DNA from: Patescibacteria group bacterium
GTDB taxonomy: Bacteria; Patescibacteriota; Minisyncoccia; Phycocordibacterales; UBA9973
Direction of reading: 5' to 3'
NCBI GenBank assembly: GCA_028865035.1
Contig: JAGWLB010000003.1
Location: forward strand, 2,247 to 66,246
Length of the DNA: 64,000 bases
This document shows positions 1-64,000 of this stretch, in pieces. How positions within the stretch are numbered: the stretch's first letter is position 1; every line of letters starts with the position of its first letter. The position numbers and the translations under genes were made by a program. Under the pieces are notes generated by a model that saw only the letters and a program-made list of their open reading frames with translations, was not told the DNA's origin and searched no databases.

Positions 1-597
1 CCCAGTGACCAGAGTTAATTGTCCCATTTATTTGCTCAATATTACTAAACCCTGTAGTTGATAATAAATCTTTCTGCCAACCCTTGAAAGTAAATTTAAA
101 GTTACAAGATTTATCCTGTAAAGTATCGTCCACTCCACTAGGTAATGTTATGACAAAGCTCCACACTGGAGAACTAGAATAAGCTTGTGGCGTGGTTTCA
201 AAACTAGAAAGGGAACCATTGTATACTGATGTATTATCCATACTAGCATCTAGGCTTAGAGCATTACATAAGTCTGTGTCGCCAGTCATATCTGTGACTC
301 CTGATGTGTATTGGAAATCCAGACTTCCGTTATTTGTTATAGTTGTTGATATAGGTGAGGAAGAGTCACCTTTAGAAAGTGTAGACGTAAAATCTGTAGA
401 TGGGTTCAGATGAAAAATAAGAGTACCAGCTGTAAAAGTATTCCCACTCGCAGTAGCACTTGAACTAAAATATGCATAAGTATAATTTACAGTGAAGATA
501 CTTCCAAAGATTGACACGACCATAAAAATAACTAAAAACTTTTTGAATTGTTTTTTTAAATTAGGAAAATATTTATTTGGATTTTTATGTATTTTCA
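1..597 (-). CDS. TasA/camelysin-like exported protein with a SipW-cognate signal peptide. Partial: the C-terminus lies beyond the window edge
   Basis: Reverse-strand ORF from ATG at 597 runs off the window: MKIHKNPNKYFPNLKKQFKKFLVIFMVVSIFGSIFTVNYTYAYFSSSATASGNTFTAGTL. The 'AYFSS-x5-GN-F-AG' segment after a TM helix is the typical SipW-dependent signal-peptide pattern. The gene overlaps the sipW-like stop by 13 bp. It is missing from the ORF track because it has no stop within the window. Confidence 0.5.
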
Positions 598-1136
598 TCT
601 GATAATTTTTCTGTAGTAAATTTATTTTTTTCACTTTTTATCTTTTTAACTTCATTTCTTATCTTCCTCATTTCATCATAAATCACAACTGCAGCGGGTA
701 CGATGATGATAAGCATAAGACCAATAGGTTTCTTTATGAAATTTATAATGTAACCAAGATAGGGGATGGAGAATAAGACTCTGCCTGTGACTTCTTTTTG
801 TGGAGTTTCTGCACTATCTTCGGCATTATTTGCATCACCTTTAGTCCTATAAATCATATTACCTTCTACAGCTCTTTCTTCTGCTATACGGTGTGTGGTA
901 GGTATATCCGTCTTAGTGTTATCACCAAAAGTAATAATATCTCCTACTTTGTAACTTGATTCGGGCTTTACTATAACTACACTTCCAGTGTGTATCGTAG
1001 GTTCCATTGATCCTGAAAGAACAGCTAGTGTTTTTATATTCCCAGTCACTGGTATTAAAGATACGACCAAAATTATTCCAATAAATATTATGTAGGACAA
1101 TATAATATAATAAATTATTTTAAATAATTTCTTCAT
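585..1136 (-). CDS. sipW: Signal peptidase I, archaeal/SipW type (S26B)
   Basis: 183 aa with an N-terminal TM helix, the SGSMEPT catalytic-Ser motif, downstream His, and a C-terminal TM plus basic tail. It sits between two genes that carry TasA-type signal peptides. Confidence 0.7.
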   Translation of the reverse strand: MKKLFKIIYYIILSYIIFIGIILVVSLIPVTGNIKTLAVLSGSMEPTIHTGSVVIVKPESSYKVGDIITFGDNTKTDIPTTHRIAEERAVEGNMIYRTKGDANNAEDSAETPQKEVTGRVLFSIPYLGYIINFIKKPIGLMLIIIVPAAVVIYDEMRKIRNEVKKIKSEKNKFTTEKLSDENT

Positions 1137-1218
1137 ATTTTAATAACAAGCATTATAAATGCTTTATTCCCATGCCGACCCTAAGGTCAGCAGGGGTAAA
1201 AACATATAATCTAAATGA

Positions 1219-2859
1219 TTACTGAGCGATAGTGATAGTTAGATCTGTGTTTAGAGAAGCACCTTGGAATGTGTTGTCTGTAGATGGACCATCCACTTGA
1301 ACACCCATTATAAGCTGCTTTTGTTCATTTGAGTTTAGTCCGATAGGTGCATTAACAATTGGAGAAAGAGCTAGATCTTGAAGATCAGCATATCCGTTTC
1401 CATTTTGATCTGTACCGTTTATAAGACCAGTGACTGGACCACCTAGGAAGCCAAATGTGTTTACTGAGCCAGAAACTTGGTCAGAAGGATTTTGATCACC
1501 CCACCAGTTACTCTGACCATTAACTGCGGTTGCTGTGCCATTAGAAATACCAGGCATTACATTGTCTGCAAGATTATTATGATTGATGACAATATTAGAG
1601 AAAGTATTATCTTCTATTCTTACTCCAGCTGCATCTGTATTACCTTTATGATCTACAAGATTACTGATATCGTTATAAGTAATAGAAGCATCAGGAGTAT
1701 TACCCTCAAGTCCAACAGCATGAGACCACAAACCTTCTAGGTCAGAAATTGTATTATTTTTAAATACAAGATTGTCTAAATGACCTGTATGAGTTGAACC
1801 TTGTCCATAACCAACTAAGATACCATAAGCTCCGCGTCCTTCTGTCGCATTTGTATATGGTGATGTTGTATGCCATGGATTTGTGCTTGCTTTTATATTT
1901 GAAATAATATTATTTTCAATATCAACTCCTGTGATTATTCCAGTTCCTGTACTATCTCCTATATATATACCTTTTGCAGAAGAACCTGAATTTAAACCTT
2001 GAACTAGAGTTAAATTACCAACCTTAGTTATAGTATTTCCAATTATAGTATATCCGTTAAATGTACCTGTAGTGCCTGGTTGTATAGATATAGCTTGTGC
2101 AGATCCAGTAGGAAGTGTAGTACCTATATCATGTATTACATTATCTTTAATGGTTATATTATCTGCTCCACTATTGATATTTATACCATATCCAGCAGCC
2201 GGATCAGAAATGCTCAATCCTTCAATAGTTACATTACTTGCAGTAACATCAAATGGAATTGTACTTGTAGATGCTGTACCTTGTGTTGAAGCAATTGTCA
2301 TAGGATATGTTACAGGAATTGTAGACATACCTTCCCATGTAGAACTGTAGTTGCCAGGAGCAACACAGACCACTTTTCCACTATTTGCAGAGTTAGTTGT
2401 TGCATCACTAAGCTTTGTACCTGAAACTGTTACATCACAACTTGTAGGAGCCACATAAGCGCCGATAGTTGCGCCTGCACCACCTTGAAGAAGGTTTGAA
2501 CCACCTAATGTAAGTTTTGTAATACGAATTTGTTTACCAAATCCAGCAGTACCTGTATTCACACTACTAATTCCAATCTTTGTAGCATCTACAGAGCCAG
2601 TGTTCTTTAGCCACACACTTGAGACACTAGGTGTACCACCTGGAGCCATATTTGAAAAATTCCAAGATGCACTTTGTGAACCTAGCCATCCATTTACTGG
2701 AGTGCCATTACTGTCTTTTGCTATTGCAAGATTAAGAGATCCTGCTGTGAATACATTACCTGTTGCAGTAGCTGTACTACTAAAGAATGCACGTGTAGCA
2801 CCTATCGCACCAACTCCAACCAAACCAATAATACCTAAACTTAATAAAATCTTTTTCAT
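1219..2859 (-). CDS. Secreted parallel beta-helix (pectate-lyase-like fold) protein with a SipW-cognate (TasA-type) signal peptide
   Basis: N-terminus MKKILLSLGIIGLVGVGAIGATRAFFSSTATATGNVFTAGSLNL. The middle region has many N-x-I/V-x-x-N repeats (NITIKDNVIHD, IENNIISNI, NNTISD, YNDISN, NIVINHNNLADN), which are typical of right-handed beta-helix proteins. Confidence 0.6.
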   Translation of the reverse strand: MKKILLSLGIIGLVGVGAIGATRAFFSSTATATGNVFTAGSLNLAIAKDSNGTPVNGWLGSQSASWNFSNMAPGGTPSVSSVWLKNTGSVDATKIGISSVNTGTAGFGKQIRITKLTLGGSNLLQGGAGATIGAYVAPTSCDVTVSGTKLSDATTNSANSGKVVCVAPGNYSSTWEGMSTIPVTYPMTIASTQGTASTSTIPFDVTASNVTIEGLSISDPAAGYGININSGADNITIKDNVIHDIGTTLPTGSAQAISIQPGTTGTFNGYTIIGNTITKVGNLTLVQGLNSGSSAKGIYIGDSTGTGIITGVDIENNIISNIKASTNPWHTTSPYTNATEGRGAYGILVGYGQGSTHTGHLDNLVFKNNTISDLEGLWSHAVGLEGNTPDASITYNDISNLVDHKGNTDAAGVRIEDNTFSNIVINHNNLADNVMPGISNGTATAVNGQSNWWGDQNPSDQVSGSVNTFGFLGGPVTGLINGTDQNGNGYADLQDLALSPIVNAPIGLNSNEQKQLIMGVQVDGPSTDNTFQGASLNTDLTITIAQ

Positions 2860-3103
2860 AACATTTTTTATTAAATATTTTAAATTTATATTTAAAAAAT
2901 TTAATAACTTATTTTATATATTAACTAATAATAATTATTATTTTACTGCTAAAAATGAACAAAAAAATACCCAAAATAATAAAATAGGTAAAATCTTTAA
3001 CGACGAAGATATTCAATTTAAGTTTATACCTATCCACACATATGTCAAGAATTAGAAATATATTTCATATTATGTCAATAATAAAATTTGCTATACTAGA
3101 AGT

Positions 3104-4318
3104 ATGCAAAAAAGTGCTGAAAATTTATTCCTTCATGCAGATGGCGACTCATTCTTTGTGGCCTGCGAGGTGTCGCAGCATCCTGAGTATATTGGTAAGC
3201 CAGTAGTAGTAGGTGAGGATCGTGGCATAGCAGTAGCTATGAGCTATGAAGCGAAGAAGTTAGGTGTGACTCGTGGTATGCCAGTATTTAAAATTAAAAA
3301 ACAATTCCCTAGTGTAGTTATACTTCCACACCATTTCGACTTATATAGGAAAATCTCAAAAAATGTTCACGATATACTGCTATCATATCTAGAAGAAGTT
3401 GAGGTGTATAGTATCGATGAATGCTTTGCTACTGTGAAGCAGTCAGATATTCGTTTTGCTGGAAGTGCAGATGAATTAGTAAAATCTATAAAAGATGAGA
3501 TACAAAATACTTTAAATGTGACGTACTCTTTTGGCCTAGGTCGCACTAAAGCACTTGCCAAGACAGCTTCCAAATTAAATAAACCAAATGGAATGGTTAT
3601 ACTTACGAATATTAAAGATGAAGAACAAGCACTTAAGAAAACTTCTATCGATGATATCTGGGGTATAGGTAGACGTACCGTCCCACGCTTAAGGGATATG
3701 GGTATGAAGACAGCATATGACTTCGTACACTATAATAGTGACTATATAAAAAAGTATTTTTCTTCACCATTGTTCCATCTTCAGCAAGAATTATCTGGTT
3801 CGTCTATATATGAACTTGACCCCAATGCTGACCCCAGAGATCAGAAGTCTATACAATCTACAGCTACATTCAAGCCTTCAACGAATGATCTACAAATAAT
3901 TTTTACTGAACTTTCATCGAATGTCGAGAGAGCCTGTGAACATGCTAGAAGCCTAGGTCTTATGACTAACTTCATTTCGTTTTTTATTAAAAATACTGAT
4001 TTTATCCATCATGTAGGTAGTAGCCACTTAACTCTTTATACGACTGATCCAGGAATTATATTGAATAAATTAGAGCCACTATTATATGAATTGGTAAGTA
4101 AATTAAAAGATAATGAAAAAATACGTTCGACAGGGATTACCTTACATAATTTACGTAAATATGAAAATGTCCCTAGAGATCTATTTGGTGTACAAGATGG
4201 ATATGAAGCTAAAAATATTATAGAAGAAGTAAGCGATAGAATAAGAGAGAAATTCGGTCACGATGCTCTAAAGAGGGCATCGTCACTGAAAGTGGCAAAG
4301 AAAGAAAATAGGAGCTAA
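3104..4318 (+). CDS. dinB: DNA polymerase IV, Y-family translesion polymerase
   Basis: LFLHADGDSFFVACE..KPVVVG..GIAVAMSYEAKKLGV..GMP and a DECF motif. Length of 404 aa is typical for the family. Confidence 0.85.
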   Translation: MQKSAENLFLHADGDSFFVACEVSQHPEYIGKPVVVGEDRGIAVAMSYEAKKLGVTRGMPVFKIKKQFPSVVILPHHFDLYRKISKNVHDILLSYLEEVEVYSIDECFATVKQSDIRFAGSADELVKSIKDEIQNTLNVTYSFGLGRTKALAKTASKLNKPNGMVILTNIKDEEQALKKTSIDDIWGIGRRTVPRLRDMGMKTAYDFVHYNSDYIKKYFSSPLFHLQQELSGSSIYELDPNADPRDQKSIQSTATFKPSTNDLQIIFTELSSNVERACEHARSLGLMTNFISFFIKNTDFIHHVGSSHLTLYTTDPGIILNKLEPLLYELVSKLKDNEKIRSTGITLHNLRKYENVPRDLFGVQDGYEAKNIIEEVSDRIREKFGHDALKRASSLKVAKKENRS

Positions 4319-4377
4319 ATAATAGCTCCTATAGTGTAATTTATAAAAAATAATCCATAATAATATTGTGATATTTT

Positions 4378-4917
4378 TTACGCCGCCATTTTTTCGACTG
4401 CAAATTCAATTTTTGATGGAAATGATTTTTTCCATGTATGTTTATGGTTGAACTTCCAGGCAAGCATTCTGCATAATATATCACAGGCTTGGTTCAAGTT
4501 ATTCTCTTTAAATAGTATTTTCCATGCTTTTGACCCAACCTTTTTTGTGATAAAAGGATGTTTGATAATCATTAGAGTTATGATTTCATCAATTGTAAGC
4601 TCAGAATTTTTCTTTATACCGTTTTCAAGGTAGCAAAATTGAAATAAAATATTCCACCCCTGAAAATGTTTATATTCCCATAATCTTAATAAGAATTTCT
4701 CCTTATTTATTTCAGGAATATCTTCACATTTCTTAGGGTATAAGTGATGTCTATTTGCTTTGACACGATCTAAGCCAATAACCGGCATGTGTTTAATGTT
4801 ATAAGTATCCTTACCATTAGTATATAAAAATGGATGAAAAATAACTTTTGTTGGACCCTTGGTTTTTTTGTGCTTGGTTCTTTGCATAATTAAATTTTTT
4901 AGATTAAAAATATACAA
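4378..4917 (-). CDS. Hypothetical protein, possibly an HNH-like nuclease
   Basis: 179-aa basic protein. It has an RHHLYPKK segment followed by Asn and His at spacings loosely compatible with an H-N-H motif. No strong match recognised. Flanked by AT-rich spacers. Confidence 0.3.
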   Translation of the reverse strand: MYIFNLKNLIMQRTKHKKTKGPTKVIFHPFLYTNGKDTYNIKHMPVIGLDRVKANRHHLYPKKCEDIPEINKEKFLLRLWEYKHFQGWNILFQFCYLENGIKKNSELTIDEIITLMIIKHPFITKKVGSKAWKILFKENNLNQACDILCRMLAWKFNHKHTWKKSFPSKIEFAVEKMAA

Positions 4918-5101
4918 TTTATGGCACTAAGACTTGATTTTTAGTCAAAGAGCTGGGTTAAGAAATATTTTCTTGATTATATAATAATTAAATATTTTTG
5001 TTAAATTTGTTTAATTTAATTACATTTTGGTAAGATTGACACTTATTTTAAATAAATAGTAGAATAATGAAAAATCATTCATAACGCTAAAATATAAAAC
5101 T

Positions 5102-5620
5102 ATGCCAATTATAGGGAGAATTAGATCTATTCCATATGAATACATCTTAGAGAATATGTATGTAGGAACTAAAGGTTACATATATCTTGAAAAAATAATA
5201 TTAACGCGTTTTGCAGTCTTTATACATTTGGATACACATGTCGTATCCAAATTTAACAAAAATATCGATAAACGCTATTTTTTACCCATCAAAAGAATTT
5301 CAAATGGCCTTACTGAATTAGATTTCGATTTAATCTGGTCAGATACAGATAAGATTGGTTTAATGCTTTATCCAGAGTATGTGTATTTTGATTTAATTGA
5401 AGAAAATCAAGATTATCTTATTTTCTTCATATATGAACATAATGTTTTAGATAAAGAAAAAAAACTTTTAATTTATAATGATAAATTAAAAGTTTTAAAT
5501 ACACAGCTACAAATTTTAAAAGCTGAAGAGAATTTTTTAATCGCTGCGAAAGTTAGAGACGAAATTGAAACATTAAAAAACAAAGGTTTAAATAGTTTAT
5601 TTTCACCTAAAAAATTATAA
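5102..5620 (+). CDS. Hypothetical protein with a C-terminal UVR (UvrB/UvrC-type) motif
   Basis: The C-terminus EENFLIAAKVRDEIETLKNKG matches the UVR consensus (AA-x2-L-x-FE-x-AA-x2-RD-x-I). A TTGACA -35-like hexamer lies at 5035-5040 upstream. Confidence 0.35.
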   Translation: MPIIGRIRSIPYEYILENMYVGTKGYIYLEKIILTRFAVFIHLDTHVVSKFNKNIDKRYFLPIKRISNGLTELDFDLIWSDTDKIGLMLYPEYVYFDLIEENQDYLIFFIYEHNVLDKEKKLLIYNDKLKVLNTQLQILKAEENFLIAAKVRDEIETLKNKGLNSLFSPKKL

Positions 5621-5651
5621 TTTACAAAAGCTTGGTTACTGCGACCAAGCT

Positions 5652-6086
5652 TTATTTTATATACCCATTAGCACCTACTAAGATCGCAGTATCATCTCTA
5701 AGGAATCTTTCTTGGTTATTACTGTCATCACCATAGGACTTCTCTATGAAATATAATTTTTCTCCTTCTTTTACTACATAGGTTTGAGAATGATATTCTG
5801 CATTTTGTGAATTAAGTGTAATTTGAGTTGAACCATCCGCTAAAGTATTTTTTGTAACAGTAAATCCGGTCAAAGCTTTTTGAGTATCTGTATCAAATGT
5901 TGGTGTAGATATAAGATGTGCGTAAGGGAATAGAGGAGAATTAGAAAATAATTCTGGGGTTGTGGTATTTTGACTTGCTGGAGTCTTAACATTATCTTCG
6001 TCATTCTTACTATGCTCGTTAATGTAAACTAAAAACCCTATAACCAAAATTGCAATTACTAATATAATTAATTGTTTTTTCTTCAT
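5652..6086 (-). CDS. Membrane-anchored exported hypothetical protein
   Basis: N-terminal signal-anchor (KKKQLIILVIAILVIGFLVY) followed by a soluble domain. No recognisable family. Confidence 0.4.
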   Translation of the reverse strand: MKKKQLIILVIAILVIGFLVYINEHSKNDEDNVKTPASQNTTTPELFSNSPLFPYAHLISTPTFDTDTQKALTGFTVTKNTLADGSTQITLNSQNAEYHSQTYVVKEGEKLYFIEKSYGDDSNNQERFLRDDTAILVGANGYIK

Positions 6087-6161
6087 ATAAATACGATTGT
6101 TTTAAATTTCTAATTTGAGTATTATACCATATATTATATTTGATAATGATATACTGATAAA

Positions 6162-6959
6162 ATGGAAGAGAATATAAAGAAAATAACTATCGTTGAAGGA
6201 AACCAAGCTTCTTTTTGTCCTATGCGTGGGGGTATTATTACTTCTATTAAATTAAAAGGTAAAGAGATATTATACTTAGACGAAGATACTTTCAAGAACA
6301 GTGAAGTAAATGTCAGAGGAGGCATACCTATTCTTTTCCCCAATGCTGGTCCTTTAGAAAATAGTACAGAATTCCCGAATCTTAAACAACATGGCTTTGC
6401 GAGAAATTCTGATAAATGGCAATCTGAATTAAATAATAATTATTTTAAAGAAGTACTAATATCGGACGATGATACTTTAAAGTTATATCCATACAATTTT
6501 CAATTATCGATTGAAGGTATTTTAGAAAAAAATGGTTCTTTTACTTTAATACAAAAAGTATTAAACAAAGAAATCAATAAAGATATACCAGTTTCTATGG
6601 GTCTACATCCATACTTCAAAGTATCAAATGATCATAAAAAGAATATTAAATTCAATTTTGAAGGAGGAGAATATATAGAAGATAATATTGATATGTGGTC
6701 AAATGGAAAATTCATCTCTATCGATAATCCTAGTGTTCTTAACTCAACTTCAATTATGGAAATTAGTATTCCTAGCTTAGGTATGCTAGAAATTAAAGCA
6801 TCGCCAGAATATAAAAAGATATGGATATGGTCATTACCAGATAAAGATTTTATTTGTATTGAACCAGTTATGAGAGATAATGGTGGTCTTGTCGATAATC
6901 CAGAAATGATAAAGCCAAACGAAATCTTATCAGCACAAATAAATATCAATTTAAAATAA
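6162..6959 (+). CDS. Aldose 1-epimerase family protein (hexose / hexose-6-phosphate mutarotase-like)
   Basis: GGIPILFPNAGPL and HGFAR motifs, as in the galactose mutarotase / YeaD family. Confidence 0.6.
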   Translation: MEENIKKITIVEGNQASFCPMRGGIITSIKLKGKEILYLDEDTFKNSEVNVRGGIPILFPNAGPLENSTEFPNLKQHGFARNSDKWQSELNNNYFKEVLISDDDTLKLYPYNFQLSIEGILEKNGSFTLIQKVLNKEINKDIPVSMGLHPYFKVSNDHKKNIKFNFEGGEYIEDNIDMWSNGKFISIDNPSVLNSTSIMEISIPSLGMLEIKASPEYKKIWIWSLPDKDFICIEPVMRDNGGLVDNPEMIKPNEILSAQININLK

Positions 6960-8210
6960 ATGAAACAACCAGAGATGTATGATGTAATAGTTATAGGTGG
7001 GGGAGCAGCAGGCCTGATGGCGGCTGGTACTTCTGCTGGTTTAGGTAAAAAGGTTCTTTTACTTGAGAAGAATAAATCACTTGGCAAGAAACTTAAAATT
7101 ACTGGTGGAGGCCGTTGTAATATTACTAACGGAGAAGAAGATATACATAAATTCTTAAAAGCATACGAAGAAGGCGGAGATCATCTATACTCTCCATTTT
7201 CAAAGTTTAATAATAAAGATACTTTTAAATTTTTTGAAAATAAAAATTTACCTCTAGTTACTCAAGCACGCAAACGTGTATTTCCTCATACAGAACGTGC
7301 TATTGATGTATATAATGTTTTGGAGCAATACATAAAAGAGGGGAAAGTGACGGTAAAATTATCAAATCCAGTATTAAAAATATCAAGTGATAAGGAGAAT
7401 AGAAAAATAGTAAGCGTAAAGACTAAGGATGGTATTTGGAAAGCAAATTCTTACATATTTGCCACCGGGGGCGTGTCCCACAGAGAGACAGGTTCGACTG
7501 GGGATGGTTTCAAATGGTTAAAAGATTTGGGGCATACAGTCAAAGATCCGACGCCTACTATAGTGCCTCTACAAGCTAAAGACAAATGGATACACACTCT
7601 TGCTGGAGTATCGTTGTCATTTATGAAAATCACTTTTTATTTAGATAATAAAAAGCAATTTAGTAAAACTGGGAAAATACTTTTTACACATTTTGGACTC
7701 TCTGGTCCATTGATATTAAATTGTTCTAAAAAAGTATCGGACCTTTTACAATCGGGTGAAGTCACAGCCAAGATTGATGCCTATCCAGATACAGATCTCG
7801 GTTCTCTTGAGAAGAAAGTAATTAAAATATTTGATTTAAACAAGAATAAAATATTAAAAAATATCCTGAAAGATATAACTCCACCTGGGACAGCTAAAGG
7901 TATTGAAATGATTTTCAATGATATTGATCTTACAAAAAAAGTTCACAGTGTCACCAAAGAAGAAAGAAAGCAAATTGTTCAAAATCTCAAATCATTACCA
8001 GTGAGCATTATTGGTCTGATGGGTTACGATAGAGCAGTGGTAGCAGATGGTGGGGTTGTAATGAAAGAAATAGATACAAAAACAATGCGTTCTATGCTAT
8101 ATGACAACCTTTATATTATTGGAGATTTGCTTCACATTACTCGTCCTTCAGGTGGGTATTCCTTACAGCTATGTTGGACTACTGGATATGTAGCTGGTAT
8201 GAATGCATAA
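6960..8210 (+). CDS. HI0933-like (BaiN-type) NAD(P)/FAD-dependent flavoprotein
   Basis: N-terminal dinucleotide fold YDVIVIGGGAAGLMAAG followed by LGKKLKITGGGRCNITN, the family signature. 416 aa. Confidence 0.75.
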   Translation: MKQPEMYDVIVIGGGAAGLMAAGTSAGLGKKVLLLEKNKSLGKKLKITGGGRCNITNGEEDIHKFLKAYEEGGDHLYSPFSKFNNKDTFKFFENKNLPLVTQARKRVFPHTERAIDVYNVLEQYIKEGKVTVKLSNPVLKISSDKENRKIVSVKTKDGIWKANSYIFATGGVSHRETGSTGDGFKWLKDLGHTVKDPTPTIVPLQAKDKWIHTLAGVSLSFMKITFYLDNKKQFSKTGKILFTHFGLSGPLILNCSKKVSDLLQSGEVTAKIDAYPDTDLGSLEKKVIKIFDLNKNKILKNILKDITPPGTAKGIEMIFNDIDLTKKVHSVTKEERKQIVQNLKSLPVSIIGLMGYDRAVVADGGVVMKEIDTKTMRSMLYDNLYIIGDLLHITRPSGGYSLQLCWTTGYVAGMNA

Positions 8211-8253
8211 AAAAGATCTCATTGCTTTTACACAACAAGATCTAACTTTTTTA

Positions 8254-9102
8254 TTAATCTACATATTCTTCATATTCGTACATTATTCCAGGTAAAGTTT
8301 TTTTCGCCTCTTTGTCAATAATGTCTTTTTCCTCATTAGTTATTTTAGATAATTTATAAAGGGCAAATACAACCAAGGATAATACAGAACATATTAGTGC
8401 TAATTCTCCTAATTTGACAGTATTCATTATCATTACTGATTTGAATTGTAGTATTGCGCTTAATAAGCCTACAGTAAAAATATACGGTATTGTTCTGTAC
8501 AAATTGTTGCCATAACAATTCTCGCTGGAAGTAATCCCTTTTTTATTTATTGTCGCTAACATTACAGAGCCTGTTACAATTGGGGCCCAAATATACCAGC
8601 TTTTCCACAATACATATATTTGGTAAAAGAAAGAAACTATAAAAATAGTAATTGCAATTACTATCAATGTCTCATATAACTTTTCTCCTACAACAGCTTT
8701 TTTAAGGGTGTATTCTTTTGCTTGTTCTTTAACAAGTAAAAAGTTGGTTATTATACTCAATACTAAAACAATACCTACTCCTAACCATCCAAATTTATTT
8801 GGATTTGCATGCATTAACATGGTTGCAAAGATTGTTATCTCGAAAGCTAAATTTGCAAGTATTAGTTGCAAAATCAATTTTTTGAAGTAATGATGTTCTA
8901 ATAGTAGCTGAAAGATATTCGCATACAATATAAGATATCCTATAAATGTAAACGAAATTGTAATCAAAAATATAGCAGTGTTGGCTTTTGCTAAAAATAA
9001 TGCTAAAAATATTCCTAATATGTTTAGCATTCCAAATGTCGTAAAAAAGAAATTTATTAATTTTTCTTTAATAGATGGAGTGGGGTTACTAATCTTTTTC
9101 AT
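8254..9102 (-). CDS. Polytopic integral membrane protein, hypothetical
   Basis: 282 aa with about 7-8 hydrophobic helices. No family recognised. Confidence 0.4.
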   Translation of the reverse strand: MKKISNPTPSIKEKLINFFFTTFGMLNILGIFLALFLAKANTAIFLITISFTFIGYLILYANIFQLLLEHHYFKKLILQLILANLAFEITIFATMLMHANPNKFGWLGVGIVLVLSIITNFLLVKEQAKEYTLKKAVVGEKLYETLIVIAITIFIVSFFYQIYVLWKSWYIWAPIVTGSVMLATINKKGITSSENCYGNNLYRTIPYIFTVGLLSAILQFKSVMIMNTVKLGELALICSVLSLVVFALYKLSKITNEEKDIIDKEAKKTLPGIMYEYEEYVD

Positions 9103-9237
9103 AACTGTAAGTTTTAAATTTTTAAATAATTTTTTCTTATTCTAGCATATCTGAGCATATATGTCAATTAAATAATTTATCTGAAAATTAAATATATTAT
9201 GCTATAATATGATTATTATAATAATTTAAAAAATACG

Positions 9238-9588
9238 ATGGCAATACACACATTAGGTTACATTATTTTTGGGGCTTATTTCGTTTACTCTGGTTTAAAT
9301 CATTTTATGAATGAAAAAATGCTAACTGGTTATGCTAAAAGCAAAGGCATTCCATCTCCACGATTAGCAGTTCTACTGACAGGGGCAATGATGATATTCG
9401 GTGGTCTTGGATTTTTATTTCAAATGTATACACAGCAAGCAGCTATGTTACTAGTAATATTTTTAGTGCCTACAACGTTTGCAATGCACTCTTTTTGGAA
9501 AATTACAGATCCAACTCACAAAATGGGTGAAATGGTTAACTTTATGAAGAATCTTGCGTTAATAGGTGCTTTGTTAATGTTTTTGTAA
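9238..9588 (+). CDS. DoxX-family small membrane protein
   Basis: 116 aa with 4 TM helices, including AMMIFGGLGFLFQ and FAMHSFWK, which resemble DoxX. Confidence 0.5.
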   Translation: MAIHTLGYIIFGAYFVYSGLNHFMNEKMLTGYAKSKGIPSPRLAVLLTGAMMIFGGLGFLFQMYTQQAAMLLVIFLVPTTFAMHSFWKITDPTHKMGEMVNFMKNLALIGALLMFL

Positions 9589-9594
9589 TTCATA

Positions 9595-10284
9595 ATGAAT
9601 AGTGTAGGTACGCTTTATGTAGTTGCTACTCCGATAGGTAATCTAGAAGATATAACTTTTAGAGCAGTTCGTGTACTCAAAGAAGTAGATTGTATTTTGT
9701 GCGAAGATACTCGCACAACAAAAAAGCTACTAGATAAGTACGATATTCGCACTCGTACTATGAGTTATCATACTCATAGTACGAGTGCAAAAGAATCTGT
9801 CATAATTAGAATGCTTAAGGAAGGTCAGAATTTAGCTCTGGTATCAGATGCTGGTACTCCTTGTATCTCTGACCCAGGTGTATTACTTGTGGCAAACGTA
9901 TACAAAGAGTTAGGAATCTCTGCCTGTGTAGTACCTATACCAGGACCCAGTGCATTAATTGCAGGACTTTCTGTAAGTGGGCTTTCATCATCGACTTTTA
10001 CTTTTCTAGGATTTTTACCACACAAGAAAGGTAGAGAAACATTATTCAAAGATATGGTTATATCAAAAGAAATGATTGTTTTTTATGAATCAACGCATAG
10101 AATAATGAAAACTTTAATTTCTTTAGATGAATATCTTCCTGATCGTAATGTAGTTATTGCTCGTGAATTAACTAAAAAGTTCGAAGAAATTATAAGAGGT
10201 AAACCTAAAGAGGTAATACAATATCTTACTTTAGATATTAATAAGCAAAAAGGGGAGTTTGTCGTTATTGTAGCTCCTAATTAA
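9595..10284 (+). CDS. rsmI: 16S rRNA (cytidine1402-2'-O)-methyltransferase
   Basis: LYVVATPIGNLEDIT.RA...L..VD.ILCEDTR N-terminus, as in tetrapyrrole-methylase-fold RsmI. 229 aa. Confidence 0.85.
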   Translation: MNSVGTLYVVATPIGNLEDITFRAVRVLKEVDCILCEDTRTTKKLLDKYDIRTRTMSYHTHSTSAKESVIIRMLKEGQNLALVSDAGTPCISDPGVLLVANVYKELGISACVVPIPGPSALIAGLSVSGLSSSTFTFLGFLPHKKGRETLFKDMVISKEMIVFYESTHRIMKTLISLDEYLPDRNVVIARELTKKFEEIIRGKPKEVIQYLTLDINKQKGEFVVIVAPN

Positions 10285-10294
10285 ATGCGCTATA

Positions 10295-10519
10295 ATGCAT
10301 ATTATGAGAAAAGAAAAATCATTATTTATTATAGGTTTATGGATTATTTTGTTGCCCCTGTCTGGTTTTCCGTCTTCTTGGAAAACGCTATTCTTTTTTA
10401 TTACTGGTTTACTCATCATCTACATTTCATACCTTTTTTACATGCAAGCAAAGAAAAATGTACCTAAAGATTTAAATCAAAGTAAAACCTTCATAGATAA
10501 CATAAGTAATGGCGAGTAA
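10295..10519 (+). CDS. Small two-TM membrane protein, hypothetical
   Basis: 74 aa with two hydrophobic helices. Overlaps the next gene start by 11 bp. Confidence 0.25.
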   Translation: MHIMRKEKSLFIIGLWIILLPLSGFPSSWKTLFFFITGLLIIYISYLFYMQAKKNVPKDLNQSKTFIDNISNGE

Positions 10520-11738
10520 AGTTATCAAAATGTTATCAAAAAAAAATTTAAAAATATTTTTATTAGTAACCCTCGCATTTATAATATGTGGGGTTATTAT
10601 TTATTTTATATTTTTTAATAGCATAAAATATACTACACATTCTGCTATATCGTCTCTTGAAGATGTACCACAAAGCAGTAAGCCCAGTGACATAACAATT
10701 CCACCTATATCTCAGCCACCCACTCCAGTTCCTGTGACACACATACAAACTCCAAATTATGTTAAAGCAGTATATCTATCAAGTTGGGTTGCCGGATCTC
10801 CAAAATATCGCGATCCTATAATAAAACTTATAGATGATACTGAATTAAATTCAATCGTGATAGACATAAAAGATTCTACTGGTCGCATAGGTTATATAAC
10901 AGATAATCAAGATTTAAACAGAATTGGATCTGTGCAAGGCCGCATACCCAATATTCGTAGTCTTATAAATACTTTACATCAGAAGAATATTTATGTTATC
11001 GGACGTATTGCGGTATTCCAAGATCCGTATATGACAAAAATAAAACCAGAATGGTCAATTGTGAAAAATAGCGATGGAAAAGTTTGGAAAGATAATAAAG
11101 GTTTATCTTTTTTGGATCCAGCAAATCAGGATGTATGGAAATATATTGTATCAATTGCTCTTGATGCTCATTCTGAAGGTTTTGATGAAATTAATTTTGA
11201 TTATATAAGGTATCCTTCTGATGGCAATATCCAAGATATTAATTATCATTTAACTCCAGGAAAAACAAGGTCTGATAATTTAGAGAGCTTTTTCAAATAT
11301 TTATCTTTGGAATTAAAGAAAGATAACATTACTATGTCCGCTGATCTTTTTGGTTTAACTACAACTACGAATGATGATATGGGAATAGGTCAATTGTGGG
11401 AGAAGACATTACCATATTTCGATTTTGTTTCTCCTATGGTTTATCCATCTCATTATCCGAGTGGTCAGTATGGATTTAAAAATCCAGCAGATCATCCTTA
11501 CGAGGTTATTTCAAAAGCACTACAAAGTGCAATAAAGAAGACTAAAGCAATGCAAGATCAAGATATCCATAAAATACGTCCATGGTTGCAAGATTTTGAC
11601 TTGGGAGCAGTTTACACAAAAGATAAGGTACGTTTAGAGATGCAAGCGGTATATGATAGCGGTCTTAATTCCTGGATGTTATGGGATCCAAAGAATAAAT
11701 ACACACCTTCTGCACTTAAACTTGATATCAATCAATAA
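10509..11738 (+). CDS. Putative extracytoplasmic glycoside-hydrolase-like TIM-barrel protein (COG1306/DUF4015-like)
   Basis: N-terminal TM anchor and Pro-rich linker. Body has KAVYLSSWVAG..IIKLIDDTELNSIVIDIKDSTGRIGY...IGRIAVFQDPY...FDEINFDYIRYP, the pattern seen in the uncharacterised GHL family. Confidence 0.45.
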   Translation: MASKVIKMLSKKNLKIFLLVTLAFIICGVIIYFIFFNSIKYTTHSAISSLEDVPQSSKPSDITIPPISQPPTPVPVTHIQTPNYVKAVYLSSWVAGSPKYRDPIIKLIDDTELNSIVIDIKDSTGRIGYITDNQDLNRIGSVQGRIPNIRSLINTLHQKNIYVIGRIAVFQDPYMTKIKPEWSIVKNSDGKVWKDNKGLSFLDPANQDVWKYIVSIALDAHSEGFDEINFDYIRYPSDGNIQDINYHLTPGKTRSDNLESFFKYLSLELKKDNITMSADLFGLTTTTNDDMGIGQLWEKTLPYFDFVSPMVYPSHYPSGQYGFKNPADHPYEVISKALQSAIKKTKAMQDQDIHKIRPWLQDFDLGAVYTKDKVRLEMQAVYDSGLNSWMLWDPKNKYTPSALKLDINQ

Positions 11739-11758
11739 TTTTGTAATAATTAGATTTA

Positions 11759-12979
11759 ATGAAACAATATAAAAAGAAAATCATTTACGCACTTGCATCG
11801 CTAATTATCTTAATTAGTGTTTTTGGTTTAGGAGCAACTTACGGATATTCGCAAAAACCGGCGATTGATAAGGTCTCTTCTGTAATAAACAAAGAACCAG
11901 CACAAGGTGTGACTGCCGATTTTAACTCATTTTGGAAAGTTTGGAATTTATTAAATCAAAAGTCTATATATGCAAAAAAGGCTACTGATCAAGATCGAGT
12001 ATGGGGTGCTATAAAAGGTATGACTGCATCACTTGGTGATCCTTATACTGTTTTTTTCCCACCCGAAGAAAATAAATTATTTAACGATGAAATACACGGT
12101 TCCTTTGGTGGTATTGGCGCTGAGATTGGTGTGAAGGATAAATTACTAACTGTAATATCACCTTTGAAAGATAATCCTGCAATGCTGGCGGGTATAAAAT
12201 CCGGAGATAAAATTCTAAAGATTGATAAGACAGATGCCAATAATATGACAGTAGATCATGCTATAAGCTTAATAAGAGGGCCTATAGGTACAAGTGTTGT
12301 TCTTACAATACTTCGACCAGGAGAGAAGACTACACGTGAGTTTACCGTGGTAAGAGGTGATATTAAAATTCCTACTATAGATACTCAATTATTACCCAAT
12401 AATATATTTGTTATAAAGTTTTATAGTTTTTCTGAAAATTCTGATTCACTATTTAAAGATGCACTAGATAAATTTATAGCTACTGGTTCACACAAATTAA
12501 TCATAGATATGCGTGGTAATCCTGGAGGTTATCTTACCTCTGCAGTAAATATCGGTTCGTGGTTTATCGATGAAGGTAAAACTATAGTAAGTGAAGATTT
12601 TGGTAGTAATAAAAAAATGCAAGTATACAGAAGCCACGGTCCAAAATTGTTTGATAATAAACTACAGTTAGTAGTCTTGGTTGACGGTGGATCTGCATCA
12701 GCTGCTGAGATATTAGCCGGTGCTTTGCAAGAAAACGGTGTAGGTACTTTAGTAGGTGAAAGAACATTTGGTAAAGGATCAGTGCAAGAACTTATAAATG
12801 TCACAAACGATACATCATTGAAAGTTACAGTTGCAAGGTGGCTTACACCTAATGGTACTTCCATATCAGAACACGGACTTGATCCAGATGTTGTAGTACC
12901 ATACACACAGAAAGATGCTGATGCTAAGAAAGACCCCCAAATGGATAAAGCTGTCGAAATATTATCAGCAAAACCTTAA
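11759..12979 (+). CDS. ctpA: Carboxyl-terminal processing protease (S41 family)
   Basis: PDZ region followed by LVDGGSASAAEILAGALQENGVGTLVGERTFGKGSVQ, the S41 catalytic Ser/Lys region. N-terminal TM anchor. Confidence 0.85.
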   Translation: MKQYKKKIIYALASLIILISVFGLGATYGYSQKPAIDKVSSVINKEPAQGVTADFNSFWKVWNLLNQKSIYAKKATDQDRVWGAIKGMTASLGDPYTVFFPPEENKLFNDEIHGSFGGIGAEIGVKDKLLTVISPLKDNPAMLAGIKSGDKILKIDKTDANNMTVDHAISLIRGPIGTSVVLTILRPGEKTTREFTVVRGDIKIPTIDTQLLPNNIFVIKFYSFSENSDSLFKDALDKFIATGSHKLIIDMRGNPGGYLTSAVNIGSWFIDEGKTIVSEDFGSNKKMQVYRSHGPKLFDNKLQLVVLVDGGSASAAEILAGALQENGVGTLVGERTFGKGSVQELINVTNDTSLKVTVARWLTPNGTSISEHGLDPDVVVPYTQKDADAKKDPQMDKAVEILSAKP

Positions 12980-12987
12980 ATATAATT

Positions 12988-13431
12988 ATGAAAGTTATAT
13001 TGCTTACAGATATTCCAAAAGTAGGGAATAGATATGATGTGAAAGATTTCAAAGAAGGATATGCTCAGAATGTTCTTCTTGCTAAAGGTCTTGCTGTTCT
13101 TGCAACTCCAGCAGAATTATCAAAACTTAAAGATAGGAAAGCAAAATTAGATAAAAAGAAAGAAGAGGAAGATAAATTATTCAGCGAGTTAATTTCTTCT
13201 ATAGATAATAAAAAGATTACAATCTTTGCCAAAGCAAATGAAAAAGGACATCTCTTTAAAGCTGTTAGTTCTCGTGATATTATTGATGCCATTTACAAGA
13301 ATACAAATATTAATATTGAAGAAAATTCATTAGTAATGGATCATATAAAAGAAATTGGATTGCATAAGGTTATGATTAAAAAAGGTGATAAGAAAGGGGA
13401 GTGTGAGATAATAGTGGAACCACAAAAATAA
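12988..13431 (+). CDS. rplI: 50S ribosomal protein L9
   Basis: MKVILLTDIPKVGNRYDVKDFKEGYAQNVLLAKGLAV. 147 aa. Confidence 0.9.
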   Translation: MKVILLTDIPKVGNRYDVKDFKEGYAQNVLLAKGLAVLATPAELSKLKDRKAKLDKKKEEEDKLFSELISSIDNKKITIFAKANEKGHLFKAVSSRDIIDAIYKNTNINIEENSLVMDHIKEIGLHKVMIKKGDKKGECEIIVEPQK

Positions 13432-13460
13432 AACCCTCTTTAAAAGAGGGTTTTATTTTT
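13431..13460. terminator. Bidirectional rho-independent terminator between rplI and rpmA
   Basis: aaaccctctt-taaa-agagggtttt hairpin, flanked by T-runs on both strands. Confidence 0.7.
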
Positions 13461-13473
13461 GTGTTATTGTTAG

Positions 13474-13746
13474 TTAGATGATATTAACAACTTTTTTAAC
13501 TGAAGATGTTCGATTAAAGTTTACTTTTCTTTTAGTTCCGAATTTTACAATTCCAGGTTTTAATGCGAAAAGGGTATGATCTTTACCAAGACCAACATTT
13601 GTTCCAGGTAGAATTTTTGTGCCACGTTGACGTATGATAATTGAACCAGCTTTCGCGGTTTGCCCAGCATAAAGCTTAGTACCTAGATACTTTGGATTCG
13701 AATCTGTTAAGTTTTTGGCCGAACCACCGGCTTTCCTATGTGCCAT
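13474..13746 (-). CDS. rpmA: 50S ribosomal protein L27
   Basis: [12 protein letters not shown]...GTKLYAGQ...[24 protein letters not shown]. 90 aa. Confidence 0.9.
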
Positions 13747-13798
13747 ATATGTAAATTAAGCTAGTCTAAAGCTGTTTTATTATTTATAATTAGACTGT

Positions 13799-14185
13799 AT
13801 GAGTATACACGATTTATTCTATAAAATCAAGAAGATTATTATAAAAGATAATATAGCATATATTTACATTATTTTAATCACTATAATTGGTTTTTCTTCC
13901 TTTTTACTTGGCAAATTATCTGTTAACAATAGTCATAATATAAATACAAAAGTTGATTCAATCGAAATTGAACAAAAATTACAAAATTTATCTCAAAATA
14001 CCGATCAATCCAAATCACCAATTATAAAGACATCGAGTAATAAGTATGTAGCTTCAAAAAATGGTAAACTATACTATAGTACAATATGCAAAAGTGCTAA
14101 TAGAATTAAACCTGAGAATAGAGTATGGTTTGATGTTGCATCAGATGCAGAAAAATCTGGTTATACATTATCATCATCTTGTTAA
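13799..14185 (+). CDS. Membrane-anchored hypothetical protein with a C-terminal Ada-N-like / DUF3761-like motif
   Basis: TM anchor followed by a C-terminal KLYYSTICKSANRIKPENRVWFDVASDAEKSGYTLSSSC, which fits the pattern Y-x3-C-x10-N-x3-F-x-S-x2-A-x3-GY. Confidence 0.35.
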   Translation: MSIHDLFYKIKKIIIKDNIAYIYIILITIIGFSSFLLGKLSVNNSHNINTKVDSIEIEQKLQNLSQNTDQSKSPIIKTSSNKYVASKNGKLYYSTICKSANRIKPENRVWFDVASDAEKSGYTLSSSC

Positions 14186-14191
14186 GAACAT

Positions 14192-15115
14192 ATGAAAATT
14201 TTTTATCAAATTGCAATTATTATATTTGTCTGCGCTACTCTTTATATTGTTAAGGATGATGTTATAACTGTATATAATCATGCAATTTCTTATATATCTC
14301 CAAAAGCAAATAATATTGCCACAAATACTAATAATAGTAATTTAAATGTAAAATCAGAAGAAGTATCTAGTGCTTTTAAATCTGTTAATACTCCAGGAGC
14401 TCTACAAATTAAAGATGGACTGGCTCTTGATGCTAATAGCGTAAAACTTACTTCAAAAGATGTTATAGATTGGACAAATAAAAATCGATTAATAAATGGT
14501 AATCTTCCTCCACTTAAAGAAAGTTCAAAATTAGATTTTTCGGCACAGATTAAATTAAATGATATGTTTAAACAGCAATATTTTGAACATATATCACCAA
14601 ATCATATTGGCGTGTCTGACTTGGGAGATAGAGTATCGTATGAATATATTATTATCGGAGAAAATTTAGCTCTAGGTAACTTTAAAGACGCTCAATCACT
14701 ACTTAATGCATGGATGGCAAGCCCTGGTCACCGCGCAAATATTCTTAATAAACACTATCAAGATATTGGTGTAGCTGTTGGTCATGGAATGTACAAAGGA
14801 CAAGATGTATGGATGGCAGTACAACATTTTGGTTTACCAAGAAGTGCTTGTCCTTCTATAGACGATGTTCTTCATGGGACTATAGAAATAGATCAAAACC
14901 AAATACAAACTATGCAAGCAGATTTGGCCTTAAGACGAAATAATATTGATAGTGGGGTAGTATATGAAGGTATGACTACCAATGAACAAATAGCTCAATA
15001 TAATGACCTCGTAATAAAATATAATCAACTTGTTTCTGTGATAAAAGAAAAGACAGCTATATATAATAACCAAGTCAATGCTTTTAATTTATGCCTTCAA
15101 AGCAATACCCAATAA
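14192..15115 (+). CDS. CAP/SCP (PR-1-like, YkwD-type) domain exported protein
   Basis: N-terminal TM/signal. GENLALGNF..AQSLLNAWMASPGHRANILNKHYQDIGVAV is the CAP-domain signature. Confidence 0.65.
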   Translation: MKIFYQIAIIIFVCATLYIVKDDVITVYNHAISYISPKANNIATNTNNSNLNVKSEEVSSAFKSVNTPGALQIKDGLALDANSVKLTSKDVIDWTNKNRLINGNLPPLKESSKLDFSAQIKLNDMFKQQYFEHISPNHIGVSDLGDRVSYEYIIIGENLALGNFKDAQSLLNAWMASPGHRANILNKHYQDIGVAVGHGMYKGQDVWMAVQHFGLPRSACPSIDDVLHGTIEIDQNQIQTMQADLALRRNNIDSGVVYEGMTTNEQIAQYNDLVIKYNQLVSVIKEKTAIYNNQVNAFNLCLQSNTQ

Positions 15116-15348
15116 CCTTATAGGGAAGCGCGATGCCTAGCTTTAAAGCCTTATAGTTTTTATATACTAGTGTCGTACAATATATCTTTTGCGACACTAT
15201 AATATAATTATTAACTGATAATATGTGTTGTTAATATATAATCTCAACCAAACTAAATTTTTAACCCTTTATATACTTGTAGACTTCTATTTATCACACT
15301 TATTGTTAACTTGTTGTTTTTGAAATGAAATTAATTGAGCTTTTTTAT

Positions 15349-16665
15349 TTATCCTACGAATGTAAGAGCTGTGCCTTTTTTACTGGCACGACCAGTTCTA
15401 CCTATACGATGTATATATGTGTCGTAGGTTTGTGGTATCTCATAATTTATAACATGAGTCACATCTGGTATATCAAGACCCCTAGCTGCAACATCGGTTG
15501 CCACCAGAATATTTAGTTCATTTTCTTTAAATTTTTTTAATGTACGTTGTCTTTCATTGTGACGTTTATCACCATGAATTGATCCCGCCTTGAATCCCCT
15601 TTTTATTAATTCCACTGACAACTTTTCTACCGCATGCTTCATTTCTGAAAATATAAGAACTTTTTTAAACTCAATACCAGTTAGTAGTTCGGTTAAAACA
15701 TCTATTTTATCAATACCACGAGCTACACGAACAACATCTTGCTCGACATTTTTCGAAGTATCTCTTGTTTTTACTACAACTCGTACAGGATTATTTGCAA
15801 ATTTTTCTATAAGATTTTCTATTGGTTTTGGAAGTGTTGCAGAGAAAAAGAAACTTTGTCTATCTTTTGAAGTTTTTTCAAGTAAAAATGTTATGTCATC
15901 TACGAAGCCCATATCTAGCATTCTATCTGCTTCATCTAAAACAACGCTACGTGTATTAGAAAGATCAATTTCTTTACGTTTTACTAAATCGAGTAATCTA
16001 CCTGGAGTACCAATGACAATATTACATCCACGTCTTAAATTTTTTATTTGAGAGAAAATTGGCACACCTCCAACACAAGCTACTGACCATATCTTCATTC
16101 CTTTTGTGAATTCAATGAATTCTTTTTCAATTTGGAGCGCTAGTTCACGTGTAGGAGCTATAATAATTGCAGTTTCTTTACTGTCTTTTATAACTTTATT
16201 TATTATTGGTATAAGAAAAGCTGCTGTTTTACCGGTACCAGTATTAGCAATACCAAGAACGTCACGTCCTTCAAGAGCGTGCGGAATCGATTTGTCTTGA
16301 ATAGGGCTTGGGTATATGTATCCTTTACTCGCTATGTTCTTTTTAAGATTAGAGTCTATACCAAAATCACTAAAAGTATGTGTAGGTATATAAACTTCTT
16401 CTTTTTCGATGATTGTAGATTTGTTTATAAATCTTGAAACATCAATTCTTTCAAAAGAACTACTTTTACGTTTACTGCTAACTTTTCTGCGGTTAGATGT
16501 ATAATTACTTTTATTACCTTTAAATGATGGTTTAGCTAAAGGTGAACTTTTAAAAGTACTGAATGTTGATCCAGTACGGCTTTGTGTATTATTTGAACGA
16601 TTTGTTTTCCGTCCAGCTGAATATGAGGTTCGTTTTGAACCTTGTTTGCTATATGGTGTAGGCAT
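15349..16665 (-). CDS. DEAD-box ATP-dependent RNA helicase with an unusual N-terminal Ser/Arg/Lys-rich extension
   Basis: PSPIQ (Q motif), ANTGTGKTAAF (motif I), PTRELA, VLDEADRMLDMGF (DEAD), SAT, HRIGRTGRA (motif VI). The first ~90 aa are low-complexity S/R/K/N-rich. Confidence 0.85.
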   Translation of the reverse strand: MPTPYSKQGSKRTSYSAGRKTNRSNNTQSRTGSTFSTFKSSPLAKPSFKGNKSNYTSNRRKVSSKRKSSSFERIDVSRFINKSTIIEKEEVYIPTHTFSDFGIDSNLKKNIASKGYIYPSPIQDKSIPHALEGRDVLGIANTGTGKTAAFLIPIINKVIKDSKETAIIIAPTRELALQIEKEFIEFTKGMKIWSVACVGGVPIFSQIKNLRRGCNIVIGTPGRLLDLVKRKEIDLSNTRSVVLDEADRMLDMGFVDDITFLLEKTSKDRQSFFFSATLPKPIENLIEKFANNPVRVVVKTRDTSKNVEQDVVRVARGIDKIDVLTELLTGIEFKKVLIFSEMKHAVEKLSVELIKRGFKAGSIHGDKRHNERQRTLKKFKENELNILVATDVAARGLDIPDVTHVINYEIPQTYDTYIHRIGRTGRASKKGTALTFVG

Positions 16666-16839
16666 AATTAAATTTTACGTGTTTCAAAAATAATATATTT
16701 GCACAGATAGTGTTTCTTTGTGAACTCTATACAAAATGATTGAAACACTACACACGCACTCAAGGAGTATTTCAACTTTTAAAGATTAGCATTTATCTCT
16801 TATTTTGTCAAGTTGATAGAGAGTTTATCATCTAAATCA

Positions 16840-16868
16840 TTGACAATAAATTTACATAGTTGTATAAT
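16840..16868 (+). promoter_or_regulatory. Consensus sigma70-type promoter (TTGACA-17-TATAAT) for the cold-shock gene, leaving a ~85-nt 5'UTR
   Basis: TTGACA at 16840-16845, a 17-nt spacer, and TATAAT at 16863-16868. A long 5'UTR is typical of csp mRNAs. Confidence 0.6.
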
Positions 16869-16955
16869 CGGTGTTACAAGGGACGTATCTTAGAAAAGAG
16901 TCGATTTTTTAAACATTCATCTTATTTGTAATTATTATTTATCTAAACTAAAATC

Positions 16956-17153
16956 ATGACTGGCTCAATAAAAAAGCTTACTGATAAAGGTTTCGGTTTC
17001 ATCACAGCAGAAGGACTTGCGAAAGATTTATTCTTTCACAGTAATTCTCTTGTAAACGTTCAGTTCGACGAACTACGTGAAGGTGATGCTGTAACTTTTG
17101 ATACAGAAGAAACACAAAAAGGACCTAGTGCTGTAAATGTACAGCGCGCATAG
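16956..17153 (+). CDS. cspA: Cold-shock protein (CspA family)
   Basis: GSIKKLTDKGFGFITAEG..DLFFH contains the RNP1 and RNP2 motifs. 65 aa. Confidence 0.9.
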   Translation: MTGSIKKLTDKGFGFITAEGLAKDLFFHSNSLVNVQFDELREGDAVTFDTEETQKGPSAVNVQRA

Positions 17154-17162
17154 GCTATAACA

Positions 17163-17195
17163 AAACACCCTCGCAATATGCGAGGGTGTTTTGTT
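17163..17195. terminator. Bidirectional rho-independent terminator, serving csp on + and the minus-strand glycerate operon
   Basis: acaccctcgc-aatat-gcgagggtgt hairpin followed by TTTTGTTATT. The reverse complement is also followed by a T-run. Confidence 0.7.
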
Positions 17196-17196
17196 A

Positions 17197-17262
17197 TTAT
17201 TTCTTCTTAGCAGCTTTTTTCGGTTTCTTCACTTCTTTTTTGTGTGATGTACCTTTTGCCAT
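17197..17262 (-). CDS. Possible 21-aa highly basic peptide (MAKGTSHKKEVKKPKKAAKKK)
   Basis: Intact ATG-to-TAA ORF placed exactly between the last operon gene and the terminator. No clear Shine-Dalgarno sequence, so the call is weak. Confidence 0.2.
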   Translation of the reverse strand: MAKGTSHKKEVKKPKKAAKKK

Positions 17263-17343
17263 ATATACAAAAATTCTATTATTAATAATGGATGTATTAT
17301 ATCACTATTAAATAAAACGCAATAGAGTATTAAGTAAATATAA

Positions 17344-18315
17344 TTATTTAATTATATTATTTATAACTTTACCTGTTTCGAAAGCAGAAATTATGTTTTT
17401 TGCTGCTAAAACTGACATCATATTTCTAGCATTTTCTCTTGCTGAAGCAATGTGTGGAGTTAACACAACATTAGATAATTTAATAAGCCCAGATGTGATC
17501 TTAGGTTCAAATTCGAATACATCCAACCCTGCTCCGCCGATAGTACCATTCTTAAGTGCATACGATAAAGCTTTTTCATCAATAACTGGCCCGCGCGATG
17601 TGTTGATAATAATGGCTGATTTCTTCATTATCGCCAGTGATTCCTTATTTATAAGATGTTTAGTACTTGGAAGTAATGGTACGTGAAGAGATATAATATC
17701 AGCATTTTTTAATACTTCTAGCATATCCATCTTTTGGGCATTTGTTTCTTGTTCAAGAGCAATATTTTCATTTATATCGCTATAGATAATATTCGAACCA
17801 AAGCCTCTATGTAAAATTTGTGCTACTTTAGATCCTATATCCCCTACTCCTATAAGACCTATTGTTTTACCTTGTATATCTGTACCTATTAATAATTCTG
17901 GATCCCATCCTTTAAATTTACCTTTACGAACAAACTTATCGCCTTCTACTAAACGAGTCGTAAGAGCTAGCATAAGTGCTACAGCGTGTTCTGCTACAGC
18001 AATTCCTGATGTTCCTGGTGTGTTTGAAACTAAAATTCCTCGTTTTTTTATTTCTTCTAAATCAATATTATTGTAACCTACAGAAAAATTGGCAACTACT
18101 TTGATGCTTGGACAAGCCTCAAAAATTTCCTGATCAATACTATCTGTTAAAAATGATATTACTCCATCGTATTGTTTTTTCTTTAATATATTTATCAATC
18201 TTTTCTTTGTAGGAGGTAAGGTATTTAAACCCATATCAAAATTAATACCTTTTTCTTTTAGTAATTTTAATCCTGCATCTGGTATTTTTCTTGTAATATA
18301 TATATTCTTTTCCAT
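17344..18315 (-). CDS. D-isomer-specific 2-hydroxyacid dehydrogenase (glyoxylate/hydroxypyruvate reductase-like)
   Basis: GKTIGLIGVGDIGSKVA NAD-binding fold, and the catalytic Arg/Glu/His arrangement (SRGPVIDE...TPHIAS). 323 aa. Confidence 0.8.
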   Translation of the reverse strand: MEKNIYITRKIPDAGLKLLKEKGINFDMGLNTLPPTKKRLINILKKKQYDGVISFLTDSIDQEIFEACPSIKVVANFSVGYNNIDLEEIKKRGILVSNTPGTSGIAVAEHAVALMLALTTRLVEGDKFVRKGKFKGWDPELLIGTDIQGKTIGLIGVGDIGSKVAQILHRGFGSNIIYSDINENIALEQETNAQKMDMLEVLKNADIISLHVPLLPSTKHLINKESLAIMKKSAIIINTSRGPVIDEKALSYALKNGTIGGAGLDVFEFEPKITSGLIKLSNVVLTPHIASARENARNMMSVLAAKNIISAFETGKVINNIIK

Positions 18316-18324
18316 ATATAATAA

Positions 18325-19113
18325 TTATCCTATTCTAATAATATTACGATTCTTTTCAGCTATTAAAGCAATTTTTTCCATAATCTTAACAGCTTCAAGT
18401 GGGTACTTACCTATTGCTGATTCTTCAGAAAGCATTACTCCATCAGCTCCATCTAATATTGCATAGGCAACATCTGATACTTCTGCTCTAGTCGGCGTAG
18501 GGTTTTCTACCATAGAAAGTAACATTTGAGTTGCAACTATGACCATTTTATTTTGTTTTTTTGCTTCTATGATAATATGATGTTGTACGAAGGGTATTTC
18601 TTCTATTGGAAATTCATTTCCTAAATCTCCACGGGCTATCATTATTGCATCTGATACCTCTATTATTTCGCTAAGATTTTCTACCGCTTCTTTTCTTTCA
18701 ATTTTAGCTATAATTTTCTGATTACCATTATTATCTTTAATAAAATTTCTTAATTCTATAATATCATTTTTAGAACCTACAAATGATAAGGCAACATATT
18801 CAATATTGTTTTTAATGCCAAAAATTAAATCATCCTTATCTTTTTCTGTAAATATTTTAAGATCACCATTGAAGTGATGACCTGATATATCTTGCGTTCG
18901 GGGTCCAGACAAATCTTGAATTATAGGTATACTTACATTATGTTTATACGATTCTTCTCTAATACTATTTATGAATTGTAAATGTTCATCATGGGTACCC
19001 CAAGAAAAATTTAGACGAGCCATACTCATATTATGAGTAATTAGATTAGATAAAATATCTTTATTTTTACTTGCTGGTCCTATAGTTGCTATAATTATTG
19101 TTTTTGATTCCAT
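18325..19113 (-). CDS. pyk: Pyruvate kinase with the A (barrel) domain only; the B lid and C-terminal domain are missing
   Basis: [74 protein letters not shown] are all pyruvate-kinase signatures. The protein is only 262 aa, and [25 protein letters not shown] replaces the ~100-aa B domain. Confidence 0.7.
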
Positions 19114-19119
19114 ATTTTA

Positions 19120-20343
19120 TTATTTACTTATTTTAATTAATCTATTGTACTTAGCATTTCTTTCTTTTGGTCCTATTGCGCCAGCTTTTATACCATAACA
19201 CCCAAAAGCAAACGCTAGGTCACTAATAAAATCATCCATAGTCTCACCGCTTCTGTGGCTAATTATGCATTCTATATTATTATTACGTGCTAATAACATA
19301 GTATTTAGTGTTTCCGTTAATGTGCCTATCTGGTTTGGTTTGATTATTATTCCTTCTATACTTTGCATTTCAATAGCTTTTTTAAGTCTATTTATGTTTG
19401 TTACAGTTAGATCGTCGCCTATTATTTTTGTTTTTGGTAACTCATTTTGTAATAAATTAAAACTTTTATAATCTTCCTCATAGAATGGATCCTCAATAGA
19501 AATTAATGGGTATTTTTTACTAATATTTTTGTAAAGTTCAATCATTTGATTTACATCCCAATCTTTGTCCATAAATCTGTATATATTTTTACTTTGATCA
19601 TAAAAAGAATTTGCAGCTACATCAAGAGCAAACATAACTTTATTTGTATAATTTAATGAATCAACCGCTTCTTTTAGCAAAGAAAGTGGTTCCTCTATAT
19701 TTTCTGTGTTAATAGCTATCCCTCCCTCATCTCCTTTTATTGGAAGACTGCCGTATCTCTTTACAATAATTTCATCCAATTTGTTTTGTATTTCTTTACA
19801 CATTTCAATGTTTAAAACGATATCTTTTTCTTGAGGTACAATATGATATTCTTGAAATGCAAGTTTTGTTTTAGTGTGCTTACCTCCATTTATAAGATTA
19901 AAATACAAAAAAGTATTTGTATGTAATATTTTCATACTAGATAGCCTGCGAAGATATTCATATACTTCAATATTATTCACTTTAGCAGCAGCTTTTGCAC
20001 AAGCAATACTAACTCCAATCATACTGTTACCACCTAGAATTGTTTTCTGTGAAGTTCCATCTAGGTTAATCATTATTTCATCAATTTTTTTTTGATCTTC
20101 AACATCTATACCCACGAGTGATGGTTTGATGATTTCATTTATTTGTTTTATAGCTTTTTCTACTGTACCCTTACCTGTGTTATCATCACGTAACTCATAT
20201 GCTTCATATTTACCAGTACTTGCCCCAGAAGGTACAAGAAAGGTACCTACTGAATCTTCAACATATACCGATACTTTTAGAGTAGGATTATTCCTAGAAT
20301 CATAAATTTGTTCAGCTATTATATCTGTAATTATTTTATTCAT
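19120..20343 (-). CDS. eno: Enolase
   Basis: IYDSRNNPTLKVSVYVEDSVGTFLVPSGASTGKYEA.ELRD plus the conserved metal and substrate-binding residues. 407 aa. Confidence 0.9.
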   Translation of the reverse strand: MNKIITDIIAEQIYDSRNNPTLKVSVYVEDSVGTFLVPSGASTGKYEAYELRDDNTGKGTVEKAIKQINEIIKPSLVGIDVEDQKKIDEIMINLDGTSQKTILGGNSMIGVSIACAKAAAKVNNIEVYEYLRRLSSMKILHTNTFLYFNLINGGKHTKTKLAFQEYHIVPQEKDIVLNIEMCKEIQNKLDEIIVKRYGSLPIKGDEGGIAINTENIEEPLSLLKEAVDSLNYTNKVMFALDVAANSFYDQSKNIYRFMDKDWDVNQMIELYKNISKKYPLISIEDPFYEEDYKSFNLLQNELPKTKIIGDDLTVTNINRLKKAIEMQSIEGIIIKPNQIGTLTETLNTMLLARNNNIECIISHRSGETMDDFISDLAFAFGCYGIKAGAIGPKERNAKYNRLIKISK

Positions 20344-20344
20344 A

Positions 20345-21613
20345 TTATTTTTGAAGTAATATCATAAGATCAGATACATTACTCCCAGTCTCGCCTGTGA
20401 TAATCTGATCCCCGGTTTTAGAAAAAAAGTCGTCTATAGTATTTTTCTCAAGAGTTTCTTTAATAGAAAGATTTTTTTTATTTGCTTTTTCAATTGTAAA
20501 TTTATCTGCAATTGCGCCAGCAGAAATTGAAAGATTATCTATACCATCTGATGCAAATGATGATAAAATATTTTCTGGACCTATCATATCGAGAGAAAGC
20601 ATTGTTAAGTATTCACAACGACCATTTATACCTCTCTCACCTTTTACTATAACTGATGGTTCACCAGCTCCAATAACAACTGTATGTGGTTTAGCGTTTG
20701 TTAGTAATTTATTGATGATAATTTTTGGTTCTTCGTATAATTTAGCGCCAATATTTACTACATTATAACCAAGTTCCTCTGCTTTCTTTTTCATACCTGT
20801 TAAAGCATAACTATTGGTAACGAGTGGAATGTTAAATACTTTTTCAAAATATATATCCTCTTTAGGGGTTTCATTTAAAATAAAATTATATTTTAAATTA
20901 TATTTTAATAGTATAGATTGGGCGTCTTGTACTAGTGATGTGTCTTTATATGTTGGGCCAGAGGCAACTTCTTCATATTTATCACCAGGAACATCGCAAA
21001 ATATAAGAGATGCAACAGTTGCAGGATATAAAAGTTTAGCCAACCCACCACCCTTTAATAAAGATAAATGCTTACGTAATGTATTTAATTCTGTAATATC
21101 CCCTCCTGATTTTAAAAATTCATCATAAAGAATTATCCCTTGTTCGCATTCTAATTTTGGCCAACATAGCATAGATGAACCCCCACCAGATACTACAACA
21201 ATTGCTAAGTCTTTTTCATCTAATTTTTCTGCAAGTTGAGCTAACTCTTCAGATGGAAGAATATTCTCTACTGAAGGTTTTGGATGAGTGCAGATATATT
21301 GTTTTACATATTTGCATTCTCCAAGCTTTTTTTCCATTACAATACCACCCGCAATTTTATCGCCTAGAATCCCTTCAATCGCATTTACAGCAACAGATGA
21401 AGTCTTACCAAAACCTATTATATAAATATGATCATAATCATTTAGATTAAATGTATTATTTTCAATTGTTAGTAGATTGTTATTAAGTTTAAATTTCTTA
21501 TCTATAATGGCTGCTGTGTCTATAGCTTCATAAGCTGATTCCATTATAGTTAGCATATCAGTACGTTCTTTTGTTATAGCCAATTCATCAAAATTTTTGA
21601 TATATCTTTTCAT
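20345..21613 (-). CDS. Glycerate 2-kinase (MOFRL family)
   Basis: IIGFGKTSSVAVNAIE, VVSGGGSSMLCWP and LLKGGGLAKL are MOFRL-type motifs. 422 aa. Lies directly upstream of eno in the same orientation. Confidence 0.7.
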   Translation of the reverse strand: MKRYIKNFDELAITKERTDMLTIMESAYEAIDTAAIIDKKFKLNNNLLTIENNTFNLNDYDHIYIIGFGKTSSVAVNAIEGILGDKIAGGIVMEKKLGECKYVKQYICTHPKPSVENILPSEELAQLAEKLDEKDLAIVVVSGGGSSMLCWPKLECEQGIILYDEFLKSGGDITELNTLRKHLSLLKGGGLAKLLYPATVASLIFCDVPGDKYEEVASGPTYKDTSLVQDAQSILLKYNLKYNFILNETPKEDIYFEKVFNIPLVTNSYALTGMKKKAEELGYNVVNIGAKLYEEPKIIINKLLTNAKPHTVVIGAGEPSVIVKGERGINGRCEYLTMLSLDMIGPENILSSFASDGIDNLSISAGAIADKFTIEKANKKNLSIKETLEKNTIDDFFSKTGDQIITGETGSNVSDLMILLQK

Positions 21614-21659
21614 TTATGGTTATATTATATACCTTTAATCTTGATTTTTCAATAAATAA

Positions 21660-23339
21660 TTATTTATTTATAAATAATTTTGCTAATCGAATATCTTCAA
21701 AAGAAAGTTTGTATCCCTGTTTTTCAAGGATTAATTTAATTGGAGATAACTTACCAATCTCATCATTTTTCAAGGTACGGTTCGCTTTATTTACAATAAT
21801 AATATCTTGTTGTTTAGGTTTAATATGATTAATCTTTGTTTTTGGAAATTTATCTACAATTTGTTCAATATGATAAACTATAGTACTTTTAGTTAAACCC
21901 CTTTCTTTCGCTATCTTGTTAATACTCATACCTTGATTCAATAAATTCATTGTAGTAATTATTGTTGGAATTTTATCTGATGTCTTTGTTTTATTATTAT
22001 TTTTATTAATTACTCCGCCCATACGTACGATAAAAGAATGTTCTAATTTTTCTTGTTCACTTTTACTTAATTTACCAAAGTAGACAAGTTCATTCTGTGT
22101 ACTTTCATTACGAAGTTCTTTGTCGAATTGAAGTACCTTAGGATCTACTCGTAAGGCATCTGGATTAAATCCTACTAATTTTATTCCAGTCATAGTTTTT
22201 ACTCTTGAAAGTGCTACATAACCCATACCATACGCAAATGTATGAGTAAGGTCTATCTCTGCGTTATCAAGTGACATACCCTGACTTTTGTGTATTGTAA
22301 TAGCCCAAGCTAGACGTATAGGAAGCTGACTAATAGAAGCTTTATTTTTACCATTTTCTTCTATTGCCCAAGTTTCTTTGTGGGCGTATATTGTCTTACC
22401 ATTATAGAGCTCTATAATAGGAGTATTATCGGACGGCAGAAAATCTATAACTTTACCTCTAGTACCGTTAACATATCCTTCTTCAAAATTATTTTTTATA
22501 CACATTATTTCAGCTCCAACTTTAAGATGTAATTTCTCACTAGCAAGACAACTTTTTCTTAATATTTCAACTAATGGCTCGGGCCCAGTTGATGACATAT
22601 AAAATACCTTCTCATCAGTTTTTAAATTCGAAAGTTCAGTATTGTTTTCTATATCAACATTCGTATTATGGGTATATAATTTTGTTGGAATAATGTTATT
22701 CGGCAGCTCTGCATTTAATCGATTTTTTAATTGTTCATAATGCAACTCTTCCACTGTGTCACTGCGTATTGCATTTAAAATCGATGTCAGTTCTTCGTCT
22801 ACTTGTCTATGTTGTTCTGTAAGATAACAAATGGCCGGATTCATTATACGCCAAGCTTCACTATATAAGACCATATCTTTCAAATTTGTTTCATTTGAAC
22901 GATTTATAGGAGGTAATTGAAAAAAATCCCCAGAGATAATTATTTGCAAACCCCCAAAAGGTTTATCGCTTCTCTTGAACCTGCGACATACTCGTTCTAT
23001 TATATCTAGTCTATGTGCGTGAAGCATCGATACTTCATCGATAATAAGCACCCTAGCTTTCTCAAAACGTTTCCATAAATATTGTTTACCTTCTAATACC
23101 TCTAGATCATACTCATCTATTTTATCTTTTATACCAATTCCAGCCCAACCATGTATCGTCATGCCATTCATATGAGTAGCAGCTATGCCTGTTGAAGCTG
23201 TAATAGCCACAGGTATATCGTGGTTTTTGAGATATGATATGTATTCATTTAGAAGATAAGTTTTACCACTTCCAGCACTACCAGTAAGGTATACATTTAC
23301 TCCTGTTTTCATAATAGCAAGTGCTTGTTTTTGAGTCAT
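21660..23339 (-). CDS. Pif1-family (RecD-like SF1B) DNA helicase with a C-terminal helix-turn-helix domain
   Basis: Motif I LTGSAGSGKTYLL, motif II IIDEVSMLHA, motif III ISGDFFQLPPI, and a late SQGMSLD. The C-terminal ~100 aa contain SINKIAKERGLTKSTIVYHI, an HTH. 559 aa, 22 bp downstream of lexA. Confidence 0.75.
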   Translation of the reverse strand: MTQKQALAIMKTGVNVYLTGSAGSGKTYLLNEYISYLKNHDIPVAITASTGIAATHMNGMTIHGWAGIGIKDKIDEYDLEVLEGKQYLWKRFEKARVLIIDEVSMLHAHRLDIIERVCRRFKRSDKPFGGLQIIISGDFFQLPPINRSNETNLKDMVLYSEAWRIMNPAICYLTEQHRQVDEELTSILNAIRSDTVEELHYEQLKNRLNAELPNNIIPTKLYTHNTNVDIENNTELSNLKTDEKVFYMSSTGPEPLVEILRKSCLASEKLHLKVGAEIMCIKNNFEEGYVNGTRGKVIDFLPSDNTPIIELYNGKTIYAHKETWAIEENGKNKASISQLPIRLAWAITIHKSQGMSLDNAEIDLTHTFAYGMGYVALSRVKTMTGIKLVGFNPDALRVDPKVLQFDKELRNESTQNELVYFGKLSKSEQEKLEHSFIVRMGGVINKNNNKTKTSDKIPTIITTMNLLNQGMSINKIAKERGLTKSTIVYHIEQIVDKFPKTKINHIKPKQQDIIIVNKANRTLKNDEIGKLSPIKLILEKQGYKLSFEDIRLAKLFINK

Positions 23340-23361
23340 ATATATACTTACTATTATAACA

Positions 23362-23928
23362 TTAGTATTTTCTAATGACGGCCTTTACAACCGCAGTAAT
23401 AGTTAAATAATTTGTTGGATATATTGGTTTAAAATCTTTGTTGGCTGGTTCAAGCCAAACTTTATCTCCAGATTTTTTAAAATATTTCATTGTAAATTCA
23501 CCGTCGACATTTGCTATAACTATCTGTCCGTCTTTTGCTTTATCTGTCTTCTCAACAAGAACCATATCACCATCAGCTATATGAGCATCGATCATTGAAT
23601 CTCCATCAACTTCAAGCATAAAAGTGTTATCTTTTTTGGTTACAAGATAATCATCAAGATTTACTGTATCGTTTAACTCCTCTGTGACATCTGAGGGAAA
23701 TCCTGCTTTTACTAAACCAAGTAATGGAATACTGTCAAAAGATTCATTTGGGATAATTCTTCCTAGATAATCTTTGGTAACCAAACCATTGTCTATAAAT
23801 TTATCAACAAGACGTGCCACAGCATTTTTGGATTTAAATCCGAAAATTTTCATCATTTCCGTGTAAGTCGGCATACGCTTATGTAGTTGGTGGAATGAAG
23901 TTAATTTATTTTTGTATTCGTTATACAT
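23362..23928 (-). CDS. lexA: LexA repressor (S24 peptidase)
   Basis: N-terminal winged HTH (PTYTEMMKIFGFKSKNAVARLVDKF). C-terminal S24 fold with the GDSMIDAHIADGDMVLV Ser nucleophile region and a downstream Lys. 188 aa. Confidence 0.8.
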   Translation of the reverse strand: MYNEYKNKLTSFHQLHKRMPTYTEMMKIFGFKSKNAVARLVDKFIDNGLVTKDYLGRIIPNESFDSIPLLGLVKAGFPSDVTEELNDTVNLDDYLVTKKDNTFMLEVDGDSMIDAHIADGDMVLVEKTDKAKDGQIVIANVDGEFTMKYFKKSGDKVWLEPANKDFKPIYPTNYLTITAVVKAVIRKY

Positions 23929-23934
23929 ATGAGT

Positions 23935-24129
23935 TTAAAATTGCGGTAATACGGTAATGAATCTATTTAAGAAATTCTTACGAGAATGTTGGCGCATTTT
24001 TTTCTGGAGTATCTTGTGATTCATTGCTTCTTTCTTGTATTCTACACCTTGTAGAATTTTCATATCTATAACTTTATTTATAGAATGTAACTCTTTTTCA
24101 ATTATTTTAATATATTGTTCTCTGTTCAT
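23935..24129 (-). CDS. Small basic hypothetical protein, first gene of the lexA operon
   Basis: 64-aa ORF that starts about 35 nt downstream of the LexA-box promoter and ends 7 bp before lexA. Confidence 0.35.
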   Translation of the reverse strand: MNREQYIKIIEKELHSINKVIDMKILQGVEYKKEAMNHKILQKKMRQHSRKNFLNRFITVLPQF

Positions 24130-24171
24130 ATATATAATATTGATTATTTGCTTATAATCGACTGCATATAT

Positions 24172-24200
24172 AGTATATGTGAACGCTCGTTCACAGTCAA
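24172..24200 (-). promoter_or_regulatory. SOS promoter with a Cheo-type LexA box GAAC-N4-GTTC embedded in its spacer, read on the minus strand as TTGACT-17-TATACT
   Basis: On the minus strand: TTGACT (24195-24200), 17-nt spacer GTGAACGAGCGTTCACA, and TATACT (24172-24177). On the plus strand the spacer reads TGTGAACGCTCGTTCAC (24178-24194), containing the perfect palindrome GAACGCTCGTTC (24181-24192). Confidence 0.65.
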
Positions 24201-24322
24201 TACTTTAACTGTGGATAACTACAAAATAAATATTTATAAATAATAAAATTAATAATTTTTAATAATTTAAATCCTTTACGAAAAATTTACATTGGGTATT
24301 CTATTATAGTACAATAAAAGCA

Positions 24323-25027
24323 ATGAGAAAATTTTTACTTTCAGTTTTTGTTATATCTGTATTTGGTATATATGCACTATTTGCTAAGTCGGGGAATCCC
24401 TCGACTGTTGTTTTTAATACACAAACTAATTCAAATACGAATAATCAACTAAATAATAATGATTCAAATACTTTACCTATAACGACTCCCCCTTCAACTG
24501 CGCCTACAGTAACCGAGGCCCCAGTTGTAAAAAAAGTCAAGAAAACAACTTGTTCCTGGAAATATTATGGAGGTGATGATGAAGAAAACAGCAGATACGT
24601 ATGTACAACAACATTAGTAGATACTACTCCCACCTCATCAAAAACAACTACAACTACACCTAAACCAACATCAACTCCAACCACTCCTAAAACTGTAGCT
24701 GTTGCTACGCCTCCTCCTGTAGTAAAACCTAAATCAACAAGTGGCTGGAATGATGGTACTTTTACTGGTAATAGTATTGATGCTTACTATGGGTATGTAC
24801 AAGTATCAGCAACTATTTCTGGTGGTCGTCTTACAAATATAAATTTCTTGGATTACCCTCAAGATCGTAGCACATCACTGATGAAAAGCCAGATGGCTAT
24901 GACGATATTAAAATCAGAAGCAATTAATGCTCAAAGTTCTAATGTTGATTATGTATCAGGTGCAACTTATACTAGCGATGCTTTTAATCAATCATTATCA
25001 TCTGCTTTAAGTAAAGCTAGAGTTTAA
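24323..25027 (+). CDS. Exported FMN-binding-domain protein (NqrC/RnfG-like) with a Thr/Pro-rich linker
   Basis: Signal/TM N-terminus and a T/P/S-rich low-complexity linker. The C-terminal domain (GYVQVSATISGGRLTNINFLDYPQDRSTSLMKSQ...VDYVSGATYTSDAF) is an FMN_bind domain with an SGATYT flavinylation motif. Confidence 0.7.
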   Translation: MRKFLLSVFVISVFGIYALFAKSGNPSTVVFNTQTNSNTNNQLNNNDSNTLPITTPPSTAPTVTEAPVVKKVKKTTCSWKYYGGDDEENSRYVCTTTLVDTTPTSSKTTTTTPKPTSTPTTPKTVAVATPPPVVKPKSTSGWNDGTFTGNSIDAYYGYVQVSATISGGRLTNINFLDYPQDRSTSLMKSQMAMTILKSEAINAQSSNVDYVSGATYTSDAFNQSLSSALSKARV

Positions 25028-25031
25028 AGTT

Positions 25032-25778
25032 ATGAAAGACACAAGATTAATAATGGGTATGCCCATAACAGTTGAGATAGTTGATTTACATGTTGAAAAC
25101 CAAGTTCTAGAATCTGTATTTAACTATTTTACTTATATTGATGAAAAGTTTAGTACGTATAAAGAGACAAGTGAAATTATGAAGATAAATCGTGGTGAAA
25201 TAAATGAAAATGATTATAGTGAAGATATGAAAGAAATTTTTCAATTAGCTGAAAAAACAAAAATAGAAACTAATAATTTTTTTAATATAAAAAAGCCAGA
25301 TGGATCTTACGACCCTTCTGGTATTGTTAAAGGTTGGGCTATTCAAAAAGCAAGTGATAATCTGAAAAATAATGGTTATAATAATTTTTGTTTAGATGCC
25401 GGTGGTGATATACAAACTAGTGGTAAGAACAGTAAAGGTGAACCATGGACAATTGGTATTCGTAACCCATTAAATACAAATGAAATTATAAAAATAATAA
25501 ATAATAAAAACAACAAAGGAATTGCGACTTCAGGTACATATATAAGAGGAAATCATATATATAATCCGAATAATAAAGATGATATACTTTCAGAAGTTTT
25601 AAGCTTAACTGTTATTGGTCCAAATATTTACGAGGCTGATCGTTTTGCTACTGCAGCATTTGCTATGGGTAAAGATGGTATATATTTCATAGACAAGCTA
25701 GTCGGATTTGAAGGTTATATGATTGATACTAAAGGTATCGCAACTATGACTAGAGGTTTTGAGGAATACACGCAATGA
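25032..25778 (+). CDS. apbE: ApbE-family FAD:protein FMN transferase
   Basis: MGMPITVEI, DPSGIVKGWAIQKA, LDAGGDIQTSG, ATSGTYIRG and ADRFATAAF are ApbE signatures. 248 aa. Confidence 0.8.
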   Translation: MKDTRLIMGMPITVEIVDLHVENQVLESVFNYFTYIDEKFSTYKETSEIMKINRGEINENDYSEDMKEIFQLAEKTKIETNNFFNIKKPDGSYDPSGIVKGWAIQKASDNLKNNGYNNFCLDAGGDIQTSGKNSKGEPWTIGIRNPLNTNEIIKIINNKNNKGIATSGTYIRGNHIYNPNNKDDILSEVLSLTVIGPNIYEADRFATAAFAMGKDGIYFIDKLVGFEGYMIDTKGIATMTRGFEEYTQ

Positions 25779-25789
25779 ATTAAATATAT

Positions 25790-27322
25790 ATGTTAAATAT
25801 AATAGACAATTTTCTAAACAAAATAACAATGTATCGTCTGGTACTGTACTTTTTGATTTTCTTATTATTACTTGCCACTGGATTTAGCGCTATGGGAATG
25901 CTTCCCTTTAGTCCATTAATGCTCCTATTTGGAACTGCACTTTTGCTAATTATCGGCTGGGCTGTAAATTTTATTTTCTCAGAAGTATTTAATGCGCCTA
26001 CAAACGTAGAATCATTTTATATAACAGCATTGATTCTTGCTCTTATTATTACACCACCACAATCTTTTTCAGATGTTTCTTACTTGATGTTTATATTCTG
26101 GGCAGCACTTTGGGCAATGGCTTCAAAATACATACTAGCAATAGGTAAAAAGCATATATTCAATCCAGCGGCTTTCGCGGTGGCACTAACAGCTTTGACT
26201 CTTGGTCAATCAGCAAGTTGGTGGGTAGGTACGGGTTCAATGTTACCATTTGTATTTGTTGGTGGATTTCTTATTACTCGTAAAATTAGACGTACAGATC
26301 TAGTTCTTTCTTTTATATTTATTTCACTCCTTGTAAGTATTTTTATGCATGCTCATAGTTTTGGAGATATATTTAAATTTGGTAGTCGTGCTATAAAAGA
26401 CTCTCCACTATTTTTCTTTGCTTTTGTAATGCTTACTGAACCACTTACAACTCCACCTACGAAATATCTGAGAATTGGTTATGGAGCATTAGTTGGAGCA
26501 ATTTTTGACCCAATGGTTCATTTAGGTTCAATGTATTCAACACCAGAGCTTGCTTTAATTGTAGGAAATGTATTTTCTTATTTAGTTAGTCCTAAATTAA
26601 AATTAATGTTGCGTTTTAAATCAAAAACACAAATTGCTAAAGATACATATGATTTTTCTTTTGCATCGAGTAAAGATGAAATACCATTTAGGCCTGGCCA
26701 ATATTTCGAATGGACATTACCTCACGAACATCCTGATAGTCGTGGTAATAGAAGGTACTTCACCATAGCCTCTTCTCCCATATCTGAAGAAGTACATATT
26801 GGTGTTAAATTTTACCCTAAATCTAGTAGTTTCAAAAATGCTCTTTTAAAAATGGAAAGAGGTGATAAAATTGTTGCTTCACAACTTGCTGGTGATTTTA
26901 TAATGCCTAGAAATAAACGTATAAAACTTTGCTTTATAGCCGGAGGCATAGGAGTAACTCCTTTTGAAAGTATGATTAATTATATGCTAAAGCGAGGACA
27001 AAAAAGAAATGTTGTAATGTTTTACTCAAATAGAACAGTAGATGATATCGCTTATATGGAAACATTCGAAAAAGCTAGAACAGAACTAGGTATAAAAACG
27101 ATCTATGCTTTATCAGAATTAGATTCAATACCTTCAGATTGGAAAGGTGCACGAGGGTTCATTACTGCGGAAATGATCGCAAAAGAAGTTCCTGATTTTG
27201 AAGATCGCATTTTTTATATATCAGGACCACATTCTATGGTTAGCGCATTTAATGAATCATTGTCTAGAATGGGAGTAAACCAATCTCAGATTATAACTGA
27301 TTTCTTTCCTGGTTTTGCTTAA
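25790..27322 (+). CDS. Membrane oxidoreductase: N-terminal polytopic NqrB/RnfD-like domain fused to a C-terminal FNR-type FAD/NAD(P)-binding module (NqrF-like, no ferredoxin domain)
   Basis: The N-terminal ~270 aa have about 8 TM helices, with HIFNPAAFAVAL and MLTEPLTTPPT resembling the RnfD/NqrB motifs (QNPFNPAM / ILTDPVTASTT). The C-terminus has RPGQYFEW, the RRYFTIASSP FAD-binding R-x-Y-S/T motif, and the FIAGGIGVTPFESM NAD(P)-binding motif. Confidence 0.65.
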   Translation: MLNIIDNFLNKITMYRLVLYFLIFLLLLATGFSAMGMLPFSPLMLLFGTALLLIIGWAVNFIFSEVFNAPTNVESFYITALILALIITPPQSFSDVSYLMFIFWAALWAMASKYILAIGKKHIFNPAAFAVALTALTLGQSASWWVGTGSMLPFVFVGGFLITRKIRRTDLVLSFIFISLLVSIFMHAHSFGDIFKFGSRAIKDSPLFFFAFVMLTEPLTTPPTKYLRIGYGALVGAIFDPMVHLGSMYSTPELALIVGNVFSYLVSPKLKLMLRFKSKTQIAKDTYDFSFASSKDEIPFRPGQYFEWTLPHEHPDSRGNRRYFTIASSPISEEVHIGVKFYPKSSSFKNALLKMERGDKIVASQLAGDFIMPRNKRIKLCFIAGGIGVTPFESMINYMLKRGQKRNVVMFYSNRTVDDIAYMETFEKARTELGIKTIYALSELDSIPSDWKGARGFITAEMIAKEVPDFEDRIFYISGPHSMVSAFNESLSRMGVNQSQIITDFFPGFA

Positions 27323-27327
27323 AATAT

Positions 27328-28281
27328 TTAAGCAGTAAGTCTCTTTTTTACTTTTTTATTAAATTTATACCACTTCCATTTTATAACACACCAAGTATTA
27401 CAGTATGCTTCGCCATATGGAGGGTGCTTTATTGAATCTGTTTTGAGGCAATTTTCACAACAAATAAAATGGTCATGACACATAAGGTTGGCACAGTTCA
27501 CATAGTGCTCACTCGGAGTGCCACACTTTGTGCAGTGGCCAATTATCTCATGTTTATTGGGATCATCGAAATTCATAACAATACGTTTATCGAAAACATA
27601 AAGAGAACCCTTAAAATTCTCTCCTGGGTATTTTTCCATATAACTGACTATTCCTCCATCGAGCTGATAGACATCTTTAAATCCTTCCCTCTTTAATAAG
27701 CCAGAAGCTTTCTCGCAACGTACTCCACCAGTACAGACTGTGACTACGGTCTTGTCTTTCAAGTCTTCTATTTTTTTAATATTTTTTTTGAGGTCACGAA
27801 AATTATTTAAATCTGGAAAAGCTGTTCCTTCAAATTTACCAACACGAAGTTCGTAATCATTGCGCATATCTACAACATGAAATTCTTTGCCTTCCTCATA
27901 CCATTTCTTTAGCATTTCTGGTTTTAAATGCGTACCAGTAATTTGATTTGGGTCTATATCTTCTTCTTCGCCTAAATGCAGAGATACTATTTCTTTTCGA
28001 ACTTTTACAGAAAGACGTGGAAAAGCGGTACCGTCTGATGTACCTTCACTTATTTTCCAATGAGTATCTGCAAACCTAGAATCAGCTTTCATTATATCCA
28101 TATACTCACGGCAAGCTTCATCTGTACCCTCATATGTGCCATTTATACCCTCTTTTGCTATGATCATACGGCCTTTCATACCAAGGTGCTTGCATAGGTC
28201 AAATTGAGCATCCCTGAGCCCTTTGGGGTCATCTATATGGACATATTTATAGAAAAGGATAATAGTGTGTTTGTTTACCAT
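27328..28281 (-). CDS. trhO: Rhodanese-domain tRNA uridine(34) hydroxylase (TrhO/YceA, UPF0176) with a Cys-rich C-terminal extension
   Basis: IILFYKY..I.DP, the rhodanese CTGGVRCEKASGLL active-site loop, and a C-terminal CTKCG...CANLMCHDHFICCENC segment. Confidence 0.7.
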   Translation of the reverse strand: MVNKHTIILFYKYVHIDDPKGLRDAQFDLCKHLGMKGRMIIAKEGINGTYEGTDEACREYMDIMKADSRFADTHWKISEGTSDGTAFPRLSVKVRKEIVSLHLGEEEDIDPNQITGTHLKPEMLKKWYEEGKEFHVVDMRNDYELRVGKFEGTAFPDLNNFRDLKKNIKKIEDLKDKTVVTVCTGGVRCEKASGLLKREGFKDVYQLDGGIVSYMEKYPGENFKGSLYVFDKRIVMNFDDPNKHEIIGHCTKCGTPSEHYVNCANLMCHDHFICCENCLKTDSIKHPPYGEAYCNTWCVIKWKWYKFNKKVKKRLTA

Positions 28282-28299
28282 ATTCTTTTAATATAACAA

Positions 28300-28743
28300 T
28301 TATTTCCTATATTTACGAGTGCGCCATTTGTCGGCTATCTTTACACGGGTTAGTGAACGTTCAAGTTCTGATTCAAAATGTTCAAAATCAACAATCTCTT
28401 TATTTTCAGCTTGCTTGCTGAGTTCTTCTGCCTTCTGCTTCGCCTTAGCTATCATTTCGTCTGTAATATCTGCAACGTGTTCCGCAAAGTCAGCAAGTAT
28501 AGCGCAAGTGGTCACATCACCATCTTTTTTTACTTCAATAAATCCACCGACGACAGCCATCGGTATGTGTTCACCAGAAGAGATAGCAACAACATCACCA
28601 GATGATAGTTCTGCTATAAGTGGGACATGGTCAGCCAAAACTGATATTTCCCCATTAGCCGTTGGGATAGTCACAGCGTCCACCATCTCATCTAAAATGA
28701 GTTTCTCGGGAGTTATTATTTTTAATTGTAATTGTTTTGACAT
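28300..28743 (-). CDS. atpC: F-ATP synthase epsilon subunit
   Basis: LKIITPEKLILDEMVDAVTIPTANGEISVLADHVPLIAELSSGDV. Last gene of the atp operon. Confidence 0.85.
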   Translation of the reverse strand: MSKQLQLKIITPEKLILDEMVDAVTIPTANGEISVLADHVPLIAELSSGDVVAISSGEHIPMAVVGGFIEVKKDGDVTTCAILADFAEHVADITDEMIAKAKQKAEELSKQAENKEIVDFEHFESELERSLTRVKIADKWRTRKYRK

Positions 28744-28758
28744 TACTATTTTAAAAAA

Positions 28759-30132
<1,374 letters not shown>

Positions 30133-30157
30133 TTAATTGATAATGTTTTAATATTTT

Positions 30158-31093
30158 CTAACTTACGCTTGCCATACCGGCACTTATTTCTGATATCTCT
30201 TGGGTGATGCCTGCTTGGCGGGCTTTGTTGAAGACTAATGTCAAATCTCCAATCATCTCCCCTGCGGCTTCACTAGCATTCTTCATCGCGACCATTCTAG
30301 AAGATTGTTCAGAAGCACTCGACTCAAGAACCATCTGGTAAATCTGCATTCTTGTCAGCTTTTCGGCGAGTGACCCTACGAGGGTGCTTATATCTCCGTC
30401 AAACACATAAGGTATATCTTTCGTAGAATCTTTATCTGGTAGAATTTCATTTTTATTATCTTTTTCTTCACCGATGCTTTCAATTAAATCTTTTAACTCT
30501 TGTTTTGATATTGGTAAAAGTTTTCTAACATTCGCACTTTGCGTTAGGGCTGATATAAAATCCGTATAAGCTACATAGACATGGTTGTATTTACCAGCTT
30601 TGTATTCATCTACTATTAGTTTTGAAAGAGGAACAATATCTTGCAAGGAAATATTATTGTCTGGAATCTCTGTAAACGACGCGATAATATTCTGTCCGAT
30701 TCTACGCATAGCCCCATCTCCTTTTTTGCCGACAGTAACAATATCTATCTCAGTGTCTGCCTTAGTATTGGATAGGTTTTTTATCATTGCTAGAGCTTTC
30801 TTGGTCACCTGGCTATTATAAGCTCCACAAAGACCACCATTTGAAGTTATTAACACGAGTAGAGTCTTATTATGATTAGTATGTTCTGTAAAGAATGGAT
30901 GATAAATATCATCAAGGCGACTAGAAAGCGAGGTCAAAAGTTCCCAAGAATATCCAGCATATAGACGAGACGAAAGAGCTCGAGACACGGCCTTCTTCAT
31001 CTTCGAAGCTGCCACGAGCTCCATCGCTTTCGTGATCTTCTTCGTGTTCTTCACACTCTTTATTCGTTGTTTTATTTCTTTTGTACCTGCCAT
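30158..31093 (-). CDS. atpG: F-ATP synthase gamma subunit
   Basis: MAGTKEIKQRIKSVKNTKKITKAMELVAASKMKKA N-terminus and a conserved C-terminal helix. Confidence 0.9.
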   Translation of the reverse strand: MAGTKEIKQRIKSVKNTKKITKAMELVAASKMKKAVSRALSSRLYAGYSWELLTSLSSRLDDIYHPFFTEHTNHNKTLLVLITSNGGLCGAYNSQVTKKALAMIKNLSNTKADTEIDIVTVGKKGDGAMRRIGQNIIASFTEIPDNNISLQDIVPLSKLIVDEYKAGKYNHVYVAYTDFISALTQSANVRKLLPISKQELKDLIESIGEEKDNKNEILPDKDSTKDIPYVFDGDISTLVGSLAEKLTRMQIYQMVLESSASEQSSRMVAMKNASEAAGEMIGDLTLVFNKARQAGITQEISEISAGMASVS

Positions 31094-31102
31094 AAAAAAT
31101 AT

Positions 31103-32605
31103 TTATTTCACAAACCCAGTTTTAAAATCCTCTATTGCTTTTTTAAGAGAAGCTTCACTTTCATCTGTCCACATTTTCTTTTCAATCACATCTTTGTAGA
31201 AATCTTTAGCATTGAGTTGCGTATATTCAAGAAGTCCATCTTCAAATTCTTTAATTTTTTCAACTGGGACGTCATCAAGATAACCTTTGATAAGTGCATA
31301 GAGAATAACTGTCTGGCGTTCTGTAATGACAGGAGAATATTGAGGTTGCTTTAGAACTTCTACGGCTCTTCTTCCACGATCAAGCTGGCGTTTGGTATTT
31401 TCATCCAAGTCTGAACCAAATTGTGAAAAAGCTTCAAGTTCACGGAACTGAGCAAGGTCAAGCTTGAGTGTACCAGAGACTTTTTTCATAGCTTTAATCT
31501 GTGCAGCTGAACCGACACGAGAAACTGAAAGTCCGACGTTTACCGCAGGGCGAATTCCTTTATAGAATAAATCTGTCTCAAGGAATATTTGTCCGTCTGT
31601 GATAGAAATAACGTTAGTAGGAATATAAGCCGAGACGTCTCCAGCTTGGGTTTCAATAATTGGTAATGCTGTAATAGAGCCACCACCGTATTCTTTATTT
31701 TTTCGGCAAGCACGCTCAAGAAGACGTGAGTGCAAGTAGAAGACATCTCCAGGGTACGCTTCACGACCTGGTGGACGTCGAAGCAATAGTGATATCTCAC
31801 GATAAGCTACAGCATGCTTTGACAAATCATCATAGATAATTAGTACGTCTTTACCTTGATCCATAAAGAATTCAGCAATAGAGACTCCAGTATAAGGAGC
31901 GATATATGCAAGCGCTGCCGGTTCTGAGGCTCCAGCTGAAACAATAATTGTATAATCCATAGCGCCTCCTTCCTCTAAACGAGTTTGAAGTTTACGAAGT
32001 TTAGAATCTTTTTGACCGATTGAAACATAAACACAAATCATATCTTGGCCTTTTTGGTTGAGTATTGTGTCTATAGCGATGGCTGTCTTACCTGTCTGAC
32101 GGTCACCAATGATGAGCTCGCGCTGTCCACGACCAATAGGAATCAGTGCATCGATAGCTTTGATACCAGTCGCGACTGGCTGGTCGACACCTTGACGACT
32201 CATAACCCCAGAAGCCACTTTTTCAATAGGAGCTCTCTTATCTGTCTTTATCTGACCTTTTCCATCAATAGGTTCACCCAGAGCATTCAAGACACGACCT
32301 ATTTGAGCGTCTGATACTGGAACAGAAAGAATATTGCCTGTGGCTTTGACTTCGTCTCCTTCTTTAATAGTATGAAAATCTCCCAGAACAATTACTCCGA
32401 CAGAATCTTCATCGAGGTTCAAGGCTACTCCCATTGCTCCCGTAGAGAAGCTGACCATTTCTGATGCTTTTAAATCTGATAGACCAGAGACTCGAGCAAT
32501 ACCATCAAAAACTTCAACAACGTGGCCAACCTTCTCGGCTTTTATGTCGTCTTGGAATTTTTCAATTTGTTTTCTTAAATTTTCTACAATGTGATTTTTG
32601 GCCAT
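31103..32605 (-). CDS. atpA: F-ATP synthase alpha subunit
   Basis: [15 protein letters not shown] Walker A and conserved alpha-subunit motifs. 500 aa. Confidence 0.95.
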
Positions 32606-32606
32606 A

Positions 32607-33014
32607 TTAGTTTGTTGTTAAATAATCTTTTAATTTATCAAGCTTGTTTTTTAGTGTCATATCTATTACTTCATCTCCAACCTCTATCTTTATTCCACCA
32701 AGCAAGCTAGGATCTTCTGTAAATGTAAGTTGGACTGATTTTGCTTTATATCTACTTTTTATTATATTTTCTAGATTTTCAGATTCTATCTTGTTTAGTT
32801 TTTCCTTTGAGCTGATTTTAGCTTCGATAATGCCTTCCCTCTTGTCGATTAATTTATCAATAGCTTCCAGTATTTGAGGTGACTTGCCAAGGAGATGTTT
32901 TTTCGAGAGGAGTATCGTGCTGTTTTTTAAAACATCATCAAGATCTTTCCCAGATTTATCTTTGGATGCTTGGTAGATTGCCGAGGCTATGTTGTTAATA
33001 GAAATTGTTGCCAT
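32607..33014 (-). CDS. atpH: F-ATP synthase delta subunit (short form)
   Basis: 135-aa protein between atpF and atpA with an OSCP-like C-terminal region. Confidence 0.6.
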
Positions 33015-33021
33015 GATATTA

Positions 33022-33516
33022 TTACTTTATTTTTTCAATTCGTTTTATTGTATTTTTGTCGTATGAATCATCACCATGAGATTCCAACAATTTTTCAGTA
33101 GCAGCTACAACAAGTGAAACTATCTCATTTTTTGCTTCCTCGACTATTTTAACTTTTTCGGCATCAAGAGCTTTTTTACCGCTTGCAATCATAGACTCTA
33201 CTTCCTGTTGTGTTTTTTCAAGTATATTTTTTTTATTTTCTTCAGCTTCCTTTTTTCCAGATTGAAATACATTGTGAGCTTCAATACGAGCCTTCGCTAT
33301 AACATCGTCATATTCTTTTTTAGTTTTAGCTAAAAGGTTTGCGTTTTGCTTTGCGTCGTCAAGACCATCTTCGATACGCTTTTGTCTTTCGGCCATTAAT
33401 TTTGATAATGGTTTTAAAGCAAAAAAATATAAAACAGCTAAAACGACTCCAAAGTTTATTGCTTGAGCAATTATTATTTTCCAGTCTATATGAAATGTAG
33501 TTATAAGAGAATTCAT
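33022..33516 (-). CDS. atpF: F-ATP synthase subunit b
   Basis: N-terminal TM helix followed by a long charged coiled coil. 164 aa, in the expected operon position. Confidence 0.75.
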   Translation of the reverse strand: MNSLITTFHIDWKIIIAQAINFGVVLAVLYFFALKPLSKLMAERQKRIEDGLDDAKQNANLLAKTKKEYDDVIAKARIEAHNVFQSGKKEAEENKKNILEKTQQEVESMIASGKKALDAEKVKIVEEAKNEIVSLVVAATEKLLESHGDDSYDKNTIKRIEKIK

Positions 33517-33616
33517 TTGAAATATTATTATTATAATTACTTTTTAATATATCAGCACCTAACTCCTAACTGCTAGCATTTTTATACTAGTAGCTAGATG
33601 TAAGTTGCCAATATGG

Positions 33617-33838
<222 letters not shown>

Positions 33839-33865
33839 TTAATTAATTTATAATGTTTCGACTTT

Positions 33866-34747
33866 TTATCCTGCTAAACTTTCTAATTCTCCCTCAAGTT
33901 TTTCAACTGAACTTGATGCATGACCTTCATGCTCGTCGTGATCTTGAGCTGCAATTGTGAAGTATACAAGAACCAAGATTGCAAAAATGAATGCTTGTAT
34001 AGCCCCGACAAATATTTCTAAAAAAAGAAATGGTATCGGTAAACCATATGCAAGCAATGCACTCATAGATAGAAGCAATACTTCACCTGCAAAAACATTA
34101 CCGAATAAACGGAATGAAAGTGAGGCTACTTTTGCAAACTCTCCAATGAGCTCAAGAACTCCTACAAAGAATGTAACAGGAGCAACGACTAATACAGTCG
34201 GATCTTTTCGAATCTTAGCAGGTATACTACCAAGCGCCCTTAGATTAACATATTTATTAAATGTTTTCCAGGCCCCTATAGATACTATGCCAAAAATATT
34301 AGCACCAATAACTCCCATAAGTGATAGCGCTAGTGTAGTATTAATATCTGCCGTACCACTGCGAATAAATGGCACAAATGCTCCTCCATTAATAATCCCA
34401 AAGCCACCGAGCGGGAGTATGCCCACCCAGTTATTTATAAGGACAAATATAAAAATGGCAAACGCCAAAGGGAAAACTTTAATTGTAATTTCCCTACTAT
34501 TAGTTACTTGATCACACAAGGACAAAGCACCTTCATACATAATCTCAAAAAAATTCTGGATGCCTTTGGGTATTTCTTTTAATTTTGAACGAAGTACTGC
34601 AACTATGGCAATGATAATAAAAACAGCAATCCAGCTAGTAAGTAATGAATTTGTAACAGGAAGAGAACCTATGTGAGTAATAGGTTCTGCATAAAGTGTG
34701 ACTTCGTGAGTAACGGGTGCCTGATTTTGATTAATTTGATTTTCCAT
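33866..34747 (-). CDS. atpB: F-ATP synthase subunit a, with an acidic/His-rich C-terminal tail
   Basis: Conserved LSFRLFGNVFAGEVLL with the essential Arg. Likely start MENQINQ at 34747, preceded by AGAGGAAA. The ORF-track start at 34819 is a likely over-extension. Confidence 0.85.
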   Translation of the reverse strand: MENQINQNQAPVTHEVTLYAEPITHIGSLPVTNSLLTSWIAVFIIIAIVAVLRSKLKEIPKGIQNFFEIMYEGALSLCDQVTNSREITIKVFPLAFAIFIFVLINNWVGILPLGGFGIINGGAFVPFIRSGTADINTTLALSLMGVIGANIFGIVSIGAWKTFNKYVNLRALGSIPAKIRKDPTVLVVAPVTFFVGVLELIGEFAKVASLSFRLFGNVFAGEVLLLSMSALLAYGLPIPFLFLEIFVGAIQAFIFAILVLVYFTIAAQDHDEHEGHASSSVEKLEGELESLAG

Positions 34748-35069
34748 TTTCCTCTTTTTTGTTTTCTTGATTATCTTTACCTTCAATTTTTTGAATATAA
34801 GATAAAGACATTTTAACAATTACAGCCATAGATATAATAAAAGCAATAATTGTTGATCCTATAAATATCCATGGAGCAGTACCGAAATGATTGTCTAAAT
34901 ATTTACCAATAAACAATGCAAGTATTATAGGAACTGCAACCCAGACAGAAACTCGAGCGAACATTATGAGTGCTTGCTGCCATGAAGATTGATCTTTTTT
35001 ATTGTTTTGCATAAAAAGAAAGTGGCTCAAAGCCGTGCATACTGTACCAAAAAATTGCGATATTTTCAA
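34731..35069 (-). CDS. atpI: AtpI/AtpZ-like small membrane protein preceding atpB
   Basis: 112 aa with 2-3 TM helices. Placement and size are typical of atpI/atpZ. Overlaps the atpB start. Confidence 0.5.
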   Translation of the reverse strand: MKISQFFGTVCTALSHFLFMQNNKKDQSSWQQALIMFARVSVWVAVPIILALFIGKYLDNHFGTAPWIFIGSTIIAFIISMAVIVKMSLSYIQKIEGKDNQENKKEENGKSN

Positions 35070-35118
35070 GTTTTTGCTATAGTAATCGAGTATTTTGATA
35101 TTTCTTTAAGAATTTAAT

Positions 35119-35190
35119 GCGTGTGTAGTTCAGTGGTAGAACGCTGTCCTGATAAGACAGAGGTCGAAGGTTCGATTCCTTCCACACGCA
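35119..35190 (+). tRNA. tRNA-Ile (anticodon GAT)
   Basis: Manually folded cloverleaf: acceptor GCGTGTG/CACACGC, D-arm GTTC-AGTGGTA-GAAC, anticodon arm CTGTC-CTGATAA-GACAG, variable AGGTC, T-arm GAAGG-TTCGATT-CCTTC, discriminator A. 72 nt, CCA not encoded. Confidence 0.7.
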
Positions 35191-35195
35191 CAAAC

Positions 35196-35228
35196 AAAAA
35201 TCCTCTCAAATAATTGAGAGGATTTTTG
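35196..35228. terminator. Bidirectional rho-independent terminator, serving tRNA-Ile on + and the RRM gene on -
   Basis: tcctctcaa-ataa-ttgagagga hairpin, flanked by A-run and T-run. Confidence 0.7.
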
Positions 35229-35240
35229 AATAGATATAGA

Positions 35241-35534
35241 TTATCTATTTCCACGGAAACCACCTGCTGGTCGCTCTTCCATAGGACGAGCTTCGTTCAC
35301 AGTAAGGTTACGACCTTCGTAATCTTTACCGTCAAACATTGAGATAGCTTTCTCAGCATCGGCATCGTTTTCCATTTCTACGAAACCAAAGCCTTTTGAA
35401 CGGCCGGTCATCTTATCCATAATAATTGTTGCTGATGCAACTGAACCTACAGTCTCAAAGTGAGATTTAAGTTCATCGTTAGTCGTCTTATAAGGAAGAC
35501 CGCCGACATATAACTTTTTTGCCATATATGACAA
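35241..35534 (-). CDS. RRM (RNP-1/RNP-2) domain RNA-binding protein
   Basis: KLYVGGLPY (RNP-2) and KGFGFVEM (RNP-1), with a Gly/Arg-rich C-terminus. About 95 aa. The true start may be the internal MAKKLYVGGL. Confidence 0.8.
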   Translation of the reverse strand: MSYMAKKLYVGGLPYKTTNDELKSHFETVGSVASATIIMDKMTGRSKGFGFVEMENDADAEKAISMFDGKDYEGRNLTVNEARPMEERPAGGFRGNR

Positions 35535-35723
35535 TGTGCTTCTCGTAATAATACTTTCATATTAATTACTCGAAGAAAACTAATTTATAAATGTAATCGT
35601 AAAGCCCGATTTCATTTACATACTCAATGTTTAAACAACGAATATGAAACAATAACCAAAACGTATAACAACTACTGGCCGAAAGTATAACACACATAGG
35701 TTAAGCAAGCAACAAGAATAAAC

Positions 35724-36683
35724 TTATTCATCTTCAGCATCTCCTACCACACCTGCTTGCATTGCTTCTATTATTTTGTTTATATTTCCTTGCATTATAC
35801 TTGGAATATTTGACCAAGATTGTTTAATTCGATGGTCTGTAATTCTGTCTTGTGGGAAGTTGTATGTACGAATTTTCTCACTTCTATCTGCAGTGCCGAT
35901 TTGAGCTTTTCTATCACCTGAATATTTTTTTGCTTCTTCTTCATCTTGAAGCATTTGAAGTTTTGATATTAGTATACTCATAGCTTTTTCACGATTTCCA
36001 AGCTGATTACGTTCGCTAGTTGAACGTACATCTATACCCGTTGGTTTGTGTATTAAGCGAACTGCAGTTTCAACTTTATTCACATTTTGCCCACCAGCAC
36101 CTCCAGAACGTGAATATTCCATATCAAGATCAGCGGGATTAATAACTATTTTACTTTTCTTACGAATTGGAAGTATTGCCACAGACGCTGTTGATGTGTG
36201 TATACGACCATTCTTTTCTGTTACAGGTATACGTTGAACTCTATGCACACCTGTTTCAAAACGAAGAAGTTTGTAAACATCCTTACCTTTTATCTCAAGA
36301 GTATATTCATCTAGATGTCTACAGTTCCAATTATTGTTTTCAGAAAAACGTTCGTACATTGATACAAGTTCAAGTGCAAACAGGGATGCTTCGTCACCAC
36401 CAGCTCCAGCGCGCACTTCCAATACTATTTCATTTGGAAATTCCTCTTCTTCTTTATCAGCTTTTAATATTTCTTCAAGCTGCCTTTCTACAGCTTCTTT
36501 CTGGAAACGAATATTCTCGAGTTCCTCTTCTGCTAAGTCACGTAATGACTCATCTTGCTCCACCATATCATTAACTTTCCTTTCTTCGTTTAAAAGTCTT
36601 TCATACTCAAGTGCATGATAGCTTGTTTTGTGATCTTTTTTTAATTGGTCTAAATCTAAGTTCATAATATTATTATATAGCAA
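35724..36683 (-). CDS. prfA: Peptide chain release factor 1
   Basis: GGQ motif ([20 protein letters not shown]) and a PVT tripeptide ([14 protein letters not shown]), the RF1-type PxT; RF2 would have SPF. 319 aa. Confidence 0.8.
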
Positions 36684-36729
36684 AAATAAAAAACTAGCTC
36701 TTTTGAGACTAGCTTTCTATTTTGAAAAT

Positions 36730-36942
36730 TTATTTCTTTTTTGCAACTGCAGCACGCTTTTTGAAACGATCAACTCGGCCGGCTGTGTCTAATATCTTAT
36801 CATTACCAGTATAGAATGGATGGCATTGGCTGCATATTTCTATGTTCATTTTATCCATAGTAGAACCAACAGTAAATGAAGCCCCGCATGCGCAAGTTAC
36901 TGGTGTATTGTTGTTATATTTTGGGTGAATATTCTTTTTCAT
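36730..36942 (-). CDS. rpmE: 50S ribosomal protein L31
   Basis: MKKNIHPKY...CxC...C..CHPFYTG. 70 aa, Zn-ribbon type. Confidence 0.85.
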   Translation of the reverse strand: MKKNIHPKYNNNTPVTCACGASFTVGSTMDKMNIEICSQCHPFYTGNDKILDTAGRVDRFKKRAAVAKKK

Positions 36943-36967
36943 ATTGCGTTATATTATCACGATATTG

Positions 36968-38335
36968 TTAGTTTTGCAATGGGTCTATCATTTCAGTCTG
37001 AATATTCTTAACTTTCGCCATAACTTGCCTGCCGTATGCACAAGTAGACCCGCCTGATCCATAATATCTACAAGCAGCTCTAATCTGAGCAGTATAACTA
37101 TCTCCTACTCCACCTAAGTCTTCTAAGAATAATGCTGATGCCATAAATGCGTCTCTTGGATTCCAGGGGTCAGGAGCACTAATATTTAAAGCTTTTGCAA
37201 CACTGCTGCTTATACCATCCCAAGTTGAAGGTATGAATTGTGCCGGTCCCATAGCCCCACCCCAGCTGTATGGTCCAGCTGAAATAATAGGACAAGATAC
37301 TAGTGTTGTAGTAGGGTCACGACCTAGGGCTGTTGTAATTCTTGTGAATGGGCCAATATCTCGACTTGGTTTCATAACATTTTTAAAAGCTCTTCCGCTC
37401 TTTGAACTTACCCCAGCACCTGTTTCCATATTTGTAACATAACAAGAACCTTGATCTGTTCCTAAATTACTTTCTTGTGTAATGATTGCAAGTATAAATG
37501 CTGGTGCTACGTTTGTTATTTTTGAAGCTTCATTTGCGTATGTAAGTGCGATTCCAAAAGGAATTGCTGATGCATCACGAAGATTGAACAGTACTGCTAA
37601 AATTTCTGCCCTACGAGCTGCTTTTTCAGCCAGAACTTCTTGATAAGTTTTTTCTTTGTTTTTGCTTATAGATAATAGTTGCTGCTTAGTTGCTTCATTT
37701 CTTTGAACTTGTTGAGCTGCGGTTTCGAGCTGAACTTTTATATCAGTCTGTTGATTTTTTTGTATCTCTAGACTTTTCTTTTCAGTCTCTGTGCTATTTT
37801 TTGTTTGATTTATTTCATCTACAGAATTTTTGATTGCTAATTTTAGAGAAGCAAATGCATCTATATCTCCATATGCTTGAGACATAGTATCTTGAGATAA
37901 GATAAATTCTACTAGAGATTTATTATCTAATTCTCTGTCTTTACGTATTAACTGAGCCAAAGATTCTTTTTCTGTTTCTATTTTGGTTGTAAGACTTTCA
38001 ATTGTCTGGTTTTTTTGCACAATCTCTCCCCCTAGTTGCTGTATCATTATATTTTTGGCTCTGATATCAAGTTTTGATTTGTTTATTTGTGTAGTGAGTA
38101 TGGCAATATCTCTTGACAATGATACTGATTGACCTTTCTGTGCGTTAAGTTCTTGTTGTTTTTGTGCTATTTCTTGTTCTAAAGTTGCAAGTTCTGATTC
38201 AAGACGTGCTTTATCAGCCTGAGCAATAACTAATGCTTGGTCAGCATGTACCATAGGTATTTGGGATAAAATACCGTTAAACATAAATGCTATTATTATT
38301 ACAAAACAAAATGCATATCTGAAAAATTGTCGCAT
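36968..38335 (-). CDS. Exported coiled-coil protein with a C-terminal lysozyme-like (SLT/GH23-type) domain
   Basis: Signal/TM and a ~250-aa Q/E/K-rich coiled coil. The C-terminal AFILAIITQESNLG...GAMGPAQFIPSTW resembles the lytic transglycosylase catalytic Glu-Ser and GLMQ-x-P-x-TW motifs. Confidence 0.5.
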   Translation of the reverse strand: MRQFFRYAFCFVIIIAFMFNGILSQIPMVHADQALVIAQADKARLESELATLEQEIAQKQQELNAQKGQSVSLSRDIAILTTQINKSKLDIRAKNIMIQQLGGEIVQKNQTIESLTTKIETEKESLAQLIRKDRELDNKSLVEFILSQDTMSQAYGDIDAFASLKLAIKNSVDEINQTKNSTETEKKSLEIQKNQQTDIKVQLETAAQQVQRNEATKQQLLSISKNKEKTYQEVLAEKAARRAEILAVLFNLRDASAIPFGIALTYANEASKITNVAPAFILAIITQESNLGTDQGSCYVTNMETGAGVSSKSGRAFKNVMKPSRDIGPFTRITTALGRDPTTTLVSCPIISAGPYSWGGAMGPAQFIPSTWDGISSSVAKALNISAPDPWNPRDAFMASALFLEDLGGVGDSYTAQIRAACRYYGSGGSTCAYGRQVMAKVKNIQTEMIDPLQN

Positions 38336-38399
38336 TTGCCTATTATATCACATATAAAAAACTCTTCATCAATTATAATGAAGAGTTTTTTATATAATA

Positions 38400-39077
38400 T
38401 TATTTTGATTCAGAGTTTGTAGAACCAGATACCTCATCTGCTTCTGTGTCTTTTTTACCTTTCTTTTCTACTTCGATTGCTGAGATATCTGCTGGAGCTT
38501 CTTCAACTTCTTCTTTTACTGCAGATATAAGAGCCACAACTTCTAGGCCATCAGTTAAAATTTTTACACCTTTTACCGGTTGTATATCTTTAACATGTAT
38601 TTGATCGCCTAAAGCTATAAGAGATGTAACATCAGCACTTATACTATGTGGTAAATCTTTTGGTAAAGCTTCAATCTCTATCTCATGAAGTACTTTAACT
38701 AGAACACCTAATCCATTCTTTTCTGCTGGTGCAACACCTGTAAATTCTATAGGTACTGTTACTTCTACAGGTTTATCCATATCAATAGCCAAGAAATCAA
38801 TATGAATAGGAAACCCTTTCACTGGATCAACTTGTACTTCGTGTATTAGTACATTCGTCTTTGTAACTTTTTCTTTACCTTCTGTATCTTCTAATTCAAG
38901 TATAATTGTACTTGATTCACCTGCCTCTTTAAATATTTTCTCAAAACTCACACCGGGGACATATATTGGTGTGTTTTTGATTAGAGCGCCATAGACTACA
39001 GCCGGAATCATACCGTTAGATCGTATAGATACAAGCTTGTCTGCCTTACTTCGCTTTGTTGCTTTTAATGTTTGCAT
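38400..39077 (-). CDS. rplY: 50S ribosomal protein L25 / general stress protein Ctc
   Basis: Likely start MQTLKATKR.... Has the RSNGMIPAVVYG motif and an acidic C-terminal extension typical of the Ctc form. The ORF-track start at 39113 is a likely over-extension. Confidence 0.8.
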   Translation of the reverse strand: MQTLKATKRSKADKLVSIRSNGMIPAVVYGALIKNTPIYVPGVSFEKIFKEAGESSTIILELEDTEGKEKVTKTNVLIHEVQVDPVKGFPIHIDFLAIDMDKPVEVTVPIEFTGVAPAEKNGLGVLVKVLHEIEIEALPKDLPHSISADVTSLIALGDQIHVKDIQPVKGVKILTDGLEVVALISAVKEEVEEAPADISAIEVEKKGKKDTEADEVSGSTNSESK

Positions 39078-39129
39078 AAATGCGATATTAACACAAAAAA
39101 TGTTTTGGAGCAAATATTAAAATTATAAT

Positions 39130-40848
39130 TTAAACTTTATGCGATAAATTATGTTTTTCTTTAATAATATGATCTTTAATATAGTCCATAGTAGCTCCTA
39201 CTTTTTTACCAGGATTAAAAATATTCTGTGAGTCAAATATATTTTTAGTATTTTCGAATAATCCGTATATATTAGGACCGTACATTTGTAGTAAAAAAGG
39301 TGAACGAATAAGACCATCGTTATGTTCAGCTGTAGTTGAGCCTTTGTATTCTAAGACTAAATCATATACTTGTTTTGAAAGGTCTAGAATTATAGAGGCA
39401 GTTTTTGGATCTGAGAAATCCATAAGCGGAATAATATGGAAATTACCATTACCAGCATGACCAGCAATTGTGTAAGTTATGGGATATTTATCAAGAATTA
39501 TGTTTAGTTTAGGTAGAAATTCTGGCAAACATTCTGGTACAACAATAATATCATCTATAAACGGTGCTGTATGCTTGTCTTTAATATGTTTACGTAATAG
39601 GGCAAAACTTTCACGACGAATATCCCAATATTTATTTGATTCTGCTTCAGAAGTTGTAATGCGGGTTTTGAATGGAAACTTTTTTAAGTCAGGCATTAGT
39701 GCTTTAGCAGCTGCGTCTATTTCTTTTTCACTATCGCCAGCAAATTCGACTAACAATATTAATTTTGGAATACCGAAAGTTGACATCATAAATACTTCTG
39801 GCCAAAAGCTCCACATAAATTTAATCATTCCCCAGAAACCTTTCGTTTTTAGAAAGTCAGGGAAGAATTTTATAGCTAATTTCATGGTAGCATCATCATA
39901 CGACTCAAGACTTTCAGGATGGTGAGGCAGTATGACATCTACAATTTCGCCAAGTCTTTTTATATCTTTCATGAAAATAACCACAAGTTTTGAAGCTTTT
40001 TTTGTATTTACTAAATGTAAAGTTATCTCTGTAACTATACCAAGTGTTCCTTGCGAACCAACAATTAATTTAGTTAAATCAAATATTTCTTTCTTTTCAT
40101 CCCAGACATTCCAAAGATAATAACCTGCTGAATTTTTAGATACATTAGGTTTAGCATTTTTAATATCATCCTTATTATTATTTATTAGTTGAAATATATT
40201 TTTATAAATATCACCCTCAAAATCATTCTGGGCAATTTTCGCATACAATTCCTTTTTATTTAATGGTTTAACTATATATTCTCTACCATCAGAAAAAACT
40301 ACTTTTAATTCTTTTATATAATCTTCGGTTTTACCATAGTTTAAAGTTTTTTCACCAGCGGAATTATTACCTACCATTCCACCCAAAGCATTAAGACTTT
40401 TTGAAGCTGTGTAACATGGCAATAATAATTCTTTCTCCATAGTTAATGGTTCAAAGTCACGATAGTAAACTCCTGGTTCTATAATTGCTGTACCTGTTAT
40501 AGATACTGAGTGTGCATTAGGATATTTAGGAATCATTTCAAAAGGAGAAACTCTTTCAATTTTTATGATTTTATTCATATAACGAGTAAAATCTATAATA
40601 ATCGACTCTCCTATTGCACCTCCAGCCATACAAGTTCCTGCAGAGCGAGGTGTAAGAGCAAGCTTTGGGTATTTTGATTTATTATCATTTACCCATCTCA
40701 CTAATGTTTTAACATCTTCATTGTCTTTTGGGAATACTACAAGTTCAGGTTTAACTTCAAGTAATGATGCATCATGAGAATATTTTGTAAGTGATTCCTC
40801 ACTGTCTTCAATATCTCCTTTAAAAAATTTCAATATTTCTTCTTTCAT
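39130..40848 (-). CDS. FAD-linked oxidase (PCMH-type FAD-binding; GlcD / D-lactate dehydrogenase family)
   Basis: N-terminal FAD_binding_4 pattern (VVFPKDNEDV...RSAGTCMAGGAIG) and a C-terminal FAD-oxidase domain (GSQGTLGIVTEITL, GHAGNGNFH). 572 aa. Confidence 0.7.
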   Translation of the reverse strand: MKEEILKFFKGDIEDSEESLTKYSHDASLLEVKPELVVFPKDNEDVKTLVRWVNDNKSKYPKLALTPRSAGTCMAGGAIGESIIIDFTRYMNKIIKIERVSPFEMIPKYPNAHSVSITGTAIIEPGVYYRDFEPLTMEKELLLPCYTASKSLNALGGMVGNNSAGEKTLNYGKTEDYIKELKVVFSDGREYIVKPLNKKELYAKIAQNDFEGDIYKNIFQLINNNKDDIKNAKPNVSKNSAGYYLWNVWDEKKEIFDLTKLIVGSQGTLGIVTEITLHLVNTKKASKLVVIFMKDIKRLGEIVDVILPHHPESLESYDDATMKLAIKFFPDFLKTKGFWGMIKFMWSFWPEVFMMSTFGIPKLILLVEFAGDSEKEIDAAAKALMPDLKKFPFKTRITTSEAESNKYWDIRRESFALLRKHIKDKHTAPFIDDIIVVPECLPEFLPKLNIILDKYPITYTIAGHAGNGNFHIIPLMDFSDPKTASIILDLSKQVYDLVLEYKGSTTAEHNDGLIRSPFLLQMYGPNIYGLFENTKNIFDSQNIFNPGKKVGATMDYIKDHIIKEKHNLSHKV

Positions 40849-40863
40849 TATTATAATAATTTA

Positions 40864-41736
40864 TTATTGAATATTGTTAAAAAGCTTAAGACGAGCTTCA
40901 ACAACCTTTTCGATAGCATCAACTGCCTCAGGTAAATATTTATAAGGAGCCACTTCATCTGGCATATTTTTTAATGCTTCTTCTAATCCTTTTCTGTATG
41001 CAACTCGGATTTCAGTATTAATATGTACAATATCGATACCATTTTTAATACAAGCCACGAAATCTTGATCCATTGTTCCCGATCCACCGTGGAGTACGAG
41101 TGGTATACCTGTAGCCTCTCTTATTTCTTTAACTCTATCTGGGTGAAGTCTCGGATTGCCACTTCGAACCATACCATGCACATTACCAACAGATGGAGCC
41201 AACATATCTATTCCTGTAGCTTCTACAAAGGTTTTTGCATCTTCGGGCTTAGTCATAGTTGCTTCAGATACACCATCTGGTACTGCATCAAGCATTTTAG
41301 ATGATTGACCAATAAATCCAAGTTCAGCTTCTACTAAAACGTCACGGTTAAACTTTTTATTTACTTCGTGAGCGTAATCTACACACTTTTTTGTAAGCGC
41401 GATGTTTTCCTCAAGTGGAAGTTTGGCACAATCTATAATCACTGAATCATATCCAGCGTCAATTGCAGCTTTCACACTCTCAAAACTATAGTGATGGTCA
41501 GCATTTAGATAAATAGGAAAATTATCTCTCTCTCGAAGTGCTTTAATTAATGCAACACCTTCTTCTTTGCCTACAAACTCTTCTTCTCCTTCAGATAAAC
41601 CGATAATAACAGGTACACTAAGCTTCTTGGCGGCATTGTAAATACCATGAAGTCCCTCTAGATTTGATATATTAAAATGTCCAACTGCTACTCCTTTTTC
41701 ATCTGCTTCTTTTATTATTTCGCGTAAACTTTTCAT
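40864..41736 (-). CDS. fba: Class II fructose-bisphosphate (or tagatose-bisphosphate) aldolase
   Basis: Likely start MKSLREII at 41736. VAVGHFNISNLEGL, metal-binding His, and LVLHGGSG are class II aldolase motifs. The track start at 41802 is a probable over-extension. Confidence 0.8.
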   Translation of the reverse strand: MKSLREIIKEADEKGVAVGHFNISNLEGLHGIYNAAKKLSVPVIIGLSEGEEEFVGKEEGVALIKALRERDNFPIYLNADHHYSFESVKAAIDAGYDSVIIDCAKLPLEENIALTKKCVDYAHEVNKKFNRDVLVEAELGFIGQSSKMLDAVPDGVSEATMTKPEDAKTFVEATGIDMLAPSVGNVHGMVRSGNPRLHPDRVKEIREATGIPLVLHGGSGTMDQDFVACIKNGIDIVHINTEIRVAYRKGLEEALKNMPDEVAPYKYLPEAVDAIEKVVEARLKLFNNIQ

Positions 41737-41774
41737 ATTTAATAATTGTACCATATGTGATACAATTATTAAAT

Positions 41775-42770
41775 ATGGATAAACAAATTGATTTTTTTGC
41801 AATCGGTGATTTAGTTGTCGATGATTTTATAAGATTAAAGGACGCAGAAGCTACTTGCGATTTAGATCAAGAAAATTGCAAACTCTGTGTCCGATTTGGC
41901 GATAAAGTTCCTTATGAATTCCATGAAGTAGTCTATGCTGTTGGAAATAGTGCTAATGCTGCTGTGTCTGCTAGCCGACTAGGATTGGTATCTGCTCTTT
42001 CAGGGGTAGTCGGTAATGATGATCATGGTAAGAATTGTATGAAGGCACTTGCAGATAATAATATTCTTTTGGACTATATTGAAATTGACCCTAAACTTCC
42101 TACAAATTATCACTATGTTTTGTGGTACGGACCAGAACGTACTATTCTAGTCAATCATGCTCCTTATGAGCGTCATTTTCCAAAAGATATGAGAGCACCA
42201 AAATGGATATATTTATCTTCATTAGGTGAAAATACAGAAGAATTCCATCACGAAATAGCAACTTGGTTGAAAGAACACCCTGAGACAAAGCTTGCTTTCC
42301 AACCTGGAACATTTCAAATAATGCTTGGGTCCGAAAAATTAAAAGATATATATGAGTTATCTGATATATTTTTCTGCAATGTAGAAGAAGCTCAAAGGAT
42401 ATTAAAAATTGAAGAACTTGATCCACAAAAACTTATGAATGCCCTTCATAATCTTGGTCCTAAAATAATTATTCTTACAGATGGTATAAAAGGCGCATAT
42501 GCTCGTGAAGAAGATGGATCAATGTGGTTTATGCCTATTTATCCGCACACACCTATTGATCGTACTGGTGCTGGTGATGCATTTGAATCTACAATTACAT
42601 CAGCACTTGCAATGGGTAAAACACTAGAAGAAGCATTACAATGGGCTCCAATTAACGCTATGTCAGTTACACAATTCGTCGGAGCACAAAAGGGTCTCAT
42701 TTCTCAAGAAAAAATTGAAGAATATTTGCAAAAAGCACCAGAAGATTATAGGCTTAAAAAATTAAATTAA
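41775..42770 (+). CDS. PfkB-family sugar/sugar-phosphate kinase (ribokinase fold)
   Basis: Likely start MDKQIDFFAIGDLVVD. C-terminal GAGDAF anion-hole / catalytic base motif. Divergent from fba. The alternative start at 41757 would overlap fba. Confidence 0.7.
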   Translation: MDKQIDFFAIGDLVVDDFIRLKDAEATCDLDQENCKLCVRFGDKVPYEFHEVVYAVGNSANAAVSASRLGLVSALSGVVGNDDHGKNCMKALADNNILLDYIEIDPKLPTNYHYVLWYGPERTILVNHAPYERHFPKDMRAPKWIYLSSLGENTEEFHHEIATWLKEHPETKLAFQPGTFQIMLGSEKLKDIYELSDIFFCNVEEAQRILKIEELDPQKLMNALHNLGPKIIILTDGIKGAYAREEDGSMWFMPIYPHTPIDRTGAGDAFESTITSALAMGKTLEEALQWAPINAMSVTQFVGAQKGLISQEKIEEYLQKAPEDYRLKKLN

Positions 42771-42797
42771 TATAATTAACATTTTTAAAACTACTAT

Positions 42798-43016
42798 TTA
42801 ATGATAGTTTTGTCTTTTGTTTATTATTTCTTCAGCCTTAATTATAGCTTCTCTAGGTTCAATTTCGTGTGAGGTAAGCTTTTTAATTATTTCTTCCAAT
42901 TGATTTATTTCGTCATCAACATTACCTTCTTGTAACACTTGTTGCTCAAGTGCTTTAATTGTTATTAACGCTTTTTGAAATGATTCTAAATTACTGTTAG
43001 GAGATTCTTGACTCAT
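42798..43016 (-). CDS. Small acidic coiled-coil hypothetical protein
   Basis: 72 aa, helical and E/Q-rich. No family recognised. Confidence 0.3.
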   Translation of the reverse strand: MSQESPNSNLESFQKALITIKALEQQVLQEGNVDDEINQLEEIIKKLTSHEIEPREAIIKAEEIINKRQNYH

Positions 43017-43046
43017 ATAATTTTATTCATATAATGATTTGATAAT

Positions 43047-43673
43047 TTATGCAACTGGCACTGGCACAGATTGCGGTATATTGGGAGTAGGTACATTTTG
43101 TTCTTTTATGTCATCGTAGAATTTTGCTGTAGTAACATTAATGTATGGTATAAGCCATAGTAAACCTATACCCAATGTTGGTATACACAATAAAAGCCAT
43201 CCCAGGAAACGTAATTCTAAGAAGAATAATTTCCACTTATTACCCTTCATTATTTTTTTACTTTTGTTTATTGCATCATTAATTTTAATTGTGTGGTCTT
43301 CAGCAAGAATATAGTATGTCATTGAATACGAAAAACTTGCAATTACTCCAGGTATAATAAAAAGTAATGTCCAAAGAAATGTATATATTAAAATTAGAAA
43401 ATATGCGAAAAATCCCCTCCACCACTTTTTAAACTCATCAAAAATACGAGCTATCCTAGGATTTTGATTCCTAGAAAACGATAACCAAAAACCATAGAGT
43501 CCGACAATAAAAGGTCCTGCTATAACTAACGATACCAACCATCCAATTTTTGGTATAAATCTAACTAAAATTGATATTAAAAAATATAATAATGTAACTT
43601 TAACACCTTCTATCCATTTACCATTTAATACTTCTCTTGCTTCTCTCATTAAAACTTTATTTTGTGTTTTCAT
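43047..43673 (-). CDS. Integral membrane protein, DUF975-like
   Basis: 208 aa. N-terminal REAREVLNGKWIEGVKVTLLYFLI followed by 4-5 TM helices resembles DUF975. Confidence 0.4.
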   Translation of the reverse strand: MKTQNKVLMREAREVLNGKWIEGVKVTLLYFLISILVRFIPKIGWLVSLVIAGPFIVGLYGFWLSFSRNQNPRIARIFDEFKKWWRGFFAYFLILIYTFLWTLLFIIPGVIASFSYSMTYYILAEDHTIKINDAINKSKKIMKGNKWKLFFLELRFLGWLLLCIPTLGIGLLWLIPYINVTTAKFYDDIKEQNVPTPNIPQSVPVPVA

Positions 43674-43699
43674 ATAAAATATAGTTATTAATAATAAAA

Positions 43700-44698
43700 T
43701 TAAACTCTTCTTTTTAAAACTTTTTCAACAGCTTTTATAATATCTGGAACATCCATTCCATAGTGTTTTATAAGCTCTTCGGATGTACCTGATTGACCAA
43801 ATTTATTCTGAACACCCAAGAATTCTATAGGTGTCGGGTAATAAAGGGCCAAACATTCTGCAACTGCACTACCCATACCGCCTGAAACCTGATGTTCTTC
43901 AAGTGTGACTAAAGCTTTTGCTTCTTTAGCTAGTGACACAATTGCTTCATCATCTAGTGGTTTAATAGTAGACAAATTCATAACTTTGATTTTAACTCCA
44001 TCTTTCTCTAAAATTTTTGCAGCAAGTATGGCTTTGTGTAGAAGTGCACCTGTAGCTATAATTCCAATATCAGCAAGTCCAGATTCAGGAATAAATACAA
44101 TCTGAGCTTTCCCTATTTCAAATGGTGTATCATCTGTTGTTATGATAGGAGTTTTTTCTCGAGCTAATCGTAGGTAGGTTGGCTCTTTTATTTTCGCGCA
44201 AGCTATAGTTGCCTTCTTTGCTTCTATAGAATCGCAAGGAGATATAACAACCATATTAGGTATAACCCTAGTAATAGCTAGATCTTCAATTGCTTGGTGT
44301 GTACCACCGTCAGGGCCAACAGATACACCAGCGTGAGAACCAGCAATTTTTACAGGTCTATCATTATAGCAAATAGTTGTACGTATTTGCTCCCAGTTGC
44401 GACCAGGAGAGAACATTGCATATGAAGATATAAAAGGTATCTTACCCATAGCAGCCATTCCTGATGCAACCGAAGCAAGATTTTGTTCAGCAACACCTAT
44501 CTCTACGTATCTCTCAGGGAATTTATCTGCAAATAAATCCATTTTTGTAGATCCAACTAGATCTGCGCAGAGTGCAACTATATTATTATCTTCAATTCCT
44601 GCTTGTAATAGACCTTCACCAAACCCTTGGCGAATAGGTATCTGCTCGACATCGTCGTTAAAAAGTTTGGTATTTAATTTTAGTGATTGATTAAGCAT
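43700..44698 (-). CDS. Transketolase, C-terminal subunit (pyrimidine-binding and C-terminal domains)
   Basis: RQGFGEGL...VALCADL, GVAEQN..SVASGMA, and a C-terminal domain. 332 aa. Immediately follows the N-terminal subunit. Confidence 0.85.
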   Translation of the reverse strand: MLNQSLKLNTKLFNDDVEQIPIRQGFGEGLLQAGIEDNNIVALCADLVGSTKMDLFADKFPERYVEIGVAEQNLASVASGMAAMGKIPFISSYAMFSPGRNWEQIRTTICYNDRPVKIAGSHAGVSVGPDGGTHQAIEDLAITRVIPNMVVISPCDSIEAKKATIACAKIKEPTYLRLAREKTPIITTDDTPFEIGKAQIVFIPESGLADIGIIATGALLHKAILAAKILEKDGVKIKVMNLSTIKPLDDEAIVSLAKEAKALVTLEEHQVSGGMGSAVAECLALYYPTPIEFLGVQNKFGQSGTSEELIKHYGMDVPDIIKAVEKVLKRRV

Positions 44699-44701
44699 AA
44701 T

Positions 44702-45571
44702 TTATTCGTCTTCACTTTTAATTCTACCACCAAGGGTTCGTAGCTCTTTTAATGCCATCTGACCTTGTTCTTTGTTAGGTGGTGTACCATGCCAATGGTA
44801 ATCTCTTTCGAATTCACGTACCCCTTTACCAGGAATAGTACGAGCTATTATTACTGACGGCTTTTCGTATACTGCTTTAGCTTTACATATTGCATCATTA
44901 ATATCTCTAAAATTATGCCCATCAATTTCTTGGACATGCCAGTTAAAAGATTGCCATTTAGCTGCTAGGTCATCAAGTGGCATAACATTTTCAGTAAAAC
45001 CATCAATTTGAATATTATTTCTATCAACTATAACCAAAAGATTACGAAGATGTTCTTTACCAGCAAGCATAATTGCTTCCCAGTTCTGACCTTCATTTAA
45101 CTCACCATCTCCTGTAAGGCAGTATATTGTTTTATCTGTTCCAGGACCAAAATCTATACGGTCTGCTATTGCCATACCTATAGCTTGTGATAAACCTGAA
45201 CCGAGTGGTCCAGATGAGTTCTCAAGCCAAGGCATAAATTCCCTGTGAGGATGACCTTGAAGTCGTGAACCAAATTTACGGAGTGTTAAAAGCTCATTAA
45301 TAGGCATATAGCCTGCATAAGCCATAGTCGCATATAATACTGGACAAATATGACCATTAGAAAGGACTAACCTATCTCGATCTTTCCAATCTGGTCTTTT
45401 TGGGTCTTGCTTGAGCGCATGAAAATATAACAAAGTAAATATATCTGCCATTCCTAATGGCCCAGCAGTATGCCCAGATTTTGCCTCGACAAGCATTTCA
45501 ATAATACTTTGCCTGATATTGTTTGCAGTAATTTTTAATTCTTTTATTTTTAAATCTGTAAGATTTTCCAT
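44702..45571 (-). CDS. Transketolase, N-terminal subunit (TPP-binding)
   Basis: SGHTAGPLGMADIF, GDGELNEGQNWEA and the LSNGHICPVLYA motif. 289 aa. Confidence 0.85.
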   Translation of the reverse strand: MENLTDLKIKELKITANNIRQSIIEMLVEAKSGHTAGPLGMADIFTLLYFHALKQDPKRPDWKDRDRLVLSNGHICPVLYATMAYAGYMPINELLTLRKFGSRLQGHPHREFMPWLENSSGPLGSGLSQAIGMAIADRIDFGPGTDKTIYCLTGDGELNEGQNWEAIMLAGKEHLRNLLVIVDRNNIQIDGFTENVMPLDDLAAKWQSFNWHVQEIDGHNFRDINDAICKAKAVYEKPSVIIARTIPGKGVREFERDYHWHGTPPNKEQGQMALKELRTLGGRIKSEDE

Positions 45572-45580
45572 AAATATATT

Positions 45581-46270
45581 TTATAAATTTTCAAACTCTC
45601 TTATCATTTGACTTGGATCATTGCTTGATATTAATGCAGATCCTACCACTAATCTATTTGCACCTGCTTTTACAAGAAGCGGTGCAGTGTCTTTGTTTAC
45701 GCTTCCATCTACACTTATTATAAGCTCTGGGTATGCAGTACGCAATTCTGATATTTGTGATAGAACACGTTCATCAAATGGTTGACCTTGATAACCTATA
45801 TGTTTTATTCCCATACATTGAACAAAATCAATATGTGAAATAATCGGAGTAAGTTCGTTTATGGGTGTTGTAGTGTTTATTGCTACACCTATTTGTATAT
45901 TTTCTCTTATATACATATCTAAACTTTCTATAAATTCTTTAAATTCAACTTTGTCATTTTCTGCTTCTATATGGAATACTATTCTTTTTGCACCAAGTCT
46001 AGTAAAAAATTCAAAGTGTTTATGAGCATTTGCAACCATAAGGTCAAATTCGAAATCAATCGAGTCCCAAAATGGTAAACCTGACTCTTCGTTTAAAATA
46101 CTTTGGATACTTTCTTGATTATCTTTACCCATTGGCCAAGAAATAGAAGGAGTGAATTTACCATCACACATATCAATTTGAACAATAGAAGTTATGTTTA
46201 CAATATGAGCTAAATACTCACGTAATTTATCAAAATTCTCAACTAGTATTGCAGGTATAACTTCTATCAT
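45581..46270 (-). CDS. rpe: Ribulose-phosphate 3-epimerase-like (RPE-family TIM barrel)
   Basis: MIEVIPAILV..., ...IDMCDGKF..., and a C-terminal GANRLVVGSALI. Sits between tkt and rpiB. Confidence 0.65.
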   Translation of the reverse strand: MIEVIPAILVENFDKLREYLAHIVNITSIVQIDMCDGKFTPSISWPMGKDNQESIQSILNEESGLPFWDSIDFEFDLMVANAHKHFEFFTRLGAKRIVFHIEAENDKVEFKEFIESLDMYIRENIQIGVAINTTTPINELTPIISHIDFVQCMGIKHIGYQGQPFDERVLSQISELRTAYPELIISVDGSVNKDTAPLLVKAGANRLVVGSALISSNDPSQMIREFENL

Positions 46271-46271
46271 A

Positions 46272-46706
46272 TTAGATTTTTTCTATTCTACGTATATGTC
46301 TAGGTTCATTTGAAAATGGAGTTTCTAAGAAAATTTTTATTGCACTTTTGGCTTCATCCTCATTAATGAATCTTGCACCAAGAGAAAGTATATTTGCATC
46401 ATTATCATTTCTTGAAGCTTTAATAATATCTAAGTTACCTCCATAGTATAAGGCTGCACGAATACCATCTATTCTATTCGCACACATTGCTTCTCCCTGA
46501 CCACTACCTCCTATAACAATACCCATGCCTCTAGGATCATCAGCTACTGCGTGGGCTACAGGCTTAATAAAATCAGGATAATCATCATCTTTCTCGAATT
46601 CAAAGGCACCTATATCTTCGAAATCGTAGCCTTGGTCTTTTAAGTAAATATTTAATTTTTCTTTTAATTCATATCCAGCGTGATCTGTTCCTATGTATAC
46701 TTTCAT
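46272..46706 (-). CDS. rpiB: Ribose-5-phosphate isomerase B
   Basis: Likely start MKVYIGTDHAGYELK. Has the GIVIGGSGQGEAM and CANRIDGIRAAL motifs. The track's longer start at 46781 overlaps dapF and is likely wrong. Confidence 0.8.
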   Translation of the reverse strand: MKVYIGTDHAGYELKEKLNIYLKDQGYDFEDIGAFEFEKDDDYPDFIKPVAHAVADDPRGMGIVIGGSGQGEAMCANRIDGIRAALYYGGNLDIIKASRNDNDANILSLGARFINEDEAKSAIKIFLETPFSNEPRHIRRIEKI

Positions 46707-46757
46707 AGTAATATTATAACACTTAATTAAATTATATGATAATATTATATCAACAAT

Positions 46758-47534
46758 ATGATAAATTTCTATAAATACCACGGAGCAGGAAATGATTTTA
46801 TTATGATAGATAATAGAGATGGTAATTTCGATGTTAAAAATAAAGATTTAGTGAAGTTATTATGCCATCGCAGGTTCGGTATTGGTGCTGATGGTATTAT
46901 TCTAGTAGAAAATGATGCCGATTATGATTTTAGAATGGTTTTTATGAACAACGATGGCAGTATTGGTGCTATGTGTGGTAATGGCGGACGCTGTATAGTT
47001 CATTTCGCCTACCATATTTTAAAAATTGTAAAAGACCCTAAGAATGTAGAATTCATAGCAGTAGATGGTAAGCACCAAGCAGATATAGATGGCGACATCG
47101 TAAAACTCAAAATGCAAGATATAGAAAGCATCAGCACTCGCAATAACCTACCATACATTTGCCAAGGTACGACTCCACACAATATACAATTTGTAACTAA
47201 CCTTAAAGACTTCCCTGTTTTCGAAACTGGCCGAAAAATTCGCTACTTAGATGAAAGTGGAGTCAATGTAAACTTTGTCGAACTTATAGACGGAGTATTC
47301 CATGTTCGCACTTACGAACGTGGAGTTGAAGATGAGACGCTGGCTTGTGGTACAGGTGCAACTTCTGTCGCTATTGCTGTTCATAATAACGGAATGCTAA
47401 AAGAAAATGTAGCTCATATAAAAATGCCAGGTGGTGATTTGAAAGTATCATTTGAAAAAATGCCTGATGACACATACCAAAACATTTGGCTTACCGGTGA
47501 AGCCAAATGTGTGTTTGAAGGCGAATGGGAATAA
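46758..47534 (+). CDS. dapF: Diaminopimelate epimerase
   Basis: F.KYHGAGNDFIMID and the two catalytic Cys regions (MCGNGGRC; LACGTGATS). 258 aa. Confidence 0.8.
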   Translation: MINFYKYHGAGNDFIMIDNRDGNFDVKNKDLVKLLCHRRFGIGADGIILVENDADYDFRMVFMNNDGSIGAMCGNGGRCIVHFAYHILKIVKDPKNVEFIAVDGKHQADIDGDIVKLKMQDIESISTRNNLPYICQGTTPHNIQFVTNLKDFPVFETGRKIRYLDESGVNVNFVELIDGVFHVRTYERGVEDETLACGTGATSVAIAVHNNGMLKENVAHIKMPGGDLKVSFEKMPDDTYQNIWLTGEAKCVFEGEWE

Positions 47535-47561
47535 TTATAATTCTTAATTATATTCCTAAAT

Positions 47562-47592
47562 AAAAAAAGAGCCCTTACCGAAGTAAGGGCTC
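47562..47592 (-). terminator. Rho-independent terminator for the minus-strand high-GC gene
   Basis: gagccctta-ccgaag-taagggctc hairpin (47569-47592). On the minus strand it is followed by a T7 run (47562-47568). A second small hairpin gggtc-taa-gaccc lies at 47597-47609. Confidence 0.6.
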
Positions 47593-47641
47593 AAAGGGTC
47601 TAAGACCCAAGATGTAACACGAGGTACAAAGTGCCAAAGGA

Positions 47642-48406
47642 CTATAAGTCGCAGAAGCACAACAAGCAGTCGCCATCGTCCCAGGCAGACTCGAAGTAAC
47701 CGAGGTAGAACCTCCAGACACCGTCCGAGCGGCGGTCCACGTACGGCACCCTATGGCGGCCGTCGGAGTCTTCACAGAGGGTGTCCTTCTCATCGAAGGA
47801 AACTGTCCATTTGCCCACCGGAAACTGGTCCGCTTTGTTGTCTTGCAACAACGTCACGCCCTGTCCGCCCACGAGGAGGGCGTCCTTCTCATCGAAGGAA
47901 ACTGTCCATTTGCCCACCGGAAACTGGTCCGCTTTGTTGTCTTGCAACAACGTCACGCCCTGTCCGCCCACGAGGATGGCTCCCTGCTTCTTCAGGAAGG
48001 TCATGCAGTCTTCACTGGTGACCGTCGAGAGGATTGGGAAGATTCGCACGCGGTACTTCTTGCCAGGCTCCAGCTTGTTCGTCGCTTTCGCGAAGTTCTT
48101 GCTGTTAAGGTCATCGTTGAAGTAGTAGGTGGTCTTCAGCTTCTTGGTCTTCTTGGCGAAGGTGTCGAGCTGGGTGTCGTGCTTGTAGTCTGCCGGCACC
48201 GTGAACTCGAAGTCCTTCACCGCGGGGCCGAAGCTCTGGTCCACCATGGCGAGTTTCTGCAGGATGGGCTTCACTTGCTCTTGCAACGTGCCACCTGCTT
48301 TGATGATTTCCTGAGCCTCATCTTTCGATAAGCCCAACGCACGGACCGCGTCTCTTACGAGATCGGCGATGCGATTTTCTTGGTTTGACGTGATCTTTTC
48401 AGTCAT
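47642..48406 (-). CDS. Hypothetical protein encoded by a high-GC foreign gene; contains a 32-aa internal tandem duplication
   Basis: 254-aa ORF with Actinobacteria-like codon usage (AAG, GAC, TTC, ACC, CTG preferred), whereas the first ~15 codons are AT-richer. AAGGA Shine-Dalgarno 7 nt upstream of the ATG. No family recognised. Confidence 0.5.
   Translation of the reverse strand: MTEKITSNQENRIADLVRDAVRALGLSKDEAQEIIKAGGTLQEQVKPILQKLAMVDQSFGPAVKDFEFTVPADYKHDTQLDTFAKKTKKLKTTYYFNDDLNSKNFAKATNKLEPGKKYRVRIFPILSTVTSEDCMTFLKKQGAILVGGQGVTLLQDNKADQFPVGKWTVSFDEKDALLVGGQGVTLLQDNKADQFPVGKWTVSFDEKDTLCEDSDGRHRVPYVDRRSDGVWRFYLGYFESAWDDGDCLLCFCDL
47784..47975. repeat. Perfect 96-bp tandem direct repeat in two copies (47784-47879 and 47880-47975), inside the high-GC gene
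   Basis: Visible directly: ccttctcatcgaaggaaactgtccatttgcccaccggaaactggtccgctttgttgtcttgcaacaacgtcacgccctgtccgcccacgagga... is repeated in phase, duplicating the peptide LVGGQGVTLLQDNKADQFPVGKWTVSFDEKDA. Confidence 0.85.
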
Positions 48407-48471
48407 CGTTTTATCCTTTTTTGAATGTACAATCCAGAATCTGCTGGAACAGTCGCAATCTTGCTAGCACT

Positions 48472-48500
48472 ATTATATCAAATAACACTCTATTTGTCAA
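48472..48500 (-). promoter_or_regulatory. Perfect consensus sigma70 promoter (TTGACA-17-TATAAT) driving the high-GC gene
   Basis: On the minus strand: tandem TTGACATTGACA, -35 at 48495-48500, 17-nt spacer, and TATAAT at 48472-48477. About 60 nt of 5'UTR with an AAGGA SD. Confidence 0.6.
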
Positions 48501-48591
48501 TGTCAAGGCTAAATGGCAAATATCGTTAGTCCATCTTTCTTTTCTAATTGGTTGATAAAATTGATCTTTCAGGCGATCGTAAACAAATATC

Positions 48592-48626
48592 AAAAAGCCC
48601 CACTTATTTCTCGAGGCTTTTTTAAA
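48592..48626 (-). terminator. Rho-independent terminator of gap
   Basis: On the minus strand: AAAAAGCC-loop-GGGCTTTTT hairpin followed by a T-run, directly after the gap stop. Confidence 0.5.
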
Positions 48627-48641
48627 ATCTATTTATATGTT

Positions 48642-49673
48642 TTATTTTATTGTCCTCCCTGTCTTGATGACATGGTCTACAAGAGTATGTGTATATGACA
48701 TCTCGTTATCATACCAGCCGAGGACCTTCACAAGATTACCACTGACAACACGAGTCATAGCAAGGTCAGCGATAGATGCGTGAGATTCACCAAGTATATC
48801 GCTTGAGACTAGGGGTTCTTCTGTCACAGCAAAGATTTTACTCCATTGTTCGCTCCCTGCTGCTTTTTTAAGGATTTCATTTACTTCTTCGGCAGTAGTA
48901 TTTTTCTTTGAGATAAAAGTAATATCAACGATAGATCCTGCTGGGACTGGAACACGAAGTGAAATACCATCAAAAAGTCCTTCAAGTTCAGGATAGGCTT
49001 TGGTAACGGCAATGGCTGCACCTGTTGAACTTGGGACAATATTTTGGGCAGCCGCTCGGCCTTCTCTGAGATCTTTTTTACTTGGTCCATCTACAAGAGA
49101 TTGTGAAGCAGTATATCCGTGAGTTGTTGAAAGGACAGCTTTCTCTATGCCTAACGCCTCGTGCAATATGCCTATGAGTGGTGAAGCTGCGTTTGTTGTA
49201 CAAGAACCGTTTGAAGTTATATCACAAGTGCCAAACTTTTCTTCATTAACACCGAGGAGAATTGTCGCACCAGGGACACTTCCATCTCCTTCTTTTGCTG
49301 GAGCAGAAATAACAACTTTCTTAGCACCATCTGCAATATGGAATTGTGATTTATCATAACTTGTAAACAATCCAGTTGATTCAATGACGACATCAATATC
49401 TAAATCTTTCCAAGGGAGTTTGGTAGTATCTCTTTCTGAAATAAAAGTAATTTTCTTACCATCTATCCAAATATCTTTACCGTCGTGTTTTACATCGTGA
49501 CCCCAGTTGTGGTATACAGTATCGTGTTTTAATAAGTATGTAAGACTATCGAGCGAGCCCAAGTCATTGACGGCAATTATGTCTATCTCTTCCCTATCCC
49601 AAGCTATTTTTAAAAAGGCACGACCAATACGCCCGAAACCATTTATTGCTACTTTAATTTTTTTATTTTCCAT
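48642..49673 (-). CDS. gap: Glyceraldehyde-3-phosphate dehydrogenase
   Basis: KVAINGFGRIGR, the SCTTN catalytic Cys, and ASCTTNA-type motifs. 343 aa. Confidence 0.9.
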   Translation of the reverse strand: MENKKIKVAINGFGRIGRAFLKIAWDREEIDIIAVNDLGSLDSLTYLLKHDTVYHNWGHDVKHDGKDIWIDGKKITFISERDTTKLPWKDLDIDVVIESTGLFTSYDKSQFHIADGAKKVVISAPAKEGDGSVPGATILLGVNEEKFGTCDITSNGSCTTNAASPLIGILHEALGIEKAVLSTTHGYTASQSLVDGPSKKDLREGRAAAQNIVPSSTGAAIAVTKAYPELEGLFDGISLRVPVPAGSIVDITFISKKNTTAEEVNEILKKAAGSEQWSKIFAVTEEPLVSSDILGESHASIADLAMTRVVSGNLVKVLGWYDNEMSYTHTLVDHVIKTGRTIK

Positions 49674-49689
49674 TTTTTTATTATATCAC

Positions 49690-49923
49690 TTAGTCGCCAA
49701 TATATTCAAATCGAGGGCCTTTGTAGCCGTCTTTATCTACTTTTTCAAGAAACATTGATTCAGGCCTAGCCCAAACTCTCCAGCCAGAATGCACAGTATC
49801 TGTCTGTCTTTCATAAACCACGAGTAATTCTTCATTTTCTGTATGTTTCGCTAGCGTAATTACCTTATATAAATCACCTTTAAAATGTCTATATATTTGC
49901 CCAGGTTTAATTTCTGTAGCCAT
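49690..49923 (-). CDS. DUF1653-family small protein
   Basis: 77 aa. GQIYRHFKGDLYKV...LVVYE resembles the DUF1653 signature (G-x-YRHYKG-x-Y). Confidence 0.45.
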   Translation of the reverse strand: MATEIKPGQIYRHFKGDLYKVITLAKHTENEELLVVYERQTDTVHSGWRVWARPESMFLEKVDKDGYKGPRFEYIGD

Positions 49924-49929
49924 AAATTA

Positions 49930-51372
49930 TTATTTAATTAATTCTTTTAATAACTTTTGAACAAGAGCAGGATTAGCTGAGCCTTTTGTTTCCTTCATTA
50001 TTTGTCCTACTAGTGACATAAGAGCATTTTCTTTGCCTCCTTTATATGTAGCAACGATATTTGGATTTGAATCTATAACTTTCTGTACTATTTCTTTCAG
50101 AGCATTTTCATCGCTATTTTGTAAAAGATTATTTTCTTTAGCTATTTTCATTGGAGAAGCATCATTAATAACTATCATAGCTAAAATATCCTTTGCTACA
50201 CGTGAAGAGATTTGAGCAAATGACATATTAATTAATTCTGCAAAATTCTCTGGACTAGGTAATTTTACATTAGGGTTTGATTTTTCTAAACCAAGATAAT
50301 CAGAAACCACGTAATTTGATGCGGCCTTAATTGAAGCATCTTTGTCTATAATATATTTTGTCGATAGGATTTTTGCTACATTTTCAAACCAAATACCTAA
50401 TTTTTGATTATTTATATAAACTTCAATATCCTCGTCTTTGATTCCGTAATCATTCTTATATCTAGCACGCTTTTCTGCCGGGAGCTCTGGGAGTTCGTCT
50501 TTTATTTTTTTAATATCAAATATCTTACTTAGATAAAATTTCGGTAAATCTGGATCTGGAAAATAGCGATAATCGTTAGCATTTTCTTTTGAACGTTGTG
50601 AGAATGTAGATTGTTTATTCTCATCCCAGCCACGAGTTTCCTGGACAATTTCTGCACCACGTCCATCTTCAAGTAAATCAATCATACGTTTTATCTCATA
50701 TTCTGCTGCACGCTCAACAGACCGGAAAGAATTTATATTTTTTACCTCTACTTTTGTCCCGAATTTATTTGGATCTGCAGATACAGAAATATTGAGCTCT
50801 ACGCGCATCTGACCTTTGTCCATATTTGCTTCAGACACTCCAAGAGTTCGAAGCAATAATTGTAATTCACGACCGAAATCCCCTGCTTGCTTAGCGCTAT
50901 GTATTACAGGTTCAGTCACTAGCTCCATTAAAGGTACTCCAGAGCGATTAAAATCAACAAGAGAATAACCTATATCGCCTGCCTGCTCAGGCAGGTGCTT
51001 ATTATTAGCCGTATCTTCTTCTAAGTGAACGCGAGTTATTGCTACACCATCTAATTCGCCACCAGAAACAATAGGATATTTGTATTGTGATATCTGGTAA
51101 GCTTTCGGAATATCTGGATAGAAATAATTCTTACGATCGAACTCAGTGAAATCTGCGATACGTGCATTTAAAGCAAGACCAACTTTTATAACACTTAGCA
51201 CGGCGGCCTTGTTAATAACAGGAAGTGTACCTGGATGAGCGGTGCAAACTGGACAAATGTTTGTGTTCGGTTTTTCTTCGTCTGGATTATTTACACAGCC
51301 ACAAAACATTTTAGAATTCGTGTTTAATTCTGCGTGTATCTCAAGCCCGATTGTAGTTGTGTATTTATTCAT
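49930..51372 (-). CDS. gatB: Aspartyl/glutamyl-tRNA(Asn/Gln) amidotransferase subunit B
   Basis: Start MNKYTTTIGLEIHAELNTNSKMFCGC..CPVC..PG.LP at 51372. The track's extension to 51567 reads through a tRNA gene and is rejected. Confidence 0.85.
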   Translation of the reverse strand: MNKYTTTIGLEIHAELNTNSKMFCGCVNNPDEEKPNTNICPVCTAHPGTLPVINKAAVLSVIKVGLALNARIADFTEFDRKNYFYPDIPKAYQISQYKYPIVSGGELDGVAITRVHLEEDTANNKHLPEQAGDIGYSLVDFNRSGVPLMELVTEPVIHSAKQAGDFGRELQLLLRTLGVSEANMDKGQMRVELNISVSADPNKFGTKVEVKNINSFRSVERAAEYEIKRMIDLLEDGRGAEIVQETRGWDENKQSTFSQRSKENANDYRYFPDPDLPKFYLSKIFDIKKIKDELPELPAEKRARYKNDYGIKDEDIEVYINNQKLGIWFENVAKILSTKYIIDKDASIKAASNYVVSDYLGLEKSNPNVKLPSPENFAELINMSFAQISSRVAKDILAMIVINDASPMKIAKENNLLQNSDENALKEIVQKVIDSNPNIVATYKGGKENALMSLVGQIMKETKGSANPALVQKLLKELIK

Positions 51373-51480
51373 AAATGGTGCCCGAGGTGGGCTATCTTTC
51401 CTTACAGGAACTGTATACCTTTTGCATTTTTTTGAAGCAGAGCTTATAAAAAATAAACAAAAGCTTTTCGATCCCCACAC

Positions 51481-51502
51481 GCACGCAAAGCAGTTTGCGT
51501 GC
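51481..51502 (-). terminator. GC-rich hairpin and U-run downstream of tRNA-Leu
   Basis: gcacgcaaa-gcag-tttgcgtgc, a perfect 9-bp stem. On the minus strand it is followed by gcttttgtttatttttt. Confidence 0.5.
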
Positions 51503-51523
51503 TCTCGCGCAAGCTCTGCTTGC

Positions 51524-51608
51524 TGGTGCCCGAGGTGGGAATCGAACCCACATCCCTTACGAGACACGATTTTAAGTCGTGCGCGTATACCAGTTCCGCC
51601 ACTCGGGC
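51524..51608 (-). tRNA. tRNA-Leu (anticodon TAA), class II with long variable arm, CCA encoded
   Basis: Reverse complement GCCCGAGTGGCGGAACTGGTATACGCGCACGACTTAAAATCGTGTCTCGTAAGGGATGTGGGTTCGATTCCCACCTCGGGCACCA: acceptor GCCCGAG/CTCGGGC, anticodon stem CACGA/TCGTG with loop CTTAAAA, long variable arm, T-arm GTGGG-TTCGATT-CCCAC. Confidence 0.75.
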
Positions 51609-51697
51609 AATATAAAAATGCTACGTATAGATAATTACATATTTTTCATACTTTTACAACAAAACATACCTGGACAAAATACAGAATATATTTTGGA

Positions 51698-51943
51698 TTA
51701 ATTCCCTGATGGTGAACTATATTGGTCAAGAGTATTTTCAGATGGTACGCCAAAATAATTCTTAATTTTACCAGTGTTAATTTTATTTTCAATTGTTGCA
51801 GAGTTTATAATTTTAGGATTTGCGCTTATAAAGTGGTTACTAACATACACATAAGCATAAAATAAAACTATTAAAATAATAATAAGGAGGATAAAACCAC
51901 CTGTGTGGAGATGGTTATTCCATTTAGGTTTGATATTATTCAT
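51698..51943 (-). CDS. Small single-TM hypothetical protein
   Basis: 81 aa with an N-terminal TM helix (FILLIIILIVLFYAYVYV). Confidence 0.3.
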   Translation of the reverse strand: MNNIKPKWNNHLHTGGFILLIIILIVLFYAYVYVSNHFISANPKIINSATIENKINTGKIKNYFGVPSENTLDQYSSPSGN

Positions 51944-51960
51944 ATACCAATATTATACCA

Positions 51961-53274
51961 CTATGCATCATTTTTAATCATAGTTGACGTAATTGGTGGT
52001 AAGTAAAGCATAGGATCAAGATATGCCTTCACAGGAGCAATTGGCATAATAAACGTCTTACCATTACAACTTAAACTAGGGACTGTCTGTACACTAGCTC
52101 CTTGAGAAGCATATACGGTGACATGTAAATGAGGTCCTGTTGTGTGTCCAGTATTTCCAGACAATGCTACTACGTCACCAGTTTGAACTTCTTGTCCAGG
52201 TTTAGCTAGTATAACTGACAAGTGTCCATAGGTGCTCGAAAGACCATTATTATATTTTATAAATACCCATTTACCAAATGATGCACCTTTGCAGAACTGA
52301 TCCGTATCTCCAACACCGACAACAGTACCAACAGCCATAGATTTAACGGGAGTACCAATAGATGCTCTAAAATCTACTCCACTATGTGAACCAGATAGAT
52401 AAAGTCTACGAGCAGCTACAGTTCGTCCGAAAAGTTGTGTTATGTAGACATAGTCGAGTGGCCAGGATAAGATACTTGTTCCTTCTGGTGGTAATAAATT
52501 CGGATTAAGTATGAATTGCAGCTGAGCTTCATAATTCTGTAAATCATTCTCAAACTCACTTTTTTGCTTTTGTCTTTCAGCAAGTAATTTTTTATAATTT
52601 GATTCTTTATTTTGTGTTTCTTTGAGTAAAGTATCTTTAGCATTTTTAGTCATATCTATAGCAAGCTTTTTATTAACTAAATCGTCTTTTAGTTTTGTTA
52701 AACTTTGTTGCTCTACAGATTTATTCTTAATAGATATAGCGTTGGCTTCTTTTTGCTGTCTAAGGTCTATTAGATAACTATGAACTTTTTCATTTAAAGA
52801 TAGGATATTATTATATTCACGACTCGCTGAGTTTAGGCTATCATTCAAAAGTAATTTTTCTATCATTGAAGTATTGTCATATTGATTTATACTACGGAAC
52901 ATTTGAGCTAATAATTGCTCGGAATTATTTATAGATTTTTGCTTTAAATCAATGTCACTATTGAGTGTATCAATAGTAAGAGAGGTAGTTGTTATTTTCT
53001 TTTGAGTTAAGTTTAGTTCTTTCGATAACTTTTCCCGAGTTAGATTAAGCTCTTTTATCAGATTAGCAAGAGTGTTTGTTTGTTCACTTGTTTGCGATAT
53101 TTGATCTTGATATTGTGCTATTTCTGCATTTAATGCTTGGATTTGGGAATTTAGATCTGTTATCTTCTGACTGACAGCACTTGCCGTAGATGGAACTGCG
53201 TAACTATTGTGTGGTGCTAAAAATGATAGACATAAGGCAAAAATAACAACAAAAATGTATATTCGAGGTTTCAT
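51961..53274 (-). CDS. M23-family peptidase with an N-terminal coiled coil (EnvC-like murein hydrolase / activator)
   Basis: Signal peptide and a ~230-aa Q/L-rich coiled coil. The C-terminal M23 domain has GVDFRAS.GTPV...YGHLS......GQ.V..GD.V..SGNTGHTTGPHLH. Confidence 0.7.
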   Translation of the reverse strand: MKPRIYIFVVIFALCLSFLAPHNSYAVPSTASAVSQKITDLNSQIQALNAEIAQYQDQISQTSEQTNTLANLIKELNLTREKLSKELNLTQKKITTTSLTIDTLNSDIDLKQKSINNSEQLLAQMFRSINQYDNTSMIEKLLLNDSLNSASREYNNILSLNEKVHSYLIDLRQQKEANAISIKNKSVEQQSLTKLKDDLVNKKLAIDMTKNAKDTLLKETQNKESNYKKLLAERQKQKSEFENDLQNYEAQLQFILNPNLLPPEGTSILSWPLDYVYITQLFGRTVAARRLYLSGSHSGVDFRASIGTPVKSMAVGTVVGVGDTDQFCKGASFGKWVFIKYNNGLSSTYGHLSVILAKPGQEVQTGDVVALSGNTGHTTGPHLHVTVYASQGASVQTVPSLSCNGKTFIMPIAPVKAYLDPMLYLPPITSTMIKNDA

Positions 53275-53299
53275 TAAGTAATATTATACTATAATATTA

Positions 53300-54793
53300 C
53301 TATTTTCGAAGTATCTGTATTGCTAAATTTAAACGAGCTATAGTTTCCTCTTTCCCAAATATTTCTGATAACACAAAAGGATCGGGAGATTTTTCTAGTC
53401 CGGAAAGTGCATAACGCATAGGCCAAAGTATATCCCCGCGACCTATCTCTTCTGTATATGGCCAAATTGATTCTTTAATTTTCTCTTTTGTAAAATCTGT
53501 GTCAGAAATATTATTTAATAATAGAATGACATTGTTTATATATTTAGAAAGTAATTCATATTTATTTGCTTCATTTATTTTTGATGATTTGAAAAATAAA
53601 GAGTTTTTATCATAAACAGGTTGCTCAAAAAAATAATTTAACTCATGATTTCCTGCCATAGATATAATGTCACTCCCTTTTGAAATTCTTTCTAGAATTA
53701 AAGGGGTTATTTTTTTTATCATTTCATCAGTATAGCCAGGTAATTGTTTTATATTTTCAGGTATAAACTTCCTTATATATTTTTCTTGTTCATCGATAGA
53801 TAATAATTTTAGATGTTCTTTGTTTATCCAATCTAATTTTTCAACATTAAATTTACCACCAGAATGATGTATTCTAGCTAAATCAAAAATTTCAACAAAT
53901 TCTTTCGGACTTAAAATTTCTCTTTCATCTTCTGGACTCCAACCTATATAGGCTAAAAAATTAATCATTGCCTCTGGTAGATATCCTTCATCTCTATATT
54001 CTAATATATCTTTTGCTCCATCTCTTTTTCCAAGTTTTTTCTTACCATCTAATGCCATTATAGGTGGAAGAGTGGCCATATGTGGTCTTTCTATATCAAG
54101 TGCATCATATAATGCAAGAAATTTAGGCACTGAAGATATGAATTCATCTGCTCTCATAATATGTGTTACACCCATTTCTAAATCATCAATAATGTGAGCG
54201 AAATTATATGTTGGATAACCATCACTTTTTATCAGAATAAAGTCATCAAGAGCCTCTGGTCCTGCCTTTAGTGTACCTCTAACTTCATCGTGCCATTCAG
54301 TATTTTTTATTTCTTTAATTTTTAAACGCAAAGGCATTGTTCCATCCCAATCAGGTGGGTTCTCTGGTCTATGATTACGATAAAGAAATGGTATTTTTTC
54401 ATTCTCAGCTTTTTTTCTAAAAGCATTTAATTCTTCTTCTGTATATGGGTCAGCATAAGCTAATCCTTTTTCTATTAAAATATTTGCGTATTTTTTATAA
54501 ATATTAAGTCGTTCTGATTGCAAATATGGCATATGAGGTCCACCAATATCCGGTCCTTCGTCCCAATTAATACCCAACCATTTTAATGTTTCGATAATAT
54601 GGTTTATAGAACCTTTAACTTCCCTATCTTTATCTGTATCCTCTATACGAAGAATAAAAGTTCCATTATATTTACGTGCATACGCCCAAGCATAAAGAGC
54701 TGTACGTACGCCGCCTATGTGCATATACCCAGTGGGAGATGGAGCAAAACGAGTTACAACTTTTTCTTTATTTATATTCATATTATGATTCAT
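53300..54793 (-). CDS. gltX: Glutamyl-tRNA synthetase
   Basis: VVTRFAPSPTGYMHIGGVRTALY (HIGH) and a KMSKS-like region. 497 aa. Confidence 0.85.
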   Translation of the reverse strand: MNHNMNINKEKVVTRFAPSPTGYMHIGGVRTALYAWAYARKYNGTFILRIEDTDKDREVKGSINHIIETLKWLGINWDEGPDIGGPHMPYLQSERLNIYKKYANILIEKGLAYADPYTEEELNAFRKKAENEKIPFLYRNHRPENPPDWDGTMPLRLKIKEIKNTEWHDEVRGTLKAGPEALDDFILIKSDGYPTYNFAHIIDDLEMGVTHIMRADEFISSVPKFLALYDALDIERPHMATLPPIMALDGKKKLGKRDGAKDILEYRDEGYLPEAMINFLAYIGWSPEDEREILSPKEFVEIFDLARIHHSGGKFNVEKLDWINKEHLKLLSIDEQEKYIRKFIPENIKQLPGYTDEMIKKITPLILERISKGSDIISMAGNHELNYFFEQPVYDKNSLFFKSSKINEANKYELLSKYINNVILLLNNISDTDFTKEKIKESIWPYTEEIGRGDILWPMRYALSGLEKSPDPFVLSEIFGKEETIARLNLAIQILRK

Positions 54794-55910
54794 GGCTTAG
54801 TGCAATATCAATCGCCATTTGTGCTATCTTCATAGCTGCATCAGGTTTGGCGAAAGCAACAGCACTGTTTTTCATTTGTAGTAATTTATCCTTATCTTCT
54901 AAAAGCTTGTCTATCTCTGCTACTAGAACGTGCGGGGTAAGATTACTTTCTTCTATAACTTTACAAGCTCCACTACGTGCGTAACTAAAGGCGTTAATAC
55001 GTTGGTGATCACCATTTGATTTAGTAATAGGAATGATAATAGATGGTACACCCCAAGATGCAATTTCAAAAATAGAAGATCCGGCTCTAGAAATAACAAG
55101 ATTAGCTGCTCCAGCCGCCATACGTATAGTAAGGTTGTTTAGGTAAGGTATTGGTTTATATCTAGCAATATTTTTATCATTTTCTAAGATTAGTTTAGAA
55201 CGTAGGATTACATCATCATATAATTTTTTACCTGTTTGATGTATAACTTGATATTTCAAAAGTAATTGAGGCAAAATATCAATAATTGCATTATTAATAA
55301 TATCAGCACCTTGCGAACCTCCATAAATAAATATTACAGGTAAACCAGGTGTTAGTTTAAAAAATTCAATAGCTCCTTCCGGGCTACCGTGTAGAATTGC
55401 TTTTCTCATAGGTTGACCAACTACAGCAGTTTTATCTTTTGGAAGCTTATCAAATGCTTCAGGCCACGACACAGCGACATATTTGGCAAACTTAGATGTC
55501 CATAGATTTAATCTCCCTGGATAAGAATCTGATTCATGCATAATAACTGGTATACGAAGAATTCTGGCAGCAAAAACTGCTGGAAATGCAGCATATCCAC
55601 CTTTTGAGATAACAACATCGGGATATATAAAAAACATACTCAATAAACCAAAGAAAACGCCTGTCGCAGTTTTAATAAGATCAAAGAAATTTTTAATTGA
55701 AAAGTAAAGACGCATCTTACCTGCAGGTATTTGGACAAATGTTATTCTATTCTCAAAAAGCATATGTTTATCATATGGTTCGCTAGACATGTAATATAGT
55801 TTCAAATCTATAATTTTTTGCTTATGAGAAAGTTCATTAAGTTCTTCAGCTATAGCTATAAGTGGATAGAAATGACCTCCTGTTCCCCCACCTGTAAGTA
55901 ATATTTTCAT
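54783..55910 (-). CDS. murG: UDP-N-acetylglucosamine--N-acetylmuramyl-(pentapeptide) pyrophosphoryl-undecaprenol N-acetylglucosamine transferase
   Basis: MKILLTGGGTGGHFYP N-terminus, a GT28 C-terminal domain, and placement after ftsW. Confidence 0.8.
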   Translation of the reverse strand: MKILLTGGGTGGHFYPLIAIAEELNELSHKQKIIDLKLYYMSSEPYDKHMLFENRITFVQIPAGKMRLYFSIKNFFDLIKTATGVFFGLLSMFFIYPDVVISKGGYAAFPAVFAARILRIPVIMHESDSYPGRLNLWTSKFAKYVAVSWPEAFDKLPKDKTAVVGQPMRKAILHGSPEGAIEFFKLTPGLPVIFIYGGSQGADIINNAIIDILPQLLLKYQVIHQTGKKLYDDVILRSKLILENDKNIARYKPIPYLNNLTIRMAAGAANLVISRAGSSIFEIASWGVPSIIIPITKSNGDHQRINAFSYARSGACKVIEESNLTPHVLVAEIDKLLEDKDKLLQMKNSAVAFAKPDAAMKIAQMAIDIALSHES

Positions 55911-55943
55911 ATTCCGTATTGTAGCGTATTTAAACCCACTTTT

Positions 55944-57047
55944 CTAGTTATATTTTTTTTCAAACCTTGAAATATTTAATATGATACCCATTGTACCGAG
56001 TGAAATAAGCAGATTTGTGCCACCGTGGCTTATAAACACAAGAGGCACACCAGTTAGAGGGAAAACCCCAATAATAGATGCTATGTTCATAAATGATTCA
56101 GCTGTAATCATAGTTATAATGCCTATTATAAGTAACTTACTAAATGAATCAGGAGCATAGTACGCAATCTTATAACCCCTAAGAGTAAAGATTAAATACA
56201 TAATTATAATTATAAAAGTTCCCAAAAATCCAAGTTCTTCTCCTATAACAGCAAATATAGAATCTCCTTGTGGCTCTGGTAAATAATTAAATTTTTGAAT
56301 ACTTTGACCAAGTCCTCTACCAAAAAATCCTCCAGAACCAACAGCTATAAGAGATTGTTGTAATTGATATGATGTAGTACTACCATTTTTATTTGGATTT
56401 ATAAAAGTGTTTATCCTACCCATAAGATATGGTTTGAAAGATATTAGAATAATAAAACCAATAAGACTAACACCAAGTAATCCGAATATATATTTATATT
56501 CAACCCCAGATACCAACAACATAACTAGAGCTGCTGTAATTATGAGTATGAGGCTTTTTGTATCAGGTTGTTTAAGTAAAACAAGAGCAATAATTCCTAT
56601 TAAAAACAAGAGTGGCATTATACTGTAGCGTATATCATTAACCCTATTTTTTACCCAGGATAGCCATGCGGCAAAATAAATAATAAAACCAACCTTTAGA
56701 AATTCAACTGGTTGAAATGAGAAACCTAGAATATCTACCCATCGACGTGCGCCACCATGTAAGAATCCAAGGTGTGGTACAAACACAAGTGTAGTTAATA
56801 TTATAGATATTATAAAAATCGGTAACGAATATTTTCTCCAAAATTTGTATTGTATTTTAAAACCAATATACATAGCGACAAGTCCACCGAATAGCCCAAA
56901 AATAAATTGTGATTCTAAAACAGAGTAAAATTTTGCTTGATTTTTCGCTAAAATGCCGAGCGATGCAGAGGTAAAAGTTATCACACCGATAACCACAAGT
57001 GCAATAACAATACCAAAAAATATTCTATCTATTCCTTGTCTTTTCAT
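55944..57047 (-). CDS. ftsW: SEDS-family peptidoglycan polymerase (FtsW/RodA)
   Basis: 10-TM protein with a conserved large periplasmic loop and the GSGGF-like region (GSGGFFGRGLGQS). 367 aa, between mraY and murG. Confidence 0.75.
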   Translation of the reverse strand: MKRQGIDRIFFGIVIALVVIGVITFTSASLGILAKNQAKFYSVLESQFIFGLFGGLVAMYIGFKIQYKFWRKYSLPIFIISIILTTLVFVPHLGFLHGGARRWVDILGFSFQPVEFLKVGFIIYFAAWLSWVKNRVNDIRYSIMPLLFLIGIIALVLLKQPDTKSLILIITAALVMLLVSGVEYKYIFGLLGVSLIGFIILISFKPYLMGRINTFINPNKNGSTTSYQLQQSLIAVGSGGFFGRGLGQSIQKFNYLPEPQGDSIFAVIGEELGFLGTFIIIIMYLIFTLRGYKIAYYAPDSFSKLLIIGIITMITAESFMNIASIIGVFPLTGVPLVFISHGGTNLLISLGTMGIILNISRFEKKYN

Positions 57048-58096
57048 TAGCTAATTAATGAAATTATAACTCCTACTATAGAGGTTATAACTCCTACTAT
57101 CCAATAACGCATAGTCACTTTATATTTCGGCCAGCCAAGCGCTTCAAAATGATGGTGGAGTGGAGCAAAAAGAAATACCTTTTTATTATGGAAAAACTTC
57201 CTAGCAACCATTTGTATAATAACCGACACAGAAGTAATAAATAATGGGAATGCAATTATAGGCAAAAGCAAAACAGTATTTGTCAGAAATGCTACAACAG
57301 CAAGAGTGACTGTTAGTCCTATCATACCGGTTTCACCCATATAGAAACGCGCAGGTGGTATGTTAAACCATAAAAAAGCTAAAATACCACCAGTCACAAC
57401 AGCACAAAATGCGGCCAAATCTACTTGATTGTTAAAAAATGCTATTAAAGCATAACTAGCGAAAATTGAAGCCATTACTCCTCCAGACAAACCATCTACA
57501 CCATCGATAACACTAGTAGACCAAACTCCCATCATTATTAGTATGAAAAATGGTATAAAAACATAACCTAATTCTACAAACCCATACCAAGGTATATAAA
57601 TATTTGAAACTCCAAGTTTAAAGAAAAACCAAAAACTTATTATTAATCCGAGTAAAATAATGATACTTAATTTAATATAACGTAGTTTAATTGGGTCAGT
57701 TGTCCATTTATTTCCACCAAAAATTTGCAATAAATCATCACTTAGACCTATCAATGAAGCCATAATTAAAGTAAATAATGGAAGCAAAGTTTGATTGCGA
57801 CTAATAAAATATAATTTTGTAGTTAAATCATTGTGGATAATAAGATCGAATATTCCAAAAATAAAAATTGTAATAATTATAGAAATCCATATAATCATAC
57901 CTCCTGTGCGAGGAGTAGATAATTCAGCAACTTCATCATGTATATTTTGGAATGTTTCTCCAGGGACATTGTTATTCCTCGATACTTTACGCCACATTTT
58001 ATATTTATAAAAATAGTGAGTTGCTATAGGTGTGAGGATAATACCCACAATAAAACTTACAGCAGCTGGTAATAATATTTTAATGGCGTTATTCAT
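57047..58096 (-). CDS. mraY: Phospho-N-acetylmuramoyl-pentapeptide transferase
   Basis: Polytopic. DD motif (LIGLSDDLL), VIDGVDGLSGG, and a terminal FAPLHHHFE. 349 aa. Confidence 0.75.
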   Translation of the reverse strand: MNNAIKILLPAAVSFIVGIILTPIATHYFYKYKMWRKVSRNNNVPGETFQNIHDEVAELSTPRTGGMIIWISIIITIFIFGIFDLIIHNDLTTKLYFISRNQTLLPLFTLIMASLIGLSDDLLQIFGGNKWTTDPIKLRYIKLSIIILLGLIISFWFFFKLGVSNIYIPWYGFVELGYVFIPFFILIMMGVWSTSVIDGVDGLSGGVMASIFASYALIAFFNNQVDLAAFCAVVTGGILAFLWFNIPPARFYMGETGMIGLTVTLAVVAFLTNTVLLLPIIAFPLFITSVSVIIQMVARKFFHNKKVFLFAPLHHHFEALGWPKYKVTMRYWIVGVITSIVGVIISLIS

Positions 58097-58628
58097 TATT
58101 TTCGTTTTGATTAATTACTTTTTCTAATTCATTTTTTATTTTTTCATAATTTGGAAGACCCTCTACTGAAGATACTCCCATATATGATAATGTTTCAAAA
58201 GTGGGACGATATAATACTTTTCTACTATCATTAGCATCAACAACTTTTTCAATTAGGCCACGTACAAGTAAGTTACGTAATATAAAGCTTGAATTTACTC
58301 CTCTTATATAATCAATTTCGCTTCTTGATATTGCGTTTCTGTATAAAATAATAGAAAGAGTTTCAAGTGAGGCTTTTGATAGCTCATGAGTAATCTCTTC
58401 TTTACGAATAGATTCGATAAGTGGACTTAGATCTGAAGCTACACCAAGTAAAACTGAATTATCTTTTCTCACAAGAACCAAGCCTCTACCATTTAATGAT
58501 TGTTCTAATTTAATTAAAGATTGCTCTATTTGTTGTTCGTCTACATTTAAAAGTTCAGATAATTTCTTAATAGAAACATCTTCGCCTTTATAAAATAGTA
58601 ATCCTTCAATTTTTGATTCTAATTCCAT
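58089..58628 (-). CDS. scpB: Segregation and condensation protein B
   Basis: IEGLLFYKGEDVSIKKLSELL... with two winged-helix repeats. 179 aa, follows scpA. Confidence 0.8.
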   Translation of the reverse strand: MELESKIEGLLFYKGEDVSIKKLSELLNVDEQQIEQSLIKLEQSLNGRGLVLVRKDNSVLLGVASDLSPLIESIRKEEITHELSKASLETLSIILYRNAISRSEIDYIRGVNSSFILRNLLVRGLIEKVVDANDSRKVLYRPTFETLSYMGVSSVEGLPNYEKIKNELEKVINQNENNE

Positions 58629-58637
58629 ATAATATAT

Positions 58638-59417
58638 CTATTCATTAATATTTGTACTTACCTCAATCTGTTTGTTAATCTTGATGTCTTCAAAGGTATT
58701 ATTTTGTATAACATCGATAATACCTTCTCTTACTAATTCTAACATAGCTAAAAATGAAATAATAATGTGTACACGCGCTTCACTTACATTACTTGCATTA
58801 TGGCTCATAGCAAATTCTTTAAATGACATATTTATAGCATTTTGAATGCGACCTGTAAGCTTATCTATGACTTCATCTATATTAATTATTTTTTTAACTT
58901 CAACTTCTGGTAATTTTTCTTCTTTCTTAGGGATATGATCAAGTACAGTATTTATAAATTGCGACATCGAATCCGTTGTAATGTGTGGATCTGGCGAAAA
59001 TATCGGCTCACTCCAAATTCTTTCAAGCGGAGAGAATATTACTTTTACTCCAAAATTATTTTTAATATCTACACTTGCATTTTTTATGATTTGATAAAGT
59101 TTTAATCTTTTCTCCAAATCTGTAATTTTCTCAGTTTCGTCTTCTGTTAATGCAAGGCTTGGAAGTAATGACTTTGACTTTATGAGAATAAGAGTTGCGG
59201 CTATAAGTATGAAATAAGACACATCAGCTATACGTTTATCTGTAGGTACATCAGATAAGGAACGGATATATGATATGTAATCATCTGTAACTTGAGCAAG
59301 GGAGATCTCGTTTACAAATAATTTACGACTTTCTATAAGTGAAAGCAGAAGTTCTAACGGCCCTTCAAATTGCCCAGTACGAACTCTATAAGTCGATGTG
59401 GTATTTTCTTCTACCAT
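58638..59417 (-). CDS. scpA: Segregation and condensation protein A (kleisin)
   Basis: FEGPLELLLSLIESRKL.V.EISLA..TD.Y. 259 aa. Confidence 0.8.
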   Translation of the reverse strand: MVEENTTSTYRVRTGQFEGPLELLLSLIESRKLFVNEISLAQVTDDYISYIRSLSDVPTDKRIADVSYFILIAATLILIKSKSLLPSLALTEDETEKITDLEKRLKLYQIIKNASVDIKNNFGVKVIFSPLERIWSEPIFSPDPHITTDSMSQFINTVLDHIPKKEEKLPEVEVKKIINIDEVIDKLTGRIQNAINMSFKEFAMSHNASNVSEARVHIIISFLAMLELVREGIIDVIQNNTFEDIKINKQIEVSTNINE

Positions 59418-59418
59418 A

Positions 59419-59871
59419 TTAATTTTTTATTTTATCTGCAACTTTTTTAAGCCAATCATCATCTGCACGTTTGTAATCATGAGTAGATATATATCCTTCG
59501 TATTTATCAAAATATTTTTCTTCTTTACTAATACGTTCTTTCCATTCATCAGATTTAGTCCCATGCATTGGAAAAAGTTTTGCATGTATATGATTAACTC
59601 CAAATCCTTCAAATATCATACCTGTGCGACCAACATCTTCTAGTTTTTTATCAATAAGTTTACCTACTTTTTTCGCAGCAAGCACCAAATCTGTAAGTAC
59701 ATTATCTGGTAAATCAAAAGCATAACTATCATAATGCTCTTTTGTGACAACAACAGTTAACCCTTCGGTATTAGGAAAAATACTTAAAAATGCCAAATGT
59801 TTGTCGTCTTCCCATATTTTATATGAAGGAGATTCACCTTTTATTATTTTACAAAAAATACATTCATTCAT
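59419..59871 (-). CDS. HIT-family (histidine triad) hydrolase
   Basis: CIFCKII.GE.PSYKIWEDD...AFL N-terminal Zn-motif and an H-x-H-x-H-like HIHAKLFP triad region. 150 aa. Confidence 0.7.
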   Translation of the reverse strand: MNECIFCKIIKGESPSYKIWEDDKHLAFLSIFPNTEGLTVVVTKEHYDSYAFDLPDNVLTDLVLAAKKVGKLIDKKLEDVGRTGMIFEGFGVNHIHAKLFPMHGTKSDEWKERISKEEKYFDKYEGYISTHDYKRADDDWLKKVADKIKN

Positions 59872-59873
59872 AA

Positions 59874-61262
59874 TTACTTTATAATTTTAATACCCAACTC
59901 TTTTAATTGTTTTTCTGATGCTTCAGATGGTGCACCCATCATAAGGTCTCTTCCCTCACCTGTTTTTGGAAAAGCAATAACTTCACGTATATTGGGTTCA
60001 TTCTCAAGGAGCATTACAATACGATCAATACCTTGAGCACAACCGCCGTGTGGTGGAGCACCATATTCAAATGCATTTAACATATGGCCAAAACGAGCTT
60101 CTATCGTTTCCTTACTTAATCCTAATAGTTCAAATATTTTATTTTGTAATTCTCTTTGGTGAATTCTTATAGATCCGCCACCTAACTCATATCCGTTCAA
60201 AACAATGTCGTAAGCATTCGCTCGTACAGATAATGGATCAGAGTCTAACAAGTGCATATCCTCAGATTTTGGTGAAGTAAATGGATGATGTACAGCTTGT
60301 ACTCCACCTTCCTTGTCTTTCTCAAACATTGGGAAATCTATAATCCAACAGAAGGCCAACTCATCTGGATCGTTTTTATCTTTTCTCAAATCTGGTTTAT
60401 CATTACCATATTTTTCCATAGATTCTTTATAAGTAATACGAGGGAAAGGAATTTGCTGTATTTTTTTATTTGGATATACAGATTGAACCATTTTTATAAA
60501 CATATCTTCTGTATATGAAATAATATCTTCTTGCTCAATAAAAGACATTTCATAATCTAGTTGTGTGAATTCAGGTTGGCGATCTCCTCTGGTATCTTCA
60601 TCACGCATACATTTTGCAATTTGAAAATACTTTTCAAATCCTGCCACCATACATAGCTGTTTAAATTGTTGAGGAGATTGAGGTAACACGTAAAAGTTTC
60701 CAGGCTCTAGTCTTGATGGTACAAGATATTCACGTGAACCTTCGGGGGTACCCTTAGTCATAATTGGTGTTTCAATATCAAGGAAACCATTCTCATGCAT
60801 ATGATTACGGAAAAAAGTTACGATCTTATCACGTACTCTCAAATTCTTTTGCATACGCTCAGTACGAAGATCAAGGTATTTGTATTTCATTCTTACATCC
60901 TCATTTATACCTATGGTATTTTCGTTTATTACAAATGGAGTAGTTATTGCTTCATTTAAAACTTCAATATTAATGATTTCCAGTTCTATATCTCCATTTA
61001 CGACACCTTCTTTTATATTTCGCTCGGGTCGTTTGTTGACTATACCTGAAATTTTAAGAACCCATTCGGTACGAACTTCTTTTACTTGTTCCATAGCTTC
61101 AGTATGATTTGGTAATACAACACACTGAACCTTACCACTCATATCACGCATATCCATAAACACAAGCTTACCTTGATCACGTCTAATATCTACCCATCCA
61201 GCTATTAGAACTTCTTGACCTATATAATTATTCAAATCTTTAATGTAAATACGTTTTGTCAT
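59874..61262 (-). CDS. aspS: Aspartyl-tRNA synthetase, short (archaeal/non-discriminating-type) class II enzyme
   Basis: N-terminal OB anticodon-binding domain. Class II motifs include [13 protein letters not shown] and the terminal [17 protein letters not shown]...[10 protein letters not shown], which are AspRS-like rather than AsnRS-like. 462 aa. Confidence 0.7.
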
Positions 61263-61308
61263 ATTAGATTACTTTATCATAAATAAATAAATACTATAAA
61301 TTGCTGTT

Positions 61309-61581
61309 TTAATGTATATCGTTAGCTATTACAAATTCATATGGTACAGAGACTATAAATGTTATAGCCACTAACGTCCAGTAAAATGGTGTAAAAGCAC
61401 GATAAATTACGATGTCTTCAGTTTTCATTTTGAAATACCATTTCTGAACTTTAGTATTAAACTTATTAAGTGGTATGTAGACAATACCAATTACAATGGT
61501 AAGAATTACTCTCACGAATTTAACTGATCGAATTATAAATAAAATTCCAGCAACTATAATAATTATAGAAATAATTTTCAT
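61309..61581 (-). CDS. Small 3-TM membrane protein, hypothetical
   Basis: 90 aa, entirely hydrophobic helices. Confidence 0.3.
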   Translation of the reverse strand: MKIISIIIIVAGILFIIRSVKFVRVILTIVIGIVYIPLNKFNTKVQKWYFKMKTEDIVIYRAFTPFYWTLVAITFIVSVPYEFVIANDIH

Positions 61582-61584
61582 ACA

Positions 61585-62556
61585 TTATATATTTACACCA
61601 ATATTACTGCGAATAATATTCATTTTAGTATCAGCTATACTTTTTGCTTTTTCTTTACCTTTATTTAGAATTTCTTTGACCGTATCTATATTGTTACGAT
61701 ACATTTCTCTTCGTTCACGCATAGGTTTTACAAGAGCTAAAATTTCTTCAAATAACATCTCTTTAGATTCTTTGTAACTCATTCCTCCTTTGGAATATTT
61801 ATCACGCAAATTCTGTAATTGTTCTCCTTGTAAGAAAAGTTTATGTAAAGCAAAGATATTACATTCATCTGGATTTTTTGGTTCTTCTGGTGTTTTGGAA
61901 TCAGTAACTATACCCATAACTGCTTTTTTTATTTCTTCATCAGTACCGAAAAGTGGAATTGTATTTTTATAACTTTTACTCATCTTTTGCCCATCGGTAC
62001 CTGGTATCGTAGCAACATCTTTCATTATTAATTCTTTTGGTAAAATAAATGTATCACCATATATTTTATTGAATTTTTGTGCTGTATCTCGAGCATATTC
62101 CACGTGTTGTTTTTGATCTGAGCCAACAGGTACGATTTCAGGATCATAAAGTAATATATCTGCGGCCATAAGCATTGGATAATTAAAAGTTCCTACGTTA
62201 ATTTCTGCATTTTTTGCTTCAGCATCTTTATATGCATGGGCACGCATAAGATAAGGCATAGTTGTTATAGTATCGAATATCCAAGCAAGCTCAGTATGTG
62301 CGCTTATATCTGATTGCTTAAATATTATTACTTTTTCTGGATCTATACCTATACCAAGATAATCCAAAGTGACATCTAGAATATTTTTCTCCATTTCTTG
62401 CTTATTGTGAATAAAGTTAAGAGCATGATAATCAGCTATCATAACAAAAGATTCATATTCGTCTTGTAAATCAACGAATTGACGCATAGCGCCAAAGTAA
62501 TTGCCTATATGTGGTGCACCTGTTGGTTTGACTCCCGAAAGTAATCGTTTCTTCAT
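61585..62556 (-). CDS. trpS: Tryptophanyl-tRNA synthetase
   Basis: Start MKKRLLSGVKPTGAPHIGNYFGA (HIGH-type) at 62556, with a later KMSKS. The track's extension to 62595 is rejected. Confidence 0.85.
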   Translation of the reverse strand: MKKRLLSGVKPTGAPHIGNYFGAMRQFVDLQDEYESFVMIADYHALNFIHNKQEMEKNILDVTLDYLGIGIDPEKVIIFKQSDISAHTELAWIFDTITTMPYLMRAHAYKDAEAKNAEINVGTFNYPMLMAADILLYDPEIVPVGSDQKQHVEYARDTAQKFNKIYGDTFILPKELIMKDVATIPGTDGQKMSKSYKNTIPLFGTDEEIKKAVMGIVTDSKTPEEPKNPDECNIFALHKLFLQGEQLQNLRDKYSKGGMSYKESKEMLFEEILALVKPMRERREMYRNNIDTVKEILNKGKEKAKSIADTKMNIIRSNIGVNI

Positions 62557-62661
62557 ATTGTTAAATAATAGCAAAAAAGCGATAGTTTTGCACATATTAA
62601 TAACATATTTTTCCTATAATCTTGTATTTTGAATATCTACACTTATGCTACAATAAGTCTT

Positions 62662-64000
62662 ATGTCTGAATACAATTCAAAACGCAAATCAAACCTACGT
62701 GTACCTCCGCAAAGTATTGATGCCGAGAAATCCGTATTAGGCTCTATAATGATTCGCCCAGGTGCTATCCACGAGATTAACGATATTATAAGAGAAGAAT
62801 CATTTTATGTATCAAAACATTCTCAGATTTATAAAATAATGTTAGAACTTTCAAGTAAAGGTGATCCTATCGATATAATTTCATTGTCACATAAACTTGA
62901 AGAAAAAGGATTACTAGAACAAATTGGTGGAAGTAACTATCTCAGTGAACTCACAAATACTGTACCAGCTTCTACGAATATAAAGCATTACGCAGAGATA
63001 GTTAATAAAAAATATATCCTAAGAAAAATAATTGATGCTGGGTCTGATATTTCTGAGTTAGGTTTTCGTGAAGATGTCGATGATGTTTTTGAAACTTTAG
63101 ATAAGGCTGAGAAAAGAATGATGGGTATTAACAATAATGCAGGTAGTCATGCTTTTGTTTCATTAAAAGACAGTTTGCCTGAAGCTTGGGAAAGATTAGA
63201 GAAACTTCATGAGAGTAAAGGAGAACTTCGAGGTGTACCGACTGGTTTCCATGATCTTGATCAGTATCTTTCTGGTTTTCAAAAATCTGATCTAATAATA
63301 TTAGCAGCACGACCATCTGTAGGTAAAACAACTTTAGCCTTAGATGTAGCTCGTCAAGCAGCACTAAATAGTGGTACACCAATAGTCATATTCTCACTTG
63401 AAATGAGTACTCAACAACTAGTAGACAGAATGCTAGCAGCACAATCTAAAGTAAATTCATGGAATCTTCGAACAGGCAATTTATCTGCTGAGAATGAATT
63501 TTCGAAAATACGTGACTCACTTGACAAACTTTCTCGTGCACCAATATTTGTAGATGATATGGCAGGTAACTCTATAGTAAGAATGAGGTCAGTATGCCGT
63601 CGTATTCGTGCAGAACATGGATTAGGAATGATTATTGTAGATTATCTGCAACTTATGTCTACATCAAAAAATTATGACAGTATGGTCAACCAGGTAACGG
63701 AGATATCTAGATCGCTTAAAGCTTTAGCAAAGGAGTTTGATGTTCCCGTACTTGCACTATCACAGCTCTCTCGTGCTGTTGAATCTAGAGGTGGTAGACC
63801 ACGTTTATCAGACTTAAGAGACTCAGGATCTATTGAGCAGGATGCTGATGTTGTTATGTTCTTACATCGCGAAGATAAGGGTAAAGATGAGTCAGAACAT
63901 ACAAATATAGTAGAAGTGCTTATAGAAAAACATCGTAATGGCCCTGTAGGTAAAGTAGAATTATATTTTGACCAGAAATTAACAACTTTTATTTCACTTC
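62662..64000 (+). CDS. dnaB: Replicative DNA helicase DnaB (partial; the C-terminus lies beyond the window)
   Basis: MSEYNSKRKSNLRVPPQSIDAEKSVLGSIMIRP N-terminal domain, Walker A LIILAARPSVGKTTLAL, Walker B IIVDYLQLM, the SRAVESRGG Arg finger, and LSDLRDSGSIEQDAD. Confidence 0.85.
   Translation, partial: MSEYNSKRKSNLRVPPQSIDAEKSVLGSIMIRPGAIHEINDIIREESFYVSKHSQIYKIMLELSSKGDPIDIISLSHKLEEKGLLEQIGGSNYLSELTNTVPASTNIKHYAEIVNKKYILRKIIDAGSDISELGFREDVDDVFETLDKAEKRMMGINNNAGSHAFVSLKDSLPEAWERLEKLHESKGELRGVPTGFHDLDQYLSGFQKSDLIILAARPSVGKTTLALDVARQAALNSGTPIVIFSLEMSTQQLVDRMLAAQSKVNSWNLRTGNLSAENEFSKIRDSLDKLSRAPIFVDDMAGNSIVRMRSVCRRIRAEHGLGMIIVDYLQLMSTSKNYDSMVNQVTEISRSLKALAKEFDVPVLALSQLSRAVESRGGRPRLSDLRDSGSIEQDADVVMFLHREDKGKDESEHTNIVEVLIEKHRNGPVGKVELYFDQKLTTFISL

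Follow-up and report, generated by a model that had tools for sequence, protein, structure and literature searches.

A GC-rich DGR variable-protein gene without an adjacent reverse transcriptase, probably exchanged recently between distant Patescibacteria

The stretch of DNA analysed here, called the window throughout, is 64 kb (64,000 nucleotides) long and carries one gene whose composition departs sharply from that of its surroundings. This gene, which we refer to as the target gene for reasons given below, is an ORF at 47642..48406 on the minus strand that encodes a DGR variable (target) protein of 254 amino acids. It is flanked by dapF (PF01678) and gap (PF00044/PF02800), in a neighborhood that reads gatB-DUF1653-gap, then the target gene, then dapF-rpiB-rpe-tktN-tktC. 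When GC content is calculated in 200-nt windows, values of 0.54-0.605 are obtained from about 47600 to 48400 and values of about 0.26-0.44 on either flank. The GC-rich island thus coincides with a single ORF, and no second 1-kb block like it is present anywhere in the 64-kb window.

The target ORF has a GC content of 0.558, compared with 33% for the remainder of the window and 0.334±0.036 for the 52 other ORFs (z ~6.3). Its GC3 is 0.784, compared with 0.210±0.049 and a maximum of 0.35 among the same 52 ORFs (z ~11.8). GC1 (0.54 vs 0.46) and GC2 (0.35 vs 0.33) are host-like, and the anomaly is therefore almost purely synonymous. All amino acids show an inverted codon preference, and third positions are depleted of both A (A3 0.125) and T (T3 0.09). 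An initial annotation of this DNA had reported a sharply bounded high-GC gene between dapF and gap, which agrees with both the 200-nt profile and the GC3 z-score. Its AT-rich beginning, described there as the first ~15 codons, extends in our measurements over about 40 codons (GC3 0.55), with values of 0.70-0.95 in the remainder. The codon usage had also been called Actinobacteria-style. The gene is indeed rich in GC3, but because GC1 and GC2 are host-like, its amino-acid composition is not that of Actinobacteria. We rejected strong expression or translational selection as the cause of the high GC content, given that the other 52 ORFs have GC3 values of at most 0.35 and that of gap is 0.28. A second, mild rise in GC (0.39-0.46) was noted at 28759-32605 over long conserved ORFs, one of which contains ATP-synthase-alpha-like sequence near 31282. 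With GC1 at 0.59-0.60 and GC3 at only 0.27-0.35, this rise is ordinary conservation-driven composition, unlike that of the target gene.

The gene is equipped with its own expression signals, all on the minus strand. A sigma-70 promoter with a 12/12 match (TTGACA-17-TATAAT, with a TG extended -10) is located at 48472..48500, and a second TTGACA overlaps just upstream of it (48506..48501). The AT-rich, conserved 5' UTR of ~60 nt (48407..48465) is near-identical in the window and in the homologous loci L001, L005 and L009 (homologous loci are cited here by L number), and it includes an AAGGA RBS (48418..48414) located 7 nt before the ATG. Downstream of the ORF are a small 3' UTR hairpin, GGGTC-TTA-GACCC (47596..47608), conserved in L001-L008 (alignment A4), and an intrinsic terminator, GAGCCCTTAC-TTCG-GTAAGGGCTC followed by T7, with a 10-bp stem and a 4-nt loop (47562..47592). 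The promoter, RBS and GC-rich terminator of the self-contained cassette proposed in the initial annotation were thus all located. Moreover, promoter and gene are conserved as a pair in L001, L005 and the syntenic L009 (alignment A3). Homology to the DGR-linked L001 and to the orphan L005 begins at the promoter, about -100 to -137, and includes the terminator hairpin with its T-run but little more, giving way to background similarity ~70-90 nt after the stop codon. Because these limits run from promoter to terminator, exactly one transcription unit is present in the window.

We compared the upstream region of the window (48407-48465, minus strand) with those of L001, L005, L009 and L004 (alignments A3 and A6). 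The 5' UTR together with the first ~20 codons is 0.87-0.98 identical across genomes, even where the body of the gene has diverged or ameliorated, as in L009. Possibly, the conserved 5' UTR and early codons constitute a cis-regulatory element or a recombination anchor. A small stem in the 5' UTR seemingly covaries (CCAG/CTGG, CCGG/CCGG, TTTCGG/CCGAAA), with weak RNAalifold support. We rejected the 5' UTR as a structured RNA, since RNAalifold yields only a weak 4-bp stem. A search of the cassette with Rfam returned only a sub-threshold suhB/mmgR match on terminator hairpins (23.7 bits vs a gathering score of 41).

Two gene starts in the neighborhood also deserve comment. A tRNA-Leu (anticodon taa) at 51524-51608 on the minus strand overlaps the 5' end of the called 545-aa gatB ORF (GTG 51567), and a GC bump at 51400-51600 coincides partly with this tRNA. 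The overlap indicates that the true gatB start is further downstream, probably at the Met of MNKYTTTIGLEIH. On the other side of the target gene, at 46758-46781, the dapF start (46758, plus strand) overlaps the called rpiB GTG start (46781, minus strand) by 24 nt. The Pfam match of rpiB begins at residue 28, and thus its real start is probably internal. The two genes are probably transcribed divergently from a very short spacer.

Comparison of the target protein with Pfam, NCBIfam, PHROGs and PDB sequences produced only noise. To this extent the earlier statement that it has no recognizable family holds, but a large unnamed family does exist. We recovered 288 homologs at E<=0.01, nearly all of ~221 aa, which is the length of the window protein minus a 33-aa duplication described below. 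Clustered at 50%, the family has 1,229 representatives in an exhaustive profile search, 891 of them at E<=1e-10, with a conserved core at positions 55-220. All named homologs are from Patescibacteria (Nomurabacteria, Paceibacterota, Minisyncoccia), as is nearly every locus. Two short contigs are binned elsewhere, L002 (JBBIQC010000590.1, 2.3 kb) as an Oscillatoriales cyanobacterium and L017 (CAZZBC010000047.1, 5.9 kb) as a gammaproteobacterium; both are probably mis-binned Patescibacteria rather than true occurrences outside CPR.

In AF2 models, the protein is composed of an N-terminal three-helix domain (aa ~1-55; 48242..48406, minus strand) and a divergent alpha/beta domain predicted to be C-type-lectin-like (aa ~56-254; 47645..48241, minus strand), which contains the conserved core of the family. 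The models place the variable repeat (VR) on the last beta-strands, consistent with its display on a C-type-lectin fold. A Foldseek search with the predicted structure gave no significant match, and no signal peptide or transmembrane segment is evident. These predictions suggest a small ligand-binding protein that is apparently cytoplasmic or non-classically exported.

The identity of the family is revealed by its relatives. The C-terminal ~44 residues form a fixed scaffold, DSDGxHRVPxVxRxSDGDWxFxLGxFExDWxxxxCLLCFCD, that is broken by hypervariable positions holding D/G/H/Y/R/S/N/C/L/F/V, the residues reachable from AAC codons. Downstream of the L024 homolog lie bAvd (PF22296) and an RVT_1 reverse transcriptase (RT). 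Tblastn detected an intact RT with 66-79% amino-acid identity to that of L024 in ten distinct relative loci, and an RT match in two pieces in L018; Avd homologs are present in these eleven RT-bearing loci and also in L008 and L012. The 3' end of the ORF recurs as a ~122-nt repeat, the TR, ~340 nt downstream of the stop codon in 14 loci. Across these pairs, 205 of the 236 TR>VR mismatches fall at TR adenines, although adenine makes up ~25% of the TR. The adenine bias of the VR/TR pairs was thus put to the test and found, and the family consists of DGR targets. At the final TGC[T/G]AC, a T in the TR and a G in the VR are fixed in 10 of the 14 pairs, whose VRs end in ...TGCTTCTGCGAC where the TRs end in ...TGCTTCTGCTAC. 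As judged from the alignments, this difference looks like an IMH*/IMH pair, in which the base may have a functional role.

The window copy carries a VR of ~132 nt (47645..47776, minus strand) encoding ...CEDSDGRHRVPYVDRRSDGVWRFYLGYFESAWDDGDCLLCFCDL, with hypervariable NNC-type positions set in the conserved scaffold. Its 3' end, TGCTTGTTGTGCTTCTGCGAC (47648..47668, minus strand), appears to be an IMH distinct from the IMH* of TRs, with the VR-type G where most TRs have T (TGCTAC). Relative to the heterologous TRs of L001 and L003, 15-16 of 26 mismatches in the window VR are at TR adenines; apart from a few C>T changes, the others are confined to the 5' edge, such that differences in the core are mainly at TR adenines. 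This pattern suggests that the VR has been through DGR mutagenesis. VR scaffold, VR-type IMH base and both conserved 3' hairpins are intact. No TR copy, no Avd and no RT (YxDD motif scan; tblastn with the L024 RT) was found in the 64-kb window, which covers ~47 kb on one side of the target gene and ~15 kb on the other. The window copy is therefore an orphan or a remote target. All three components are likewise absent from the fetched flanks of the L004, L005, L009, L019, L021 and L023 copies. In the L009 copy, the IMH has been altered to ...TTCTCTGAA, the conserved 3' UTR has been lost and GC3 is 0.42. A phage vector was considered and rejected, as no relatives occur among IMG/VR viral contigs.

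The terminator hairpin merits separate consideration in light of these findings. DGR target-recognition hairpins have a GC stem of 7-10 bp and a 4-nt GRNA loop, and lie 4-34 bp downstream of the VR (Guo 2011, PMC3240598). The window hairpin resembles them in its 10-bp stem and 4-nt loop, but its loop is TTCG rather than GRNA and it is ~50 nt past the stop codon, a position kept in the window and in 20 of 23 loci even though the stem sequences differ. L002 and L013 are without a comparable 3' hairpin, and L009 has one of its own at +21. A T-run follows the hairpin in nearly all loci and the loops are heterogeneous, varying among DGR-linked copies too, and for these reasons we call the hairpin a terminator that may double as a DGR target-recognition element. 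The loop had seemed a possible marker of lost homing, being GAAA in the DGR-linked L001, L003 and L007 and TTCG or TTCA in orphans, but this idea was ruled out because DGR-linked copies also bear CTTT, TTTT, TAAA and GAAT loops.

Immediately before the VR, the window copy contains an in-frame 99-nt tandem duplication that the initial annotation had missed. The upstream copy (aa 145-177; 47876..47974, minus strand) occupies the canonical structural position, and the downstream copy (aa 178-210; 47777..47875, minus strand) differs from it by one mismatch (G->A, Ala->Thr). The match pattern (95 exact, 1 mismatch, 5 matches) is not one exact block. The resulting 33-aa repeat (LVGGQGVTLLQDNKADQFPVGKWTVSFDEKDA/TL) ends 8 nt before the VR, and CTC microhomology is present at its flanks. 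In AF2 models the first copy stays in the fold and the second is extruded as a disordered loop (residues 181-212, pLDDT <50). A near-invariant Trp (W178 of the canonical protein) is Cys in the window copy. The duplication is absent from all homologs examined, and its junction has no match in metagenome contigs. We rejected it as a recurrent family trait, since longer homologs proved to be N-terminal start-codon miscalls without the duplication. It may be a real slippage event, possibly the first lesion in an orphaned gene, or it may be an artefact arising where VR microdiversity breaks assembly graphs; for the latter, the 99-nt period is suspicious, being near k-mer overlaps that assemblers commonly use. 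Another homolog, P0103 (205 aa), is 91% identical over the first ~155 aa, has a C-terminus that corresponds to a frameshifted reading of the VR, and apparently lacks the segment that is duplicated in the window. It thus seems that the sequence beside the VR is readily rearranged or mis-assembled, and not only in the present dataset.

The history of the gene differs from that of its neighbors. In L009, a Nomurabacteria MAG whose housekeeping proteins are ~59-80% identical to those of the window, the order is gatB-DUF1653-gap-target-rpiB-rpe-tktN, and in the much more distant L004 it is gap-(defence-like insert)-target-rpiB-rpe-tkt. With the order gap-target-rpiB-rpe-tkt present in two other genomes, the target locus is ancestral. 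The insert between gap and target in L004 (L028, the same locus, 5842-9653) encodes radical-SAM and CYTH proteins, an HTH regulator, two EcoRI-methylase-like ORFs and GmrSD/HNH, and looks like a defence-type island at a hotspot where the window has only the target gene.

The allele at this old locus appears to be young. Outside the VR, the window gene matches L001-L005 at 85-91% of nucleotides, and identity at 4-fold sites is 0.70-0.80, where composition predicts 0.31-0.36. For L004 in particular, the targets share 0.72 of 4-fold sites (0.36 expected), whereas in gap, tktN and rpe these sites have reached saturation, at 0.17-0.21 (0.19-0.23 expected). This similarity is mosaic, being 0.90-1.00 over gene positions 120-450 and 0.53-0.63 over the first 90 nt. 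The syntenic target of L009, by comparison, is only 72% identical to that of the window even though L009 is the closer relative. The window allele has one private synonymous change and zero private GC->AT changes, while the private synonymous changes in the subclade number 18 GC->AT vs 3 AT->GC. On these sequence comparisons, the window allele is most simply read as a recent horizontal arrival. The earlier proposal of a recent foreign acquisition thus appears to be right for the allele, but the locus was already occupied in L009 and L004. The observation that had been named as counting against a recent acquisition, namely close relatives carrying the same gene at the same locus with similar GC, is found only by half, in that L009 and L004 share the locus.

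The GC-rich trait belongs to the target and not to the DGR machinery. RTs have the GC3 of their hosts (0.24-0.46) beside targets of GC3 0.76-0.81. The L001 and L003 RTs share 70% aa and are saturated at 4-fold sites (0.30 vs 0.26 expected), unlike the targets of these two loci (0.72; 89% aa), and high identity extends from the ATG over the CDS, the 3' spacer and the TR (TR 1.00) before it falls in Avd and RT. In L001-L005, target GC3 is 0.76-0.83 vs host values of 0.27-0.56, and the excess is intermediate in L006-L010. It is absent from the distant DGR-linked members L015, L018, L020 and L022, which are at host GC3, and high GC3 is consequently no functional requirement for the target. These members also contradict adenine avoidance as the cause of the high GC content, which we rejected as well because A3 and T3 are both depleted and TRs are ~25% A. 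Among the sampled loci there is no host with a GC3 of ~0.8, and the target exceeds even the GC-richest host, which leaves room for a GC-raising process such as biased gene conversion.

Two explanations that place the origin of the gene outside of Patescibacteria or outside of this genome fare poorly. The initial annotation had favored capture by an episymbiont of a gene from an actinobacterial host, and the high GC3 does resemble the codon usage of a high-GC donor. However, no homolog is attributed to Actinobacteria, GC1 and GC2 are host-like, the same locus holds the gene in other Patescibacteria, and the family is tied to Patescibacteria-type DGR cassettes. We regard this origin as effectively refuted. 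Its stated alternative, an assembly chimera in which a GC-rich fragment of another organism has been spliced into the contig, would account for the sharp GC boundaries and for the odd 99-nt duplication, and the exact target protein and the adjoining gap protein are not on record elsewhere. Nevertheless, it is highly improbable because the AT-rich stretch from promoter to first codons, 5' UTR included, recurs in the syntenic L009 copy (0.87-0.98 identical), which adjoins the same gap gene, and runs unbroken into the gap flank. In L001 and L005 the same AT-rich region is contiguous with the GC-rich body, in L004 and L009 the gene also lies between gap and rpiB-rpe-tkt, and the same contrast in GC recurs in independent assemblies.

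The remaining explanations accept that the gene is genuine and concern its history or its fate. It might be a long-term vertical resident whose synonymous GC is actively kept high by GC-biased gene conversion in a hyper-recombining gene or by selection on mRNA or DNA, in which case similarity between genomes would reflect shared codon constraint and frequent small conversion tracts rather than one import. Synteny in three genomes, target GC3 above host GC3 in most loci (that of the GC-richest host included) and the mosaic blocks, such as the one shared with L004 only over positions 120-450, speak for this idea, and GC-biased gene conversion has been proposed for bacteria (PMC4450053). The idea must contend, however, with distant DGR-linked members at host GC3, with the low GC3 of the copy in L009, the closest relative, and with the 18 vs 3 ratio of changes, a pattern of decay rather than maintenance. 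Furthermore, genomes resemble one another closely in the 3' UTR and spacer as well, non-coding sequence for which codon constraint is no explanation, and we consider vertical residence improbable. Likewise unlikely is a reading in which target gene and TR form an exchangeable module. Passing among distant Patescibacteria while the local Avd and RT stay behind, this module would supplant alleles at set chromosomal positions and amount to a shared, horizontally traded 'receptor gene pool'. Its persistently high synonymous GC, above that of every sampled host, would stem from GC-biased conversion or selection tied to such traffic and not from one GC-rich donor. Finally, the gene could be a decaying relic, an orphaned target without a DGR that is turning into a pseudogene, with the duplication, Ala->Thr and Trp->Cys as its first lesions. 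The lack of RT, Avd and TR in 64 kb fits this picture, as do the substitution of W178 and the duplication, which is unique among the homologs examined and in AF2 models extrudes a disordered 32-residue loop right before the VR strands; L009, with its altered IMH, lost 3' UTR and GC3 of 0.42, would exemplify such decay. Against decay, the reading frame is uninterrupted, nothing is broken in the promoter, RBS, IMH-like sequence, VR scaffold or either 3' hairpin, private substitutions are almost lacking, and the duplication itself may stem from mis-assembly. Decay therefore strikes us as a possibility to be kept in mind, albeit a doubtful one.

Taken together, we think it likely that the window holds an orphan or remote DGR variable-protein gene of which a GC-rich allele has recently been swapped between distant Patescibacteria. 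According to this preferred explanation, the last ~44 residues of the protein, encoded by the VR, would be rewritten by mutagenic retrohoming, wherein the TR would be transcribed and then reverse-transcribed with random misincorporation opposite adenines, and the cDNA would replace the VR. For the window copy, this would mean either that a DGR in another part of the genome acts on it in trans as a remote target, or that it has been left as an orphan. The GC-rich allele lineage (GC3 ~0.8) would have been imported very recently from another, GC-richer Patescibacterium, and would have replaced the resident allele at the ancestral locus by recombination. There would have been no time yet for amelioration in the window, while amelioration would have followed elsewhere. 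The direction of transfer and its donor are inferred, as are activity in trans and a role of the protein in host or phage surface recognition.

With this explanation, an apparent cross-phylum gene capture is recast as traffic within a DGR-diversified lectin-fold family of CPR. That family is unannotated yet very large (>1,200 clusters at 50% identity), and its proteins may plausibly act in contacts of episymbionts with their hosts or with phages. At this locus, a target (in relatives along with its TR) would be exchanged between genomes without the reverse transcriptase, a particularly clear case of such transfer, and an extreme GC3 island can flag such target-gene traffic. Surveys of DGRs that are centered on the RT miss orphan and remote targets; composition combined with the VR-scaffold signature is offered as a way to find them.

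The system shares several hallmarks with known C-type-lectin DGR proteins, including BPP-1 Mtd, Treponema TvpA, Thermus TaqVP and archaeal AvpA. The VR encodes the very end of the protein and has an IMH-like 3' end with a hairpin beyond it; in relatives it is accompanied by Avd, an RT and a matching TR that differs from it specifically at adenines; and the predicted fold is C-lectin-like. Unlike those proteins, the present family cannot be matched by sequence to Pfam, PDB or any other CLec family. Its members are short, at 221 aa, carry a unique N-terminal three-helix domain and have neither a signal peptide nor a transmembrane segment; in addition, the window copy is without an adjacent DGR.

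A closer match is provided by the Patescibacteria-restricted DGRs (clade 2, Roux et al. 2021; the 'CPR set', UVR1-6, Wu et al. 2018), and DGRs are known to be significantly enriched in CPR bacteria (Roux et al. 2021). Host range, the target-TR-Avd(-)-RT(+) architecture and targets without recognizable domains, proposed to be novel C-Lec variants, are all in common. What sets the present subclade apart is that target and TR are far more similar between genomes than the RT is, and that the target is GC3-rich beside an RT at host GC3, a contrast in similarity and GC3 that is not described in the DGR literature compared. The window copy also resembles the remote DGR targets of Treponema, Legionella and cyanobacterial lineage 4, in which a VR-bearing target is located far from any RT. 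Non-adjacent targets are documented for DGRs, and DGR components are known to act in trans (PMC5758913). In the survey of Wu et al., however, DGRs of CPR mostly served one target each, and targets at a distance of >100 kb were reported only in another lineage (PMC5758913).
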